Counted from the first letter of the stretch, positions 1 through 64,000 are shown. The stretch: 64,000 bases of DNA from Candidatus Poseidoniaceae archaeon (GCA_965662895.1 CBFIJH010000001.1:1-64000); one strand, 5' to 3'. A program made the numbers and translations. The notes: a model not told the origin generated them from the sequence alone.

Positions 1-142
1 GAACGCTCGTAAAAGACGAGTTTGATAGACTGCGGATGTACGCACGAAGCTTCGGCGACGTGTTCAGTCCAGCAGCACTAATTGTTCGAGCATCTTTTTC
101 ATTATGTATCCGCACCTCGAGTGCCCTTCGTCTAATAAGCAT
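1..142 (-). CDS. possible 5' part of a gene running off the left edge (MLIRRRALEVRIHNEKDARTISAAG...)
   Basis: ATG at 142 on the minus strand, open frame to position 1, divergent from the 5S rRNA; no recognisable motif. Confidence 0.3.
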   Translation of the reverse strand, partial: MLIRRRALEVRIHNEKDARTISAAGLNTSPKLRAYIRSLSNSSFTSV

Positions 143-193
143 GCCAATTCACGATGCGACGCCATGTCGTGTCATTCCAATTCGAAAGAAGAT

Positions 194-315
194 GGGTGCA
201 CGGTCACAGCGAAGGTGTTTACCCGGTCCCATCCCGAACCCGGAAGTCAAGCCCTTCTGCGTCTGTCCCAATACTGTGGTACGAGAGTCCACGGGAACGG
301 CAGTCACTGTGCCCC
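194..315 (+). rRNA. rrf: 5S rRNA (stand-alone)
   Basis: About 120 nt; terminal helix GGGTGCA/TGTGCCC; conserved CCCATCCCGAAC-CCGGAAGTCAAGC block; TACTG...GAGA...GGGAA helix IV/V pattern. Confidence 0.93.
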
Positions 316-329
316 TCTTCTTTCCTCTT
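315..329 (+). terminator. pyrimidine-rich archaeal terminator after 5S rRNA
   Basis: CTCTTCTTTCCTCTT directly after the 5S 3' end. Confidence 0.45.
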
Positions 330-408
330 GGATATCCCCGATTCTTCTTTTCCTTACACCTAAGTTTTCTAAACTGCGTATTGATACATCGTAACAAGGG
401 TGAAGGTC

Positions 409-1071
409 ATGCCAATCGATACACTTGACATATTGGGTTCCGATCAAATCGGTATCCACCTAGCATCTATTGGCAACGTCTTGTTTCATCCCCGAGAACT
501 TCCAGAGGTTGTCCTCGAACAACTTGAAACGAATTTGCAACTTGAAATGGTCCCGCTCTCGATTGGTGGTTCCAACTTAATTGGGTCTCTTCTAGCTGGT
601 AATTCCAACGGTATTGCAGTCGCAGATATTGCAACAGAAAGAGACATTGATGAACTGACCTCCTTCGGAGACGTTGTTGTCATGGAAGGTGGAGTGAACA
701 CTGCTGGTAACCTCCTGCTTGCGAATGAACAAGGTTGTGTTGCTTCACCGAGTATTCCACATGATGGACTGGAAATTCTTGCAGACGTGCTCAATGTCGA
801 CATCATTGCTACCACGATTGGTGGCCAAGATGTCGTTGGTAGTCTTGGTGTTGTCAACGAACAAGGCGTTCTTCTGCATCCGGACGTAGCCGGTGATGAG
901 GTTTTATTGATTGAAGAGGTTCTTGGTGTTCCTCCGATGGTAGGCACTGTTTCATTTGGTTCTCCATACGTAGGCGCCGGCATATGTGCATCAAATGAAG
1001 GTGCTGTTGCAGGCAGTGAGACAACCGGTCCTGAACTGAACAGAATTGAAGATGCACTTGGTATCATCTGA
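409..1071 (+). CDS. eif6: translation initiation factor 6 (aIF-6)
   Basis: eIF6 repeats: IGSLLAGNSNG, AGNLLLANEQG, VVGSLGVVNEQGVLLHP, GTVSFGSPYVGAG, ETTGPELNRIEDAL; GGTGAAGG before ATG 409. Confidence 0.95.
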   Translation: MPIDTLDILGSDQIGIHLASIGNVLFHPRELPEVVLEQLETNLQLEMVPLSIGGSNLIGSLLAGNSNGIAVADIATERDIDELTSFGDVVVMEGGVNTAGNLLLANEQGCVASPSIPHDGLEILADVLNVDIIATTIGGQDVVGSLGVVNEQGVLLHPDVAGDEVLLIEEVLGVPPMVGTVSFGSPYVGAGICASNEGAVAGSETTGPELNRIEDALGII

Positions 1072-1117
1072 CAGTCGGACACCAATATTCAAGAGCCTCT
1101 CTCCTTGAATATCAACT

Positions 1118-2023
1118 ATGGGAGAAATGCTCTATCAAGGGAAAGTGAAGCAAGTCTGGTCAACCGATGATCCGGACGTCCTCGAATTTCGATTTACAAA
1201 TCAAATATCCGTCTTTGACCAAATTATTCCGTCATTGATTCCAAGAAAAGGCGAATCCTTGAACAGAACGACAGCTCATTGGTTCAAGCTCGTCGAAGAA
1301 GAGGGCGTATGCGGTACGCACCTCGTTGAGGTTAATGCACCCGACCGATGCCTCGTACGTAAGGTCGAAGTCGTCAAGGAGCCAGGTGCGATTCCTCGTG
1401 ATATGGAATGGGTTTTTGTTCCACTCGAATTCATTTGTCGCCATTATCTTTCAGGATCAGCTTGGAGGCGGTTCCAACGCGGTGAATTAACTGCAGAACA
1501 ACTCGGAGTTTCTCCTGATTGTGAATATGGTGCCAAACTTGAGAAGCCGTTTGTTGAGGTTACGACCAAATTCGAAGCATACGACCGAAACATCGACCGC
1601 AAGGAAGCACTCGAAATTTCAAACATCACCGATGAAGAGTACGATGCTATAGTTACTGCAGTCCTCAAGATCGATGAGATCATTGAAAGAGAGGCAGCCA
1701 AAAACGGGTTAATCCATGTTGACGGTAAGAAAGAATTCGCTCTTGGACCAGGTAGAAAGGTCGTCCTCGTTGACACGTTTGGCACACTCGATGAAGATCG
1801 ATGGTGGGATGCTGAAGCATACGCCAACGGCGAGTGTATTGAATTATCGAAAGAGTTTGTCCGAACGCATTACATCAATACCGGGCATCAAGCAGAACTC
1901 AAAGCAGCACGTGATGCTGGTACAGAAGATCCACCAATTCCTGCTCTTCCTCAGAGCGTCATCGACGAGACTGCAGCACTTTATGCTTCGATGTACGAGC
2001 GACTTACTTCAGGCACGTTCTGA
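1118..2023 (+). CDS. purC: SAICAR synthetase
   Basis: YQGKVKQVW, ISVFD...IPRKGESLN, PLEFICRHYLSGS, DGKKEFA, LVDTFGTLDEDRWWD, LSKEFVR. Confidence 0.93.
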   Translation: MGEMLYQGKVKQVWSTDDPDVLEFRFTNQISVFDQIIPSLIPRKGESLNRTTAHWFKLVEEEGVCGTHLVEVNAPDRCLVRKVEVVKEPGAIPRDMEWVFVPLEFICRHYLSGSAWRRFQRGELTAEQLGVSPDCEYGAKLEKPFVEVTTKFEAYDRNIDRKEALEISNITDEEYDAIVTAVLKIDEIIEREAAKNGLIHVDGKKEFALGPGRKVVLVDTFGTLDEDRWWDAEAYANGECIELSKEFVRTHYINTGHQAELKAARDAGTEDPPIPALPQSVIDETAALYASMYERLTSGTF

Positions 2024-2024
2024 C

Positions 2025-2738
2025 TTAGGCATGTTTCCTGTGAATGAGGCCTGCTCCTCGTCGCTCAGCAGCAAGTAAGAGTGCATTCAAGTGTCGGATT
2101 GCATCACGAACACCACCATCGATTGGCTCATCTCTGGCAACAGACCATCCGCCACCCAGCAATGTAGAACGTAGAGTTTTGACTTCATCAAAGGTCAGAA
2201 AACCCATGATATTGAGACCCGCTTTCCCATTCACATATCGATCATCACCCACATTCTCTGGATGACATCGAGTGAGCAAGTAATCAAGATGCGTCGTTAA
2301 ATCCTCAAACAATTCGTTGGATTGAGGATTCATACTTCTGATATTTTCTCGAATGTAATGAACAGCTGAACCCGTGTGGTGGGGGAATCGTCCGAATCGT
2401 TCACGGTTCCTATCCTCGCCCAGCATAATTGGCAAATTGTCCTCATTGAGCATACGACTCAAGGTGAACAGAACTGTTGGATCATCCCACTGAATCTCGT
2501 TTCTGCTGCTCCAATCATCGATTCCTTGTGTACGAAACCGTGCCTGAACTCGTTGATTTTTGCATAACTCTTCCCACTCAGTCGTCGAATTTTGAGTGTT
2601 TGATATCAAAGCCTGAAACACATCTGCGACGATGGATGAATGGCATCCATCAAGTGTGTAGAATGCCGTAGTCGATTGATAATTTGGCTGCATCAGCGAA
2701 ACCACTGATTCCTCTTTATTGAGGTATGTGTTTATCAT
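2025..2738 (-). CDS. conserved hypothetical protein (alternative start 2693)
   Basis: 237-aa ORF with protein-like composition; start overlaps the stop of the upstream giant gene (ATGA). Confidence 0.7.
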   Translation of the reverse strand: MINTYLNKEESVVSLMQPNYQSTTAFYTLDGCHSSIVADVFQALISNTQNSTTEWEELCKNQRVQARFRTQGIDDWSSRNEIQWDDPTVLFTLSRMLNEDNLPIMLGEDRNRERFGRFPHHTGSAVHYIRENIRSMNPQSNELFEDLTTHLDYLLTRCHPENVGDDRYVNGKAGLNIMGFLTFDEVKTLRSTLLGGGWSVARDEPIDGGVRDAIRHLNALLLAAERRGAGLIHRKHA

Positions 2739-5700
2739 TGAAAGAACTTCGACATGCGTTCTTCAATGCTGGATTGTTGTTCTTCATCATCTTCCGGATT
2801 CATTTCCCTACGAATCGAATCCAATCGACCTGATGCACTTGCATTTTCAAGGACAGGTACTTCCTCGACCAAGGATGGTATCGACTCCTCTTCAATGTCA
2901 CTTTCTTGAGTTATTGCTATTTCTTCCTCATCGGAATCTTGCGGAGCAGGACTTGATTCTGTGGTTTTTGAAGGAGTCACTGCCGCTGTTTTCTTGTTCG
3001 TTTGTGCAGGGGTACTGGTGCGACTCGATTGCTTGTCCTGTCGTTGGACAGCAAACAAATAGATGCCTACAAGAACTGAGATAATCAGAGCACTCACCAA
3101 AACATTGGATGTGTTCAATGGCTGAGCCTCCTCAAGTTCAAAAAGAACAGAAGCGGTGTTATCGGACTCATCATCATCGATGTCAAATGGACTGTTGCAT
3201 CGTATCAGTGCTTCTAATTGCTCTTGGTCGTTAAGTCCTTCCGAATCGATGCGTATGTTGGGCGTAAAATCAGAACCAACAAAGCCGACAAGAACTTCTG
3301 CTTCGAAATCACTCTCTTTGCTGTTAACAGTAAGGAAGCATACTGCATCTTCGAGAACTTGGTAATTTGTTCTTGATAGGGCGACATTGATGCTTCCTTT
3401 TGCTGAGATACTGCTGATTCCTACATTCCATCCAGATTCCCTTGAGGTCACGACTTTCTCTAGACTTGAAACAATGTTTCCGAACTCATCATACACGGAA
3501 ATCATGATGGTTAAACGACCTGGTTGTGGGTCCCAATTAGAAACACTAACGTTGGCAAACGTTGACTGATTCTGCAAAACGGCAAATGTGGATTTGTTGA
3601 TTGGTATCTCCTCTCCTCGGTTTGTTGAAACAACGAACGAGAGTTTAGTGTTTTCATCAGAATCGCCCATGATGTCACAACTCACGATGTCACCTGTGAT
3701 CGGCTGTAATCCGAGACTGGAAAGGGCCTCATTTCTGAATGAGCAAGAGGCAGTTAACGATGGAGCATCCCGTCCAATAAGCACGAGTTGAATGGACTCC
3801 TTGGGACTACTAAGATTGAGATAATTCAAACCAGATGGGACAGTGAACGTATAGGTTGAGCCAGAGACAGAAACCATACTCCCTTGCAATTCAACGTTAT
3901 CGATATTGTCGATGTCTACTGATAACTGTGCTCCGGTACGGCCCGATAATACAGGGCTGCTCAAGGAAGAAATGTTCGAATGTTGTACGGTGAAATCTAC
4001 GGATTCGGTACCTAGAGAAGAGTGTGTTACTTGGACGGTTATCTGGAAGGGTATCCCATCCCAATTCTCTGGAGGGTTCAAATTGATGGGCATTCCTTCC
4101 ATCGCACCAGGCACAATTTGAATCGGTGAATCAACAATAGCAGTCCACCCAGATGGTAAGTTTGTTACCTCCAGTTCAAATTCTGGCAGATCATTACCTG
4201 TATTTTCTATCCATGCGAGAGGATAACCACCATTCTTCGAGACAAACCATACATCGGATGATTGAATTGAGTAATTTGACAATCCTGTGACACGAACTGG
4301 GACTTGAAACACTTCCATTCCTTGGCCAACAGCGTCCGAAACACGAATTTCGAGAATGTTGACATCGCCTTCTTGAGCATCCGATGGCGCTTCAACATAG
4401 ATGTCGACGACTTGGGATTGACCTGGCTCCATCAGGCTTCCCTCAGGCAACGATATGTTCCATCCTTGTCCGAACTTCGTCAAAAACGGAACCGAAGGTG
4501 TATTCCCTTTTTGTTCCAGAAGGACTTCAATGTAATCCCCCCCAGGCGTGATTTCGAGATCGCTGTTCGCTAGATTGAGATTCCATTTTGAATACTCAAG
4601 AACGTTGAGATCGATTTGGAATTGGTCAAGAACGTATCCTGAAGAAACGACTTGATAGGAAATGGTAGCAATCGCATCTTTCCAAGCATAAGGAATCTCT
4701 TGTACAACTGTCAAAGTAGCAGATTCATTCACGTCCAGCATCGATGAATGAATTGTTTGATGTGGTTGCCAAACTGCTGTATCGTTGTCCTCTGTGACAA
4801 CCGAGAGTGTCGGCACAAATTGGACATCATCAAGGTAGTTTCCGACGTTGGTAACATTGAATGTAAGCACGTGCTCAGTATTCGGTTGAACGTCCTGCTG
4901 TCCTCCATCTACAAGCACAATATCCCAGTCGTGGCGTTGTTCTGCTTCAATTAGCATCGTCGTTGTTGCACGAACTGAGGTATTGACTGTTGACGCCCAC
5001 TCGAATTCGAGATAAAACGGCACAGCAGCTGGTAAATTTTCTCGAAGTTCAATTTCCAATGGCATAATCGTCGTAGCCAAGGGGCTCAGCGTTCGTACTG
5101 GATTAAAGTAGGTAAATGTGACATCATCCGTGGTAACCATCTCAGTTGGTAGAACTCTTGCTTCAAATTCATAGGTGTCTTGCCCATTGCCAGGGTTTTC
5201 CAATTGGATGAGGATTTGATGAGGTGTGCTTACATTGAATCCGTGCGGAATGTTCGAATCAACCGGATCGATGACATTCAATGCTGCACGATGAATCTGC
5301 AGAACGTGTACGCTCAAGTCAAACGCGAGGTTTGAAGCAGATGATTGCTCATCGGTTTCAAAAGCCAACCGTTGTGGCGCTGCATTTGGAGGAATGTAGG
5401 CTTCAAGTTCGACGATGTGATACGAATTAGGGGAGCCACTCGCTTCAAGAATACCATTTTGCAATGTGGCGCCAGTCGTGACATTCCATTGCCAGTTTTG
5501 TAGGAACATGTTGGCTTGACCAAAATCCCAGTTGAGTGTTCCAGATTGTGGCAACATCATCCGAAATTCAAATACGTGATTCGAATCAGGGACCGTTCGA
5601 ATATGGGTCGGCGAGGTGTGCGAAAGAACAGATGTAAAATTAGCATCGAGTGATCGACAAAGTGTCTGCTCACCACTTCCAATGCATGTTGTTAGTGTTG

Positions 5701-8368
5701 TGCTCGTGACGCTGCCTTGCGAAACTGAACTTGGCACGTCAAGAAGTATTTTGAGTTCCTTCTTTTCTCCTGGCTGCAAGGTTATTGAGTAGACATTTGA
5801 CTCTCCATCGTAAAGAACCGGTGTCCCACCCCATGAAGGGCTTGTCCAATCAATTGACGTTGTTGTTTCGACTGCATTTCCAAGATTTTCAATCAGGACA
5901 TAGGTCTCTGCTGTATGCCCTGCGATGCCATATCCTTCCGAGAAAGCAAGGCCAGTCGGGCCAACAAGCGATAGCCCTCGAGTTCGCAATGCTTCGATGG
6001 GAATCAGTGTTCGGCTTTCAACACTCGAATCGGTGGTCAAGGTAGCAACAACCTCGATGTAACCGTCCTCATCTCCAAGAGCGTCTGCCGGTAAGGTCGC
6101 AACAAAGGGGAGCGTCACAGAAACACCAGGAGTGAGTTCAACATCAAGCAAATTTGTACCGACCTCGGGATCAGCGGACCAACCCTCGGGTAAATTGCTT
6201 GAATCATAAGAAATGTTCCAATCCGCAGTTCGTGAGCCCGTTGCTGTTACTGCAACTTCGAAGATTTCAGTTGTTCCTGGACTGATTCGAGTCGTCGCCT
6301 CCGGGCCTTGAATAAGTACTGCATAAGGTTCGACAACCGTCATTGTGGCTTGCGCAACATTGTTGTCCTCTCTTGCTTCTGTTAGGTTTTGGTTCACATC
6401 CAAAACCAATTCGAATTCGTGTGTGCCTAAGGTGGCAATCACATCAACACTGAATGTGGCAGGCCCCCCATCTCCACTTGGTGAAAGAGGATCGAGCTGC
6501 TCGAACCGTACTCGTGTTAATTCCTGGCCGTTCATGTACAAAGCACAATCAACATTTTCTTCGTTTTCCCATGTTCCAAAGTTGGCGAATTGTCCAGTTA
6601 TGGTCAGAGTTTGGCCCGGATCGGGTGAGACTGGGTTGAACGAAATCCCATTTCCGTCTTGAAGCGGTGCTAAATCGAGCAAACGCTGTGAAACCAGCGT
6701 ATCTCCGTAGAGCATGTCGATATAACCGTCACTATCAAGGTCAGCAAATGCAGGAGCAGACCAAACACGATGTGGCATAGAGAGTGGTTCATCCCAGCCC
6801 TCGGAAACTTCGTTTTCATATCCAGTCTCACCTTCGAAAACAAAAACCCGGCGACCAAATGCTACAACAATCTCTGGATCACCTTCACCGTCGATATCCA
6901 TCCATGCTGGTGGTGAGACTGCGATTTCATCGTTATCGTTCCCCGAACCACCTCTATTCATGACCTTGTACCACTCCTCAGTCGGAGGGTCGTTGGTAAT
7001 GTCATGACAGCCGATCATTCCTTCTCTATCGAAGGTTAAGGAGGATGCAGAGTACCAAGTCACCCAGCAAAGCCGGTCGTGGATGCCATCGCTGTTCAAA
7101 TCGATGGGTAGCGGCGGTGCATCTGCGTAGCCATTCCGTGAACGGAACGAGAAGATTTCTTCCGTCGATGTCAACTCCATGCCGACATAACGTGCACCCA
7201 ATCCAATTGTACGTCCATTCCCATCGGTTGGGATTGTGAGAATCATTTCGGGAGCCGCATCACTGTCGAGTTGGACAACAACTGGACTTGGTAAGCGTAA
7301 CCTTGGTGCGTCTGAATCGGTATCAGTTCCAGAAACAGAAACACGTCCCCAATCATTTGAACCAGTGTTGCCATCGATTCGCCAAATCCACATGTTGCCA
7401 GAATTTTCATCGATTGTTGTCGCCAAAACCACAGAATTTTCACCATCCAACTGTGCCCAAGATGGGTCGCTCGGATGTGTTCCTCGGTCAAGAGTTACAT
7501 CCCAATTTTCAGTCGGAGTGCTTGCTCCGAGTGGTAGACTGATGATGTGAGGGTCGTCCGTCGCAGTATCAACGACTGTGAGAATCAATTCAGGTTGCCC
7601 ATCCAGTTCAAGATCGGCAAGGAGGGGTTGGGTCACAGAGAGATGGTTGCTTTGACGGGTTTGGAAATGTGGACTTGTGATGCCTATGCGATAATCTGTA
7701 CTCGTCCAAGACCACATCAATTCATTGGAGTGGCCACCGCTTTGCCACCCCGATTCATCACAGGACAACTGAGGCGACCAAACATCGACTTGGAGTGAGC
7801 TTTCCGTATCATAAACAACAACCACTTCGGTGGAACCATCAAGGTCAGTATCGACCAGGACCGGTGTCGAGCGTGCTGCTTGTGTGTCACCCAGATCCAC
7901 TTGCCAAGCAACATCGGCATCATCGCCAGCGATAAGTGAGAGTTTTGTCGATGATGTTGAGGTGCTCTCATGGAGAATGACTGCGAAAAGGCTCGATGGA
8001 GTGCACCGCTCAACGGCGCCGGGGCTGACAGTAACACTACCTGAGAAGTTCCCGATAATCGAGCCATATGCATCCGATCCGATATCATCCTCTAGTCCAA
8101 CCCAATTGATGATGGGATCATCGATGCTCAATAAGGGGCCATTCGTGGAATCATGCAGAGGCATTGTACCATTTCGCGTTGCGCTTCCTCCATATTGCCC
8201 CCAGGGTTGTTCAAGGTCATCCCATGTTTGAACTGAAGTTGTTCTTACCGTGTTTGCCTCGCTTAATTTGGGAGCATGAATGTGCGTAAAGGAAACCATC
8301 AGCATCAGCAGAACCATGCCAAACGCAGAGCGTTGATGCCCTGATTTTCCATGGCTCCCGCTAGGCAT
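2735..8368 (-). CDS. giant cell-surface protein: signal peptide, PQQ/FG-GAP-like beta-propeller, CARDB/NEW3-like Ig repeats, C-terminal TM and acidic tail
   Basis: 1877 aa; WGQYGGSATRNG; repeated P-x-x-x-D-L-D-x-D-G (ADLELDGQPE, DLNSDGIHD, ADLDSDGY); EAREDNNVA; repeated I/V-E/T-N-x-G-N; TM VLVSALIISVLVGIYLFAV. Confidence 0.8.
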   Translation of the reverse strand: MPSGSHGKSGHQRSAFGMVLLMLMVSFTHIHAPKLSEANTVRTTSVQTWDDLEQPWGQYGGSATRNGTMPLHDSTNGPLLSIDDPIINWVGLEDDIGSDAYGSIIGNFSGSVTVSPGAVERCTPSSLFAVILHESTSTSSTKLSLIAGDDADVAWQVDLGDTQAARSTPVLVDTDLDGSTEVVVVYDTESSLQVDVWSPQLSCDESGWQSGGHSNELMWSWTSTDYRIGITSPHFQTRQSNHLSVTQPLLADLELDGQPELILTVVDTATDDPHIISLPLGASTPTENWDVTLDRGTHPSDPSWAQLDGENSVVLATTIDENSGNMWIWRIDGNTGSNDWGRVSVSGTDTDSDAPRLRLPSPVVVQLDSDAAPEMILTIPTDGNGRTIGLGARYVGMELTSTEEIFSFRSRNGYADAPPLPIDLNSDGIHDRLCWVTWYSASSLTFDREGMIGCHDITNDPPTEEWYKVMNRGGSGNDNDEIAVSPPAWMDIDGEGDPEIVVAFGRRVFVFEGETGYENEVSEGWDEPLSMPHRVWSAPAFADLDSDGYIDMLYGDTLVSQRLLDLAPLQDGNGISFNPVSPDPGQTLTITGQFANFGTWENEENVDCALYMNGQELTRVRFEQLDPLSPSGDGGPATFSVDVIATLGTHEFELVLDVNQNLTEAREDNNVAQATMTVVEPYAVLIQGPEATTRISPGTTEIFEVAVTATGSRTADWNISYDSSNLPEGWSADPEVGTNLLDVELTPGVSVTLPFVATLPADALGDEDGYIEVVATLTTDSSVESRTLIPIEALRTRGLSLVGPTGLAFSEGYGIAGHTAETYVLIENLGNAVETTTSIDWTSPSWGGTPVLYDGESNVYSITLQPGEKKELKILLDVPSSVSQGSVTSTTLTTCIGSGEQTLCRSLDANFTSVLSHTSPTHIRTVPDSNHVFEFRMMLPQSGTLNWDFGQANMFLQNWQWNVTTGATLQNGILEASGSPNSYHIVELEAYIPPNAAPQRLAFETDEQSSASNLAFDLSVHVLQIHRAALNVIDPVDSNIPHGFNVSTPHQILIQLENPGNGQDTYEFEARVLPTEMVTTDDVTFTYFNPVRTLSPLATTIMPLEIELRENLPAAVPFYLEFEWASTVNTSVRATTTMLIEAEQRHDWDIVLVDGGQQDVQPNTEHVLTFNVTNVGNYLDDVQFVPTLSVVTEDNDTAVWQPHQTIHSSMLDVNESATLTVVQEIPYAWKDAIATISYQVVSSGYVLDQFQIDLNVLEYSKWNLNLANSDLEITPGGDYIEVLLEQKGNTPSVPFLTKFGQGWNISLPEGSLMEPGQSQVVDIYVEAPSDAQEGDVNILEIRVSDAVGQGMEVFQVPVRVTGLSNYSIQSSDVWFVSKNGGYPLAWIENTGNDLPEFELEVTNLPSGWTAIVDSPIQIVPGAMEGMPINLNPPENWDGIPFQITVQVTHSSLGTESVDFTVQHSNISSLSSPVLSGRTGAQLSVDIDNIDNVELQGSMVSVSGSTYTFTVPSGLNYLNLSSPKESIQLVLIGRDAPSLTASCSFRNEALSSLGLQPITGDIVSCDIMGDSDENTKLSFVVSTNRGEEIPINKSTFAVLQNQSTFANVSVSNWDPQPGRLTIMISVYDEFGNIVSSLEKVVTSRESGWNVGISSISAKGSINVALSRTNYQVLEDAVCFLTVNSKESDFEAEVLVGFVGSDFTPNIRIDSEGLNDQEQLEALIRCNSPFDIDDDESDNTASVLFELEEAQPLNTSNVLVSALIISVLVGIYLFAVQRQDKQSSRTSTPAQTNKKTAAVTPSKTTESSPAPQDSDEEEIAITQESDIEEESIPSLVEEVPVLENASASGRLDSIRREMNPEDDEEQQSSIEERMSKFFQ

Positions 8369-8519
8369 TGGTTATCTTTGAACATGAGGGGTTGTTATTG
8401 TTTTGCTCTTCAAGCATCGCAAGGCGTTGATTTGTAGCGGATTCGACGTTCCCCGACACCGAAATGGGCGCAACGCAGTGCCTTGTTTCGATGCGTGGGC
8501 TTCATATAGGGGTCGGCAG

Positions 8520-8630
8520 TGGGCGAAATGACTTCGGTCAACTTCTCTCCCGAGGCGAAAGCCGGTGAAGGACGGAAAGGTTCTGCCTCTTCGTCTTTTA
8601 CCATCGATGAGAGAAACCCAGGAGAGGAAT
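8520..8630 (+). promoter_or_regulatory. structured RNA leader of the rpo7-spt4-rps24e-rps27ae operon
   Basis: cUUCGg hairpin 8529-8540; GAAA tetraloop hairpin 8554-8563; stem 8564-8602 with 16 of 17 positions paired; closing stem 8543-8549/8609-8615; TATA-like TTCATATA 8501-8508; SD-like GGAGAGG 8621-8627. Confidence 0.65.
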
Positions 8631-8633
8631 ACG

Positions 8634-9185
8634 ATGTACAAAATTGTCACCAAAGAGGATACTATCCGAATTCCTGCAGAGTACATGAAAAAAGGTCAAT
8701 CGCTCGACCAACATATCGATCGTCTGGCCATGACTGCCTTTGAAGGACGGTTCGATGAACAAAACCGATTTATTCTCGTTACCAGCAACCACACACCACT
8801 CGGACGTGGGCGAATCATCCACGGTGACGGTGCCATTTACCAACGCGTTCGTTTCGAAGCTCTTCTGTTTTGCATGGATGATTACGAAGTTGTTGAAGGC
8901 GCAATTTCTGAAGTCAACGAATTCGGAGCATTCGTTCGAATCGGACCGATGGAGGCTCTTCTGCACAAATCTCAGATTTTGGATGACCAGGTCGAGGTCA
9001 ATGTCGGTGCTGGTACAATCGCAGGCCGAAACGACGACAAACGACTCGGTATTGGAACAGCAGTTCGTGCAAGGATTGTTTCACTCTCACCGGACACAAG
9101 TGACCCGCGTCGCTCAAAGATCGGTTTGACATGCAAGCAGCCAGGACTCGGTTCTCTTGAGTGGCTGAACGAAGCAGGTGAGTAA
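8634..9185 (+). CDS. rpo7: DNA-directed RNA polymerase subunit Rpo7 (E')
   Basis: EDTIRIP, GRIIHGDGAIY, EVVEGAISEVNEFGAFVRIGPMEALLHKSQI, KIGLTCKQPGLGSLEW; SD before ATG 8634. Confidence 0.96.
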   Translation: MYKIVTKEDTIRIPAEYMKKGQSLDQHIDRLAMTAFEGRFDEQNRFILVTSNHTPLGRGRIIHGDGAIYQRVRFEALLFCMDDYEVVEGAISEVNEFGAFVRIGPMEALLHKSQILDDQVEVNVGAGTIAGRNDDKRLGIGTAVRARIVSLSPDTSDPRRSKIGLTCKQPGLGSLEWLNEAGE

Positions 9186-9187
9186 TC

Positions 9188-9391
9188 ATGGCAAAAACAC
9201 CGTTCGCTTGCGGAGACTGTGGACTTATCCTCCAAGATGGCGTTGACCAATGTCCACGCCACCCATCTGCTCAAACAACAACAGATTGGCAAGGATACGT
9301 CATCATCATTCACCCATCTCGCTCTGAAATCGCCGAACGATTGAATATTGACCAACCCGGGCGATATGCACTCAAGGTGAACATCCGTTAA
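9188..9391 (+). CDS. spt4: transcription elongation factor Spt4 (RpoE'')
   Basis: ACGDC...CPRH zinc site, TTDWQGYVIIIHPSRSEIAERLNI, PGRYALKV; follows rpo7. Confidence 0.94.
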   Translation: MAKTPFACGDCGLILQDGVDQCPRHPSAQTTTDWQGYVIIIHPSRSEIAERLNIDQPGRYALKVNIR

Positions 9392-9404
9392 GGAGGACAA
9401 AAAC

Positions 9405-9752
9405 ATGGAAATTGTAAGCCGAACAGAAAACAAACTTCTCAACCGCGTGGAAATCGACTTCAAGTGGAATCACCAGAGTTCAAAGACTCCTTCAAAGAAG
9501 GAAGTTATGGATCTTGTAAAAACCCTTGAACCGGGTTCAAATCCGGATTTTATTGTCGTCAAGAACTGCAAGACCCGTTATGGGCAAGCACTCACCACCG
9601 GTCAAGCGTTTATCTACGAAACTGCGGAAGCTATGGCAGTTGAGCCAGCCTACATCCATGAGCGCCACAAGGGATTCCGAAGTGGGAATGCCTCCGAAGC
9701 GGCCGAGGATACCGAACAATCCGATGAGGAAACGACGGAAGGTGATGCATGA
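9405..9752 (+). CDS. rps24e: 30S ribosomal protein S24e
   Basis: [24 protein letters not shown]...GQAFIYE; conserved operon position; SD AGGAGG. Confidence 0.92.
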
Positions 9753-9922
9753 TGGGTGAACCAAATCCAAAAGCAAAGTGGTCAAAATATGCAATTGCAG
9801 ATGATGGTACGCTCGAGCGTAAATCCGAGCATTGTCCAAACTGCGGACCTGGTGTTTTCCTAGGAATCCATGCTGATCGCAAGACCTGTGGTCGTTGTGG
9901 TTACACCGTTAAGATTGAGTGA
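9749..9922 (+). CDS. rps27ae: 30S ribosomal protein S27ae (missed by the ORF track, 57 aa)
   Basis: Manual translation [57 protein letters not shown]; CPxCG-GVF...H-DR-CGxCGYT signature; ATGA overlap with rps24e. Confidence 0.95.
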
Positions 9923-10845
9923 CGCAGCACTCCATCGTTTGATAGCATCCAGACCTGTTCGTCTTTGAGCAGATGCTGAACGACAACCTCGTCATGATTT
10001 TGGCATTGAACTCCTTTTTCATCGAGCGATATTTCTTCGCGCCAGCCCGAGAGAATCCACCTTGATTCCTCGACGCTCAAGGCATGTTGGATTGGCCCTT
10101 TGGTTGCGATATCGGCAACACATTGCCCTGATTTGTATTGATAACAACGACCGTTGCTGAGCAGGAGTAAGCGTTCATCTTTCGTTCCAAAAACGTCGGA
10201 AAGCCCTCCATCGAGTTCAAAATGTCCGCGACCAATAACGGAACCGTTCTCTTTGGAGAGTCTTAGGCATCCACCTGCACGAGACCAAACTTCAACGCTG
10301 GTCTGTGTTTCATGAAGTGTGACAGTCTCTTGACTCATTGGAAGTTGGGCGAGTTCGGGCCACTCTGGAGGAGGTGCTCTCCACAGTTCAATTCCAGTCT
10401 TATCAAACGCGTAGACCCCTCGATTCCAGAGAACGAAGACAAATCCATCGTTCATTGTCGTCATTGCGAGTGGTTCAGCATCGAGGACATGTGCCCATGA
10501 TGCACCCTCGGGTAGAATCGCTTGTTCAAGAGAACGTGCAGTACGCAGGTCTCCCCGTTCAACCCCTTCGATGAACGGCCGGTCAAGAGGTAAACATCCC
10601 ATCCTTGCAATCAAAAGTTCACGATCAATCCACGTTGCAATCAGCACATCATCGACAATTATGGCCTGTTGGAAGGACATAGGAAAGGGTCGGGCATATT
10701 CCTCCAATGGCTTGAATTCAGCATCGAGTCGACACAGTTCACCATCGATTCCGATTGCTACGGCGTAGACACCCTCAACATTGGGAGTTTCGAGAATCTT
10801 CGTTGTTCGAAAGGGCAATTGTATCGAATGCATGCTTTCGACCAT
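9901..10845 (-). CDS. hypothetical protein, possibly beta-propeller (start uncertain: 10833/10845/10860)
   Basis: Long ORF with beta-rich repeats ([14 protein letters not shown]); 3' end overlaps rps27ae by 22 nt. Confidence 0.65.
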
Positions 10846-10911
10846 GGTTGGTCGAAACATCGGTTCTTTGTCAATACTCGCTTTGAAGAAGTGGTTGTGA
10901 CTGGGCAAACC

Positions 10912-11868
10912 ATGGCCGATGTTGTTCTTATTGCAGTGAACAGCGACGACATCGCTTCGACAAATCAAGCCAAATATCTACTGGAGCTTCACCCTTGGTC
11001 TCAACGGAACGATGTTGAATCCTGTTCCGTATACGCACATCAGAATGTACGCATGTGGTTCTTGCCAAAGCGTATTTTATGGGAAGATCACCTTGATGTT
11101 CGTTGGAATCAAGCAACCTCTGAAACTGTTACAGAAGTCATATTTCCATCGAGGCATTCGGCTGCGAGTGGAAAACCGTGTCTCACCATTCATCCGATAG
11201 GCGTACCTCATCTTCCCCTCGATGACGAACCTCCTTTTGGAGGAAGATCAGGATTTGCGCCCCCTCCAAGTTCACGAATGGCTCCTTGGTGGAGATTGCT
11301 TCACCAAAAGTGGGCGCAACGGTCAATTCCCGACTTTACATTATCACTTGAAGTAACGCATCATGGCCCAATTCTCGATGTACCTGCGCTCTTTATTGAA
11401 GTCGGCTCGACCGAGCCGTATTGGCCGAACGAGGATGCTGCCAAACTCCTCGCAGAAGTTATCTCAGATGGACTTGGCCTCGATGGCGAGGAAAAAATGG
11501 AATCATGGAGCGATGCGAACGAAGGTGAACCTGTCCTCATAACCCTTGGCGGTGGCCATTATTCTCCGAAAGCAAACAAATTGGCCCTCGAGTCCAACGT
11601 ATGGTTGGGACATATGCTTGCGAATCATTCACTTCCTTTTGGCGAACAAGATGCTCCCGGTGACTTATGGAAGCAATCAATCGATGCAATTCTCTTGTCG
11701 ACGAAGCGAGCATATCCAGGTGGACGTTTGGTTTGCAACGTTGAGAAAAAATCCTTCAAAGGATGGCAACGTCAGTTAATCTACAATCACCTTGAATCTC
11801 TCGGAATCGATGTTGTTCGTTCTAATGCTTTCTTGGAAATGGTCAAAAGATGTCGCTTGAAGCAATGA
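10912..11868 (+). CDS. dtdA: D-aminoacyl-tRNA deacylase (archaeal DtdA/GEK1 type)
   Basis: DIASTN, IFPSRHSAASGKPCLTIHPIG, SLEVTHHGP, PALFIEVGSTEPYW, LGGGHYSPK. Confidence 0.92.
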   Translation: MADVVLIAVNSDDIASTNQAKYLLELHPWSQRNDVESCSVYAHQNVRMWFLPKRILWEDHLDVRWNQATSETVTEVIFPSRHSAASGKPCLTIHPIGVPHLPLDDEPPFGGRSGFAPPPSSRMAPWWRLLHQKWAQRSIPDFTLSLEVTHHGPILDVPALFIEVGSTEPYWPNEDAAKLLAEVISDGLGLDGEEKMESWSDANEGEPVLITLGGGHYSPKANKLALESNVWLGHMLANHSLPFGEQDAPGDLWKQSIDAILLSTKRAYPGGRLVCNVEKKSFKGWQRQLIYNHLESLGIDVVRSNAFLEMVKRCRLKQ

Positions 11869-11884
11869 GAATGAGGGCACAGAA

Positions 11885-12853
11885 ATGATCTCGAGACTCA
11901 TCGTTGCAATGACGTTACGGATGCCAAGATGGTTTGTCCGTTGGGTTTCGCGACGTTATGTCGCTGGTTCGATACTTCAGGATGCAGTAGGTGTGATGAA
12001 ACGTTTGGAGTCCGAAGGAGCATGTTTTACAATCGACGTCCTTGGTGAAGAGATTTCATCAATGAGCGAAGCTCAATTTTTCCTCGATGAATATGTGCGA
12101 GTTATGAATGCAATTGTCGAGAACAATTTTGATGCAAATTTATCCATTAAGCCAACGGCTTTTGGTTTACTCATCGATAAGGAAAAAGGAATGGAGAACA
12201 TTGAATCCCTCGTAAAGCAGGCTGCTGCTCATGATATGTTCGTTCGATTGGACATGGAAGACCATCGTGTTACCACTGAGACAATTCAAGTCGTCGTCGA
12301 CCTGCATGAAAAAGGATTGACAAATGTTGGTACGGTTCTTCAAGGGCGTTTGCATAGAACTCCCGACGACATTGAAAATGTGGCTTCCAGTCTCGGAGGA
12401 AATGCCGATTATCGTATCTGCAAAGGCATTTATCTTGAACCAGAAAATATTGCATACACCTCAAGGAGCGATATTCGTGAGAAAACCAATGACGCGATTC
12501 GAATGGCCCTTGAGCAAGGAGCATACGTTGGTGTAGCATCCCACGACAAACCCGTCATCGACTACACGCTGAATGTTCTGAACGAGTTCAACATGGGTCC
12601 ATCCAAAGACGATCCTCGAGAAAACGCAGGTAGTCCAAGAAAAGGAAAAGGTCCGGGCTATGAGTTTCAAATGTTGCTTGGCGTGCGTGGCCCGATGCGT
12701 CGGGAGTTGATGAAGGCAGGTCATCGAACCAGAGTTTACATACCATACGGCGAGAAGTGGTATGAATACAGCATACGAAGGTTGCAGGAGAATCCTACGA
12801 TTGGGTTGCAAATTGCCAAGGCTTTCTTGATGCCATGGACCAATCGACCGTAA
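11885..12853 (+). CDS. monofunctional proline dehydrogenase
   Basis: RRYVAG, IDVLGE, LSIKPTAFGL, VRLDMED, RICKGIYLEP, VASHD, EFQMLLGVR, RVYIPYGEKWYEYSIRRLQENP. Confidence 0.93.
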   Translation: MISRLIVAMTLRMPRWFVRWVSRRYVAGSILQDAVGVMKRLESEGACFTIDVLGEEISSMSEAQFFLDEYVRVMNAIVENNFDANLSIKPTAFGLLIDKEKGMENIESLVKQAAAHDMFVRLDMEDHRVTTETIQVVVDLHEKGLTNVGTVLQGRLHRTPDDIENVASSLGGNADYRICKGIYLEPENIAYTSRSDIREKTNDAIRMALEQGAYVGVASHDKPVIDYTLNVLNEFNMGPSKDDPRENAGSPRKGKGPGYEFQMLLGVRGPMRRELMKAGHRTRVYIPYGEKWYEYSIRRLQENPTIGLQIAKAFLMPWTNRP

Positions 12854-13624
12854 TCACTTTCTCGCATTCTTTTTCTTTCGCTTGTTGGTTGGTTGAACAC
12901 GTTTTTTGATGTGTTCTTTGGGCAGAATTGGGTTTGGATTGAAACCAAGCCGACCTTCTTTCCAAGCTTGACGACGCTCTCGTGGCGTTTTCGGCTCGAA
13001 ACGTTCTGGTCGAGGTGGTTCGTGGAGATACATGCGTTTGATTTTTGATGCATCAACACTGCCTCGAAGGGTTCGACCTTCGCCCGTGTGTATTGCTCGA
13101 ATTCGCCAAGTCTGGACGCCGAGTTCGAGAATGGTTCCAGCCTTGAAAATGGTTCCTTCTTCAACGATGAGAACATCCGGCGTCGAGAATTCACCCCGCG
13201 TTTTTGTGATTTTTACGCGAAGCATATCCTGACGAAGAGCTACAGCTCGAATCAAATTCTTTGCTTCGATTTCTTCGACAGGGCCTGCTTCGGATTCTAA
13301 TCGAGTTATTCTCCAAGCCATGTCATCGTGTTCAAACACATCGTTGATTTCGAGCCATTCATCAGCATCAAGATCGATTGTAGCCATCGACGATTCAGGC
13401 CCTTCGGTGAGCATAAATGGTACCCGTTTGAGTGGTGGTGCCCTGAATTGTATCTCATGAACAGTTGTGCAGATTTCGCATCGCAGGAGGTAATCCTTCC
13501 CTCGGCCGATTTCCTTTTCTTTGAGAATTTGATGACCGGTTACGTCCTCACACGTTGGACAAAGTACCGCATTTTCCAAGACCTCTTCATCATCGAAGTC
13601 GTCCTCCTCAAAACCGTCATCCAT
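12854..13624 (-). CDS. archaeal zinc-finger protein (HVO_0476-like)
   Basis: CPTC...HQILK...LLRCEICTTVH; ITRLES; basic C-terminal tail. Confidence 0.75.
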   Translation of the reverse strand: MDDGFEEDDFDDEEVLENAVLCPTCEDVTGHQILKEKEIGRGKDYLLRCEICTTVHEIQFRAPPLKRVPFMLTEGPESSMATIDLDADEWLEINDVFEHDDMAWRITRLESEAGPVEEIEAKNLIRAVALRQDMLRVKITKTRGEFSTPDVLIVEEGTIFKAGTILELGVQTWRIRAIHTGEGRTLRGSVDASKIKRMYLHEPPRPERFEPKTPRERRQAWKEGRLGFNPNPILPKEHIKKRVQPTNKRKKKNARK

Positions 13625-13717
13625 GCTTCTCAAGGCTATCTCGATGCATATCCCCTTTGAATCCACCGCATGTGGTTCTGTCACAGTGTTCAAAACAAAG
13701 CGTTGCTAGGTGTTGCC

Positions 13718-14434
13718 ATGAGCGAGGTGAGTCGAGACGAGGTTCTTCCAAGTCTACTCACGGCAGACCACGAACGTTCAAGGGATGAACCAGAAATTGC
13801 AGCGAACATCGCAACCCAACTTGAACACATGGGGTTGTCAACCTGGTCAATCTCCGTTCTTCGCCGCTTGAGAGATGCCATCGGACGACAAAGCCCAAAG
13901 CGTGTTTTAGAAGTTGGAGGGGGAATAGGGCACCGTTCAGCATGGCTTTTTGATTTGTTCAACAACGAGACAACCGATCGCTTTGATATCATCGAACAAG
14001 GAGCAAAGTTCGGCGTCATTCTTCATCGTCTGCAAACACGCTACGATGCTTCCTCATGGTCTTCCATAATCGTCAATGACTTCGCAACGCTCTGTGCGGA
14101 GGAAAAGGCTTGGAAATTGACCACAACATCAGGTGTAGGTATTGATGAGCGAAGATTGTCAGAGCACTACGACGCAATCGTCATCGATTCTCCACTTTCG
14201 CGCCTTGCCGGAGATTTGCAAAATGGTCTCGATTTACTCGCACCAAACGGCGTATTGTACACAGTTGAACCAGAAACGCCTGTCGGTGATTACGATGAAC
14301 TTGATGATGATGGACGAGCCAAAGTTGATGGGTTTAACAAGTGGATTGAGATTATCCAATTAACGCAGTCCACTCATCACATCGCTTTCGTACCAGTGTT
14401 CGGTGGAACAATTGTGGCTTTTTTCAGACGGTAG
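13718..14434 (+). CDS. class I SAM-dependent methyltransferase-like protein
   Basis: PKRVLEVGGGIG motif I, YDAIVIDS, LLAPNGVLY. Confidence 0.7.
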   Translation: MSEVSRDEVLPSLLTADHERSRDEPEIAANIATQLEHMGLSTWSISVLRRLRDAIGRQSPKRVLEVGGGIGHRSAWLFDLFNNETTDRFDIIEQGAKFGVILHRLQTRYDASSWSSIIVNDFATLCAEEKAWKLTTTSGVGIDERRLSEHYDAIVIDSPLSRLAGDLQNGLDLLAPNGVLYTVEPETPVGDYDELDDDGRAKVDGFNKWIEIIQLTQSTHHIAFVPVFGGTIVAFFRR

Positions 14435-15566
14435 CCTCTTGTTCAGCCTTCTCCAACAATGCGTCAACATCCAGCAAACCATAGCCGTAGTTGTCGTCAT
14501 GGCCGGATTGGCCATCGCTTGGTTTCACGGTTTGCATGATCCAATCCTTGACCGTGTCAATGGTTGATACGTCTCCTGAGGTTCCGTTACTTGCAAGCTG
14601 GGGCTGTGCTTCAAGAAGAATCGCAATTGCACCCGTAACAAAGACCGTTGCTGCACTGGTTCCGCTCGAAGACGACCACGTCCCTTGCGTGTTCAGTACT
14701 GGCACATCCTTTGCAGGAGCAACCAATTCTGGCTTTTTATCAGGATCGCCTCGAGGTAATTTAGGGGGGAAGAAGCTCCCTCCATTGTTGCCTTTAGATG
14801 ATTTTGACCAATGACTGCCAGATGTCGATACACCACCAACACAGATAACTCTTCGTTCACTACCGGGTGAGGCAACATCGCCATCATCGTCTTCGCCTCC
14901 ATCATTGCCTGCAGCAGCAATGACGAAAATTCCTCTCGCAGTTGCATCGTTCACAGAATCCTCAATGGTTCGACTGGACGAACCTAGAAGCGGAAAGAGA
15001 TCTTGTCCACCACCCAATGAAAGCGAGATGATGTTGACGTTTTGATTGACGCACCAATCGATACCCGAGACAACATCTTCCTCATAACCTGAACCATTGG
15101 CAAGCAGGGATTTTGCGATGTATAAATTGACATTTTTCGCCATTCCGTTCATCCAACCATCTGCGACCAAAATCCCAGCCATGTTCGTTCCATGACCGTT
15201 ATCGTCGTAAGGATTGGATTTCCCTTGAACAATGTCAACCCAACCTGCCACATCGAACCCTTCCAAATCAGGATGATTCAATTCCATACCCGTGTCGACA
15301 ATGCAAACATTGACGCCTTTCCCGGAGTAGGTTTCAGGGAGGTTAATCAAGTTGTAGTAAGCAGTCTCGGATTCCATTAACTCATCACTTGGCTTTACGA
15401 AGGTAAACCCGTCTCCAACAATGATGTTGTACGCAAACCCTGCGACAAGAATCAAGAGTGCAGCCGTTGCTATGCTGACAACTCTTCGCACGATTTGGAG
15501 GTCTTTCTCCAATTGTGGAGGAAGGGGTTTGACATCGTTTCCGGAACCAGTCTCTTCAGACATCAT
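14424..15566 (-). CDS. membrane-anchored S8 (subtilisin-like) serine peptidase
   Basis: Triad motifs IVDTG, NGHGTNMAG, SGTSAAT; oxyanion AAAGN; N-terminal TM; YGYGLLD. Confidence 0.9.
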   Translation of the reverse strand: MMSEETGSGNDVKPLPPQLEKDLQIVRRVVSIATAALLILVAGFAYNIIVGDGFTFVKPSDELMESETAYYNLINLPETYSGKGVNVCIVDTGMELNHPDLEGFDVAGWVDIVQGKSNPYDDNGHGTNMAGILVADGWMNGMAKNVNLYIAKSLLANGSGYEEDVVSGIDWCVNQNVNIISLSLGGGQDLFPLLGSSSRTIEDSVNDATARGIFVIAAAGNDGGEDDDGDVASPGSERRVICVGGVSTSGSHWSKSSKGNNGGSFFPPKLPRGDPDKKPELVAPAKDVPVLNTQGTWSSSSGTSAATVFVTGAIAILLEAQPQLASNGTSGDVSTIDTVKDWIMQTVKPSDGQSGHDDNYGYGLLDVDALLEKAEQEATV

Positions 15567-15572
15567 CCACCC

Positions 15573-16796
15573 TCAATAGAATGCTTGAACAGCTTCAGAA
15601 AATGTATCGACAAAACGTTTGACATCTTCCTCCGTGTTGTAGAAATACGCCGAAGCTCGGAGCGATCCACTGTAACCACGGTCGTTGAACCATGAATGAA
15701 CACAATGTTGGCCAGATCGAACCATGACGCCCGAAACTTCATCCAAGAGTAAAGCAATATCATGCGCAGGGAGTTTTTCATCGAGAAGAAGTGAACAAAT
15801 ACCTCCACGTTGCGATGCATCTTCAGGTCCGATAATTGAAACACCTTGCAAATCTTTCACGCCTTCGGACATGATGCGGTTTAGTTTCACTTCGTGTTCA
15901 TGAACATGTTGCATGTCCAATGCAGAGAGATAGTCGATTGCAGCTCCCGTTGCCATCATTCCAGCAAAGTGACCCAAACCCCCCTCAAATTTTGAGGGCG
16001 CACTCGCCCATTCCATGCCATCGTAATGTGATGTTTTGACAGTCTGACCTCCAGATTGTATCGTACGCATCGAATTGAGCAATTCTTCTTTCCCCCACAA
16101 TCCACCCATGCCAGATGGACCGAGCATTTTGTGAATCGAGAAGGCGAAGAAGTCGATGTCGAGATCTTGGACATCAACCGGCATGTGTGGCGCTGATTGA
16201 GCACCATCGATGCAAACCAAAGCATCGTAATCTTTGGCAATTTTTGCAATTTCTCGAACTGGTGTTTCTATTCCGTCAAGATTTCCAACATGACTGACAG
16301 ATACCATTCGTAGTTGTTTTCCTGCGTCTGCACATGCCGCCTCAAAGCCCTCCAAATCGAATGTATTGTCCGGGTTCGAGGCAACGACTCGATGGTCAAC
16401 ACCTTGTTCTTCCTCAAGCTGCAACCATGGTACTAGATTGGAATTGTGTTCTCGATCGGTTGTCAAGACGATGTCATCTTTTTCCCAAGAAAGTCCTTTT
16501 GCGATTTGATTCAGGCTGTGCGTGGCGTTTCGAGTAAAAACCATCTCGTTGATGGAAGGGGCGTTGATAAATCCTTGAAGTTTCTTTCGAGATCGAGAAA
16601 TCGTCCTTGAAACCTCGGTGCCATAGCGATGCACAGAGCGTCCTCCACAGCCTGGTGTTTTTGTGTAGTAATCCGCAATGGCATCGATAACAGCTTGCGG
16701 GCGAAGTGTTACACAAGCATTGTCAAGATACGCTACAGGATTTTCTTCACGAAGTGCGGGAAAGTTTTCTCGATGTTGTCGTAAATCCATCACCAT
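15573..16796 (-). CDS. sufS: cysteine desulfurase (SufS/Csd group, class V PLP enzyme)
   Basis: AYLDNA, FTRNAT, EHNSNLVPW, DGAQS, FSIHKMLGPSG, VRSGQHC, RASAYFYNT. Confidence 0.88.
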   Translation of the reverse strand: MVMDLRQHRENFPALREENPVAYLDNACVTLRPQAVIDAIADYYTKTPGCGGRSVHRYGTEVSRTISRSRKKLQGFINAPSINEMVFTRNATHSLNQIAKGLSWEKDDIVLTTDREHNSNLVPWLQLEEEQGVDHRVVASNPDNTFDLEGFEAACADAGKQLRMVSVSHVGNLDGIETPVREIAKIAKDYDALVCIDGAQSAPHMPVDVQDLDIDFFAFSIHKMLGPSGMGGLWGKEELLNSMRTIQSGGQTVKTSHYDGMEWASAPSKFEGGLGHFAGMMATGAAIDYLSALDMQHVHEHEVKLNRIMSEGVKDLQGVSIIGPEDASQRGGICSLLLDEKLPAHDIALLLDEVSGVMVRSGQHCVHSWFNDRGYSGSLRASAYFYNTEEDVKRFVDTFSEAVQAFY

Positions 16797-17761
16797 GCCT
16801 CCTCATCTGGGGATACCTCAACAGGTTCAGTTTTGCTCAGGAGATCAGCATCTGCTGAGACTGCCGCTTTCGTTCGAACCTGTGCCTCAGCGCCTAACAT
16901 TCGTTGTGGGAACCAGATTGTCCAAATGATAAGCGGAACGGAGACGATTGAAAAGATGAGGTGCAAAAGCAAAGACCATGTTCGAGAACCAGTGCGCTCA
17001 GCGATATAATTCGCTCCAGCCCACGCACCTAGCATGGCGGAGAATGCCCATGAGAGGCAGACGAAGACCCATCCGGCTAGGGAATGCTCACGCATCGCAG
17101 TCTCCATGACGCGAACGTCTTCATGCAGATGGTGGGTTTCAACATGCAGGTCTCTTGTTTCTCGTACGGCTTTGATGAAGAAATACAAAAAGAATACACA
17201 AACGAGTGTGATCAAAAATCCTCCCATCATCTCAGAAAGTGATAAGGAGAGGGGGAAATTCTTATTGTAGGAATGAAAATAAATTTGGGCGAATCCAAAT
17301 CCAGACCAAATCAGCAACAAGGTGATGGTATGCGTACGCATGATCGGAAACAATTGGACAAGTGAAAACAGAAACCATCCCCAACACACTAAGGAAAGGA
17401 CCATCTGAAAATATGCCGTACCGCCTGCTTCTTGCAAACCTTCCAGACCAGCTATCTTGGCATTGCCTCCGTCAAAAATGTCTCCATTCAAGGCGCCCAA
17501 GAGAACTGCGGAAATTGCTGCAACAAGTGCAATTGTGTAGCGTTGATTCCAATCGTTGCGCAGCAACTTCCATTGAAAAACAAGTTCTTGACGAACTGAT
17601 TGGACAAATGGATGGACGTCAAAGAACTGCGACTTGATTTCGATGTCCTCAAGACGGAATGGAAGAGCACCATGCGATGCGTCTTTGGTCGCCGAATCGC
17701 CACCGTCCATGTCAAGCGGAGTCGGTTCACCTTTGAGTCTGTTGCGATGGACCATTGACAA
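16790..17761 (-). CDS. multi-pass membrane protein of unknown function
   Basis: About 6 hydrophobic segments; stop overlaps the sufS start. Confidence 0.7.
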   Translation of the reverse strand: MSMVHRNRLKGEPTPLDMDGGDSATKDASHGALPFRLEDIEIKSQFFDVHPFVQSVRQELVFQWKLLRNDWNQRYTIALVAAISAVLLGALNGDIFDGGNAKIAGLEGLQEAGGTAYFQMVLSLVCWGWFLFSLVQLFPIMRTHTITLLLIWSGFGFAQIYFHSYNKNFPLSLSLSEMMGGFLITLVCVFFLYFFIKAVRETRDLHVETHHLHEDVRVMETAMREHSLAGWVFVCLSWAFSAMLGAWAGANYIAERTGSRTWSLLLHLIFSIVSVPLIIWTIWFPQRMLGAEAQVRTKAAVSADADLLSKTEPVEVSPDEEAW

Positions 17762-17803
17762 GGGTGAGCGTTAAACGGTGAACATGTTTCGCCCACATTG
17801 CGA

Positions 17804-17889
17804 GCCGAGATCGCATAGCCTGGTAGTGCGCGCGACTGGAAATCGCGTGGGCCTGTCCCTCGGGAGTTCAAATCTCTCTCTCGGCGCCA
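17804..17889 (+). tRNA. tRNA-Ser(GGA)
   Basis: Acceptor GCCGAGA/TCTCGGC, anticodon arm CGCGA-CTGGAAA-TCGCG, long variable arm, GTTCAAATC T-loop, encoded CCA. Confidence 0.96.
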
Positions 17890-17961
17890 TTTGACCATGC
17901 ATACCGTCGTTTACGCTTGACGCGAAGTGGTTATATCGAAATGCTTGGTGGCAAGGACGCC

Positions 17962-18036
17962 GCCACCGTGGCTTAGTGGTATAGCACCTCATTGGTAATG
18001 AGGAGGTCGCGAGTTCGATCCTCGCCGGTGGCTCCA
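17962..18036 (+). tRNA. tRNA-Thr(GGT)
   Basis: Acceptor GCCACCG/CGGTGGC, anticodon arm CCTCA-TTGGTAA-TGAGG, GTTCGATCC T-loop, encoded CCA; TTATAT box at 17931. Confidence 0.96.
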
Positions 18037-18136
18037 CTAGGAAATCGATGTTTAACCCGTCCTTTTTCAATAAACATTAATAGTCGTCGAACCAACCTTT
18101 CACGTGAAGAAGACTACTTCTTCGGATGGGATACAC

Positions 18137-18319
18137 ATGAGCAATGCTACTGAAAAGAAGACGGATACGCGAGCCAGAATTAAGGAGTTACAAATTCAAG
18201 TCGACGATTTGAAAGAATTAGTCAACACACTGTTGTCTGTAATTGTTGAGGAACCTGACGGTGTCCACACTGGTTCTGCTCCAACCTCGGGGCATCCACT
18301 GGCCAACACATGCATGTGA
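18137..18319 (+). CDS. small coiled-coil hypothetical protein (60 aa)
   Basis: RIKELQIQVDDLKELVNTLL heptad pattern; own TTAATA box near 18077; stop abuts the rtcB stop. Confidence 0.6.
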   Translation: MSNATEKKTDTRARIKELQIQVDDLKELVNTLLSVIVEEPDGVHTGSAPTSGHPLANTCM

Positions 18320-19795
18320 TTAGCCCTTGATAACCGCCATTGGCTCGAGACGAACAACCGGACGGGCCAATTCTGCTCTCATCGTATTTTCAATGACGGT
18401 ATCCACATTTTTGTACGCTTCAGGAGCTTCTTCAGAGAGAATGTTTTTGCTCGCTGCTTGAACGATAACACCTTTTTCTTTCAATTCAAGTCGTTTTGCT
18501 TCTGCATTAATTTGGCGCCGGGCAGCTGTACGTGACAACGCCCTTCCCGCACCGTGGCAAGCGCTACCAAATGCCTGGTTTTGTTGACTGCGAGGTCCTG
18601 CCATTATCCACGAACCTCGTCCCATGTCACCGGGCACGACAACCGGTTGGCCTGTTTGAGAGAAGGTATCGTGCAACTCGCCTTGATCGCCACTGAATGC
18701 TCGAGTTGCACCCTTTCGGTGAACGACGCATGTACAATTTTTGCCGTGGATCACATGGTCCTCAATTTTTGCAATGTTGTGCGAAACATCGTACAATGTT
18801 GAAAGTTCAATTTCTTCACCTAGTTCGGCTTTCAGTCCGTTGAACAAACGATCTGTCAGGACTGCGCGATTCGCAAAGGCATAATTTGCTGCAGTTCTCA
18901 TATCATTCAGATATGTTTGACCTTCCTTCGAGTGAATCGGTGCAGCAGCAAGTTGCCGGTCCGGTAACGAATATCCCCACTCTTCATCGACCCAAAGATT
19001 GCCTCGTTGTTTGAGTCGTAATTCGAGTTGATGGATGTGATCGCTGCAAACCTGGTGACCAAGTCCACGGGAGCCAGAATGAATCATAGCAATGACCTGG
19101 TTTTTGGAGAGGTTCCACTTTGTTGCAGTCTCATCATCGACGATTTCTGAAACCCGTTGCAGTTCGAGGAAGTGGTTTCCGCTTCCAAGCGTGCCGAGTG
19201 CTTTCATTCCTCGCTTCTTTGCTCGGTGACTGATGCTGACTTCATCAATTTCAAAGCAACCATCTGATTCAACCGTACCAGTTCTGTGGTGTTGGCCCAC
19301 GTCGATGGTTTCCAATTCAGTTAAACCTCCTCGAAGGATTGCTTCGAGGTTGGATTCTGTCATGGCGATACCGCCTTTACCTGACCCACCAGAAGGTATG
19401 CGACCGTTCAATCGCCGTGCAAGTTTCTCAAGATTTGGTATGTCTCCAACTTCAATATTTAACGCCACAGCTCGAACTCCACAATTGATATCGAATCCAA
19501 CGGCTCCAGGAGAGATTGCTCCTCCTTGATCGCCGTGTTCGATGTCGGTGGCGACAACACCTCCGATTGGAAGACCATATCCATAATGCCAATCAGCCAT
19601 GCCCCATGCCGTACCAACGACACCTGGAAGTTCAGTCGCATTCATCAATTGGATAGGTCCACGACCATCCTGATAACGTTCAATTTCTTCAAGGCTCGAA
19701 ATGATGGCGGCATCAACATTCATTCGGCCATGGGCCTTGATGCGTACAACTCCTGGCGAGGAGAGGTCGACATGCTTGGTCCATTCGGCAGCCAT
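18320..19795 (-). CDS. rtcB: RNA ligase RtcB (tRNA-splicing ligase)
   Basis: MADWHYGYGLPIGGV, VGFDINCGVR, GTLGSGNHFLE, HSGSRGLG, DVSHNIAK, HRKGATRA, PGDMG, SACHGAGR, EEAPEAYK. Confidence 0.96.
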   Translation of the reverse strand: MAAEWTKHVDLSSPGVVRIKAHGRMNVDAAIISSLEEIERYQDGRGPIQLMNATELPGVVGTAWGMADWHYGYGLPIGGVVATDIEHGDQGGAISPGAVGFDINCGVRAVALNIEVGDIPNLEKLARRLNGRIPSGGSGKGGIAMTESNLEAILRGGLTELETIDVGQHHRTGTVESDGCFEIDEVSISHRAKKRGMKALGTLGSGNHFLELQRVSEIVDDETATKWNLSKNQVIAMIHSGSRGLGHQVCSDHIHQLELRLKQRGNLWVDEEWGYSLPDRQLAAAPIHSKEGQTYLNDMRTAANYAFANRAVLTDRLFNGLKAELGEEIELSTLYDVSHNIAKIEDHVIHGKNCTCVVHRKGATRAFSGDQGELHDTFSQTGQPVVVPGDMGRGSWIMAGPRSQQNQAFGSACHGAGRALSRTAARRQINAEAKRLELKEKGVIVQAASKNILSEEAPEAYKNVDTVIENTMRAELARPVVRLEPMAVIKG

Positions 19796-19898
19796 GTTTG
19801 TCGTTCAACATCGTTCTTTTGATGATTTCCACAATTTCAAGGTATTGAAAGGGAGGGTTGAAAGGACGGGGGACCACCCGGAGAATGGAGGCGTTGGT

Positions 19899-22748
19899 TT
19901 GAGTCTACCCCCGATTGACTTGGCAGTATTCCACGACAACGGTTACGTCCGACGACAATGTCGGATTACGAACCTGTGGTTTTGGACATGCGACGATGAA
20001 CGGACCACGTGTGGAGATACCCATGAGGATGAATACACATTCATCGGAAAACCACTGATTGGAGGATTCGATCAGCGGGGAAGGGCGCTGAAAGATTCGA
20101 TGCGTGAGGCTTTTTTGTCCTTTTTCGAAATCAACAACCACCAACGCGTTGAGGCTTATCCTGTACTGGCTCGATGGCGAGATGACATTCACCTGACCAT
20201 CGCATCCATCGCTGACTTCCAACCTCATGTAACCTCTGGCCAAGTCGCTCCTCCTGCAAACCCACTCACTATCTCCCAACCATGCATTCGGCTCACCGAT
20301 GTTGATGCAGTTGGTCGATCTGGCCGTCATTTGACAACATTTGAGATGATGGCTCACCACGTGTTCAATCGTCCTGATGAGGGTGAAATGTATTACTGGA
20401 TGGAGCAATGTGTTGCTTATTGCCATTCGATGTTAACCGAAACGTTTGGCATTCCTGGCAAAGAAATTACTTACGTCGAAAATCCCTGGTGCGGTGGTGG
20501 AAATGCAGGTCCTGCAGTTGAGGTCATCGTTGGCGGACTTGAATTGGCAACGCTTGTTTTCATGAATCTTGAGGAATCGCAAGATGGGGAAATTGAACTC
20601 AAGGGTGATACTTACAAAGAAATGCCCTTGCAAATCATCGACACGGGATACGGTTTGGAACGGTTTTGTTGGGCAGCTGCTGGAACACCGACAATCTATG
20701 AAGCAATCTATCCTGAAACAGTGGAGTGGCTCAAAGACATCTCAGGGTTTTCAAAAGTTGCTTTACAATGGCCTGACTTGAATCTTGATCATCTTCTTGG
20801 TGAAATGAGTCGTCTCAATGGAATCATGAACATCGAGCCCGGAGTCGATGCTGAAGAACTTTCGAAGTTGTTTATTTCACGACTCCATGAACGGGGTGTT
20901 GAATTGAACCAGCAACAATTTTTGGCTGTAACAGAGCCACTTTCTCGGATTTATGCTATCCCTGACCATTTGCATGCGTTAACGCACATGCTTGGTGATG
21001 GACTTGTTCCATCAAACGCCAAGGCGGGATACTTAGCACGAATGCTTGCTCGTCGAATTTTACGTATGCGTGATGACCTTGAGATTGATGTCACACTTTC
21101 CGAGCTCATCAATCACCACCTCGACGTGAACATGATGGATCATTCAATGAAACAAACCAGAGACGGTTTGCTGACGATTATGAATCTTGAGGAAGAGCGT
21201 TATAGTGAGGTACTAAGAAAAGGATCAAACCTCATTCAACAGTCGTTGAAGTCGATTGATAAATCAACTGAGCAGTTACCGGATGAATTGCTTTTCCAAC
21301 TCAATGATTCGCATGGTCTTCCACCCGACATGGTTGTCAACATGGCCCAGAGCAACGGTTGGAAACAACTCCGTCTGAGAACAGGTTTTTCTGCTGAAAT
21401 GGCAGAGCGACATGCAAAAATGGCGAAAGCGGCTGCTGCTACCATACACCAAGAATCGCTCGTTGCTGATGTTCCATCGTTTCCTGATACGATTCCATTG
21501 TATTACAATGATGTTCAACAACGAAGTTTCGATTCGAGCGTTCTCGCATCGTTGCCGCTTACCGAGAACGTCGGCCCAGAGAGAGCCACGCATGCAATTG
21601 TTCTTGCCGAGTCTTGTTTTTATCCTGAAGGCGGTGGACAAGAAGGTGATTACGGTTCCTTGACGACCGACAGCACCTCGCGCAAAGTTTTGGACACACA
21701 AAAGGAGGGGGGTCTAATTCTCCATTTGTGCGATGGTCCGTTGGAAGTCGGAGATCTTGTTCACGGTTCCATCGATTGGCGTCGCCGGAAGCAATTGATG
21801 GATCATCATACTGCTGTTCACATTGTTGGCGGTGCAGCTCGCAGAATTTTGGGGCCACACATCTACCAAGCTGGGGCCAACAAATCGACAGAACTTGCAC
21901 GTCTCGATATCACACATTATCGTCGACTGACACGAGATGATCTTGATGCAATCGAGGTTCTCGCGAACGAAGTACTCGGTCAGGTGACGCGAACTGAGAA
22001 GACCGTCCTTCCGCGGCATGAGGCAGATAAAAAACACGGCTTTGATTTGTATCAAGGAGGTGCTCCAAAAGGAAATGAAATCCGTGTTCTCCGCATCGCC
22101 GATCATGACGTTCAAGCATGTGGTGGCACACACCATGATGAGCCTGGACAAATTGGTTCAATCCGGGTTATTCGCTCAACTGCCGTTCAGGATGGTGTTG
22201 AACGATTGCACATTGTTGCAGGTGAATCTGCGCTTCAGTATGCACGTGAGCAAGATGAATTGTTACGAGCGACATCCAATACGTTCGCAGTTTCAACCGA
22301 AGACCTTCCAAAAACCGCAGCACGCTTCTTCAACGAATGGAAGGAACAGCGAAAAAGAATCGAACAACTTGAGGCGGAGATTGTCCGTTTGCGCACGTCT
22401 GGTGGAGGCGATGACTCCATCAGCATCGATGGAGTTCGTGTCGTCATCATGGAAGTGGAGGGCAACCTCAAGAAGCTGACTTCAATGCTCCAAGAATTAA
22501 CCCGTGACGATTCGACACCAACCCTAGCCATTCTTGGTTCGAGAGAAGGTGGAGGCAAACTTATGGTTGCAACAACGGAAAACACAATTGCTGCTGAACG
22601 CTACAATGCTGTAGAAATCCTTCGCTCCATCATTCCTCACATCAAAGGTGGCGGAGGAGGTCGACCGACGATGGCCCAGGGTGGTGGATCTGACGCATCC
22701 GGACTCGATGATGCGTTCCAGGCTGCAAAAGATCTTGTTCAATCTTGA
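19899..22748 (+). CDS. alaS: alanine--tRNA ligase (archaeal type)
   Basis: ARWRDDIHLTIASIADFQP, SQPCIR, GRHLTTFEMMAHH, IDTGYGLER, HHTAVH...QACGGTH editing site, GGGGGRPTMAQGGG; probable TTG start after GGAGG. Confidence 0.97.
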   Translation: MSLPPIDLAVFHDNGYVRRQCRITNLWFWTCDDERTTCGDTHEDEYTFIGKPLIGGFDQRGRALKDSMREAFLSFFEINNHQRVEAYPVLARWRDDIHLTIASIADFQPHVTSGQVAPPANPLTISQPCIRLTDVDAVGRSGRHLTTFEMMAHHVFNRPDEGEMYYWMEQCVAYCHSMLTETFGIPGKEITYVENPWCGGGNAGPAVEVIVGGLELATLVFMNLEESQDGEIELKGDTYKEMPLQIIDTGYGLERFCWAAAGTPTIYEAIYPETVEWLKDISGFSKVALQWPDLNLDHLLGEMSRLNGIMNIEPGVDAEELSKLFISRLHERGVELNQQQFLAVTEPLSRIYAIPDHLHALTHMLGDGLVPSNAKAGYLARMLARRILRMRDDLEIDVTLSELINHHLDVNMMDHSMKQTRDGLLTIMNLEEERYSEVLRKGSNLIQQSLKSIDKSTEQLPDELLFQLNDSHGLPPDMVVNMAQSNGWKQLRLRTGFSAEMAERHAKMAKAAAATIHQESLVADVPSFPDTIPLYYNDVQQRSFDSSVLASLPLTENVGPERATHAIVLAESCFYPEGGGQEGDYGSLTTDSTSRKVLDTQKEGGLILHLCDGPLEVGDLVHGSIDWRRRKQLMDHHTAVHIVGGAARRILGPHIYQAGANKSTELARLDITHYRRLTRDDLDAIEVLANEVLGQVTRTEKTVLPRHEADKKHGFDLYQGGAPKGNEIRVLRIADHDVQACGGTHHDEPGQIGSIRVIRSTAVQDGVERLHIVAGESALQYAREQDELLRATSNTFAVSTEDLPKTAARFFNEWKEQRKRIEQLEAEIVRLRTSGGGDDSISIDGVRVVIMEVEGNLKKLTSMLQELTRDDSTPTLAILGSREGGGKLMVATTENTIAAERYNAVEILRSIIPHIKGGGGGRPTMAQGGGSDASGLDDAFQAAKDLVQS

Positions 22749-23461
22749 AGAGACTCGAGAGCAATACGATCAAATTCCGAAGCAGCATTTTCGATTGCTT
22801 GTTGAACGGGGAACCATGCTGCTTCAGCAATTTCGCCTTCTTTCAACTTCAATTCATCGATGGTACCATCCCACTTTCCACAATATGTGAAACTCATGAA
22901 CGATACACCATCTCGGAAAAACGTTCGTTGCGTGATGACGGGTTGTTGAGGCTCGAGTTCCACAGTTATCCCTAACTCTTCTTGTGTTTCTCGTACACAA
23001 CCTTCGGCCGGTTCTTCACTGTGATTCATGTATCCTCCTGGTAAACCCCATTGCCCTTTGAAGAATCCTCGCTCGACTTTTGCCATAAGAATTTGGTGTG
23101 AATTATTCCGAATCATGACCTTCGAAACGAGCCGGTGGAGCGACCTGTACACTGCTTCACGTGCAAGTGGATGCACGGCGTTATCGGAAACAATCTTGTC
23201 CTTCCACGTCCAATGCTCTGGCCAATCAATCATCGGATTCCCGTGTAGAATTGTGTACCTTGTTCCATTAAATTGAATGTCGGTTTGGCGTTCCTCTTGC
23301 CATGGTATGTCCATGTTGTTCACTTCATCCACGGTTGGAAACCGCAGTGTGTTGATTTGACCTTCCCGCCCCATGATGCAATCTTGAGGACCTTTTCCTT
23401 GTTCATCAACCAACAAGAGTTTCCCGTCGTGCTCAAGATAGACAACAGTTTGTGGGTGCAT
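22739..23461 (-). CDS. NUDIX hydrolase with N-terminal extension
   Basis: Nudix box WGLPGGYMNHSEEPAEGCVRETQEELG. Confidence 0.85.
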   Translation of the reverse strand: MHPQTVVYLEHDGKLLLVDEQGKGPQDCIMGREGQINTLRFPTVDEVNNMDIPWQEERQTDIQFNGTRYTILHGNPMIDWPEHWTWKDKIVSDNAVHPLAREAVYRSLHRLVSKVMIRNNSHQILMAKVERGFFKGQWGLPGGYMNHSEEPAEGCVRETQEELGITVELEPQQPVITQRTFFRDGVSFMSFTYCGKWDGTIDELKLKEGEIAEAAWFPVQQAIENAASEFDRIALESLQD

Positions 23462-23541
23462 GAATCCACGTCGAGGCCGCCCCTCATCAATGCTCGTCTT
23501 AGTTGGAATGAATTGAAGTAGGACGCTTGAGTGGTCAAACC

Positions 23542-24249
23542 ATGCAAGTCGAAGACATACGCCCTGAAGGTTGGGCATGCACCTATCTTATCTCGAACCA
23601 AGGACAAGCAGTACTCATTGATCCTGTATGGGATTATATGAATCATTACGAGTCCGTTCTCCAATCTCGAAATCTCGAATTGGTTGCGACCATGGCAACA
23701 CATACACATGCCGACCATATTACTGCGTGCTTCACACTATCTGAGAAAAAAGGAATTCCATTTTTCATGTGGAAAGATACAGCCTCGCTTGGCGTTACAG
23801 ACTATGTTGATGAATCAACCGAATTGACAATCGCTGGTGTCCCCTATTCTTTCCATCACGTTCCAGGACATACTGGTGATTCCGTAATCATTGAAATCGA
23901 AGGCCACATTTTTACTGGTGACTTTTTGTTTAACGGTGAAGCAGGCGTGGGCCGTGATGATTTGCCAAGTGGTCGCTTGTTGGAGCATTGGAACTCAATC
24001 CAATCGCTTTCCAAATTATCCGATGAACTCCTTGTCTGTAGTGGGCATGAACCTCCCGGCACGCAACTTCAGACCCTCGGTTGGAATCGGATCAACAATC
24101 CTATTCTCGTCATGGAAACGTACGAAGAATTCGTCGCATGGCAAACGAAGACGGCAGAACAACTCGGTTCTGTGTCCAAAATCAAAACTGCCCTCCCTGC
24201 GAATCTGTTTGCAGAAATTCCTGACGAGATTCCTTGGATTTCACAGTAA
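23542..24249 (+). CDS. MBL-fold metallohydrolase (glyoxalase II / persulfide dioxygenase-like)
   Basis: THTHADH, PGHT, FTGDFLF...GRDDL, CSGHE. Confidence 0.85.
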   Translation: MQVEDIRPEGWACTYLISNQGQAVLIDPVWDYMNHYESVLQSRNLELVATMATHTHADHITACFTLSEKKGIPFFMWKDTASLGVTDYVDESTELTIAGVPYSFHHVPGHTGDSVIIEIEGHIFTGDFLFNGEAGVGRDDLPSGRLLEHWNSIQSLSKLSDELLVCSGHEPPGTQLQTLGWNRINNPILVMETYEEFVAWQTKTAEQLGSVSKIKTALPANLFAEIPDEIPWISQ

Positions 24250-24287
24250 GTGCAAACACCTTTGAAGTGCATTCTTGTGGTCAGGTT

Positions 24288-26822
24288 ATGGCTAATTCAG
24301 AGCGTAAGAAAATCGGCTTGGTTTTTTTCCTTCAACTCGTGTTCCTGCTTTCACTTTCTTCCCCACTTGCTCAAGGAACAAATCCGTATGGTGATGTTGA
24401 AAAGATGGATGCTGCGTTGGAGACTGCGTTGCAATCGGTCGATGACGATGGCGAACTGTTTGAGGTGATTTACCAACTTCAAACACCAGTAACTTCTGAT
24501 GATTTGACCAAAATCCGTGAAATGGGAGCCCTCCATCTGAACGATGCGAAACTCATCAACGGGGGACTTCTTGAAGGAACTGCGGATGTTGTTCGACATC
24601 TCTCGACATGGGAGCGAGTCAAATATCTCGAACTCAATCGAGAGTTGGACTTCTTTTATCTCCCACCTGATTGGGGCGGTGATCCGACTGATCCTTCGCT
24701 CATGATGCACGAAACGACACACATTGTGCGAGCGACAGATGCTTGGCACCGGGCAATCATCGATGTCGATGGGAACGTCCAATTTGACATTGACAACGCC
24801 TTCACAGAGTGGGATGGAGATGGGACCGCAATTGTCGACCTCGATACGGGTGTTGACTCCGGACATCCTGATTTCGACTACCTTGAACCATGGACTGGGG
24901 AGAAAGTAATCTATTCCGCAAAATGGAATGGCGTTTGGGTTGAAACTCGGAATTCAGATACTTCTTCAGGCCACGGGACTCACGTCGGAGGAACCATCGC
25001 TGGAAATGGTGATGCCTCCGCTGGACGCAGAGCTGGAGTTGCCAAAGGTGGCCAAATGGTAGCGCTTGGCACAGGTGATGGTGCTTCAATCTTCGCTGCG
25101 GAACAAGGGCTTGAATGGACCTATGAACATTCCATCCCCTCACAAAACCCATACCATATACGCGTTGTATCCAATTCATGGGGTACGGATGGGGATTACG
25201 ATCCAAATGGCGCCATCGCCACAGTTACGGACAAATTAACGTTTGAAAATGGCGTTGCGGTTATTTTTGCTGCATCGAACTCTGGCGGCTCAGGAGGTGG
25301 CGGCGAGTGCAGTGGTGATTTGCGAACCAATGTCTATGCGAATACACCCTCAGCAATCTCTGTTGCTGCTTTGACGCACGATGGCACGCAAGTTACTTCG
25401 TTTTCATCACGGGGCTGCATGAACCAGCAACACACGTGGCCAGATGTTGGAGCACCAGGTCGCGACATCTGGGCGACGGCTCCGCGTGGTACGGCAATTG
25501 ATGCAAGTACAAGGACACAAGGTGATTTGTATTACATGGCAATATCCGGAACGTCAATGGCGACACCTCACGTCGGTGGCATGGCTGGAGTTATTCTTGA
25601 CATTGCGCCTTCATTGGGCGTTGCAGATTACCATCGAGAAGATCATGACGAGGGTGACAGTCTTGTCGGTGGTGAGGGTACCGCTGCGTATGGTCAATTT
25701 GAGGATTGGGACACTGCCAATTACTCGCGTGTCCATGAGCTCGAACTCATTCTTGAACTCACTGCTCGATACGAAGGAATGGCAAACTCTTGTGAGGATG
25801 GTAACAGCGACGATTCATGCAGTGACATCCCCGAGGAATGTTATCGTTCTGCAACGGGAGAATGTCACGATTGGAGAATTGGTCATGGATTGACAGATGT
25901 TGATGCTGCGATGGCATTGGCTCGAACCCTTCAGTTGATGCGAGACCAAGACGGGGATGGCTTTGTTGATCATCCTGAGTACACTGTTTGGGATGCATGG
26001 GAGATCTACGAATCGATGATGGTCGAGGAATCGATTCCAGTCAATACAGACCGCGTAAGTCACAGTTGGAAAGGCGATTGGAATCATTTCAACAACGGCG
26101 CAACTGGGGCAGTGTATTACACAGAGGATTCGCACTATGTGTGGATACCAAATGGAACATCACAAATGGAAGTCCGTTTTGTTCCGACAGAATTCGATTT
26201 GGACACAGCACAGGGTGGCGCTCTGCAAATCGAAATCGATTTGGGCGAAGATGGAAGCAACGATGCTCAGGGTGCTTGTACCCGAGTCTCGGATGCATGG
26301 ATTTGTGACCTTGATGTCGAATCCTCCCATTGGAACTCATGGGCGCATTTTGATGTTGTTGGACAAGCATTTACTTTGTTTGGAATTGTCAATGATCCTG
26401 AGTTCTTTGAATCGAGAATTCCCTACACCGTTGATGTAACACTCACTCTCGATTTGAGTGAGCCTGTTGATATTTCGATTGAACAACGACCCGACTTCTA
26501 TTCCGACCTGGATCCTGCTGAACCATCGGATGCCTACAGTTCGGATAACGATGGGATGCTAACGTTTACGCGGCCAGTCTACGACCAACAAGCCGTCTCC
26601 TTGCTCATCCAACCAAAAGTTGTTGAAACTGCGGATGATGATGGTGGTTTCTTTTCAGCTCTTGGAAGTCTATTCACGGACTATGTTGGAGCGTCAAGCT
26701 TCTTTTTCCTCTTTGTGCTTCTCAGTGGGTTAGGAATCGGATATCTCGTTCGTTCAAGTCGAGTCGATGAACCCAAGGTTCTGATATCAAGTTCGGTCGA
26801 CGCAGAACTGCTTGAGGATTAA
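24288..26822 (+). CDS. secreted S8 serine peptidase with propeptide and C-terminal membrane anchor
   Basis: Signal peptide; DLDTG, GHGTHVGGTIAG, ISGTSMATPHVGG; PDVGAPG; C-terminal TM FFFLFVLLSGLGIGYLV. Confidence 0.92.
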   Translation: MANSERKKIGLVFFLQLVFLLSLSSPLAQGTNPYGDVEKMDAALETALQSVDDDGELFEVIYQLQTPVTSDDLTKIREMGALHLNDAKLINGGLLEGTADVVRHLSTWERVKYLELNRELDFFYLPPDWGGDPTDPSLMMHETTHIVRATDAWHRAIIDVDGNVQFDIDNAFTEWDGDGTAIVDLDTGVDSGHPDFDYLEPWTGEKVIYSAKWNGVWVETRNSDTSSGHGTHVGGTIAGNGDASAGRRAGVAKGGQMVALGTGDGASIFAAEQGLEWTYEHSIPSQNPYHIRVVSNSWGTDGDYDPNGAIATVTDKLTFENGVAVIFAASNSGGSGGGGECSGDLRTNVYANTPSAISVAALTHDGTQVTSFSSRGCMNQQHTWPDVGAPGRDIWATAPRGTAIDASTRTQGDLYYMAISGTSMATPHVGGMAGVILDIAPSLGVADYHREDHDEGDSLVGGEGTAAYGQFEDWDTANYSRVHELELILELTARYEGMANSCEDGNSDDSCSDIPEECYRSATGECHDWRIGHGLTDVDAAMALARTLQLMRDQDGDGFVDHPEYTVWDAWEIYESMMVEESIPVNTDRVSHSWKGDWNHFNNGATGAVYYTEDSHYVWIPNGTSQMEVRFVPTEFDLDTAQGGALQIEIDLGEDGSNDAQGACTRVSDAWICDLDVESSHWNSWAHFDVVGQAFTLFGIVNDPEFFESRIPYTVDVTLTLDLSEPVDISIEQRPDFYSDLDPAEPSDAYSSDNDGMLTFTRPVYDQQAVSLLIQPKVVETADDDGGFFSALGSLFTDYVGASSFFFLFVLLSGLGIGYLVRSSRVDEPKVLISSSVDAELLED

Positions 26823-27964
26823 AGTGGATTTTGCGGTGCATCTTTTGGTACACTACGGGGCATTGAGTCAAGGTCTTCAAAAGTTAGTTCACCAGTATGA
26901 ATCTCCTCAATTTCCTGCAGTCGTTCTGCCATTGGTTTTCGAACAATGAATTCAATTCGACCTTTGCTCCGAGTCAAATCGTACGATAAAGGATCAAGCG
27001 TTTCAATGACTTGTTGTTCGAACGAGCGCTGGACACGCCGCCCTCTCCAAGATGAGTATCCCCATTGATATGCAATTCCGACGATGGCTGCTCCATAGAG
27101 AATCGCCAGGAATGTTGTTGCAAACAATGCTGCATTTCCTCCCCGTGCTTCTTCAAGCAAATCTCTTCCAAGTAAGAAGATCAAACCAACACCGACCAAT
27201 GGTTTGAGCAGGGATTCAACCCATTGATCGATTGGAATTAAGCGTCCTTTTGATGGGTCGACAAAAACCAAATCTGTTTCAAATGCGGTCGATAGAACAC
27301 CAACCAAAGCCAGCAAAGCAATGTAAAGAAGGGACGAGAGTATAATCTCAGTGCCAAAATTTTCCAACTTAAAGATCCAGTGGACGATGAGATAGGCAAA
27401 CAATCCAAGGAACACGCCTCTGGGAACCTTGTGAAAGTGTTCGATGTGTTGCGAGAATTCTGTGTAGCTTCGTTCCCGTTGTGGGTTGCCTCGATGTGCT
27501 TGAGGGATGTGGATGATTTGCCAATGCATGCCTCGCTCTATAAGGCTCATGACTCGAATCAAGACTCGCTGGCGAATCAGAATAAATTCAACCACAAGGA
27601 TAACGGGTAGTCCAACCAACATGACCGGAAGTGCTACGATAAACGCAAGTGGGAAGATGATCAAGGCTGGAAGAATAAGGAAATGAGAGATTGATAATGG
27701 ATTCAAAATATCGGCTTCAATTAACCTCTGTCGCGATGGAGGTAAGCGGAGGCTCCGAGCAACATCATTCAATGAATTTCTGTAACTTTCGAGTTGACGG
27801 CCTGAATCTATGATCTGGCGTACGGTGGTTCTGTACTCGGTTTCTTCGTGGCCTCCGCCAATCCAATATTGCCAGATGAACCGCAGTGGAATTGCTGCAA
27901 AGAGAGGAACAGCGAGGATTCCCAACGCCCAGATAAGTGACTGAATATCGACCTCAGCTGCCAT
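26819..27964 (-). CDS. multi-pass membrane protein of unknown function
   Basis: About 7 hydrophobic segments; ATG 27964. Confidence 0.7.
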   Translation of the reverse strand: MAAEVDIQSLIWALGILAVPLFAAIPLRFIWQYWIGGGHEETEYRTTVRQIIDSGRQLESYRNSLNDVARSLRLPPSRQRLIEADILNPLSISHFLILPALIIFPLAFIVALPVMLVGLPVILVVEFILIRQRVLIRVMSLIERGMHWQIIHIPQAHRGNPQRERSYTEFSQHIEHFHKVPRGVFLGLFAYLIVHWIFKLENFGTEIILSSLLYIALLALVGVLSTAFETDLVFVDPSKGRLIPIDQWVESLLKPLVGVGLIFLLGRDLLEEARGGNAALFATTFLAILYGAAIVGIAYQWGYSSWRGRRVQRSFEQQVIETLDPLSYDLTRSKGRIEFIVRKPMAERLQEIEEIHTGELTFEDLDSMPRSVPKDAPQNPL

Positions 27965-28064
27965 GGGCTCACTGTTTCTTGCGACATTTATCCTTCCTAT
28001 CAATCCATTGTGTGGATTGAAATTCAAACCCAATGTTCTAACACCCGCTTGACTACCTCAACCC

Positions 28065-29051
28065 ATGCGAAGAGTTGCTGTCACCGACGGGATGGCTCCG
28101 GAAGCAGTTAAGAGGCTTGAACAAGCTGGATGCGTCGTCATCCAAGAGTTCATCCAAGAGGATGCGCTTACCGCCGGAGCACTCGCTGAATTTGATGCTA
28201 TTATCGTTCGTAGTGCAACAAAACTCTCCGAAGAGATGCTCATACAGAGTCAACCTCGTCTCAAAGTGGTAGCACGTGCTGGTGTTGGTGTCGACAACAT
28301 CGATGTTGGGGCGGCATCAAAACTCGGATTACCTGTAGTGAACGCACCTCGCGCAAGTACACAAAGCGTCGTTGAACTCACTATAGGACACCTCCTTGGT
28401 TCACTGCGATTTATTCCGAAGGCGAATCGCTTACTGCGTTCCGGAAAGTGGGCCAAGAAGGAACTTAAAGGGACTGAACTTTTTGGAAAGCGATTGGGTC
28501 TACTTGGGTTTGGACGTATCGCACAAGGTGTTGCTAAAGTTGCACAAGCCTTTGGAATGGAGGTGCATTCTTACGACCCATATCTGCCTTCATCGGTTGC
28601 CAAGAAAGCAAATGTTACCATGCACAAAAACGTCGACAATCTCTTCAAAATTTGCACGCACATCTCGATTCATTGCAATTTGACTGAAGAAACACACCAC
28701 TTGATCAACGAACGGCGGATTTCAATGATGCCTGGTCTTGATCCGTTTAATCTCAGATGTGGTAATCACATCGTCAACTGTGCCCGAGGAGGCATCGTCG
28801 ACGAAGATGCAGCGCTCTCCGCCTTGGAGTCTGGCCAATTAACGTCTCTTGCTCTCGATGTGTTTGAACACGAACCCGTTGATGCTTCCTCGCCCCTTCT
28901 TCAACACGAGAATTTTCACGGCACACCACATATTGGTGCAGCAACAATCGAAGCCCAACAACGTGTTGGATTGGACATTGTCGAAGCTGTTCTCACCGTT
29001 CTCGATGGAGGAATGGCCGACACAACCGTCAACCGAAATGAACTCAAGTAA
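28065..29051 (+). CDS. serA: D-2-hydroxyacid dehydrogenase, phosphoglycerate dehydrogenase-like (no ACT domain)
   Basis: IVRSATK, RAGVGVDNID, GLLGFGRIA, VNCARGGIVDE, LDVFEHEP, TPHIGAATIEAQ. Confidence 0.8.
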   Translation: MRRVAVTDGMAPEAVKRLEQAGCVVIQEFIQEDALTAGALAEFDAIIVRSATKLSEEMLIQSQPRLKVVARAGVGVDNIDVGAASKLGLPVVNAPRASTQSVVELTIGHLLGSLRFIPKANRLLRSGKWAKKELKGTELFGKRLGLLGFGRIAQGVAKVAQAFGMEVHSYDPYLPSSVAKKANVTMHKNVDNLFKICTHISIHCNLTEETHHLINERRISMMPGLDPFNLRCGNHIVNCARGGIVDEDAALSALESGQLTSLALDVFEHEPVDASSPLLQHENFHGTPHIGAATIEAQQRVGLDIVEAVLTVLDGGMADTTVNRNELK

Positions 29052-29055
29052 CCAG

Positions 29056-29068
29056 TTTCACTTTTCAA
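29056..29068 (+). promoter_or_regulatory. candidate DNA-damage-responsive promoter motif TTTCACTTTTCAA
   Basis: Upstream of the PolB2 operon; TTCACTTTT also occurs upstream of the RadA-like gene on the minus strand (32508-32500). Confidence 0.4.
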
Positions 29069-29114
29069 GAGGGGTTCTCAGAAACCTTCCCTATGTGTTG
29101 GTGTAGTTGCTTCT

Positions 29115-29402
29115 ATGGGCCGAACAGTTCCGACGTGGCGTGGTCGTGTTGAGCAAGAGATTGAGATGCTGGTCCCGTACCGACGTGTGCTTTCAGCCGA
29201 TGATCAGCATCGCTTTGATGCAATGCTTCACGATGTACGAATACGACGCGCTGCGGGTGGTATGCTTCCCGTTCACGAAGCATGGAAACCCATGCTCCTA
29301 TCGATGCTTCTTGGCGTCCATGAGCGTATCCAGTTGCTCGAGGAACAACTTGCATTGCTTCAGAAGAACGCCCAGTCCTTTGGTGGGGAAGATGGGCGAT
29401 GA
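29115..29402 (+). CDS. small alpha-helical PolB2-associated protein (arCOG07300-like)
   Basis: MGRTVPTWR...YRRVLSADDQHRFDAM...LLSMLL...RIQLLE pattern typical of the small gene upstream of polB2; overlaps the PolB2 start by 11 nt. Confidence 0.8.
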   Translation: MGRTVPTWRGRVEQEIEMLVPYRRVLSADDQHRFDAMLHDVRIRRAAGGMLPVHEAWKPMLLSMLLGVHERIQLLEEQLALLQKNAQSFGGEDGR

Positions 29403-31788
29403 ATTCGTGGGGTGGATTCTCGATGCTCACCTCTGTTCGGCACAATTGGAAATGCTCGTATGGATTGTTTCAGAAGCGGGTCCAGTGATTTCATTTCGTG
29501 AGGCATGGCATCCGACTCTCCACGTGTCTGGGCATCCAGACGATCTTCAGAACTTGGCTGACTGGTTGTCGCAGCCAGAACTCCGTCTTCGTTACGGAGT
29601 TCAGCATTTTGCGTTTGAAATGAAGCGAACGGAGTTGGGGTCGTTTGATGCGAGGCATTTGCTTAGCATCACGCTCCGATCATGCGCAACATTACGCTCC
29701 TTAGCAGAACACATCGATGCACGAGGTGGACACGTTCGTTTTACGTTGTATTCGGTTGATGTACGACCAGAGCAACAGTATCTCACTGCGAAACGATTGA
29801 CCATTGGCTCGCCAGTGCAACTTCAGGACAATCAGTTGGTGCCGTTTGAAGGGAATTGTGAGCGAAGAGATTGGCGATGTTGTCGACTTGAGGTTGTTCT
29901 TCAGAAACATGGCTCTGGTTCAACATTGGTGAACCAACCGTCCAAAATCCGTGTCGTTCCATGCGACACGTCGGGTAATATCACTGGAACTGAATCCGTG
30001 TTCAAACTCTCCCAATACGGACAACTTTCCGCATTCGAACGGTGGTTCAGGAAGTTTGACCCCGATCTCGTTCTTTCGGTCCGTGGGAATACAGAAGCAT
30101 TCCCCCATCTTCTTTCCTATCTTGAGGCGAAGAACGTCGCGCTTCATCTTGGGCGTAATGACACGCCGCTTCGACAAATTGGCTCGACGCGAATTCTCTC
30201 GTCCTATGGCAACATTTTACGCAGCGACCCTCAGTTCCCTCTTGAAGGCCGTATTCACATCGACTTCTCTTCGAGTTTTATGTTTCGTGAAGGCGGGCTT
30301 GATGGCCTGTATGAACTCGCTCATGTTTCTGCTACACGCATCGGTGATGCAGCGAGAAAATCTCCTGGTTCGGTCATCAGTGCTATCCAATATCGGGTGG
30401 CGATGGAAGATGGTGTGCTCGTACCTTGGAAGAAGACTCGACCAGAAGACACGAAATCAGCTTGGGATTTGTTGCAGTCCGATCGTGGAGGGCTCTATCT
30501 GGACAGTCGTCCCGGTGTTTATTCAAACGTCATCGAACTTGATTTTGCAAGCCTCTTCCCAAGCATTATTGCAACACGTAATATCTCTCCTGAGACCCTG
30601 AATTGCAGTTGTTGTCAACCCACCGCGAACAGCCCACCTTTACCGCTCCATCCAGATGAAGCCAAGAAACGGTTTCAAGTACAGGAACATCAATGGAAAT
30701 CTGCGAGTCTCGCCTTTCCCCAACAGTGTTCAACTGCTTTTCAGGTTCCCGAGCTTATGACACATACGTGTGGACGGCGTCACGGATTTCTCGGTCGTGT
30801 TGTGGCTCCCCTTATCGAACGTCGCCGCCGTCTCAAACAACAAAGCGTTACCAAGGGTGATGCAGCAGATCGTCAACAAAATGCTCTCAAATGGCTGTTG
30901 GTTACCTGTTTTGGTTACACGGGTTATCGGAATGCACGTTTTGGACGAATTGAGGCCCATGAAGCCATATGTGCGTGGGCTCGAGAACTTCTTTTGCAAA
31001 CGATTGAACATGCACAAAAGCGAGGATGGGAGGTTTTGCATGCCATTGTTGATTCCGTTTGGATTCGAGATATGAAAGGACGTTCGCTTGAAGAGCAACA
31101 CGATTCCGCTATGGAATTGGCGCATCATGTGCATGCTGCTACTGGAATACCTCTGGAATACGAAGCCACATATCGTTGCATTGCGTTCCTACCCAGCCGA
31201 ATGCATAGTGGAGGTTCACTAACGAAATACTGGGCTTATGGGGATGCGGGTATGAAAGTCCGTGGTTTGGAATTACGGCAACACTCAACCTGTGCGTGGA
31301 TTGTCCGATTGCAGAAACAAGCATTGCAACTCCTTGCAGATTCAACCGATCTCGTCGACGGCATTCCGAGTTATCGTGAGCAATCTCGTGTTCGACGTCT
31401 TCTTCTTGATGCGGTGAATGAATTGGAACAACTGAAGATTCTTCCACGTGACTTGATTATTGCACAACGGATTTCCAGAAAACCGACATCAAATTCTTCA
31501 CAGACCGTTGCAATGGCCGCCTATCGACGATGTGAACATCTTGGCTTCCCGGTTGAAATGGCTTCCAAGGTTCGTTTTGTTGTTTGCCCGAAAGATCAGA
31601 GAAATCCATTGCAGCGCGTCCTTCTTGCTCAGGAATGTGAACATCTTACGCATCCCCTCCGTTCCATCGATGTCGATTATTATCGGCGCTTAGCAGTACG
31701 TGCAATATGGGCGATTTTGGGTCCGTTTGGATGGCTCGAAGACGACCTCCTCAAGCCATCAGTTGTCCGTCTTGATCGTTGGATGTAA
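29392..31788 (+). CDS. polB2: family B DNA polymerase, PolB2 group
   Basis: DRGGLY, motif A DFASLFPSII-RNISPET, motif B QNALKWLLVTCFGYTG, FGRIEAHEAICAWAR, variant motif C HAIVDSVW (for YGDTD), KVRGLELRQ; no recognisable proofreading motifs. Confidence 0.9.
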   Translation: MGDEFVGWILDAHLCSAQLEMLVWIVSEAGPVISFREAWHPTLHVSGHPDDLQNLADWLSQPELRLRYGVQHFAFEMKRTELGSFDARHLLSITLRSCATLRSLAEHIDARGGHVRFTLYSVDVRPEQQYLTAKRLTIGSPVQLQDNQLVPFEGNCERRDWRCCRLEVVLQKHGSGSTLVNQPSKIRVVPCDTSGNITGTESVFKLSQYGQLSAFERWFRKFDPDLVLSVRGNTEAFPHLLSYLEAKNVALHLGRNDTPLRQIGSTRILSSYGNILRSDPQFPLEGRIHIDFSSSFMFREGGLDGLYELAHVSATRIGDAARKSPGSVISAIQYRVAMEDGVLVPWKKTRPEDTKSAWDLLQSDRGGLYLDSRPGVYSNVIELDFASLFPSIIATRNISPETLNCSCCQPTANSPPLPLHPDEAKKRFQVQEHQWKSASLAFPQQCSTAFQVPELMTHTCGRRHGFLGRVVAPLIERRRRLKQQSVTKGDAADRQQNALKWLLVTCFGYTGYRNARFGRIEAHEAICAWARELLLQTIEHAQKRGWEVLHAIVDSVWIRDMKGRSLEEQHDSAMELAHHVHAATGIPLEYEATYRCIAFLPSRMHSGGSLTKYWAYGDAGMKVRGLELRQHSTCAWIVRLQKQALQLLADSTDLVDGIPSYREQSRVRRLLLDAVNELEQLKILPRDLIIAQRISRKPTSNSSQTVAMAAYRRCEHLGFPVEMASKVRFVVCPKDQRNPLQRVLLAQECEHLTHPLRSIDVDYYRRLAVRAIWAILGPFGWLEDDLLKPSVVRLDRWM

Positions 31789-32437
31789 CTCGCTTCAATG
31801 ATTGTCCAATGGTTTGATGATCAATCGGTTGAAGGTCGATGCGATAGCGTTCTTGACTGTTTGAGATATGGAGTCGTTTTCGATTTCGATCAGCCCACTT
31901 TCCTTGCAGTTTCTGGCTGAGATAAGGCCGCATGGTATGCTTGAGTTGATTATGCAGTGGTGATGTTGTCCGTCCATCAAGAATTACAACACTGCAATGT
32001 TTCGATACGTTCGCAAGACATGCTAAACAATGACGCAAAATTGAACGTGATTCAAATCGCTTAATTTGTTCGTCGAGAAACATCGCCATCATCCCATCGA
32101 TGACGATAATGGAAGCTCGCGTGAGTGCAACTTCGTGTTCGATTCTCTCGATAAGTGCATGGAGTTGGTGCAATGTGAAACCTCGTCCAATGTACAAGCG
32201 ACGTAAACTTTCTTCGATGGAACAATTCAATGCACGCATAGCTGGGAAAAATCCACAGGGGTCAAATCTGTGGCTTCCATCAATCCAGTGTACTGCATGT
32301 CCTTGAGAGAGAAGCAATGCAGTCCAATCCTGAACGACAGTACGGACCTCCTTGCCAAAAAACCCGGGTCCTTCAAACAGCGTTATTCCTGACGACGGAA
32401 TCTGCAACTCCTCACTGGTCTGGCTGACTGGAAACAT
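31751..32437 (-). CDS. degenerate RadA/RecA-like P-loop protein (PolB2-associated, ImuA-like)
   Basis: Walker A variant GPGFFGKE, WIDGSHRFDP, IGRGFTLHQL, Walker B IIVIDG; no N-terminal HhH domain; GGTGAG upstream. Confidence 0.8.
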   Translation of the reverse strand: MFPVSQTSEELQIPSSGITLFEGPGFFGKEVRTVVQDWTALLLSQGHAVHWIDGSHRFDPCGFFPAMRALNCSIEESLRRLYIGRGFTLHQLHALIERIEHEVALTRASIIVIDGMMAMFLDEQIKRFESRSILRHCLACLANVSKHCSVVILDGRTTSPLHNQLKHTMRPYLSQKLQGKWADRNRKRLHISNSQERYRIDLQPIDHQTIGQSLKRVTSNDQDGQLMA

Positions 32438-32546
32438 TCACTCACCGAGTATTGTCAATCGTTGGATTCAAACCATAGTGTTTTTCCAGAGGGTAATCAA
32501 AAAGTGAAGGATGAATTTCAAACACTGTCGACAATTGTAGTGACTT

Positions 32547-33659
32547 GTGCGCAATGAACGAATTCTGATCCATTGCGATCTTGATGCGTTTTTCGCATCC
32601 GTGGAAATTCTGCATCATGGATTTCCGGAAGACGAACCGCTCATCATTGGTTCCGACCCAATGCAGGGACGTGGACGAGGAATTGTATCAACATGCAATT
32701 ATGCGGCGAGAGAATACGGTGTTCGCTCTGCAATGCCGATTTCAGAAGCTTGGCGGAGGTGTCCTGGGCACCCATTTGGACCCGCTCGATACATCCGTGG
32801 GACACGTTCATTGTATTCGATGGCATCTCGTAGAGTTATGAAATTGTTACGAAATGCATCGGATAAATTTGAGCAAGCAAGTATTGATGAAGCCTATCTC
32901 GATGTGACGGAGAACGTTGGCAGTGACTGGGATGAGGCAATGGCACTTGCACGGCGCCTCCAGCGGAAAATTCAGGAACGGGTTGGGTTAACAGCTTCGT
33001 TTGGAATTGCCTCGACGCGTATTGTGGCCAAAATGTCTTCTGAAATCAACAAGCCAAATGGGATACATCGGGTCCTCCCCGACGAGATATCAGAATTTTT
33101 TGAACAAAGATCGGTTCGTGAGGTACCCGGTATAGGTCCAAAAACGGCCAGTGCTCTCGCAGAGTGGGGCATCACAACAATCGATGAGGCAGCAGAACTA
33201 GGCGAATTAGCACTTGGACGCATGACATCTCCAAGGTTTGCCTCATGGTTGTTGCGGGTCGTTGAGGGTTCAACCTCCAATGAAGTAAGTCCATTGCGAT
33301 CACGTCGCTCGATTGGGAAAGAGCGAACGTTTTCTCACGACCAAAGTGATCACGAACACGTGCTGCAACTGTTGGAACAACTAACGATTGGCGTCATGGA
33401 AAAAGCACGGACAGAGGGGATTGCAGGACGTTTGGCCGAAGTCAAGATTCGCTACACCGGATTTGAAACCCATACGCACGGTCGTTCAATTCCAGTTGCG
33501 ATGGATGATACGGAGGTCTTTTTGCGTCAAATTCGCCGACTTTTTGCTGAAAATGTTCATCAAGACGAGAACATTCGACTTATCGGTTTTCGTTTAGGAC
33601 AACTCGAAGAATTAGATTTCCGACAAACGACATTGGTATTCGATGATGAATCAGAGTAG
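32547..33659 (+). CDS. dinB: Y-family DNA polymerase IV (DinB/Dpo4)
   Basis: HCDLDAFFASVE, STCNYAAREYGVRSAMP, SIDEAYLD, AKMSSEINKPNG, VPGIGPKT, SIGKERTF, IRLIG; GTG start. Confidence 0.95.
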   Translation: MRNERILIHCDLDAFFASVEILHHGFPEDEPLIIGSDPMQGRGRGIVSTCNYAAREYGVRSAMPISEAWRRCPGHPFGPARYIRGTRSLYSMASRRVMKLLRNASDKFEQASIDEAYLDVTENVGSDWDEAMALARRLQRKIQERVGLTASFGIASTRIVAKMSSEINKPNGIHRVLPDEISEFFEQRSVREVPGIGPKTASALAEWGITTIDEAAELGELALGRMTSPRFASWLLRVVEGSTSNEVSPLRSRRSIGKERTFSHDQSDHEHVLQLLEQLTIGVMEKARTEGIAGRLAEVKIRYTGFETHTHGRSIPVAMDDTEVFLRQIRRLFAENVHQDENIRLIGFRLGQLEELDFRQTTLVFDDESE

Positions 33660-36113
33660 TTTGTGCATGCGTGTGAGCGTTTCTCGGAATGCTTCCAATG
33701 ATTCGGGAATGTCAATGCCAGTAATTTCAGCGTTGAGAGACAACCCGTTTTCCTTTTTGGTTTTCCAAACTTCGCTGTTGAATGCTTCAATGTCTGCAGT
33801 TTTTGCGTTCAGTTCAGATTGGATGCCCGGGACTCCAGGAAATGCATCCACATCCACAGCACTCGTCCCATACAACGTCATGGAGATGTGATGACAAAAG
33901 AATGGACACACTGGGCTAAATGCTGCAAGGAACTTTTGCAAGATCAAATGAATGGTCCACGCTGCATGTTCATCACCATCATAGAGTCTCGACTTCGCCA
34001 TTTCCAGCCAATGTGAGGGTAAAACACCCGTTCCAAAGGACTTGAGTGCTTGGGTTGCCGTGTAAATGTCGAGGTCCTTCCATGCGGATTCAACAGTATG
34101 CATCATTTCCGCAAATTCAGATTGAATCCATACGTCTTCAATCGGATAATCTGTTGATGGTTCGTGTTCAGGACGATCAAATTGGCTTGCAAAGCGAGCA
34201 ACATTGAAGATTTTTGTTAAGACGCCAAAATACTTTGATTCGATTTCTTCGGGGTTAATATGGAAATCATCACCAACTTGTGCTTCACAAGCTTTCCACA
34301 ATCGGAAACATTCACTTCCAATTTTGTTCGCTTTTAGTTGGACAGAACCATCGGGACCACGGACTTTCCATGAACCGGTTCTTCCTCCTGCTCCGCACTC
34401 AAGGACGCTGTCAGCATCGATTCCATTGCCCAATGATTTTGACATTTTGCGACCCCACGGATCCATGCCAAGTCCATCAATCCAAACGTGCTTAAAACCA
34501 GGTTTGTCGAGTAGGAGTGCAGATTTCAGGAGCGTGTAATACAACCATGTTCGAACAATTTCTTTGCCCTGTGGTCGCAATCCAGTGGGAAAGGCATTTT
34601 CAAAAACTTCTGGTTGGTTCAAGTATCCACTCACGAAAAGATTGGAATTTGAAGAATCCATCCATGTGTCAAAGACTTTTTCTTCGCCCCGGATTGCACC
34701 CATTTCGGATACAAGAACCGAATACAAGCCGATATCTTCTCGTGTGTCTCGTCGCAATACTCTGGAGCCTTCTGGAGGTGAATCTTTCCATGGTTGTACA
34801 TAGGTTCCGGCCGGAGGTACAATGATGTGCGTTTCATCTTCTGAATACCAAATTGGAATTTCCGTGTGGTACCAACGCCTGCGAGAAATTGGCCAATCGA
34901 TGCTGATGTTTTCCATCCAGTCCAGCAAAAATTGGCGATTGCGAGGCGGATGGAATTCAATTTCCTGAACCAGTTCTAGAAGACGATCTTGAACGTGGGT
35001 TTGGCGAACGTACCATTCTTTGAGGAGAATAATTTCGACAGGATTTTTTCCCCTTTCGGAAACTGGAATCTCTTGCTGACGTTCTTCGATGGAAACAATG
35101 TGGCCATTTGCTTCAAGCAATTCGATGGCCTTCCCCCTTGCTTCGATAACTTTCAATCCCTCCAATGGGCCTGCAACCGAGGTCATGCAGCCGTTCAAGT
35201 CAATAGCTTGGTAGGGAGACAATGCAAGTTCCCTGAACACAGCCACGTCGTTTTGATCACCAAAGGAACAGACCATGAGAATACCACTACCGAAATCAGA
35301 TTTCACAGACGGATGCGTTTTGATTTCGACGAACGCTTCTCGTCCATGGACAGGCATTGGTAGAAGAACGCGTTTCCCTACGAGGTGCTCATATCGCTCA
35401 TCATCGGGATGGACAACAACCACACCACATGCGCAAATCATCTCAGGTCGGGTTGTTGATATGACCAGTTCCTCGCCATCCTCTGTTTTCCATCGGACGT
35501 CCACAAGTTTTGTTTTCCGTCCAACGCGCTCAACTTCTGCATCCGCGATTGTCGTTCCTTCCACTGGATCGTAGATGTTTGGACGCAAATCTTCAACGAT
35601 ATCTCCTTTCTTGAAGAGTTCAATAAAGATCGATTGCGTGACAGAGCGGTAATCTGGAGCGTCGGTCAGATATTCTGCTGCAAAATCACAGGATAATCCA
35701 ACGCGTGCTGCAGTTTTTCGCATGGCCTGAGTGAAGGTTTCGATGGTTTCCCTGCACAGGTCCAGAAATTCTTCTCTATCGTAGGTTTTCATCTTGCGTT
35801 TGGTATTTTTTTCGACCGTAAATTCGATGTTGATTCCGTTTCGATCGACTCCCCAAGGAAAGTAAACCTCTTTTCCAAGAAGACGTTGTGAGCGTGCGAG
35901 AACATCAATCATCGAGTACTGGGCGACTGCTCCAATGTGCCACGTTCCTGAGGGATATGGAGGAGGCGTATCAATCACAAAAATTGGTTTCCCGCTTTCT
36001 GGTTTGAACCCATATCGCTCTTGATACAGGTTTTCGTTCGCGTAATGCTCCTCTTGGATTTTCTTTTCGAGGTCAATTGACCATCGTTTTTCCGGAAGTC
36101 GTGGTGATCCCAT
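33651..36113 (-). CDS. valS: valine--tRNA ligase (archaeal type)
   Basis: IDTPPPYPSG, HIGA, STTRPE, DWPISRRR, VFDTWMDSS, RPQGKEIVRTW, KMSKS. Confidence 0.95.
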   Translation of the reverse strand: MGSPRLPEKRWSIDLEKKIQEEHYANENLYQERYGFKPESGKPIFVIDTPPPYPSGTWHIGAVAQYSMIDVLARSQRLLGKEVYFPWGVDRNGINIEFTVEKNTKRKMKTYDREEFLDLCRETIETFTQAMRKTAARVGLSCDFAAEYLTDAPDYRSVTQSIFIELFKKGDIVEDLRPNIYDPVEGTTIADAEVERVGRKTKLVDVRWKTEDGEELVISTTRPEMICACGVVVVHPDDERYEHLVGKRVLLPMPVHGREAFVEIKTHPSVKSDFGSGILMVCSFGDQNDVAVFRELALSPYQAIDLNGCMTSVAGPLEGLKVIEARGKAIELLEANGHIVSIEERQQEIPVSERGKNPVEIILLKEWYVRQTHVQDRLLELVQEIEFHPPRNRQFLLDWMENISIDWPISRRRWYHTEIPIWYSEDETHIIVPPAGTYVQPWKDSPPEGSRVLRRDTREDIGLYSVLVSEMGAIRGEEKVFDTWMDSSNSNLFVSGYLNQPEVFENAFPTGLRPQGKEIVRTWLYYTLLKSALLLDKPGFKHVWIDGLGMDPWGRKMSKSLGNGIDADSVLECGAGGRTGSWKVRGPDGSVQLKANKIGSECFRLWKACEAQVGDDFHINPEEIESKYFGVLTKIFNVARFASQFDRPEHEPSTDYPIEDVWIQSEFAEMMHTVESAWKDLDIYTATQALKSFGTGVLPSHWLEMAKSRLYDGDEHAAWTIHLILQKFLAAFSPVCPFFCHHISMTLYGTSAVDVDAFPGVPGIQSELNAKTADIEAFNSEVWKTKKENGLSLNAEITGIDIPESLEAFRETLTRMHKLL

Positions 36114-36246
36114 GCTAAACACCGGCCCAGGCCCCAGTTACCGGGGGGGTCCAATGTGTCCTGTTGGTGTAGGTTTTTCAACGGTTCCCTCACATCTAAA
36201 CGGCAATGCTTTCAATGAAGGACTCGAGGCGATGTTGGGCTGCATC

Positions 36247-39200
36247 ATGTCGGATGACTTCGATGAGGAAACTTCTGCTTCCGATGAGGCAGATGTTGGC
36301 CGTATTCAGGCGATTGCAGAATACAGCAAAAACAGAATGAGAGTTGCGTCGGTTGACATATCTGCTCGTGTTCGGGATTTCAACGCAAAAAAGGCGGTTG
36401 ATGCCGTGCTTGAAGCGCCCAAGAGATTGAAACGCGAATGGCAAAAATCTGGGGCAACTGGCGCTATTACTCGGTTTCCTATTGCCACTGTCGCTCTGTT
36501 TCTTATGATTACGCTGTATTTTGTGACCACCTCTGGTTTTCTTGATGACACTCAATTTGACGATGATCCAAACGAGCCTGCTCTCAATGTTAACGGGGAT
36601 ATGGAAGTGTACCTCCCAGACGGTAGTGAAGTCAAAGAATTGATCGGTATGGTTGAGAGAGATTGGACAACCAACGTCATGGTTGTTTACATTGAATCGG
36701 ATAAAAATAACATTACAGATCAACGAATTCTCCAAGAAATCAGCTACGTTGAGAAGAGCCTGAATCCATACATTTCCGACAATGAAAGCGACGATGTGAT
36801 TTACATTTTGTCAATTTCAACAGTACTCAAAGAAATTAATTCGAGTCTTCCAAGAGTTCGTGATGCATTCATAACAGAACTTGGAAAGCAATGCCCAAGC
36901 GCTCAAGAAGTTTGTGAAAATTTTGCCGATAGCGTCATCACTGCCCTTTCCGCAGGTGATGACCAATTCGCTGGTGGTTACGAAATACCATCTCAAACCA
37001 CAATCGATCTCATCATTGGCGAAATGTACGAAAACGATGGATCACCGACGCCGGGTCTTGACAAATTAGCAAGGAATACCAACCCCTGCAGTGCATCTCC
37101 AGGGGACGAAGGTGCCGATGACAACGGTTGTTTGGGTGGAGAAGACATCAAACTCGATCGTGCGATTATGGCCGTAGCTGTCGTCGATACTATTGAGGCC
37201 AAAGACATCATCAAGGCCACTCAAGAACGTTTGGACAACATATCCGTCGAGGAACGCCCTTGTGAATTTGACCAAAATGGAAACCCTGCGAATGCAGACC
37301 GCTGCACTTGGGAAGACCTTGGTCTCAAAATGACACTGACCGGGCCTGTTCCGATTACAAATTCAGTTACAGAATTCTCATTCCGACTGTTTTGGGAAAT
37401 CTTCCCGATGGCTGTTGTCCTCGTTGCCATTGGATTGTTTGTCTTCCACTCAGACTTACTCCAAGCAGGAATTTCAGGAATTCGTCCAATACAGGGTATC
37501 AAGGTTGTAATTATCGCAGGACTACCTACACTCTGTGCGGTATTTTGGACGTTAGGAATTATTGGGGCATCGAATTATGAGGTCACAATGACGGTCATCA
37601 TTGTCGGTCCTATTCTCCTTGCTCTCGGGGTCTCATACGGCCTTCACATTACCAACCGGTATGCCGAAGAGGAAGGAACACGGACAGAGAAAATGAGAGC
37701 TTCTATGCAATCCACTGGTCGAGCAGTCTTCTTATCTGCTGTGACAACTGTAATCGGTTTCATTTCGCTTATTTTCACTCCAATGGCACCGATTAAAACG
37801 GTTGGAATCGCTCTTTCAGGGGGCATTGTTGTTGTGTACATTCTCACCATGTTCATGGTTCCGAACTTAACGCTCATCTTGGACCTAAGGAAGCCCAAAC
37901 ACCCACCGCTCAAAGTTTTCGATACCGCCGTTGACGTGCCTGTGAAGCGAAATAAGAGCGTCATCGGTTTCTTTCTCATTCTGGTTTTGGTATCGGCAAC
38001 CCTTGGTCAAGCCAATGTCGAGGAAAACATCGACTTGCTTGGAATGGCTCCGGAAGGTGAACAGCCGGTCATTAAGATGAAACAATACAGCGAAGAATTC
38101 AATGCCGGACAAATCGGTATGGTCTTGATTCACGCAAATGTATCGGGAGATGTGACAGATAACGATGTGACAAACGATGATCCCGCGCAGAATCTGAAGA
38201 TTATCGATGGTTTAGAGCGCAACCTCAACACAGTTGAAAATGCCTCTGCAGTATCTGTAGTCTTCTTGATGAAGGCGACTGGTATCGCGCCAACGCTTGA
38301 TGGCCAACCGATCCTTTCCCAACTCCAAGAAACTCCTGGATACGATTTGCTCCCCGAAGATATTCGTGATACCTTTGAGGTATTGCTCGACCGTCAAGTG
38401 ACACAAGGTGCAACATTCTGGGATTTACTGACCACACCAGAAGAATTTGGATTGCCGGGGTCAACGCAAAGCCAAATCTTCCTTTTGGATGTCTTCTATT
38501 CTTCGTTAACAAAAGAAATGCGAGAAATTTTCATCAATTCCGATTACGATCGGACGTTGATTTACATCGATATGCCGTTTATTCCGGTAGCAGACACTGC
38601 CATAGCGGTTGAACAAATTAACGAATATTCTGAGGGATTCCAAGGAACACATCAAGAACGTGCAGAGAAGTTAACAGGTGTTGCTGCCACTGCCATAGAA
38701 GTCAATAAATTGATTGTCGATTCTCAGTGGACCTCACTTGGATTCGCTATCGTTCTTACGCTGATTGTACTTGCTATCGTGTTTCGAGATATACGCTACT
38801 CGCTCTTGACGACTTCCCCTGTTATTGCTACGGTTGCATTGCAATGGTTGGTTATGTGGCAAATGGATGTACCGTTGTCGCTGGTTACAGTGATGATTGG
38901 TTCAATTTTGGTCGGTGTTGGTGTAGACTTTTCAATTCACATTGCGAATCGAATCAGGGAACTTGGTGGCGGTATCAACGCAATTCGCTCAGCTGCAGTT
39001 GGAACTGGTATGTCGCTGTTCGAGGCTGCGGTTGTCACATCCCTCGGTATGTTCACAGCCTACCAAATCCCTATTCCTGAGATCAAACCGTTCGTAACCG
39101 TGATTCTTATTCTCCTTTGGGTAGCTGCAGCGAGTGCCTTGTTCTTGCTGCCTGCGATTTTTGTAACATTGGAAAAGTTCGGAATTGGTGTGGTTGGTGG

Positions 39201-39309
39201 TCCTTCATCCATGTCACGGCGGCTCGGGTTAGGGAAAATAAAGGCCGACGACCCCGATGTGTTGGAAGCGGTTCTCGTTGTTGATTCACGCAACAAGGAA
39301 GCGTGGTGA
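36247..39309 (+). CDS. RND/MMPL-family transporter
   Basis: Two extracellular domains each followed by a TM bundle; ILLALGVSYGLHITNRY, GRAVFLSAVTTVIGF, GVGVDFSIHIANR. Confidence 0.88.
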   Translation: MSDDFDEETSASDEADVGRIQAIAEYSKNRMRVASVDISARVRDFNAKKAVDAVLEAPKRLKREWQKSGATGAITRFPIATVALFLMITLYFVTTSGFLDDTQFDDDPNEPALNVNGDMEVYLPDGSEVKELIGMVERDWTTNVMVVYIESDKNNITDQRILQEISYVEKSLNPYISDNESDDVIYILSISTVLKEINSSLPRVRDAFITELGKQCPSAQEVCENFADSVITALSAGDDQFAGGYEIPSQTTIDLIIGEMYENDGSPTPGLDKLARNTNPCSASPGDEGADDNGCLGGEDIKLDRAIMAVAVVDTIEAKDIIKATQERLDNISVEERPCEFDQNGNPANADRCTWEDLGLKMTLTGPVPITNSVTEFSFRLFWEIFPMAVVLVAIGLFVFHSDLLQAGISGIRPIQGIKVVIIAGLPTLCAVFWTLGIIGASNYEVTMTVIIVGPILLALGVSYGLHITNRYAEEEGTRTEKMRASMQSTGRAVFLSAVTTVIGFISLIFTPMAPIKTVGIALSGGIVVVYILTMFMVPNLTLILDLRKPKHPPLKVFDTAVDVPVKRNKSVIGFFLILVLVSATLGQANVEENIDLLGMAPEGEQPVIKMKQYSEEFNAGQIGMVLIHANVSGDVTDNDVTNDDPAQNLKIIDGLERNLNTVENASAVSVVFLMKATGIAPTLDGQPILSQLQETPGYDLLPEDIRDTFEVLLDRQVTQGATFWDLLTTPEEFGLPGSTQSQIFLLDVFYSSLTKEMREIFINSDYDRTLIYIDMPFIPVADTAIAVEQINEYSEGFQGTHQERAEKLTGVAATAIEVNKLIVDSQWTSLGFAIVLTLIVLAIVFRDIRYSLLTTSPVIATVALQWLVMWQMDVPLSLVTVMIGSILVGVGVDFSIHIANRIRELGGGINAIRSAAVGTGMSLFEAAVVTSLGMFTAYQIPIPEIKPFVTVILILLWVAAASALFLLPAIFVTLEKFGIGVVGGPSSMSRRLGLGKIKADDPDVLEAVLVVDSRNKEAW

Positions 39310-39350
39310 AGCCAAGCAAAGGGATAAGACCTATGTACCAATCAACAAAC

Positions 39351-39833
39351 ATGGTCAAGTATTGGCTCATGAAGTCTGAACTCGATGTTTACCCATACTC
39401 CCAATTGGTGGAAGATGGAAAGACGCATTGGGATGGTGTTCGTAATTATCAGGCGAGGAACATGATGCGTGATGAGATGGAAATTGGCGACTTCATTCTT
39501 TACTACCATTCGAATTGCAAACCCCCTCATGTTGCAGGGATTGCGAAGGTTTGTCGAGAAGGATACGGGGATTTTACCTCTTGGGATCCGTCATCAAAAT
39601 ATTTTGATGAAAAATCATCACCAGACAATCCACGATGGTTCATGGTTGACATCGAACCAGTCTGCGAGTTTGATACAATGGTTTCATTGAATGCAGTTCG
39701 TGAGGAGGAAGTTCTCGCAGACATGTTGCTCATTCGCAGAGGTCAACGGCTTTCGATTCAACCGGTTCAACAGAACGAATTCGAACATATCTGTCAGATG
39801 GGTGGCGTCGATCTTTCAATCCTTGACCGGTGA
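39351..39833 (+). CDS. EVE-domain protein
   Basis: YWLMKSE, WDGVRNYQARNMMRD, GDFILYYHSNC, SKYFDEKS...PRWFMVD, RLSIQPV. Confidence 0.93.
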   Translation: MVKYWLMKSELDVYPYSQLVEDGKTHWDGVRNYQARNMMRDEMEIGDFILYYHSNCKPPHVAGIAKVCREGYGDFTSWDPSSKYFDEKSSPDNPRWFMVDIEPVCEFDTMVSLNAVREEEVLADMLLIRRGQRLSIQPVQQNEFEHICQMGGVDLSILDR

Positions 39834-41053
39834 AATCCATGAATGAGATTCAGGCGACGGATCGTTCACTCAACATCGAGTATGCAATTCGAGATGTTGT
39901 TGTCCCCGCAACAGATCTGGAGGCACAAGGCCATTCAATCATCAAGTTGAACATTGGTGATCCAATTGCCTATCCTGGCCTGCCCACACCTCGGCACATG
40001 GTTCAAGCGTTTGCAGACGCATTGCACGACGGAAAAAACGGTTATTCTCCTTCCTACGGATTACCTCAACTTCGTCAAGCCATCGCCCGGGACGAATCGA
40101 GCAAAGGATGGAATGCGACATCCAACGACGTGTATGTATGTCATGGCGTGACAGAAGCGTTGCAAATCCTTTTTCAAGCCACATTGGAACGTGGAGATCA
40201 AGTTCTTGCTCCAGGGCCACATTATCCTCCCTACATGGCCTATCCGCAAATGTACGGTGCTGAAACAATCGAATATCGCTTAAATCCAATGGACGGCTGG
40301 TCGCTGGATTTTGATGACATTGAATCGAAAATGAACGACCAAGTCCGCCTTTTTGTACTGATTAACCCAAACAATCCAACCGGTGCAGTTGTTGGAAAAG
40401 AAGGAATTCATCGATTGTTGAACATTCTGAAACAATGGCCGAATTGCATACTTGTCGCTGACGAAATATACGATGGTTTGGATTTTTCAAATTCGCAAGT
40501 CAGTGCAGCAAGCTGTTCAAACGATGTTCCTGTAGTAACAATGAACGGCGTATCCAAAGTCTACTACGCTCCTGGATGGAGAATAGGATACATGGCTTTG
40601 CACGATCCAAAATCCGTTATTGCCTCTGTCCGAGATGGGATCGAACGCATTCTTCGGTCACGGCTTTGTGCATCGACACCAGCACAACTCGGATTCCTCG
40701 CAGGCCTAGAACAAGACCGTTCGTGGATGAAATCCTATAGTGAAATTGTGAAAGAGCGGCGAGATGTCTGCTTAGCCCGTATTTCAGAGATTGAAGGATT
40801 AGAAGTTGAAGTGCCCGAGGGTGCGTTTTACATGTTTGTCCGATTAACGGATGAAAAATGGAAAGAGAACGACAAGCAGTTCGTTCTTGACCTTCTTCAC
40901 GAAGAACATGTTCTTCTCGTCCACGGTTCAGGGTTCAGCAAAGAAAAAGGAAAAGGCCATGTTCGTCTTGTGTTTTTACCAGACGTTCCCACGCTCAACA
41001 CGGCATTTGATCGAATTGATTCTTTCCTTCAACGACACAGAGAACACAGCTGA
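39830..41053 (+). CDS. class I/II PLP aminotransferase (alanine aminotransferase-like)
   Basis: IEYAIRDVV, LNIGDP, GYSPSYG, INPNNPTG, ADEIYD, SKVYYAPGWRIG, PEGAFY; GTGA overlap with the EVE gene. Confidence 0.88.
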   Translation: MKSMNEIQATDRSLNIEYAIRDVVVPATDLEAQGHSIIKLNIGDPIAYPGLPTPRHMVQAFADALHDGKNGYSPSYGLPQLRQAIARDESSKGWNATSNDVYVCHGVTEALQILFQATLERGDQVLAPGPHYPPYMAYPQMYGAETIEYRLNPMDGWSLDFDDIESKMNDQVRLFVLINPNNPTGAVVGKEGIHRLLNILKQWPNCILVADEIYDGLDFSNSQVSAASCSNDVPVVTMNGVSKVYYAPGWRIGYMALHDPKSVIASVRDGIERILRSRLCASTPAQLGFLAGLEQDRSWMKSYSEIVKERRDVCLARISEIEGLEVEVPEGAFYMFVRLTDEKWKENDKQFVLDLLHEEHVLLVHGSGFSKEKGKGHVRLVFLPDVPTLNTAFDRIDSFLQRHREHS

Positions 41054-41097
41054 CTGGCGGCGAAGTATTGATGATGAAGAATCTCGGCCGTTACACC

Positions 41098-44000
41098 ATG
41101 CGGAAGTTGCTTTTGGTGTCGTTCATGACGCTCTTAGTTTTCATCCCTACAGCGTCAGCATCATCAATTGCTCAACCGACTGAATTTGACATCATCTACC
41201 TTTATCCACTCATGCTCGCATTGTTTATTGCAGCAATGCTGTGGAAATTTTTCGTTCCTCGACAACTTTCAGCCCTACAAGTCGCCTTCGAGATTGATGA
41301 CAACCTGTACGAAGTTCATCGATTGACGAGAAATGTCGATGACGCTAGGGATTTGCTTCAGCAAGGTCGTGTTGCTTTTGGTGTCGGGTTGTACATGATG
41401 GGTATGCTTGGAGTCTTGTTATTGATTTCTGAACTTCTCTTCCAACCGGATACATATTTCGAGCCAAATTTGTGGATCATTGGTTTGTTTGTCTTGATAC
41501 CTATTCTTATTTCACCTTGGGAAACCATGAACGCACAATTGGCAGGCAAGGGAGAAACTCGGGTAGGGTCAACCACTCTCGGAACGGGTGTTCGTCGAAT
41601 TCTTACACTCAGCATATTGCTTGGAGCTACAGCGATCACGCTTGTGTATGGAATGAATCAGAACAATGGAACGATTACACCAGTCTGGCTTGCGATCACA
41701 ATGCTCGTGTTTATGTCGCCAACAATTTTAGCATATGGTCGAATCATGGGTGCGTCCTGGAACATGTTGCTTGTTAACAAGTGGAGAACTGCGAGAGGAC
41801 GTAGGAACCCAATTGACCCGGATAAACCATCCTTCGTCAATCGATTGTTTTCTTTGCTCCTTGTTCTCTTCCTCATTACCATGCCAATTACTGCCCTTAA
41901 TGGCATAGTGACAGTGTTCCACGTTCTTTACAACAGCCCAGATAATGCAGAGGAAGTTCTGAATTTTGGTGGTATCATTGGTCACTCGATATATGTCCGG
42001 ATTGACCTCATCTCTGAGATCCTGTTCCATTGGGAATTCATAAAATCAATGCCGCAGTTTTTGTCGTTTTATTTGTCACTCAACATTGCAATTGTTGGAT
42101 TAGCGTTTATTTTTGAACTCACACGAAACCTGATTCTTGGAGGGCAAACCTTCGGGGGTATGTTTGGGGTAACGCTGGACACGCCTCGAGAAATTCGTAC
42201 CGAAGAATCAGCACAAGGGCGTCAAATTTCGTTCGCGTTTGCTGGCTTTTCTGGTTATACAGTTCTTCTACTCATCCTTGTCTGTTACAAGGAATTTGGA
42301 GACTTGATGCCGTTTACCTCTGATCTAGAAAATCGAGGATTTAACGAGGAAATGCGTCTTTTGGCAACTTGGATGTTTATCGCTGTTGGAAACGCTGTCT
42401 TTTTGTTCACATGGTTGTTATCGATTGCTCAACTTTCTCCACTGCGTCAAATCCGCTTCGATTTAGATCCAGAAGAGCGTCGCGAAGGTGCGGTTATGTT
42501 TGCCGGTGGCGATTGGATGCGAGAATACATCGACAATGCAGCTCTACAGGAAGATGTTGACAGTTTGATTCGGTTTCAAAAACAGGATATTGAGGGTGAT
42601 CAATCTCTGGTTCGACACGAAAAAGCACGTGCAAAAATGTGGGAATCTGCCATCCGTGGACTCTGGCCAAAGTCGATTGAAGAAGCCAAGAAGGTTCTGG
42701 CTCAGTCCGGCGGTGATGATGATGAGGCACGAATGCTCATTGCAACTGGATACATTGCAACACGTCGTCTCGATGCTGCACGAGGTGCATTGCGAGGATT
42801 GCAACAGCCGGAAGGTTACGATGAGCCTGAACTCCTCGCCTTCATGTGCGAATGGTTGGATCCTTGGCATGGAAGTGTCGATGAGGATGACCTCTGGGAT
42901 TGGGAAAACAATTCAACGATCGATCATCTCAACGAAAAAATGCGCATGTTGCGTTACTGGTCTCCTTCTTTTTCCAAAGAATCAATTCAACACAACGATA
43001 GGATTTCGCTTGTATCAATGATCTCCAACATTGCGACTCTCCGAATGCAACGTCGACACGAAGATGCATTGGAGTTGGCATTGGAAGCCGTCAAACAAGA
43101 CCCACTTGGTGTCCGCCCACGTATCGCTGCGTGTCTGTGCTTACTCGATCGAGGAGATTGGCATCAAGCCCTATCAATCTACAAGGAACTCCGTGAAAGC
43201 GATGTTAACGATCCTCGTGTCAAAGCATTGTCCGTTATTCTCGGTCACGAAGCAGATGCTGAAGACATCGAAGTATCTCTTGTTCTCGAAAAAGGCAAAT
43301 CACTTCGACGTTGGCTTGATGATGCTCCAGTTAACCCTGTAGCAGGTTTGGCAACCAAAGGAGGAATTGATGAAGCGATCAATGCCAATGTGATGATTGT
43401 GAGTCATGAAGCGGTGCGGCGTGGCATGACGCCTCGATATTCTTCCTCGCTGATTTCTCGAACCATACAATTTGTTCTTCTACCGATGATTTTTGTTCTT
43501 GCTGGAATTGGTTTGGATTCACTGTATGGGGCCGCTGAAGGCGCTGTTGCGACAATTACACTGTTTGTGTTGCAAATGGGCTTCCATCGATTTAATCGAC
43601 AACAACGAAAGCAAATCAAACACCGAGACCAGCGTTCGTTGATTGATTATGCAAAGATGATGAAACGTTCAAAGGTGAAACCCAGTAGGGAAAATATCCC
43701 TGTGGGGACTCATCTTTTGCTTTCGGGCATCCTCGTTACTGTCAACGGTGTTGTTCTTGATATCGGTCTTCCGGGTTGGCTTACTGAGCGATTGCCAAAA
43801 GATTCGGACAAAACAATACGCTCGAGACTAAAACGAAACGCAACATCCATCTCAAAAAACAAGCCTGGTAAGCTTTCAATCTTAACATCGGGTTGGTGGC
43901 TCAAGCGACCGAAGGAAGAAGATGCGGACACACCTGCGCTCGAGCGTTTGATTGGACCTGTAGCATACCGTGGACGGCAAACGATGGTCCAGAACAAAAC

Positions 44001-44151
44001 CACGAGATTAAATCGGTCAACGAGCATTGGCCCTAGCAAGTCTCCTGTTACTGATTTGAATCTCTCGAAACGGAATGTTCCAACCCATACGATAGCAAGT
44101 GAACGTTCAACGTACTCAGGTCCGCGGCGACCGGGTCGACGACCGAGTTGA
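41098..44151 (+). CDS. large multi-pass membrane protein with cytoplasmic TPR-like region
   Basis: Signal peptide MRKLLL...ASA, about 10 TM segments, helical repeats (EDALELALEAVKQDP, WHQALSIYKEL), basic tail. Confidence 0.7.
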   Translation: MRKLLLVSFMTLLVFIPTASASSIAQPTEFDIIYLYPLMLALFIAAMLWKFFVPRQLSALQVAFEIDDNLYEVHRLTRNVDDARDLLQQGRVAFGVGLYMMGMLGVLLLISELLFQPDTYFEPNLWIIGLFVLIPILISPWETMNAQLAGKGETRVGSTTLGTGVRRILTLSILLGATAITLVYGMNQNNGTITPVWLAITMLVFMSPTILAYGRIMGASWNMLLVNKWRTARGRRNPIDPDKPSFVNRLFSLLLVLFLITMPITALNGIVTVFHVLYNSPDNAEEVLNFGGIIGHSIYVRIDLISEILFHWEFIKSMPQFLSFYLSLNIAIVGLAFIFELTRNLILGGQTFGGMFGVTLDTPREIRTEESAQGRQISFAFAGFSGYTVLLLILVCYKEFGDLMPFTSDLENRGFNEEMRLLATWMFIAVGNAVFLFTWLLSIAQLSPLRQIRFDLDPEERREGAVMFAGGDWMREYIDNAALQEDVDSLIRFQKQDIEGDQSLVRHEKARAKMWESAIRGLWPKSIEEAKKVLAQSGGDDDEARMLIATGYIATRRLDAARGALRGLQQPEGYDEPELLAFMCEWLDPWHGSVDEDDLWDWENNSTIDHLNEKMRMLRYWSPSFSKESIQHNDRISLVSMISNIATLRMQRRHEDALELALEAVKQDPLGVRPRIAACLCLLDRGDWHQALSIYKELRESDVNDPRVKALSVILGHEADAEDIEVSLVLEKGKSLRRWLDDAPVNPVAGLATKGGIDEAINANVMIVSHEAVRRGMTPRYSSSLISRTIQFVLLPMIFVLAGIGLDSLYGAAEGAVATITLFVLQMGFHRFNRQQRKQIKHRDQRSLIDYAKMMKRSKVKPSRENIPVGTHLLLSGILVTVNGVVLDIGLPGWLTERLPKDSDKTIRSRLKRNATSISKNKPGKLSILTSGWWLKRPKEEDADTPALERLIGPVAYRGRQTMVQNKTTRLNRSTSIGPSKSPVTDLNLSKRNVPTHTIASERSTYSGPRRPGRRPS

Positions 44152-44198
44152 ACAGAGCGGTTCATAGACTTCATGAACCTCATTGTTGTGGTCGTCTT

Positions 44199-45491
44199 AT
44201 GTCCAAGCGAACACCTCGTGAATCCGTGAATGCTGTCTTGGCTGCATCTGCTCAAAGCACCAACCTCTATGGTCATGGCCTTGGTATGATTGCGTCAGAG
44301 AACATCATTTCCCCAAATGTCAAACGAGCAATAAATTCCGATCTTCATGGTCGTTATGCAGAAGGATTGCCGGGAAAACGATACTATCAGGGCTGTGATG
44401 ATTTCGACACCATTGAAACGATTGGAATCGATCTCGCAAAACGTGTCTTTCAAGCAAATTTCGCTAACATTCAATCAATTTCTGGTACCGTTTCCAACAT
44501 TGGTGCATTGAAGGCCTTGGCCAAACCAGGTGATTCGATTACTGCAGTATCAACAGCTGACGGAGGCCACATCTCACACGCTCGAATGGGTGCGGTTGGA
44601 TTGCGTGACCTGAACATCTCGACGTATCCTTGGGACGTCGATCGAATGGAGCCAGATATTGATGCCTCATGCCGACTCATACGTGAGGTGCAACCAAAAA
44701 TTACACTGGTTGGCCAATCTGTCTTCCTCTTTCCAACCCCGTTGAAAGAACTCGCAGATGCAGCCCACGAAGTTGGCTCGACGGTCATGTACGATGGTGC
44801 ACATGTCTTAGGACTCATTGCAGGAGGCGTATTCCAGGATCCTCTTCGAGAAGGAGCAGATGTTATGACGGGTTCATCGCACAAGACCTTTCCAGGACCA
44901 CAAGGTGGATTTTTACTTTCATCAAGTGAGGATTCGACATTCCATCGTCGTCTTAACAATGCTATGTTTCCGGGTGTTTGCTCTTCATACCATCTCCATC
45001 ATGTGGCTGGGAAAGTCGTAGCACTCGCAGAGTTTGAGGCATTTGGAAAAGCATATGCAAGCGATATCGTCCGAAATGCAAAAGCATTCGCGGAAAATTT
45101 AGCAGCGGAAGGCTTTGATGTTTTAGCAGAATCTCGCGGTTACACGGCATCCCATCAAGTCCTAACTCGGCATGGAGCAGTTGATTCAGGTGCAGGTGCT
45201 GTAGCTGCGAAAAAGTTGGAGGATGCTGGAATCATTACCAATATGAACATGCTTCCCGGGGATACAAAGGCCATGACACCTTCTGGATTACGATTGGGTG
45301 TCCAGGAACTCACACGTGTTGGTATGGGCGTAAACGAGATGGCTGAGGTTGCATCGATGTATGCTAGAGTCCTTGTTCACGGTGAGGATCCGAAACGTGT
45401 TCGTGGAGATGTGAAACATTTGAAATCTGATTTTCAGCACGTTCAATACTGTTTTGATTCTGAGTCAATGCCTGCCTATGAAGGGATGTGA
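44199..45491 (+). CDS. glyA: serine hydroxymethyltransferase
   Basis: MIASEN, RYAEGLPGKRYYQG, GGHISH, YDGAHVLGLIAG, SSHKTFPGPQGG, SGLRLGV. Confidence 0.96.
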   Translation: MSKRTPRESVNAVLAASAQSTNLYGHGLGMIASENIISPNVKRAINSDLHGRYAEGLPGKRYYQGCDDFDTIETIGIDLAKRVFQANFANIQSISGTVSNIGALKALAKPGDSITAVSTADGGHISHARMGAVGLRDLNISTYPWDVDRMEPDIDASCRLIREVQPKITLVGQSVFLFPTPLKELADAAHEVGSTVMYDGAHVLGLIAGGVFQDPLREGADVMTGSSHKTFPGPQGGFLLSSSEDSTFHRRLNNAMFPGVCSSYHLHHVAGKVVALAEFEAFGKAYASDIVRNAKAFAENLAAEGFDVLAESRGYTASHQVLTRHGAVDSGAGAVAAKKLEDAGIITNMNMLPGDTKAMTPSGLRLGVQELTRVGMGVNEMAEVASMYARVLVHGEDPKRVRGDVKHLKSDFQHVQYCFDSESMPAYEGM

Positions 45492-46510
45492 GGCTCATCC
45501 CACTGGGCACGGGTTTGCGAGCATCCCCCAATCTTGGAATCGTCAACCATGGTGCTCTCGGTGATGTCATCGTCTGGCGACAACACGAATTCCATGCATG
45601 GTGGAACGGATTTGAGCAGATGTTTGAACATCCCTTGAGCAGGATGTTCGTTAATGCAATTCTTGATTCGCTTGAATTCAAGCAAATTCTCAAGCCACCA
45701 AGAGGAATATTTGGTAAGAAAAGATTCAATTCTGAATTGACTCAATTGTGTTCTTCCTTAGGATGGGGCAAAGTCGCCATCGATGAACGAAGCGTCGCTC
45801 ATGGTGTGCATCCGCTGCTTTCTGTTGCATTCTGTCAATATGTTGTTGAGACGTACGATCAACAACGTTACAAAGTACGATGGACGGAGCCGTACCCCCA
45901 AGCTGTGCAACTTGAGATGGAAGAAACGGCGAGCGTGCCCAGCCCTAAGCCGAGCAATCATTTTCCTTGGTCGCGAAACAAAGAGAACATCAATTTCAAC
46001 ACGCCATCGATCGAAATTGAACAACATTCCCATTTCGACTTACGGTTGGAAGGTGAGCGTGTACTGATCGTTCCAATCGATGCATTTGACAGGTTTTTTT
46101 CCTCATGCTTGCCATATACGCCAAATTCTCATCAAGATTGGTTCAATTATGATGGCAAGCACGATGCGACTATCTCAAATCTCTTGGTTACAATCGTAAA
46201 GTCAATCGCAACCATGTTCCTACAATCGGAGCAACCGGTGTACATCATCGATGAGGCGAGCTGGGAAGCCTACATTCATCACTATCTCGTTGAACGTGGG
46301 TGGGGCAAAGCGAGTGAAATCGACTATGACGAATCGACGTGTGAACTCAATGCATCTTTCGTGGCTGACAAAAACCTACCATTCACTCTTGGGATGCTAT
46401 GTGGGATTTGGGAACGTGCCCACGGCCGAACCTGCCGTGTGGAATTGCAGCAAAAAAATGAAATTTTTTTCGTGAAAATTCAATCATTACTCCACTACCA
46501 AAACAATTGA
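45488..46510 (+). CDS. hypothetical protein with tandem V4R-like halves
   Basis: Internal duplication: LGWGKV and RGWGKA, LEGERVLIVP, FTLGMLCGIWE; GTGA overlap with glyA. Confidence 0.55.
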   Translation: MRLIPLGTGLRASPNLGIVNHGALGDVIVWRQHEFHAWWNGFEQMFEHPLSRMFVNAILDSLEFKQILKPPRGIFGKKRFNSELTQLCSSLGWGKVAIDERSVAHGVHPLLSVAFCQYVVETYDQQRYKVRWTEPYPQAVQLEMEETASVPSPKPSNHFPWSRNKENINFNTPSIEIEQHSHFDLRLEGERVLIVPIDAFDRFFSSCLPYTPNSHQDWFNYDGKHDATISNLLVTIVKSIATMFLQSEQPVYIIDEASWEAYIHHYLVERGWGKASEIDYDESTCELNASFVADKNLPFTLGMLCGIWERAHGRTCRVELQQKNEIFFVKIQSLLHYQNN

Positions 46511-46610
46511 CACCTCCGCTTTGACCCGACTTAAAGCGAGCAAAGAAGGTCAAGGTTCATAACCGAACCATGTCGTGGTGAGGCTCGTCAAGACGCGGAG
46601 GCTTCGTTAC

Positions 46611-49600
46611 ATGTCCCTTAACCACAATCAAATGGCTTATGCTGCAATTATTTCAACACTGATTTTTGGGTCGCTCTTTGTGGGTATTAGCGGGTTCTAC
46701 CAAACCTCCTCAGGGGTCGGTGATTTCGATAGCGCTGCAGAGGAAGACCTCAATCCAAACGTGGAGATAACTTCTGGCGATGCAATCGATACGGATGGCG
46801 ATGGGTTACCGGACGTGCTAGAGGAATCCCAATACGGGACGCTCAAAGACGACCCGGATACTGATAACGATGGGATGAGTGATGGATGGGAGGTTGAGCA
46901 CGGACTCAACCCTCTCGACAGCGGTGAATCTGAGATTGCTGAAGAAGAATCAGGCTCAACAAATACAGCTGAGGACGCTGAATCAAGCAATGAAAGCGAC
47001 TCTTGGCCGGACCCTACCCAAGGAAAGTATGGTGATCCAGACAATGACGGACTTACCAACGAACAAGAGGCTGAGTTGGGTACAGACCCGCAGCGTGCAG
47101 ACAGCGACAACGATGGTCTCAACGATCGTTGGGAGTCCTTGTACACGCAGAATGTCTCGTCGCCGGATGGTACCGTTACATTGTTCGATCCGCTTTCCGG
47201 AAACTGGAACTGTGCCCTCCTTAACGGCCCACTTGAACAAACGCTCGCAGACATGCTTGAAGGTTTTGAAGGTGCGCCAACATGGGAAGAATTGCAGAAT
47301 CCTCTCGGCAAGTATTCTTGCGATCAGGTTCTCGACTTCGACGATGACGGTCTCCTCAACTTCCAAGAAGAGGAATACGGCACAAACCCGGCTTCGAAAG
47401 ATTCAGATGACGATATGTTGCCAGATATCCTTGAAGTTAACAATGCGAACATGATTCTTGATTTCCAACTCGGTTCATCATGCGGTGAACCGCTGATCAC
47501 GCCTCCTTCACAACGTCTACCAACCGTTGCTCCGTTTGCTGATGAAGTGAGCGCATCATGGTTTTTGTCTGACATGGATGGCGATGGATATCTTAACGGG
47601 CCCAGTGATTGGGATACCGATGGCGATGGAATGCCGGATGGGTTTGAGTATTGTTTCTCGCAAAAAGACAACCACCCCTTTGCGAGTGTTAACCCGCAAA
47701 AAGCCACATCTGAGCGACTAAGTCCATCGAACGCATCTGACGGTTACAGCGATTGGGACGAAGACGGTCTAAACAATCTTGAAGAGTATCAAGTTGCGTT
47801 AAAATTCGGACTTACAAATGGTCTACCTTCGTTTACTTCTCCATGGACGGAAGATACGGACCAGGACAGCATGCCGGATGGTTGGGAAGCAACACAATTC
47901 AACCGTACAACGCTTGAGTACCCATTGAATCCCCGAAATGCAAGCAACGCAAATGATGACATCGATTTTGACGGATGGGATTCAGATGGTGATGGTGACG
48001 TCGTTTTTGATGAACTTGAACTCACGACAACTGTTGTCGACATCTATGTGGCGAAAGGCGACTATGTGACTGCGAACTCAACCGTTGCTCGAGGCCAATA
48101 CACGCTCGGAGGAGGCAACAAGCAAACCGTCTACCTGGTCGCACCTGTTGATGGTTACGTTTACCACATCAACGTCGCGCCTGGCGATCAGATCGAATCA
48201 AGATTGTTTGTTTGGATGAACATTGTTGAAGAATCTGAGAGATTTACCAATCTCATGGAATATGAGGCTCGACTTGATGAAAACGGCAATGAAGCCGGCC
48301 GTTCCACTGACCCGACGCATGGGGATACAGATCTCGATGGGCTTCTAGATGGTATCGAAGTTGGTGGTTGGGAAATTCTTGTTGTCAATCGTGGTGTTCA
48401 ACTTACTTGGGTCGTCTCTGACCCAGGTGTTGCTGATACCGATTCCGATGGTTTGTCGGACTTTGAAGAATTCTCATCTTCTTGTGATGGTCAAGGATCG
48501 AATGCATCCAATGTTGATACCGACGGTGATGGAGAAAGTGACCAACAAGAAGCCAAACTGGGCTACATGTTCAATGGAGAACAGTACTTCACATCAGCGT
48601 GTATGTTCGATACCGACAATGACGGGTTGGAAGACGGTGAAGAAGTAATCGCCGGGGCAGATAACTTCGTTACCCACGCAAACAATTCTGACACAGACAA
48701 TGATGGTCTCATTGACGGCAATGAGATTCTTTTCATTCCACGTCCATTCCAACACGAGACCAATCCACTCATCAATGACACGGATGCAGACGGCATGCTG
48801 GATGGATGGGAGATGCAGGTAAAATCGACTGAGGACAACACTAATTCTCACTCGCTTTGGGTTGCTGTCTCCAATTGGGATCGCCCTGGCTGTACTGAGA
48901 GTACTTCAAACAGTTGTCTCATGGAGCCAGGCGGCTATGTGTGGATCAACTGGCTCGGTGGTTTCCAACTGCAAAAGAAGTATGAAGTTCATGAAATGAA
49001 CCTCTCTGGTTTTGATATGCCCGGTAACCTGTTGTGCGATGGTTGCAAGGGACGATGGGCTCTCGACCCTTCCCTCAACTCATTGAAGGATGACACCTTT
49101 GACGTCGACAACGATACACTGCCGAATGGTGCTGAATCCCCCTCGAATTGGAACACAAACCCAGTGGATGATGATACAGACGGTGATATGTTACCAGACG
49201 GTTGGGAAGTACGATATTCCTATGAAGCCATCAACAACAATCTTGTCGACAACGCTACCGTAAGTGCTTATGGTGCACGTGGTGTCATGGACCCTTCGAT
49301 GAAAGACAGTGACCTGGATGGAATCAATGATGGTGAAGAAGACCCCGATAGTGACGGATTAAACCGCACTGGCCTGATTAAGAAATACTGCCCAGGGTAC
49401 AACGATTCGACCAATGCAGAGTGCAACATCGATCCTGATTCCCCTGATGGTATGAAATTTTACAACAACCTTGAAAATTATACAAATTTCGAAGAATTAC
49501 AAAATGGAACAAATCCAGTCAGCAACGATACTGATGGCGATGCTTGGGAAGATGGTCCTGAAGTTTACTACATGGATCACGACGATGATGGTATGGCAAC

Positions 49601-49772
49601 GGGTTGGGAATTCCACTTTGAGTTCGATCCATTTGATGGAGCCGATCGACTTGTTGATAGCGACGGGGATGGACACACGAATTACTGTGAATTCAAGTGG
49701 GATACGAACCCACGAAACCCTGTAAGCTTCCCTGGTCAAGGCGAGTTATGCGATCCATTTGAAGGTCAGTAA
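46611..49772 (+). CDS. membrane-anchored acidic surface protein with many DxDxDGxxDxxE (bacterial TSP3-like) Ca-binding repeats and an internal biotinyl/lipoyl-like domain
   Basis: N-terminal TM; more than 15 repeats such as DTDGDGLPDVLE, DTDNDGMSDGWE and T-N-P-x-x-x-DTD; SD GGAGG. Confidence 0.82.
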   Translation: MSLNHNQMAYAAIISTLIFGSLFVGISGFYQTSSGVGDFDSAAEEDLNPNVEITSGDAIDTDGDGLPDVLEESQYGTLKDDPDTDNDGMSDGWEVEHGLNPLDSGESEIAEEESGSTNTAEDAESSNESDSWPDPTQGKYGDPDNDGLTNEQEAELGTDPQRADSDNDGLNDRWESLYTQNVSSPDGTVTLFDPLSGNWNCALLNGPLEQTLADMLEGFEGAPTWEELQNPLGKYSCDQVLDFDDDGLLNFQEEEYGTNPASKDSDDDMLPDILEVNNANMILDFQLGSSCGEPLITPPSQRLPTVAPFADEVSASWFLSDMDGDGYLNGPSDWDTDGDGMPDGFEYCFSQKDNHPFASVNPQKATSERLSPSNASDGYSDWDEDGLNNLEEYQVALKFGLTNGLPSFTSPWTEDTDQDSMPDGWEATQFNRTTLEYPLNPRNASNANDDIDFDGWDSDGDGDVVFDELELTTTVVDIYVAKGDYVTANSTVARGQYTLGGGNKQTVYLVAPVDGYVYHINVAPGDQIESRLFVWMNIVEESERFTNLMEYEARLDENGNEAGRSTDPTHGDTDLDGLLDGIEVGGWEILVVNRGVQLTWVVSDPGVADTDSDGLSDFEEFSSSCDGQGSNASNVDTDGDGESDQQEAKLGYMFNGEQYFTSACMFDTDNDGLEDGEEVIAGADNFVTHANNSDTDNDGLIDGNEILFIPRPFQHETNPLINDTDADGMLDGWEMQVKSTEDNTNSHSLWVAVSNWDRPGCTESTSNSCLMEPGGYVWINWLGGFQLQKKYEVHEMNLSGFDMPGNLLCDGCKGRWALDPSLNSLKDDTFDVDNDTLPNGAESPSNWNTNPVDDDTDGDMLPDGWEVRYSYEAINNNLVDNATVSAYGARGVMDPSMKDSDLDGINDGEEDPDSDGLNRTGLIKKYCPGYNDSTNAECNIDPDSPDGMKFYNNLENYTNFEELQNGTNPVSNDTDGDAWEDGPEVYYMDHDDDGMATGWEFHFEFDPFDGADRLVDSDGDGHTNYCEFKWDTNPRNPVSFPGQGELCDPFEGQ

Positions 49773-49774
49773 GT

Positions 49775-51310
49775 ATGTCAAAAAACCACAAAACAAGAAC
49801 ATTCTTGGTTTTGGGTTTTCTGCTTGTGTTGTACATTCAACCTGCTTTTGCTGATAATACAAATCCAACCTCAGGACAAATTGTATTCGATCAACAAGAT
49901 GGTTTTCACGTTGATTCAGGATTGAACATTTCTGGGCAATCGGATGTTCGCCTCACATCAATCGAAATTCAATTATGGAACATTTCCATGCCTGACCAGT
50001 GGTCACTCGTAGCCTCAAGTTCATATCTCGATGTAGTCGTCCCATACACGGATACGGAAACTGAGGCTACCATGTGGTCTTGGCAACACTTCTTTGACAC
50101 TGAAGATATGGACTGCACGTGCTATGTGGAGATATCCCACATGGATCAAACCGATCGACGATCGTTTGGAGTCGTTGTGTATGTGGGGGATGATCATCAT
50201 AGAATCGTGTTGCGCGAAGCCCCTTCGATAGAATCGAATCTTGCGTATTCAACGAAGATTTACAATTCAAATCGAATGAATTTGGAATTTGACGTTCTCA
50301 TGCCTCCGTCTCAAAATGAACCATCATTGACAGAGGAAAATAGCATCCTGCCTATTGTACGTATTTGTCCGGTTTCAAGCGGTATATGTTTGACGAATTA
50401 CTCAACAATTGCAACTACCGAGATAACATTTGAAAACAACCTGCAGATTGTCATTGATGCAAATATCAATCAAATTTCTGATGGATTCTATTCGCTACAG
50501 GTTCAAATCCAAGATAAGTTCTTGACGTTATCAAACAACATAACCGATTTTATCATTCTTGATCAAACAAGTCCTACAGTGACATTGACTGCTGTTGATT
50601 CGGCTGAGGAATCTGAATTCATCGTAGTTGACATTGATGTCGATGATTCCTACAGTGGTTCAAGTTTTACGATGACGTGGACCATCACTGAGCCGAATGG
50701 TACGCAACGTTCTATTTCTGAATCTGAACTTCTGCAAGATAACCGACTCGGATTTGAAACAAAGAATTCAGGGACATACAAAGTCAATGCACTCGTTCGA
50801 GACTTGGGTGGAAATTTGGTCGTTGTTAGTCACAATGTAACCGTTGAGAACGTACCGCCAACACCGCAGATGCGATACGATGGTTTTCTGGTCCTCAACG
50901 GTTCGAGCGTAACCATTCCTGATTTCGACAATTGGGTGTTTAGTGCGAATGAAACATCCGATTCAGAGAACGATCTGAATTCGTTGGAGTATTACTGGTA
51001 CGTCGATGGGAAATCACTGTTAAGCGGCAAATCATTCCTCGCTTCTTCGGACATTGATTCATTGAATTTCAATGAGATACGTCTTGAGGTTGTTGACAAC
51101 GACGGTGTTTCAGTGAATCTGTCGTTTTTTGTTACCGAACAAATGGTCGAATCAAAATCTTCGTACAGTGAATCAACCCTCGTATCGGCGATCACGCTCT
51201 TTTTCATACTCTTCGTTGTCATCACCGTCTTGTTGTACCGCAAGGCTCAGTCCGATACCAATTCTGAGTTCGTAAAATGGACGAAACGTAGTGAAGAGCA
51301 AAAGAATTGA
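49775..51310 (+). CDS. exported Ig/PKD-like protein with C-terminal TM
   Basis: Signal peptide ending PAFA; FSANETSDSEND...YYWYVDG, LEVVDNDG; TM AITLFFILFVVITVLLY. Confidence 0.72.
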   Translation: MSKNHKTRTFLVLGFLLVLYIQPAFADNTNPTSGQIVFDQQDGFHVDSGLNISGQSDVRLTSIEIQLWNISMPDQWSLVASSSYLDVVVPYTDTETEATMWSWQHFFDTEDMDCTCYVEISHMDQTDRRSFGVVVYVGDDHHRIVLREAPSIESNLAYSTKIYNSNRMNLEFDVLMPPSQNEPSLTEENSILPIVRICPVSSGICLTNYSTIATTEITFENNLQIVIDANINQISDGFYSLQVQIQDKFLTLSNNITDFIILDQTSPTVTLTAVDSAEESEFIVVDIDVDDSYSGSSFTMTWTITEPNGTQRSISESELLQDNRLGFETKNSGTYKVNALVRDLGGNLVVVSHNVTVENVPPTPQMRYDGFLVLNGSSVTIPDFDNWVFSANETSDSENDLNSLEYYWYVDGKSLLSGKSFLASSDIDSLNFNEIRLEVVDNDGVSVNLSFFVTEQMVESKSSYSESTLVSAITLFFILFVVITVLLYRKAQSDTNSEFVKWTKRSEEQKN

Positions 51311-51339
51311 TTAAAAAACCGTCACGTTGTCGTAGCAGT

Positions 51340-52716
51340 ATGAGTACGATGTTCGAGGCAGCATTCCAGACTTTGCCCGAAAAGCCAGCTCCGATAGCAA
51401 AGGAGGTATACATAAAGCGTCAGAACCGCCTACTTTCTCAACTTGATGTTGGAGATCTTGTCATCATCCCTTCTTTACCAGAAGCGACAAGAAGCAACGA
51501 TGTGCATTATCCATATCGCTCATCGAGTGATATGCTTTATCTCTGTGGTTGGAGCGACCCAGAAGCTATTCTGATTTTTTACCATGATGATGGTAAGTGG
51601 GTTTCACATTTGTTCGTTCAACCAAAGGATACATTGATGGAAATTTGGGAAGGACGTCGACCTGGTGTCGAGGGGGCTTTAGAAAATTGGCCAGTCGATA
51701 AAGCAGATTCATCCAGTGAAGTCTTGGAACATTTGGAGAAGATTCTCGAGTCAACGGTCCGAGTCCATCTTCGTACTGGAATTCACCAAGGTATTGATGT
51801 CCTCGTCCTTGCATCGGTTGAAAAACGGGACCGTAAGCGCCAACATTTTGGTAGCGGCCCAATTAGTATCGAAGACCCAAGCCGTCGCATCGCAGAAATG
51901 CGTCTACGAAAATCAGAGGAAGAAATCGAACAGATGCGATACGCTGCTGAGGTTTCTTCAAAAGCGCACGAATTGGCCATGGCCGCAAGCAAAGATGGCA
52001 TTCATGAATATCAAATTCAATCGATTATTGAAGGATTCTTTGTTTACGGAGGGACAAGTGGTTGGGCTTATCCCTCAATCGTCGGTTGTGGAGAAAATGC
52101 TACCATCTTGCATTATACAGTCAACGATGCCCCTTGTGCCAACGATGAAATTATTCTGATTGATGCTGGTGCAGAATACAAAGGTTATGCGGCTGATATT
52201 ACACGTTCCTGGCCGATTGGAGGAACCTTTAGCGATGCTCAGAAGGAAATCTATGAGATCGTCCTCGATGCTCAAGAAAAAGCCATTGATGCTTGCAGGC
52301 CGGGGAATCCCTACAACATGCCACATGAAGTCGCATGCAAAGCGCTTGCTGAAGGTTTAATCCGTTTGGGAATCATCAACCAATCTCTTGAAGATGCTCT
52401 CGATATTGATACGGGTGAATTACGTAAATGGTACATGCACAATACAGGACATTGGCTAGGGTTGGATGTCCATGATGTTGGAACCTACAAGCCAGATGGA
52501 TCACCCCGACTCCTTGAACCAGGAATGGTGCTAACTGTTGAGCCTGGGCTTTACTTTGGCGCTTGGCGTCCAGATGTTGATTGTCCTGAGCGATACGCCA
52601 ACATTGGGATACGAATTGAAGATGATGTTCTCGTTACTGATGGTGAGCCAGACGTTCTTACTGCATCCTGTCCAAAAACAATTGATGATATTGAACGTAT
52701 TGTTGGAAGTAACTGA
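51340..52716 (+). CDS. pepP: Xaa-Pro aminopeptidase (M24B)
   Basis: RSNDVHYPYR, WEGRRPG, RLRKSEEE, ILHY, IDAGAEYKGYAADITR, HNTGHWLGLDVHD, TVEPGLY, GIRIEDDV. Confidence 0.94.
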   Translation: MSTMFEAAFQTLPEKPAPIAKEVYIKRQNRLLSQLDVGDLVIIPSLPEATRSNDVHYPYRSSSDMLYLCGWSDPEAILIFYHDDGKWVSHLFVQPKDTLMEIWEGRRPGVEGALENWPVDKADSSSEVLEHLEKILESTVRVHLRTGIHQGIDVLVLASVEKRDRKRQHFGSGPISIEDPSRRIAEMRLRKSEEEIEQMRYAAEVSSKAHELAMAASKDGIHEYQIQSIIEGFFVYGGTSGWAYPSIVGCGENATILHYTVNDAPCANDEIILIDAGAEYKGYAADITRSWPIGGTFSDAQKEIYEIVLDAQEKAIDACRPGNPYNMPHEVACKALAEGLIRLGIINQSLEDALDIDTGELRKWYMHNTGHWLGLDVHDVGTYKPDGSPRLLEPGMVLTVEPGLYFGAWRPDVDCPERYANIGIRIEDDVLVTDGEPDVLTASCPKTIDDIERIVGSN

Positions 52717-52725
52717 GGTGGCCGT

Positions 52726-53910
52726 ATGGCTTGGCAGGAAATTCTTCGACGCATCCAATCATCGAAAGAAATCTTCCGACTCACAATAGAAGAATGCATC
52801 GAATTGTACGACAACGCTCCCTTGCACTCACTGATGGCTGCTGCTCATTACAGAAGAAAGCTACACAACCCTAGAAATATTGTAACGTATCTCGTCGATC
52901 GTAACATCAATTACACGAACGTATGTACAATAAACTGCCAATTTTGTTCCTTCTATCGACCTCCAGGTCATGAAGAGACCTACACTCAATCCTACGAAGA
53001 GATACATCAACGAATACGAGAACTCGAGGAGATTGGAGGAAGTAGAATACTCATGCAAGGTGGCGTCAACCCCTCTCTTGAATTCAATTGGTACATCGAC
53101 CTCATCAAAGAACTACGAGTCCAACACCCCAACATCGATCTCGACTGCTTTTCTCCAATCGAAATCGAGGGCATCTCTGAGGTGACGGGGCTTACTACTG
53201 AGGAAGTACTGATTGAACTCAAAAATGCGGGAATGCATGGGTTACCTGGCGGTGGTGCAGAGATGTTGGTCGAAGGAGTTCGCAAAGATGTATCACCAAA
53301 AAAAGGCCATCCTGACAACTGGTTGAGGGTCATGTATGAGGCTCAACTCCTTGGTTTGACAACAAGTGCAACAAATGTGATTGGATTTGGTGAAACGAAT
53401 TCTGATCGCATTCAACATCTCGACCGAATCCGTACTCAGCAAGATAAAGTCGTCGAGAATGGACTCACTGGCTTCACCTCGTTTATTGCTTGGCCAGTGC
53501 AATTAGAGACCAATACATTTGGCAAACGCAATCGTGGTCAAAACAAATTCGAGCGTGGAGCTGGTTCAACAGAATATCTCCGACATGTCTCAATATCAAG
53601 ATTGTTTCTCGACAACATCAATCACATACAAGCCTCTTGGCCGACAATGGGAATGGGCATTGCTCAAATGGCACTTTTGGCGGGTGCAGATGATGCTGGT
53701 TCAACCATGATGGAGGAAAATGTTGTCTCAGCATCAGGGACTACAAAATTAAGTGCAACTGAATATGAACTTCAACTTTCTATTCGTCGTTCAGGATATG
53801 TCCCTCATCGAAGAGACAGTGATTACATTCTCCTCGATACGCCGGATGCGCTCAGTGATGCACCGGAAGTGATCTGTGCGCCACCGAATCAGGACGTTGA
53901 GTTGGTGTAG
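52726..53910 (+). CDS. mqnC: radical SAM enzyme of the CofH/MqnC family, probably dehypoxanthine futalosine cyclase
   Basis: DRNINYTNVCTINCQFCSFYR, ILMQGG, FSPIEI, PGGGAE, FIAW, HIQASWPTMG...GADDAGSTMMEENVVS. Confidence 0.78.
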   Translation: MAWQEILRRIQSSKEIFRLTIEECIELYDNAPLHSLMAAAHYRRKLHNPRNIVTYLVDRNINYTNVCTINCQFCSFYRPPGHEETYTQSYEEIHQRIRELEEIGGSRILMQGGVNPSLEFNWYIDLIKELRVQHPNIDLDCFSPIEIEGISEVTGLTTEEVLIELKNAGMHGLPGGGAEMLVEGVRKDVSPKKGHPDNWLRVMYEAQLLGLTTSATNVIGFGETNSDRIQHLDRIRTQQDKVVENGLTGFTSFIAWPVQLETNTFGKRNRGQNKFERGAGSTEYLRHVSISRLFLDNINHIQASWPTMGMGIAQMALLAGADDAGSTMMEENVVSASGTTKLSATEYELQLSIRRSGYVPHRRDSDYILLDTPDALSDAPEVICAPPNQDVELV

Positions 53911-56900
53911 AATACAACCCAGATTTCAGCAACAATGTTCCGACCACCTTTACTGGATTCCCCAGTTGGGTTGTATTCTTGACCGTTGAACAAACCTCTG
54001 TAGGTCAGTTCGTTGTTCTGTCCGTTCAGATCAACCCATGATGTGATGTCATATCTCCATTGTTTGACATCCTGACCTGCACACCAGCCTGCTCGTCCAT
54101 AAGGCCATGAACCAAATTGATTTGCAACAACGCCATTTTCAATTTCATTTTCACAGCCTGTGTTTGAATAAACAATTGGATGCCATTCATACGTATGGTG
54201 CGAAGCAAGGTAGTAATGATGTTGATGATCGCAAAACTCAGCACAATTTGCATCATCTTTTTGGAAACCATGTCCTGTAATTGTTGCAACAATTTCTACT
54301 CGGGTTGCTTCACTTGGAACTGTGAAATTCAAGCTGCGAACATACTTGCTCTCATTGTTGTAGGTGCCATCGAACTGACCTCCATTAAATCCAAAATCTG
54401 CATCGAAGGCTCGCTCACCACTTCCCCAGTTCGAGAAAAGAAATTTGATGGTCATATCTCCTTTGTTCGCACCTTTATATCGAAATCTGCGTTCTTGATC
54501 CTCCTCCAGCATGAACAAATAGGGGCTGATATCTGTCAGCCATCGACCCTCACGACCATAAGTCGTTATCCAACGCGTGAACTCCGTCCCGCAAGTTGAA
54601 AAATTGCTTGCCTCACATATGTAGAGATGTGCGAGATAATCCCATTCATGACATCCTCCATAGCCCCCATCGCTCTTTTGATATCGATTACTTCGCTCTT
54701 CACAAGCGTGTTCATGAAAGACCTCGAGGGTATCGTAGGAGCTCAAATTATTTGAGAGTGAGAAACTAGCGTTTCGATAGGAATTGTGGTTTGCTCCCCA
54801 TCCCCCTGAATGGCGCTCAAAATCATACAGAGTCACAACTTCAATTGCGGTATCCTGCATACGTATTTCAGGTTCAAACTCAGCGTTCCATTGATGAGGC
54901 TCATATGTGTAATGAAACGGATCATTTGATTGTGAAACCCAAGCATAGATTGAACCTGTATCGCGTGCCCTCTGGAAACGATCAATACCCATGAAAAATG
55001 GACTGTTGAAATTCGAAATCATTTGGCCTAAGCCACCTTGGATATTGCTTGCATCCATATCGATGTAATGGATTCGATCCTCCCATTTTTCTTCCTCATC
55101 AGGGTTTAAGCGTGCTTCAACATCGCTTTTTCTCGAAAGGATGTCACTGTGGTAGGATGTATCAAATGAACCATAAAACAGGTGAGTATTCTCTGGTAAA
55201 TTTCGAATGAATGTACCTGGATTCGTCGACCACGTCCCAGAATTTGAATTGCCGCTGCTATCGGTATACTTGAACATGAACAGATACACGTCGTGACCAG
55301 TCCATTCGTTTTGGAAATTGAATGTTCCATCGAGAGTTGGTACAGTGAACGTAGGAACAATCTCCATGGGACCATTAACAGATGAGCCTGAAGTCCATTG
55401 AATCGGTTTTTGTACGATTGCGCAACCTTCGACGTCAATGCTCCATTTTTGTGGACTATCTGGGCAAATATCGACATTTGCGAATACACCGTCACCGTCT
55501 AAATCTGCACAACCTGCAGCGTTTACCAGCAATCCGCTTGGCGTTCCTTCACATTCATCGAGGAGGTCATTCACGCCATCGACATCCGTGTCGCGTTCTA
55601 CGGCTGCACATCCGTATTGATCAATATCAACTGCTCCTAGTGGAGTTGTAGGGCATAAATCAAGGATAGCCCCCGTGCTATTGACATCGTTCACACTGTC
55701 ATTGTCATCATCAACGTCTTCGGTTGAGTCGTAGCATCCATCCATGTCGAAATCATTGACTTGACTTCGTTCAGATTCCCAGTTTGCGCGACCTTTAGGA
55801 CACAAATCTGTCGCATCGGTTTCTCCATCATTGTCATCATCATTGTCTTCAAGCAAATCATTGCATCCATCCTGGTCCCAATCGTTGTAGAAATTTGCAG
55901 GCCAGTTGATTTCGCCGTTGGTACAAGCGTCTTCCAAATCAGGTATTCCATCACCATCATCATCGTCGTCGTTGAGGTCATCATGGCACCCATCTTGGTC
56001 TCGATCATTTTCGAATGTACTCACCCAACCAATTGTGGAAGAACAACCATCATTGGCATCAGGAATTCCATCGTTATCATCATCCGAATCCTCATCAAAA
56101 TCACGACATCCATCTTGATCTGCATCACTTGCTGAATTGGATGCCCAACCATCAGACTCACCAAAACCTTCTGGGCAGGCATCCATTTGGTCGAGTATTC
56201 CATCACCGTCCATATCATCGTTGACTTCGATAATCACAGATATGTTGCGCACAGCATCTGAATTAGTATACTCGCCACATCGAGATAGGATTGAGACTTG
56301 AAATGACTGTGTCCTTAAATCCAATTCACTAAGCACAAACGTAAATGATCCATCCGATTGTAAAGAGAAGGTGTTTGTTGTTGTGGAAAGGTCTTCTTGT
56401 TGAACAACCAATTCTGCATCGCAGGTCTCGATACTCTGATGCAGAATTTGCCCTTGAAGGACGATAATCGAGGACTCAGCAACCAGATATTGTGGCGCAA
56501 TGATTGAAACACTTCCCTCATCAGGTACGAGAACATTCACGGTATTGGATAACAGAATTTCATCTCCTACCGAAGGCCGAATTTTCACATCAATCACATA
56601 CGTTCCCGGCGATGTTGGTAAAAATACAATGGAAATATGTGTTGACCGTGATGATACACTCCAATCGGATGGATTGATTGAGATTCCATCTCGTGCGATA
56701 TCCACAACGGTTTCGAACGTCCCTTCTCCTGTGGTTTCAAGAAGAATTTGCCTTTCGATGATTTCACCGAGTTCACCGTTCGGGGAAATCACATCCCACG
56801 ATGCGGCAATGGTGTAGGGTATTGGTTCTGGTTGCTCTTCCGCTGGCTCAGTTTTCGAATCTGCTGCACCAAAGCATCCAGAACACATCAATATTGACAG

Positions 56901-56930
56901 GAAAATTGCCACGAAGGTCTTGTTGCGCAT
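53889..56930 (-). CDS. surface lipoprotein: TSP3-like Ca repeats plus C-terminal peptide-N-glycosidase F-like domain
   Basis: Lipobox-like LMCSGC; DxDxDGCxD/DxCP repeats; CHEWDY, EFTRWIT, ITGHG, CAEFC, NQFGSWPYGRAGWC. Confidence 0.8.
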   Translation of the reverse strand: MRNKTFVAIFLSILMCSGCFGAADSKTEPAEEQPEPIPYTIAASWDVISPNGELGEIIERQILLETTGEGTFETVVDIARDGISINPSDWSVSSRSTHISIVFLPTSPGTYVIDVKIRPSVGDEILLSNTVNVLVPDEGSVSIIAPQYLVAESSIIVLQGQILHQSIETCDAELVVQQEDLSTTTNTFSLQSDGSFTFVLSELDLRTQSFQVSILSRCGEYTNSDAVRNISVIIEVNDDMDGDGILDQMDACPEGFGESDGWASNSASDADQDGCRDFDEDSDDDNDGIPDANDGCSSTIGWVSTFENDRDQDGCHDDLNDDDDDGDGIPDLEDACTNGEINWPANFYNDWDQDGCNDLLEDNDDDNDGETDATDLCPKGRANWESERSQVNDFDMDGCYDSTEDVDDDNDSVNDVNSTGAILDLCPTTPLGAVDIDQYGCAAVERDTDVDGVNDLLDECEGTPSGLLVNAAGCADLDGDGVFANVDICPDSPQKWSIDVEGCAIVQKPIQWTSGSSVNGPMEIVPTFTVPTLDGTFNFQNEWTGHDVYLFMFKYTDSSGNSNSGTWSTNPGTFIRNLPENTHLFYGSFDTSYHSDILSRKSDVEARLNPDEEEKWEDRIHYIDMDASNIQGGLGQMISNFNSPFFMGIDRFQRARDTGSIYAWVSQSNDPFHYTYEPHQWNAEFEPEIRMQDTAIEVVTLYDFERHSGGWGANHNSYRNASFSLSNNLSSYDTLEVFHEHACEERSNRYQKSDGGYGGCHEWDYLAHLYICEASNFSTCGTEFTRWITTYGREGRWLTDISPYLFMLEEDQERRFRYKGANKGDMTIKFLFSNWGSGERAFDADFGFNGGQFDGTYNNESKYVRSLNFTVPSEATRVEIVATITGHGFQKDDANCAEFCDHQHHYYLASHHTYEWHPIVYSNTGCENEIENGVVANQFGSWPYGRAGWCAGQDVKQWRYDITSWVDLNGQNNELTYRGLFNGQEYNPTGESSKGGRNIVAEIWVVFYTNSTS

Positions 56931-56960
56931 GGCTGGTACAAGTCTCACAACAACATGAAC

Positions 56961-58094
56961 CTAACGTAAGCCAATGTAGAGTTGTTCTGTTCTTGGGTCA
57001 TTGATATCGAGGTTTTCTAAGTGCACGAGTTGATTTGGAAATCTGACGCGTATAGGGCAAACCCAGAGAAGTGGCATTTGTTTTTCCCGTTTTATTTTGA
57101 GAATAAATTCCCAATGGATTCTGTGCAGGCCTGTATTTACCGTACCAGGCCACAATTCTTGCGGAGGTGGAATGGAAAACGATCCATCTTCATCGACCTG
57201 TGCTTGCCCGCCTTGTGCAGAAAACCGCATTGGCCGCAAGAAGACTCCGCCTTGAATGTCTTGACGTTCAAGAGGAGAGTCTTCCCCTCCCGCAGTACCA
57301 TCATCGAGGCCAGATTCCCAATGGTGGGGTAGAGGCGTCGAGAGTCCAACGGGTGGCTGTGAATGTTCAGTTGTCTCTGAGATCTTGATGAGGGCATCTC
57401 GAGAGGGTGGTAGTGTACCAACCTGCAAATGTGCAGTCATTGATGTCCAACCTGGTAATTTCTCAGGAATCTGAATCGTGCCATCCAAGGTTTCACCACT
57501 GACGATTGGTACTGAAAAGCTGACGGATGGTTGACGAACCGGTGAACGAAAGAAGTCTTGTTGGCGTTTCAAATCGATGAAATTGGCAATGATACGTAAC
57601 ACAATTGGCAGCATTAACACCGGCACAACAATGATGCTCAATATCGGATAATCGAGAAGTCCAACCTGAACACTCTTTGTTCCAATACTTGGTATTCCTA
57701 GTTCACTGAGAATAGGTTCTATGAATAGATAAACCAATGTGGACAGGAGGAGTATCACGGCAGCACTAACCATGTTACGTGAGTAGCGATGGAGGTTGTT
57801 TGGTAAAATGTACCAACCGGTACGTTGCTCACCGACGAGTTTTACAAAATCTCCATCATCTTCGAGTTTCTTCGTTGTGCCCTCGAAACCTTTCCCATTT
57901 TCGTCTTCGATGATGCGCTCGATCAACCAGCCATCAGGACTACTGATTTTGTATGGCGGCAATCGACGCATGACCTCGTCTTTTGTCAGATTAGCTTCGA
58001 TGACTTTTTCGGAAATTGGAGCAGCCTTAGGATGAATCCGCTTGTCGTCGAATGGAGGATAACGGACACGATGAAGAATTGTCCATTTCGTCAT
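56961..58094 (-). CDS. hypothetical membrane protein (2 TM)
   Basis: Long ORF, two hydrophobic segments, co-oriented between GGR and the lipoprotein. Confidence 0.7.
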   Translation of the reverse strand: MTKWTILHRVRYPPFDDKRIHPKAAPISEKVIEANLTKDEVMRRLPPYKISSPDGWLIERIIEDENGKGFEGTTKKLEDDGDFVKLVGEQRTGWYILPNNLHRYSRNMVSAAVILLLSTLVYLFIEPILSELGIPSIGTKSVQVGLLDYPILSIIVVPVLMLPIVLRIIANFIDLKRQQDFFRSPVRQPSVSFSVPIVSGETLDGTIQIPEKLPGWTSMTAHLQVGTLPPSRDALIKISETTEHSQPPVGLSTPLPHHWESGLDDGTAGGEDSPLERQDIQGGVFLRPMRFSAQGGQAQVDEDGSFSIPPPQELWPGTVNTGLHRIHWEFILKIKREKQMPLLWVCPIRVRFPNQLVHLENLDINDPRTEQLYIGLR

Positions 58095-58104
58095 ATTTTC
58101 GACC

Positions 58105-59322
58105 TCATGTGAACAGGAGTTTAACACCCGCTTGCAACGCGAGTTTTCTGAATGCAGGTACTTTTTTTAGCAACGCTAAACCCAAAGGAACTGGCTTTTC
58201 AATGTCTCCGATTTCGTTGATGAGTGAAATAACTTCTGGCTTCGCAAAATTCGCAAAGTGGTTGTCAAGTTCCTCATCGGTGCGAGTCGAGACAAGCAGA
58301 TCTCTTAGCGCTCGGGCTCTATCTTGTTCTTTCTTCATTTTTGGCCATGATTTCTTCGTTATTGACTTGAGATCTCTCTCTGACAACTGGTTTTGTTTTA
58401 CTTTTTTAACCAGTTCTTCAACTATTGAAGAAATTTGTTTGAAGCCTGGGCCCAATCCACCCCCAGTTGTTGGTTTTGCCATGCCTGCTGCATCACCAAG
58501 AACAAGTACACGGTTTTTGAACGGCTTTCGTACCATACCGGAGGGTACTGGGCCACAATAGCGAGCAGTCTCCGTAATGTTTTCAAATCGGTCCTTCCAA
58601 AGTGGGTGTTGAAGAAGGTCATTGTAGCAATCAAGAACCGTTCGCCCATCAAGTAAATCGGCTTTGGACCACAAACCAATCCTGTGTGTTTCATTTCCAG
58701 ATGGAATAACCCATGCAAAAAACCCGGGTGCAATCTCTGAACCACTGTACATCTCGAGCCATCGGTCTTTGCCCTTGTATCCGACGACTTCGGTTTGGAA
58801 ACCGACCATCATTTCGTTCGGGTAACCCATCTTGAATCGCCTACGAACCCAAGAGTGTGCACCATCACAACCAATGAGGAGTTTTGCGCTTAGAGTTGTT
58901 TCTTCGTTGGTGCGTTGATGGAGGATGGTGACTTCAACACCGTTTTCATTCACATCTGCAGATATTGGTTGTGATTCTAAGACAAGATCGGACCCAGCTT
59001 CAAGGCCTTGTTGAACAACCGTTTGATCGAACCGTTTTCGACAGACAACGTATGTTCGTAACTCTCCCTCTCGACCAACAGGAACAAGGGTTCCCGATGG
59101 GCCATGAATTAACGCTCCATCAACGTCTTCAACCACTGTGTCGTATGCTTCGACTGCATCCATTGCACTTGGTGTCACCAATCCAGCACATTGAAACGGT
59201 CGCCCAACTTCATTGTGCTCTTCGACCATGAGAACAGAGAGTCCACGCTCACAAAGGAGTCGTGCAGCGTATCCTCCGACCGGACCAGCGCCGATAATGA
59301 TGACGTCGTAGTCATAGGCCAT
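58105..59322 (-). CDS. geranylgeranyl reductase family FAD oxidoreductase (DGGGPL reductase-like)
   Basis: DVIIIGAGPVG, GRPFQCAG, RKRFDQ, IGCDGAHS, APGFFAWVIP, GDAAGMAKPTTGGG. Confidence 0.88.
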   Translation of the reverse strand: MAYDYDVIIIGAGPVGGYAARLLCERGLSVLMVEEHNEVGRPFQCAGLVTPSAMDAVEAYDTVVEDVDGALIHGPSGTLVPVGREGELRTYVVCRKRFDQTVVQQGLEAGSDLVLESQPISADVNENGVEVTILHQRTNEETTLSAKLLIGCDGAHSWVRRRFKMGYPNEMMVGFQTEVVGYKGKDRWLEMYSGSEIAPGFFAWVIPSGNETHRIGLWSKADLLDGRTVLDCYNDLLQHPLWKDRFENITETARYCGPVPSGMVRKPFKNRVLVLGDAAGMAKPTTGGGLGPGFKQISSIVEELVKKVKQNQLSERDLKSITKKSWPKMKKEQDRARALRDLLVSTRTDEELDNHFANFAKPEVISLINEIGDIEKPVPLGLALLKKVPAFRKLALQAGVKLLFT

Positions 59323-59365
59323 GTTCGATAGCGGTGGACCGAACTTCAAGAAGTTTCTTCTCTAT

Positions 59366-62089
59366 CTAGCGTTTAGCAAACCGATAACCGACTCGTTCAT
59401 TCTTTTTGAGCCAAAGAATTGCTGTGTAAGGATTGCCCGACTTTTTCGCAATCAAATCATCGAATGGTCCGATTTCACCTTTTTCTATCAGTTGCTTTGC
59501 TTCTTCTCTGGTTATCTCTCTCTTTGATATCTCGCGTGCTATGTCAATCTTACAACCGCTTGCACTTGTTCTTGGCCGGTAATGCGTCTCTGTCTCGTAG
59601 ATCTCAGCGCCATGTTTCGGACAGATTGCAACCACACCGGGTTTTACTTCGAAGCGTCGCGCATCAGCAGCGGCTTCTCTCGGTGGAAATTCGAACCCGA
59701 CTTTGTTTCCTTCAATGACCAAATATGCAGGGAAGGGGCGGCCTCGTCTGGAAATGAAATCCTCGATGAGTGGAGATTTCCCATCGATGAGAATCGATTT
59801 TGCCTCGCTTTGACTAATTTCTCGCTTGCAAATAATCTTTCCTACACCAGCGAATTTGCATTCTTCTTGATCGCATGCATAATGCGTGTCCGTTTCTCGA
59901 ATTGTTCCATCACATTTTGGACACGGGCAGAGGGCTTCATCAGAACTGTTTGCACGATTGCCGGTGGATTTTGCCGAGGTGACCTTTCCTTCATCTGAAA
60001 TGACGACAGATGTTTCGTACGGTTCGCCATTTCGATTGAAGAATCCGTGCAGATCAGTCAATTCTTTCTGTTCAAGTAACCTGGTTGCCGTTTCTCTGTC
60101 GAACCAACGACCACTTGTATCCTTCCAAAACACGAACGAGCATCCCTTGTCTTTCCCCTCATTCTTTTCGCATGTGTAAGAGAGGGCGGTTTCAAGAATT
60201 GTTGAGCTACATTTAGGGCAGGTTCCGATGGAATCGTCGTTGCTAAACAAAAGACTTCGGTCATGGTCTCGGACTCGGGTGACGAGGTCAGTTGTTTGTT
60301 GAATAATTGAATTCATGTATTCTGATGCTTTAACTTCACCTCGTTGAACAGCTGTTAATGCAGCCTCCATTTCGCCAGTTAGTTCCGCTGAGGTAATCCA
60401 TTCCACGGGAATTCGGCGCAAAATTTCAATGATCCGAATGCCGTGAGGAGTTGCATTGAGGGCGCCGGATTGTTGTCGGGAAATGTAGCCGCGTGAGAGC
60501 AATTTTTCGATTGTATCGGCCCTTGTCGCTGGTGTTCCAAGGCCTTTTCCAGAAATGGCTTCGGCCAATTCTTCATCTTCGATATCCTTTCCGGCTCTTT
60601 CCATCAATGAGAGGAGTCGTGCTTCTTTTATTCGCGTGGGGGGTTTCGATTTTTCTTCAGCCCATTCATGGGACGAAATATTTGCATGAGGGTCATCGGT
60701 TGAGATTGTTCCCCAACCTTCTGGGTGGGTCAAATTTTTGTTAACGACTTCTCTCCATCCAAGTTTTGCATACTGTTGTGCTTCTTTCTTGAAAATTTCA
60801 CCACCAAGGTCTGCTGTTCGCTTTTGTTTTTCGATAATTGCTTCATCGTACCACGATGCAATGAAATTTCTTACTATCAAATCGTACAATCGTTGTTCAT
60901 CTTTTGAGAGTGTTCCCGAGGGTATTTTGCCTGTCGGAATTATGGCGAAGTGATCACTGACTTTTGCGTCATTGAAATTACGCGTTACATTTTGCAATCC
61001 ACTATTCTTGAGTGAATCAACGAACCCCTTCATGTCTGAAAGTTTGGATAGATTGGCGAGTGTTTCGTCGATGGTGTCCTTCATGTCGGTTGGAAGATAC
61101 CGGGAATCTGTACGTGGGTAAGTTGTGAGCTTGTGGCGTTCATACAAAGCCTGAGCAACATTGAGCGTTCGTTTAGCTGGCCATGAAAACATGGAGTTGG
61201 CTTGACGCTGAAGTGTTGTCAAATCATAATTCAGCGGTGGGCGTTCTTTGCTCGTGGAAATTTTTTGTGTGACCACCGCTTTCTGACCCGAATCGATGAG
61301 ATCCTGAATACGCTGCTTTTCTTCAACGGTCATGATCCAATGAGGCTTCGTATCCTCAGTTGATGAGCCTCCTTCCCATCGACCGTTCCATGAACTCGTA
61401 CTCCCCTCGAATTGAGCGGTCAAAACCCAATACGGTTTTGATATGTGCTGCAATATCTCAATTTCGTGATCGACAAGAATTGCCAATGTGGCTGTTTGGA
61501 CCCGCCCAAGTGATATACGTTCTGTGCGTTTCTTTGGTAAAAAAACCTCAGCGATTCTTGACCCGTTCATACCAATCAGCCAATCTGCATAGCTACGACT
61601 GTACGCAGCATCTGAGAGGTTTTGATAGTCCTCTGCGGGCTTACGCTCATCCCATGCACGTTGGATAGCCTCTTTGGTCATCGACTGCAACCACATGCGT
61701 GATACGGGCGATTTGGACTTAGAATAACGGAATATTGTTTGGAAAATAAGTTCTCCTTCTCGAGCAGCGTCGCACGCATTGACAATTTCAGTAACCGATT
61801 TTTCACTCATCAGTTTTTTTACGGCGGTGAGTTGTTTCCTGGTTGATCCACTTTTTGGTTTGAACTCAAATTCCTCGGGTATGAAAGGTAAATCCGAAGC
61901 AGTTTTCCGCCAATTTTTGAAATCTGGGTTGTAATCATCCATGTATTTGAGTTCCAGCATATGGCCAACAGCCCAGGTGACGACGATTTGATCACCGGCC
62001 CAGTGTGTTGCTTCTTTTTTGGAGATGCCGAGCATTTTGGCGATATCTTCAGCGACACTTGGCTTCTCGGCGAGGACAACGATGCTCAT
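59366..62089 (-). CDS. topB: type IA DNA topoisomerase, bacterial TopB (topo III)-like with C-terminal repeats
   Basis: AEKPSVA, VTWAVGH, NACDAAREGELIF, GRVQT, catalytic TYPRTDS, DHFAIIPT, GLGTPATRA; C-terminal CPKC fingers and I-x-x-F-I-S-x-x-G-x-P-F/Y-x-A-x-L repeats. Confidence 0.88.
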   Translation of the reverse strand: MSIVVLAEKPSVAEDIAKMLGISKKEATHWAGDQIVVTWAVGHMLELKYMDDYNPDFKNWRKTASDLPFIPEEFEFKPKSGSTRKQLTAVKKLMSEKSVTEIVNACDAAREGELIFQTIFRYSKSKSPVSRMWLQSMTKEAIQRAWDERKPAEDYQNLSDAAYSRSYADWLIGMNGSRIAEVFLPKKRTERISLGRVQTATLAILVDHEIEILQHISKPYWVLTAQFEGSTSSWNGRWEGGSSTEDTKPHWIMTVEEKQRIQDLIDSGQKAVVTQKISTSKERPPLNYDLTTLQRQANSMFSWPAKRTLNVAQALYERHKLTTYPRTDSRYLPTDMKDTIDETLANLSKLSDMKGFVDSLKNSGLQNVTRNFNDAKVSDHFAIIPTGKIPSGTLSKDEQRLYDLIVRNFIASWYDEAIIEKQKRTADLGGEIFKKEAQQYAKLGWREVVNKNLTHPEGWGTISTDDPHANISSHEWAEEKSKPPTRIKEARLLSLMERAGKDIEDEELAEAISGKGLGTPATRADTIEKLLSRGYISRQQSGALNATPHGIRIIEILRRIPVEWITSAELTGEMEAALTAVQRGEVKASEYMNSIIQQTTDLVTRVRDHDRSLLFSNDDSIGTCPKCSSTILETALSYTCEKNEGKDKGCSFVFWKDTSGRWFDRETATRLLEQKELTDLHGFFNRNGEPYETSVVISDEGKVTSAKSTGNRANSSDEALCPCPKCDGTIRETDTHYACDQEECKFAGVGKIICKREISQSEAKSILIDGKSPLIEDFISRRGRPFPAYLVIEGNKVGFEFPPREAAADARRFEVKPGVVAICPKHGAEIYETETHYRPRTSASGCKIDIAREISKREITREEAKQLIEKGEIGPFDDLIAKKSGNPYTAILWLKKNERVGYRFAKR

Positions 62090-62143
62090 GCCTTCACTGC
62101 GTTTGTCGACTGTACTTGAAGCCTCGCCAGACTTCAAAATAAA

Positions 62144-62163
62144 CAGATAACATAAGTTATCTG
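62144..62163. repeat. perfect 8-bp inverted repeat CAGATAAC-ATAA-GTTATCTG (terminator or operator)
   Basis: Read directly; on the minus strand it follows the stop at 62167 and is followed by TTTATTTT. Confidence 0.55.
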
Positions 62164-62166
62164 AAA

Positions 62167-62583
62167 TTATTGTTCAGAAAAATCCATTCGATTTCGATGG
62201 GCTTTTTCATCCCATTCACTTTCTTGATTTTGGTACCCACATCCGCTGCAACCAGGATATCCTGCAAGCAACAATTCAGAACACATCTGCACAAGTTCGC
62301 TCAGGAGCATCAATTCGTCGAAGGGTAACCATAGGACCTCCCTGTCTTCTGGTTTGTTCGTGTCAAAACTGAACAGAGAACGGTCGTTTTTTTTGATCAT
62401 AAAAGGACCTTCTTCTACAGAAGGGAACTCCAATCGTTGCGGCATAGAATCGGCTATGTTGAGCATCAGACGCTGCCACAACGGTACATATTGTTGCGGT
62501 ACTGAGATGATCAGATCGTTTTCAACGAGTATTCGTCGACTCGCTTCCCGGAGAGCAAGCCAACGTGCAGAATTTTCCTCCAT
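62167..62583 (-). CDS. small hypothetical protein with Cys motif
   Basis: 138 aa; C-x10-C-x2-C (CSELLLAGYPGCSGC); TTCAAT 28 nt upstream. Confidence 0.65.
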   Translation of the reverse strand: MEENSARWLALREASRRILVENDLIISVPQQYVPLWQRLMLNIADSMPQRLEFPSVEEGPFMIKKNDRSLFSFDTNKPEDREVLWLPFDELMLLSELVQMCSELLLAGYPGCSGCGYQNQESEWDEKAHRNRMDFSEQ

Positions 62584-62635
62584 GAGCCGACGAAGAGGCG
62601 CAAGGATTGAAGGATATCGGTTCTGCCATCAATAC

Positions 62636-63733
62636 ATGGGCAGGCTTTTTCGTTGGTTCTCGAAACCTCTTTTGGCCGTTCAAGACTCGGAAAAAGCGCA
62701 TGCTCGGTCCTTGTTGATGCTGCGTATTGCATCTTCAAATCCTCTTTTTCGTGCAGTTCTACGTTTGCTCTATAAACCAAGAAAACAATTGACGGTGAAT
62801 TGTTTTGGAATGGATTATGTTCATCCATTTGGAATTGCAGCTGGTATGGACAAACGTGCTGAAGCCTTACGAGGTTGGGAATCCATTGGTCTTGCATTTT
62901 CTGAAATCGGTGGAGTTACGATGCTTGAACAATCAGGTAACCCAAAACCGCGAATGTTCCGCCATGGAAACGATCGTGCACTTGTGAATCGTATGGGTTT
63001 CAACAATCCGGGAAGTCAAAAGGTCGCATCGCAACTTCAGCGTGCTGGAACTCGATCGATTCCAGTGTGGGCAAATCTCGGTAAATCCAAGATTACACCA
63101 ATTGAAGAGGCACCAATGGATTACTCGACGACAATGGAACGCCTTTGGCCGTACATCGATGTCTTTGTGGTGAACGTATCGTCTCCAAACACGCCCGGGT
63201 TGCGTGATTTGCAACACGGCGATCACCTATCAAACATTCTTGACGCATGCAACGAAGTAAACAGAGAGAACTCTGAGAGATACCAACAATCTCCGAAGCC
63301 AATTTTGATTAAGGTCGCACCAGATTTAACCACAAAAGAGCTTGAGAAGATTGTTGATACGGCCATCGCTTGCGGTATGAGCGGTATCGTTGCGACAAAT
63401 ACAACGCTGGAGCGACCGAATCAAACGGATAAAGTTTACATGCAGCAAGGCGGTTGTTCGGGCTCTCCTCTGAAGAATCAGAGCACTGAAATGATTCGGC
63501 ATATCTACGACTATACAAACGGGCAACTCCCAATTGTTGGTGTGGGTGGCATCATGAACGCTGAGGATGCATGGGAGAAGATTCTAGCCGGTGCAAGTCT
63601 ACTTCAAGCCTATGCTGGATTCGTTTTCGAAGGTCCAGGACTTACAAAGTCAATTGTACATGGAATTCACAAAAAGCTCATGCACTCCGAATTTAACTCA
63701 TTCTCTGAAGCTGTAGGTTCATCCCATCGATAG
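62636..63733 (+). CDS. pyrD: quinone-dependent (class 2) dihydroorotate dehydrogenase
   Basis: PFGIAAGMDK, QSGNPKPRMFR, NRMGFNNPG, NVSSPNTPGLRDLQ, KVAPDL, ATNTT, GGCSG, GVGGI. Confidence 0.95.
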   Translation: MGRLFRWFSKPLLAVQDSEKAHARSLLMLRIASSNPLFRAVLRLLYKPRKQLTVNCFGMDYVHPFGIAAGMDKRAEALRGWESIGLAFSEIGGVTMLEQSGNPKPRMFRHGNDRALVNRMGFNNPGSQKVASQLQRAGTRSIPVWANLGKSKITPIEEAPMDYSTTMERLWPYIDVFVVNVSSPNTPGLRDLQHGDHLSNILDACNEVNRENSERYQQSPKPILIKVAPDLTTKELEKIVDTAIACGMSGIVATNTTLERPNQTDKVYMQQGGCSGSPLKNQSTEMIRHIYDYTNGQLPIVGVGGIMNAEDAWEKILAGASLLQAYAGFVFEGPGLTKSIVHGIHKKLMHSEFNSFSEAVGSSHR

Positions 63734-63785
63734 TATGGATGAGCAGATGTTGAAATATGTCAGTCAGTAGCATCGAGTTGATAGG

Positions 63786-64000
63786 ATGCTCTCATACCGG
63801 AACCGATTGCTCCTCATTGGAGGTATTGTTACAATTGCGGTTCTCGGAACGATATTTCTCCAAGCCCCAGCACCAACACTGACTGTTGATCAACTCATGG
63901 AGGATAAATCCAATCTTTTGGATGAAGTGGTTGCGGTTCGAGGTGAAATTCGAGATGGAAGCATCAATGAAACCTCAATGACGTTTGTTCTGGAAGGTAC
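63786..64000 (+). CDS. partial CcmE-like cytochrome c maturation / OB-fold membrane protein (not in the ORF track)
   Basis: Manual translation MLSYRNRLLLIGGIVTIAVLGTIFLQAPAPTLTVDQLMEDKSNLLDEVVAVRGEIRDGSINETSMTFVLEG: TM followed by TVDQL...V-V-G...GSI...F; runs off the window before any heme-binding motif. Confidence 0.55.
   Translation, partial: MLSYRNRLLLIGGIVTIAVLGTIFLQAPAPTLTVDQLMEDKSNLLDEVVAVRGEIRDGSINETSMTFVLEG

Follow-up and report, generated by a model that had tools for sequence, protein, structure and literature searches.

The locus at positions 29115 to 33659 of the window (the whole 64,000-nucleotide stretch of Candidatus Poseidoniaceae archaeon DNA analyzed here) most likely consists of two separate things side by side: a PolB2 mutasome cassette of three genes and an ordinary, active dinB gene of the chromosomal backbone, with no obligate four-gene module or four-subunit complex. 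The gene identities, linkage distribution, backbone, cassette mobility, and common promoter element described below are observations of the present analysis.

Gene content of the locus

We confirmed that the four open reading frames of the original prediction are present at 29115-33659. On one side they are flanked by a backbone gene outside the module, a serA-like D-2-hydroxyacid dehydrogenase gene (28065..29051, plus strand; Pfam 2-Hacid_dh_C, 1.1e-50), and on the other by a second backbone gene, for a valS-like class I aminoacyl-tRNA synthetase (33651..36122, minus strand; Pfam tRNA-synt_1, 5.2e-74). The small open reading frame for PPB2 (arCOG07300 type, 95 aa; 29115..29402, plus strand) overlaps by 11 nt the gene for the B-family polymerase PolB2 (798 aa; 29392..31788, plus strand; Pfam DNA_pol_B, 3e-26). 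The PolB2 open reading frame opens at 29107, and we took the gene as 29392-31788 because, with ATG 29392 as the start, alignments with homologs begin at residue 1-7. The gene for iRadA, a RadA/Rad51 ATPase core of 228 aa (31751..32437, minus strand), is convergent on PolB2 with a 3' overlap of 38 nt, and a gap of 109 nt (32438-32546) separates it from dinB (DNA polymerase IV, 370 aa, GTG start; 32547..33659, plus strand). In this layout PPB2 and PolB2 would be translationally coupled on one strand, with iRadA converging from its own promoter. The base composition of the stretch showed no anomaly.

Alignment to Pyrococcus abyssi PolB shows that PolB2 retains DFASLFPS as motif A and the lysine of motif B, and its motif C, HAIVD, aligns to YIDTD of that enzyme. 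Across 15 PolB2 sequences there is no variation in motif A, in the lysine of motif B, or in the H and the second Asp of motif C. The sole alignable stretch of the exonuclease domain is the Exo II region, RGNTEAFPHL. Its Ala presumably stands at the position of the Exo II catalytic Asp, where the compared PDB chain likewise has Ala. The first ~210 residues align to no solved PolB, the Exo I region gave no alignment, and neither Exo I nor Exo III was positively located against solved PolB. As judged from these alignments, PolB2 has lost any recognizable 3'-5' exonuclease site. A comparison of C termini showed that PolB2 ends in a PIP-like VVRLDRWM.

PPB2 had no Pfam or NCBIfam match. The published hallmarks of PPB2 are a length of ~90 aa, an MGRT arm, three helices, and Arg3/Arg9 (PMC11791011), and the window's protein has all of them: it is 95 aa long with three helices, carries the N-terminal MGRT arm with Arg3 and Arg9, and is encoded beside PolB2. 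Its N terminus, MGRTVPTWR, keeps R3 and R9 in 12 of 13 aligned homologs, the 13th row being an orphan copy aligned without its N terminus. The predicted structure (pLDDT 86.5) places helices at residues 8-24, 28-45, and 57-93. Of 80 loci from other archaeal orders, 70 have a small open reading frame beside PolB2 that is matched by an HMM built from these PPB2 sequences.

iRadA is a RadA core from which the N-terminal domain is missing. Its Walker A motif, GPGFFGKE, has E in place of S/T. This motif varies freely among homologs (GDGRHGRR, GEGRAGAS). The sequence-only match is weak (Pfam Rad51, E value of 1.4e-3, below the cut-off; PDB RadA, E value of 0.096). The structural model (pLDDT 80.5) was compared with the PDB by Foldseek, and the matches listed, through rank 50, were all RadA, Rad51, or DMC1 (E value of ~1e-9, TM score of ~0.66). 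iRadA thus has the RadA/Rad51 core, the missing N-terminal domain, and the disrupted ATPase residues of the mutasome protein, and its C terminus carries a PIP-like motif.

The PolB2 mutasome has been defined as PolB2 (Dpo2), PPB2 (arCOG07300), and iRadA (Makarova et al. 2014, PMC4104785; Timinskas et al. 2025, PMC11791011). The trio in the window shares with it the IVD motif C, the decayed exonuclease, a three-helix PPB2 with the MGRT arm, the RadA core with a disrupted P-loop and no N-terminal domain, the adjacency of the genes, and the PIP-like C termini on PolB2 and iRadA. All tested sequence and fold features agree, and the trio is the published PolB2 damage-tolerance module, as had been predicted from the link to arCOG07300 and an inactivated RadA (PMC4104785, PMC11791011). 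It differs in gene order: iRadA is convergent here, whereas 71 of 80 loci from other orders have a co-directional iRadA-PPB2-PolB2.

dinB encodes a protein with IMS (5.8e-38), IMS_C (2.6e-21), and IMS_HHH (4.2e-6) domains in Pfam. It scores 268.4 bits on the NCBIfam Pol IV equivalog PRK02406, whose cut-off is 256, and scores higher on bacterial-type Pol IV models (PRK02406, 268 bits) than on the Dpo4-type PRK01216 (167 bits). The motifs DLDAFFASVE and SIDEAYLD align with their counterparts in a solved Pol IV (PDB 7yll). By its aligned motifs DinB is catalytically intact, in line with the original prediction; it has the IMS core with the Asp/Asp/Glu carboxylates as well as a little-finger domain. 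The gene is single copy in the genome. At the C terminus, ahead of an acidic tail, is a conserved RQxTL, which reads RQTTLVF in the window, QATLEAF in one relative, and QVTLERF in another; RQxTL resembles, as a sequence likeness, the clamp-binding motif QxxLxxFF.

Distribution of the PolB2-dinB linkage

PolB2 and dinB lie within ~3 kb of each other in 68 of the 90 family genomes that have both, as counted from coordinates compared by hand; counts across kin are not independent. By genus, linked genomes over genomes with both numbered 24/25 in g1, 12/12 in g3, 23/27 in g10, 9/14 in g12, 0/11 in g11, and 0/1 in g8, and among the 22 "unlinked" genomes, 3 (G139, G116, and G124) are probably contig breaks. 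A further 46 family genomes have dinB and no PolB2 match, and 4 have PolB2 and no dinB match. The sister family has PolB2 in 4/22 genomes and dinB in 3/22, never together in one genome. Outside the family, dinB was absent from the PolB2 flanks in all 20 phylum loci, all 80 loci of other archaeal orders, and all 4 haloarchaeal plasmid loci. The enriched PolB2 neighbors named in the main text of the published surveys are orc1/cdc6, lexA, SRAP, and DUF72 (PMC4104785, PMC11791011); dinB is not mentioned as a PolB2 neighbor in that main text. The linkage to dinB that the original prediction singled out is real and conserved in the family, and it is restricted to that one archaeal family.

The order serA-dinB(-valS) is intact without the trio in L005, L006, L010, L012, L015, and L016. 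In genomes that lack the trio or have it elsewhere, dinB remains between serA and valS at 6/6 loci. The serA-like gene adjoins dinB in genomes without the trio, and the valS-like gene adjoins dinB in those family loci that extend far enough. Cassettes at other sites lack dinB in 7/7 cases and have almost no flanking genes in common. Thus, serA-dinB-valS is a conserved chromosomal backbone of the family, kept also in genomes that lack the trio or carry it at another site. The prediction that four genes had been inserted between serA and valS needs amending: all four are real, but only the trio was inserted, into the serA/dinB gap, and dinB is a housekeeping backbone gene.

A four-gene PolB2-DinB module is not supported, as dinB is not co-localized wherever the trio occurs (0/7 other-site cassettes).

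History of the cassette

Between genera, identity is 42-47% for PolB2, 63-70% for dinB, and 71-77% for valS. The PolB2 proteins of the other-site cassettes, drawn from four genera, form one clade with 100/100 support. In the order's cassettes, iRadA is convergent and its 3' end overlaps PolB2 by 4-150 nt in 10/10. The cassette is mobile independently of dinB. It would have entered the serA/dinB gap early in the family, been inherited there, and been lost in some lineages, with a second cassette lineage, without dinB, at other chromosomal sites. One old insertion with later losses is parsimonious rather than demonstrated, because the backbone of the PolB2 tree is poorly settled (4 of 10 inner branches open).

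Promoter-region elements

A conserved candidate element, TTCACTTTCACTTT, lies upstream of both cassette transcription units and includes the Sulfolobales damage-response hexamer A(N)TTTC. One copy, CAGTTTCACTTTTC (29053..29066, plus strand), begins 2 nt past the serA stop, at 62 nt ahead of the PPB2 ATG. The form CANTTTCA was found upstream of PPB2 in 11/13 cassettes versus 2/111 control upstream regions. The same element is present as TTCATCCTTCACTTTTTGA (32497..32515, minus strand), with TTCACTTT as its core at plus-strand 32501-32508. The core precedes the iRadA ATG by 64-71 nt and the dinB GTG by 39-46 nt, and it is oriented opposite to dinB. This core occurs upstream of iRadA in 7/10 cassettes, plus 3/3 with loosely placed starts, versus 0/111 controls; the six-base match A(N)TTTC alone occurs in 16/111 control upstream regions. 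The genome's two Orc1/Cdc6 genes have no clear copy of the element upstream.

A different, dinB-proximal element, GAATTTCAAACAC (32513..32525, plus strand), lies 22-34 nt before the GTG and, from its sequence and placement, is probably dinB's own core promoter. By eye, a TTCAA(A/G)(C/A)AC-like element is found at the same distance in most of 14 dinB upstream regions, including those of the six cassette-free genomes listed above, and is not obvious in cassette-free L017 and L020. In these cassette-free genomes, TTCACTTT is absent upstream of dinB, also by eye. In genus g1 the dinB-proximal element itself includes AATTTC.

The damage-response element of Sulfolobales, 5'-A(N)TTTC-3', is non-palindromic and bound by Orc1-2 (PMC5817253, PMC6061795). 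The core here reads CA-N-TTTC-AC, and its variable base is the N of the hexamer, giving AGTTTC, ATTTTC, ACTTTC, and AATTTC across cassettes. In both groups the element lies upstream of dpo2-type genes, at a reported -23 to -55 from the ATG in Sulfolobales (PMC5817253, PMC6061795) and starting 62-65 nt before the ATG, over ~14 nt, here. Unlike the Sulfolobales element, the candidate TTCACTTTCACTTT is longer and usually tandem.

Comparison with known systems

The bacterial mutasome ImuA-ImuB-DnaE2 combines a RecA-fold protein, ImuB as a catalytically dead Y-family hub, and DnaE2, a C-family error-prone polymerase. Our locus resembles it in having a RecA-fold protein without normal ATPase motifs and an error-prone replicative-family polymerase. 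The polymerase, however, is of the B family, the Y-family protein is active and non-obligatory, and PPB2 has no Imu counterpart, so the proposed analogy to ImuA-ImuB-DnaE2 does not hold.

A pair of polymerases, Dpo2 and Dpo4, has reportedly been treated in Sulfolobales by Feng et al. (2020). Here too there is one PolB2 and one DinB-type Y-family polymerase per genome, with PolB2 the expected extender. In Sulfolobales, however, Dpo4 is dispensable for targeted mutagenesis, and DinB here is closer to bacterial-type Pol IV models. In Sulfolobus islandicus, loss of dpo4 left targeted mutagenesis unaffected, and dpo4 is not damage induced in Sulfolobales (Feng et al. 2022, PMC8764526). S. islandicus Dpo2 is an active extender needed for damage-induced mutagenesis despite its IID motif C (PMC8764526, PMC11791011). 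The 2022 work already poses in print, as a question, whether Dpo2 as extender cooperates with another polymerase (PMC8764526), so the inserter/extender idea of the original prediction is not new.

The analogies published for PolB2 are E. coli Pol V (UmuD'2C-RecA) and, from eukaryotes, Pol zeta together with Rev1 and Y-family inserters (PMC11791011, PMC8764526). The likeness lies in a polymerase with a small oligomeric accessory and a RecA/Rad51-type protein, and in an extender with an inactive proofreader. As a point of difference, the distribution argues against DinB as a fixed partner. The biochemistry of PolB2, complex formation, damage induction, and PCNA tethering are taken from the literature or by analogy. 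By homology with Sulfolobus Dpo2, PolB2 would act as a proofreading-free extender of primer ends opposite lesions. It would work as the PolB2-iRadA-(PPB2)3 complex, which is a published prediction for 40 species and not an experimental result (PMC11791011), probably tethered to PCNA.

Alternative explanations

The separateness of cassette and dinB has to be weighed against two observations: the cassette abuts the only other translesion polymerase gene in a genome of ~1.9 Mb, which invites a functional reading, and the iRadA-side element lies 39-46 nt from the dinB start, so common control is possible. An unlikely alternative builds on these, namely that the four genes are a functional unit in which the divergent 109-nt region places dinB and iRadA (and PPB2-PolB2, on a like element) under one damage control, with DinB as inserter and PolB2 as extender co-induced. 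The adjacency is retained in 68/90 family genomes of four genera, the iRadA-dinB gap is a compact 109 nt in the window, the element near dinB is conserved and includes the Sulfolobales Orc1-2 hexamer A(N)TTTC (PMC6061795, PMC5817253), and Dpo2 is an extender whose cooperation with another polymerase has been raised (PMC8764526). The whole region is syntenic, however, so the adjacency can be retained without itself being under selection. Moreover, cassette-free genomes do not have the element at dinB, and dinB's own proximal element is present throughout (less obviously in L017 and L020); the element is directed away from dinB, its Sulfolobales relative being non-palindromic (PMC5817253, PMC6061795); dinB never travels with the cassette lineage that moves horizontally; and Sulfolobales dpo4 is neither damage induced nor required for targeted mutagenesis (PMC8764526).

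It is far less probable still, indeed barely credible, that DinB belongs physically to the mutasome as a fourth subunit or as a hub, like ImuB in ImuA-ImuB-DnaE2 or Rev1 with Pol zeta. Adjacency and analogy speak for it, and many bacterial Y-family polymerases have a RecA-binding motif (PMC11791011). Against it, 46 family genomes have dinB and lack PolB2, PolB2 is unaccompanied by dinB in 4 others of the family and in 4/4 PolB2-bearing sister-family genomes, and no locus surveyed outside the family has dinB flanking PolB2. DinB is also predicted to be catalytically intact, unlike ImuB, and the published models for 40 species need only PolB2, iRadA, and three PPB2 (PMC11791011). The four-part complex originally proposed thus finds no footing, since dinB stays without the trio (6/6 loci) and the trio moves without dinB (7/7 cassettes). 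We also regard as very improbable that PolB2 is a catalytically dead relic serving only as a scaffold or regulator, the original reading of the family from 2008-2014. In its favor, motif C has Ile in place of its first Asp, the exonuclease site appears to be gone, and this reading is stated in PMC4104785. Yet S. islandicus Dpo2, whose motif C is IID (PMC11791011), is active with that same substitution and required for damage-induced mutagenesis (PMC8764526, PMC11791011), and the 15 sequences do not vary in motif A, the lysine of motif B, or the second Asp of motif C.

With a PolB2 cassette and a separate backbone dinB as the preferred reading, PolB2 and DinB may well act together at lesions, which is open to any pair of translesion polymerases sharing a clamp. 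We further put forward, as a quite doubtful proposal, that TTCACTTTCACTTT is this lineage's counterpart of the Sulfolobales Orc1-2 element and marks a small damage regulon, to which the shared 109-nt region would add dinB where the cassette abuts it. If so, the two promoters of the cassette would belong to the regulon together with at least one conserved gene at an unlinked site, which encodes a 197-aa beta-propeller-like protein and lies beside a TFB gene, and genera in which the cassette abuts dinB would have a co-induced inserter-extender polymerase pair.

Gene content and layout of the locus

ORF calls confirmed all four genes that the original prediction had placed between a serA-like dehydrogenase and a valS-like synthetase gene, which lie on either side of the locus. 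The small partner PPB2 (95 aa; 29115-29402, plus strand) is followed by PolB2 (798 aa; 29392-31788, plus strand). A PolB2 start at 29107, from which the ORF is open, was ruled out because alignments with homologues from the family begin at residue 1-7 of the protein encoded from ATG 29392. PolB2 and PPB2 overlap by 11 nt of coding sequence, as is usual for translationally coupled genes. The RadA-like ORF, iRadA (31751-32437, minus strand), converges on PolB2, and dinB (32547-33659, plus strand, GTG start) diverges from iRadA across 109 nt.

The 3' ends of PolB2 and iRadA overlap by 38 nt (31751-31788). The same convergent arrangement, with coding 3' ends overlapping by 4-150 nt, is present in 10 of 10 cassettes of the window's order in which both ORFs were called (the window and loci L007, L008, L009, L011, L013, L014, L018, L021, and L023), and the transcripts of the two genes must therefore overlap antisense. 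In other archaeal orders, by contrast, the genes are co-directional, in the order iRadA-PPB2-PolB2. GC content is 0.47-0.51 across the locus and 0.44-0.49 in the flanks, and a recent transfer of the locus was rejected.

Primary sequence and structure predictions

The 95-aa ORF has no match in Pfam or NCBIfam, and its model consists of three helices (pLDDT 86.5). Its N terminus reads MGRTVPTWR. An "MGRT" arm and Arg3/Arg9 have been named as key PPB2 features (PMC11791011, section 3.3.1), and these are conserved in 12 of 13 aligned PPB2 homologues; the 13th, a lone copy in genome G006, aligned without its N terminus.

By sequence, iRadA matches weakly to Pfam Rad51 (E 1.4e-3, below the cut-off) and to RadA in the PDB (E 0.096). 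Down to rank 50, every structural match listed for its model (pLDDT 80.5) is a RadA/Rad51/DMC1 ATPase core (E around 1e-9, TM around 0.66), in keeping with the RadA-like core proposed earlier. The protein is without the N-terminal domain, and its Walker A is GPGFFGKE, as originally read, in a segment that drifts freely among homologues.

The polymerase domain of PolB2 aligns to Pyrococcus abyssi PolB, with motif A (DFASLFPS) and the motif B lysine kept. Motif C is HAIVD, as had been noted from the sequence, versus YIDTD in P. abyssi PolB: the first Asp is replaced by Ile and the second is kept, and the His and second Asp are invariant across 15 PolB2 sequences of the window's phylum. The original prediction saw no clear exonuclease motifs; in agreement, the Exo II region is the sole stretch of the exonuclease domain alignable to P. 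abyssi PolB, and it has Ala at what we take to be the catalytic Asp position, as does the PDB chain used for comparison. One second B-family polymerase is encoded in the window's genome (G000), on contig C15.

DinB is the sole Y-family gene found in this genome. Its predicted catalytic integrity was upheld: the catalytic motifs are kept in alignment to solved Pol IV, and at 268.4 the protein exceeds the cut-off of 256 for PRK02406, the Pol IV equivalog of NCBIfam. DinB of the window's family matches bacterial-type Pol IV models at 268 bits versus 167 bits for the Sulfolobus Dpo4-type model, and, set against solved Pol IV, it has two small insertions, near residues 36-43 and 74-86. DinB ends in RQxTL and an acidic tail, PolB2 C termini in the window's order carry a (T/S)LxxF/W-type motif (VVRLDRWM in the window), and several iRadA proteins carry QETLxxS(F/Y). 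PCNA co-tethering would be the simplest route by which PolB2 and DinB could cooperate.

dinB is a resident gene beside a variable cassette

We surveyed 151 genomes of the family, G000 included, and compared PolB2 and dinB coordinates by hand. PolB2 matches were found in 94 genomes (E <= 1e-20) and DinB matches in 136 (E <= 1e-10); 90 genomes have both genes, 46 have dinB without a PolB2 match, and 4 have PolB2 without a dinB match. The proposed linkage stood within the family, where 68 of the 90 genomes carry the two genes on one contig and the same strand, separated by 0.76-1.2 kb (3.2 kb in G054). By genus, linked genomes number 24/25 in g1, 12/12 in g3, 23/27 in g10, 9/14 in g12, 0/11 in g11, and 0/1 in g8. 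Three of the 22 unlinked genomes (G139, G116, and G124) probably reflect contig breaks.

To place the locus on the chromosomal backbone, window proteins were searched with tblastn against 20 fetched loci. The family-wide gene order is protease, membrane protein, serA, dinB, valS, RND transporter. The serA-dinB gap holds the trio of PPB2, PolB2, and iRadA in the window, G003, G012, G030, G033, and G054, the last with two membrane-protein-like ORFs (368 and 262 aa; L022 10048-11993) between PolB2 and iRadA and neither gene disrupted. In all six loci from genomes without the trio (G098, G110, and G001) or with it elsewhere (G073, G074, and G008), serA adjoins dinB. Thus, dinB is the resident gene and the trio the variable one. 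In G006, from a genus with PolB2 in 0 of 9 genomes, an intact PPB2-like ORF of 92 aa stands alone and inverted at the cassette site in the serA-dinB gap (L017 4661-4939, minus strand); CACTTTCACTTTC lies about 65 nt upstream of it, and two unrelated ORFs occupy the remaining gap.

Seven cassettes at other sites, five in the family and two in the sister family, have the same internal layout, no dinB nearby, and flanks with almost nothing in common. In the PolB2 tree, other-site cassettes of g8, g10, g11, and g12 (L009, L011, L014, and L023) form a 100/100 clade that crosses genera and whose sister group (95/96) is the linked g12 copies. This clade, in unrelated chromosomal contexts, suggests that the trio spread horizontally as a unit in a second cassette lineage. 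Linked PolB2 copies of different genera branch deeply, in a tree with 4 of 10 inner branches open, and identity between genera is 42-47% for PolB2, 63-70% for DinB, and 71-77% for valS. On parsimony, which is not proof, the cassette would have been inserted once, long ago, beside dinB and would have descended vertically with losses, and the second lineage would have spread horizontally.

PolB2 loci outside the family

The linkage did not hold beyond the family when 301 genomes from the phylum were surveyed. Of 22 sister-family genomes, four carry PolB2 and three carry dinB, and none carries the two together. Among 20 PolB2 loci of other families, iRadA and/or PPB2 is near PolB2 in 16, co-directionally, and dinB is within 6-7 kb in none (0/20). 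A set of 80 named PolB2 loci from Thermoplasmata, Methanomassiliicoccales, Methanoperedens, Methanosarcinales, and Halobacteriota, which overlaps the 20 and is not additive with them, includes 71 loci with iRadA and 70 with PPB2, always co-directionally, and has dinB in 0 of 80 (flanks up to 7 kb, some contigs being short). The contig scan that supplied this set yielded archaeal loci exclusively. PolB2 is also found on 110 haloarchaeal plasmid records; in four such loci inspected, an Orc/Cdc6 gene is annotated nearby in two and dinB in none (0/4).

A promoter element shared by the cassette units

The sequence TTCA-N2-3-TTCACTTTCA lies upstream of PPB2 (29053-29066, plus strand, in the window) and iRadA (32497-32515, minus strand), in intergenic DNA that is otherwise unalignable, and is often tandem (CACTTTCACTTT). 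Of the PPB2 upstream regions, 9 of 13 contain TTCACTTT and 11 of 13 contain CANTTTCA; of the iRadA upstream regions, 7 of 10 contain TTCACTTT and 4 of 10 contain CANTTTCA, with a further 3/3 for each sequence where starts are loosely placed. Among 111 controls, TTCACTTT occurs in 0 and CANTTTCA in 2. The cassettes are kin, and the controls are upstream regions from the same loci with rough starts.

We then scanned G000 with a matrix built without the window's genus. The best matches outside the window (C9:12483, C9:58982, and C13:542) are tandem elements, TTCACTTTCACTTT, 62-65 nt before an ATG (62 nt for PPB2). The ORFs behind them are unlinked, encode 197, 58, and 79 aa, and have no match in Pfam; for the 197-aa protein, the ESM Atlas gave WD40/beta-propeller leads only, at 0.90. 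A TFB gene and a 91-aa ORF precede the 197-aa gene (behind C9:12483), for which homologues turned up in 40 of 61 genomes of the family. All 24 loci fetched for this gene (L131-L154) have the element upstream of it, and five of them are from genomes without a PolB2 match. The promoter element is not cassette-specific.

Outside the order, CANTTTCAY occurs upstream of iRadA at 13 of 80 loci in sense (two with the same sequence context), at 0 of 80 in antisense, and in 17 of 800 random windows, which hints that the element may be older than the window's family. The 13 loci (L040, L041, L048, L050, L068, L069, L081, L084, L086, and L090-L093) read CA(C/T)TTTCA(C/T), in many cases with a C-rich stretch after it.

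Within the core CA-N-TTTC-AC lies the hexamer A(N)TTTC of the Sulfolobales damage-response element, with the varying base at N. Orc1-2 binds this hexamer in Sulfolobales (PMC6061795, PMC5817253). By itself, the hexamer is present in 16 of the 111 control regions too, and the resemblance is thus a lead only. No clear copy of the element lies upstream of the two Orc1/Cdc6 genes of G000 (contigs C3 and C11).

dinB has an element of its own, GAATTTCAAACAC, 22-34 nt before the start in the window and present in most of 14 dinB upstream regions read by eye, with or without the cassette. In the same reading, TTCACTTT was absent from the dinB upstream region in cassette-free genomes. On these grounds, dinB does not of itself belong to the set of genes that the cassette element marks. 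In the window, 39-46 nt separate the dinB GTG from the core of the iRadA-side element (plus-strand 32501-32508), which points away from dinB; shared control of dinB in linked genomes is conceivable.

Interpretation of the locus

The association of PolB2 with arCOG07300 and an inactivated RadA was described in 2014 (PMC4104785), and a PolB2-iRadA-(PPB2)3 "mutasome" was modelled in 2025 and likened to Pol V and Pol zeta (PMC11791011). Enriched PolB2 neighbours in that work are orc1/cdc6, lexA, SRAP, and DUF72, and the part of its main text available to us makes no mention of dinB. No literature joining PolB2 with Poseidoniales or Marine Group II was found among the matches listed. We consider it highly probable that the locus pairs this known PolB2 mutasome cassette with a dinB gene that is resident and independent of it.

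The earlier interpretation survives in that the trio is the PolB2 module; its four-gene unit does not, as dinB is a backbone gene and the trio moves without it. Co-regulation of all four genes, to which the frequent linkage in the family and the nearby iRadA-side element would lend themselves, seems unlikely to us. Among the sequencing runs listed for 29000-33700 there was no RNA run; the four listed come from one study and consist of contigs. In S. islandicus, dpo4 is neither damage-induced nor required for targeted mutagenesis, and Dpo2 is an extender whose action with another polymerase was posed as an open question (PMC8764526). DinB as a physical subunit of the PolB2 mutasome would also fit the proximity of the genes, and we give it hardly any credence given the cassettes that have no dinB nearby; a complex prediction for iRadA and DinB, run with no controls, twice gave "no answer", each time at a score of 0.00, and counts neither for nor against. 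Only slightly less improbable is that PolB2 is a dead relic: its motif C has lost an Asp, and the active S. islandicus PolB2 carries IID at the same position (PMC11791011, section 3.2). A resident dinB with a known cassette beside it remains our preferred reading.

As it stands, the finding matters little: it brings a further uncultured archaeal genome to a module known since 2014, with models from 2025. The family, with the cassette beside dinB, the cassette elsewhere, or no cassette, is a natural comparison set for co-regulation of a Y-family inserter and a PolB2 extender. The element common to both cassette units and an unlinked conserved gene is a concrete sequence with which to ask if Sulfolobales are alone in having a damage response of the A(N)TTTC type.
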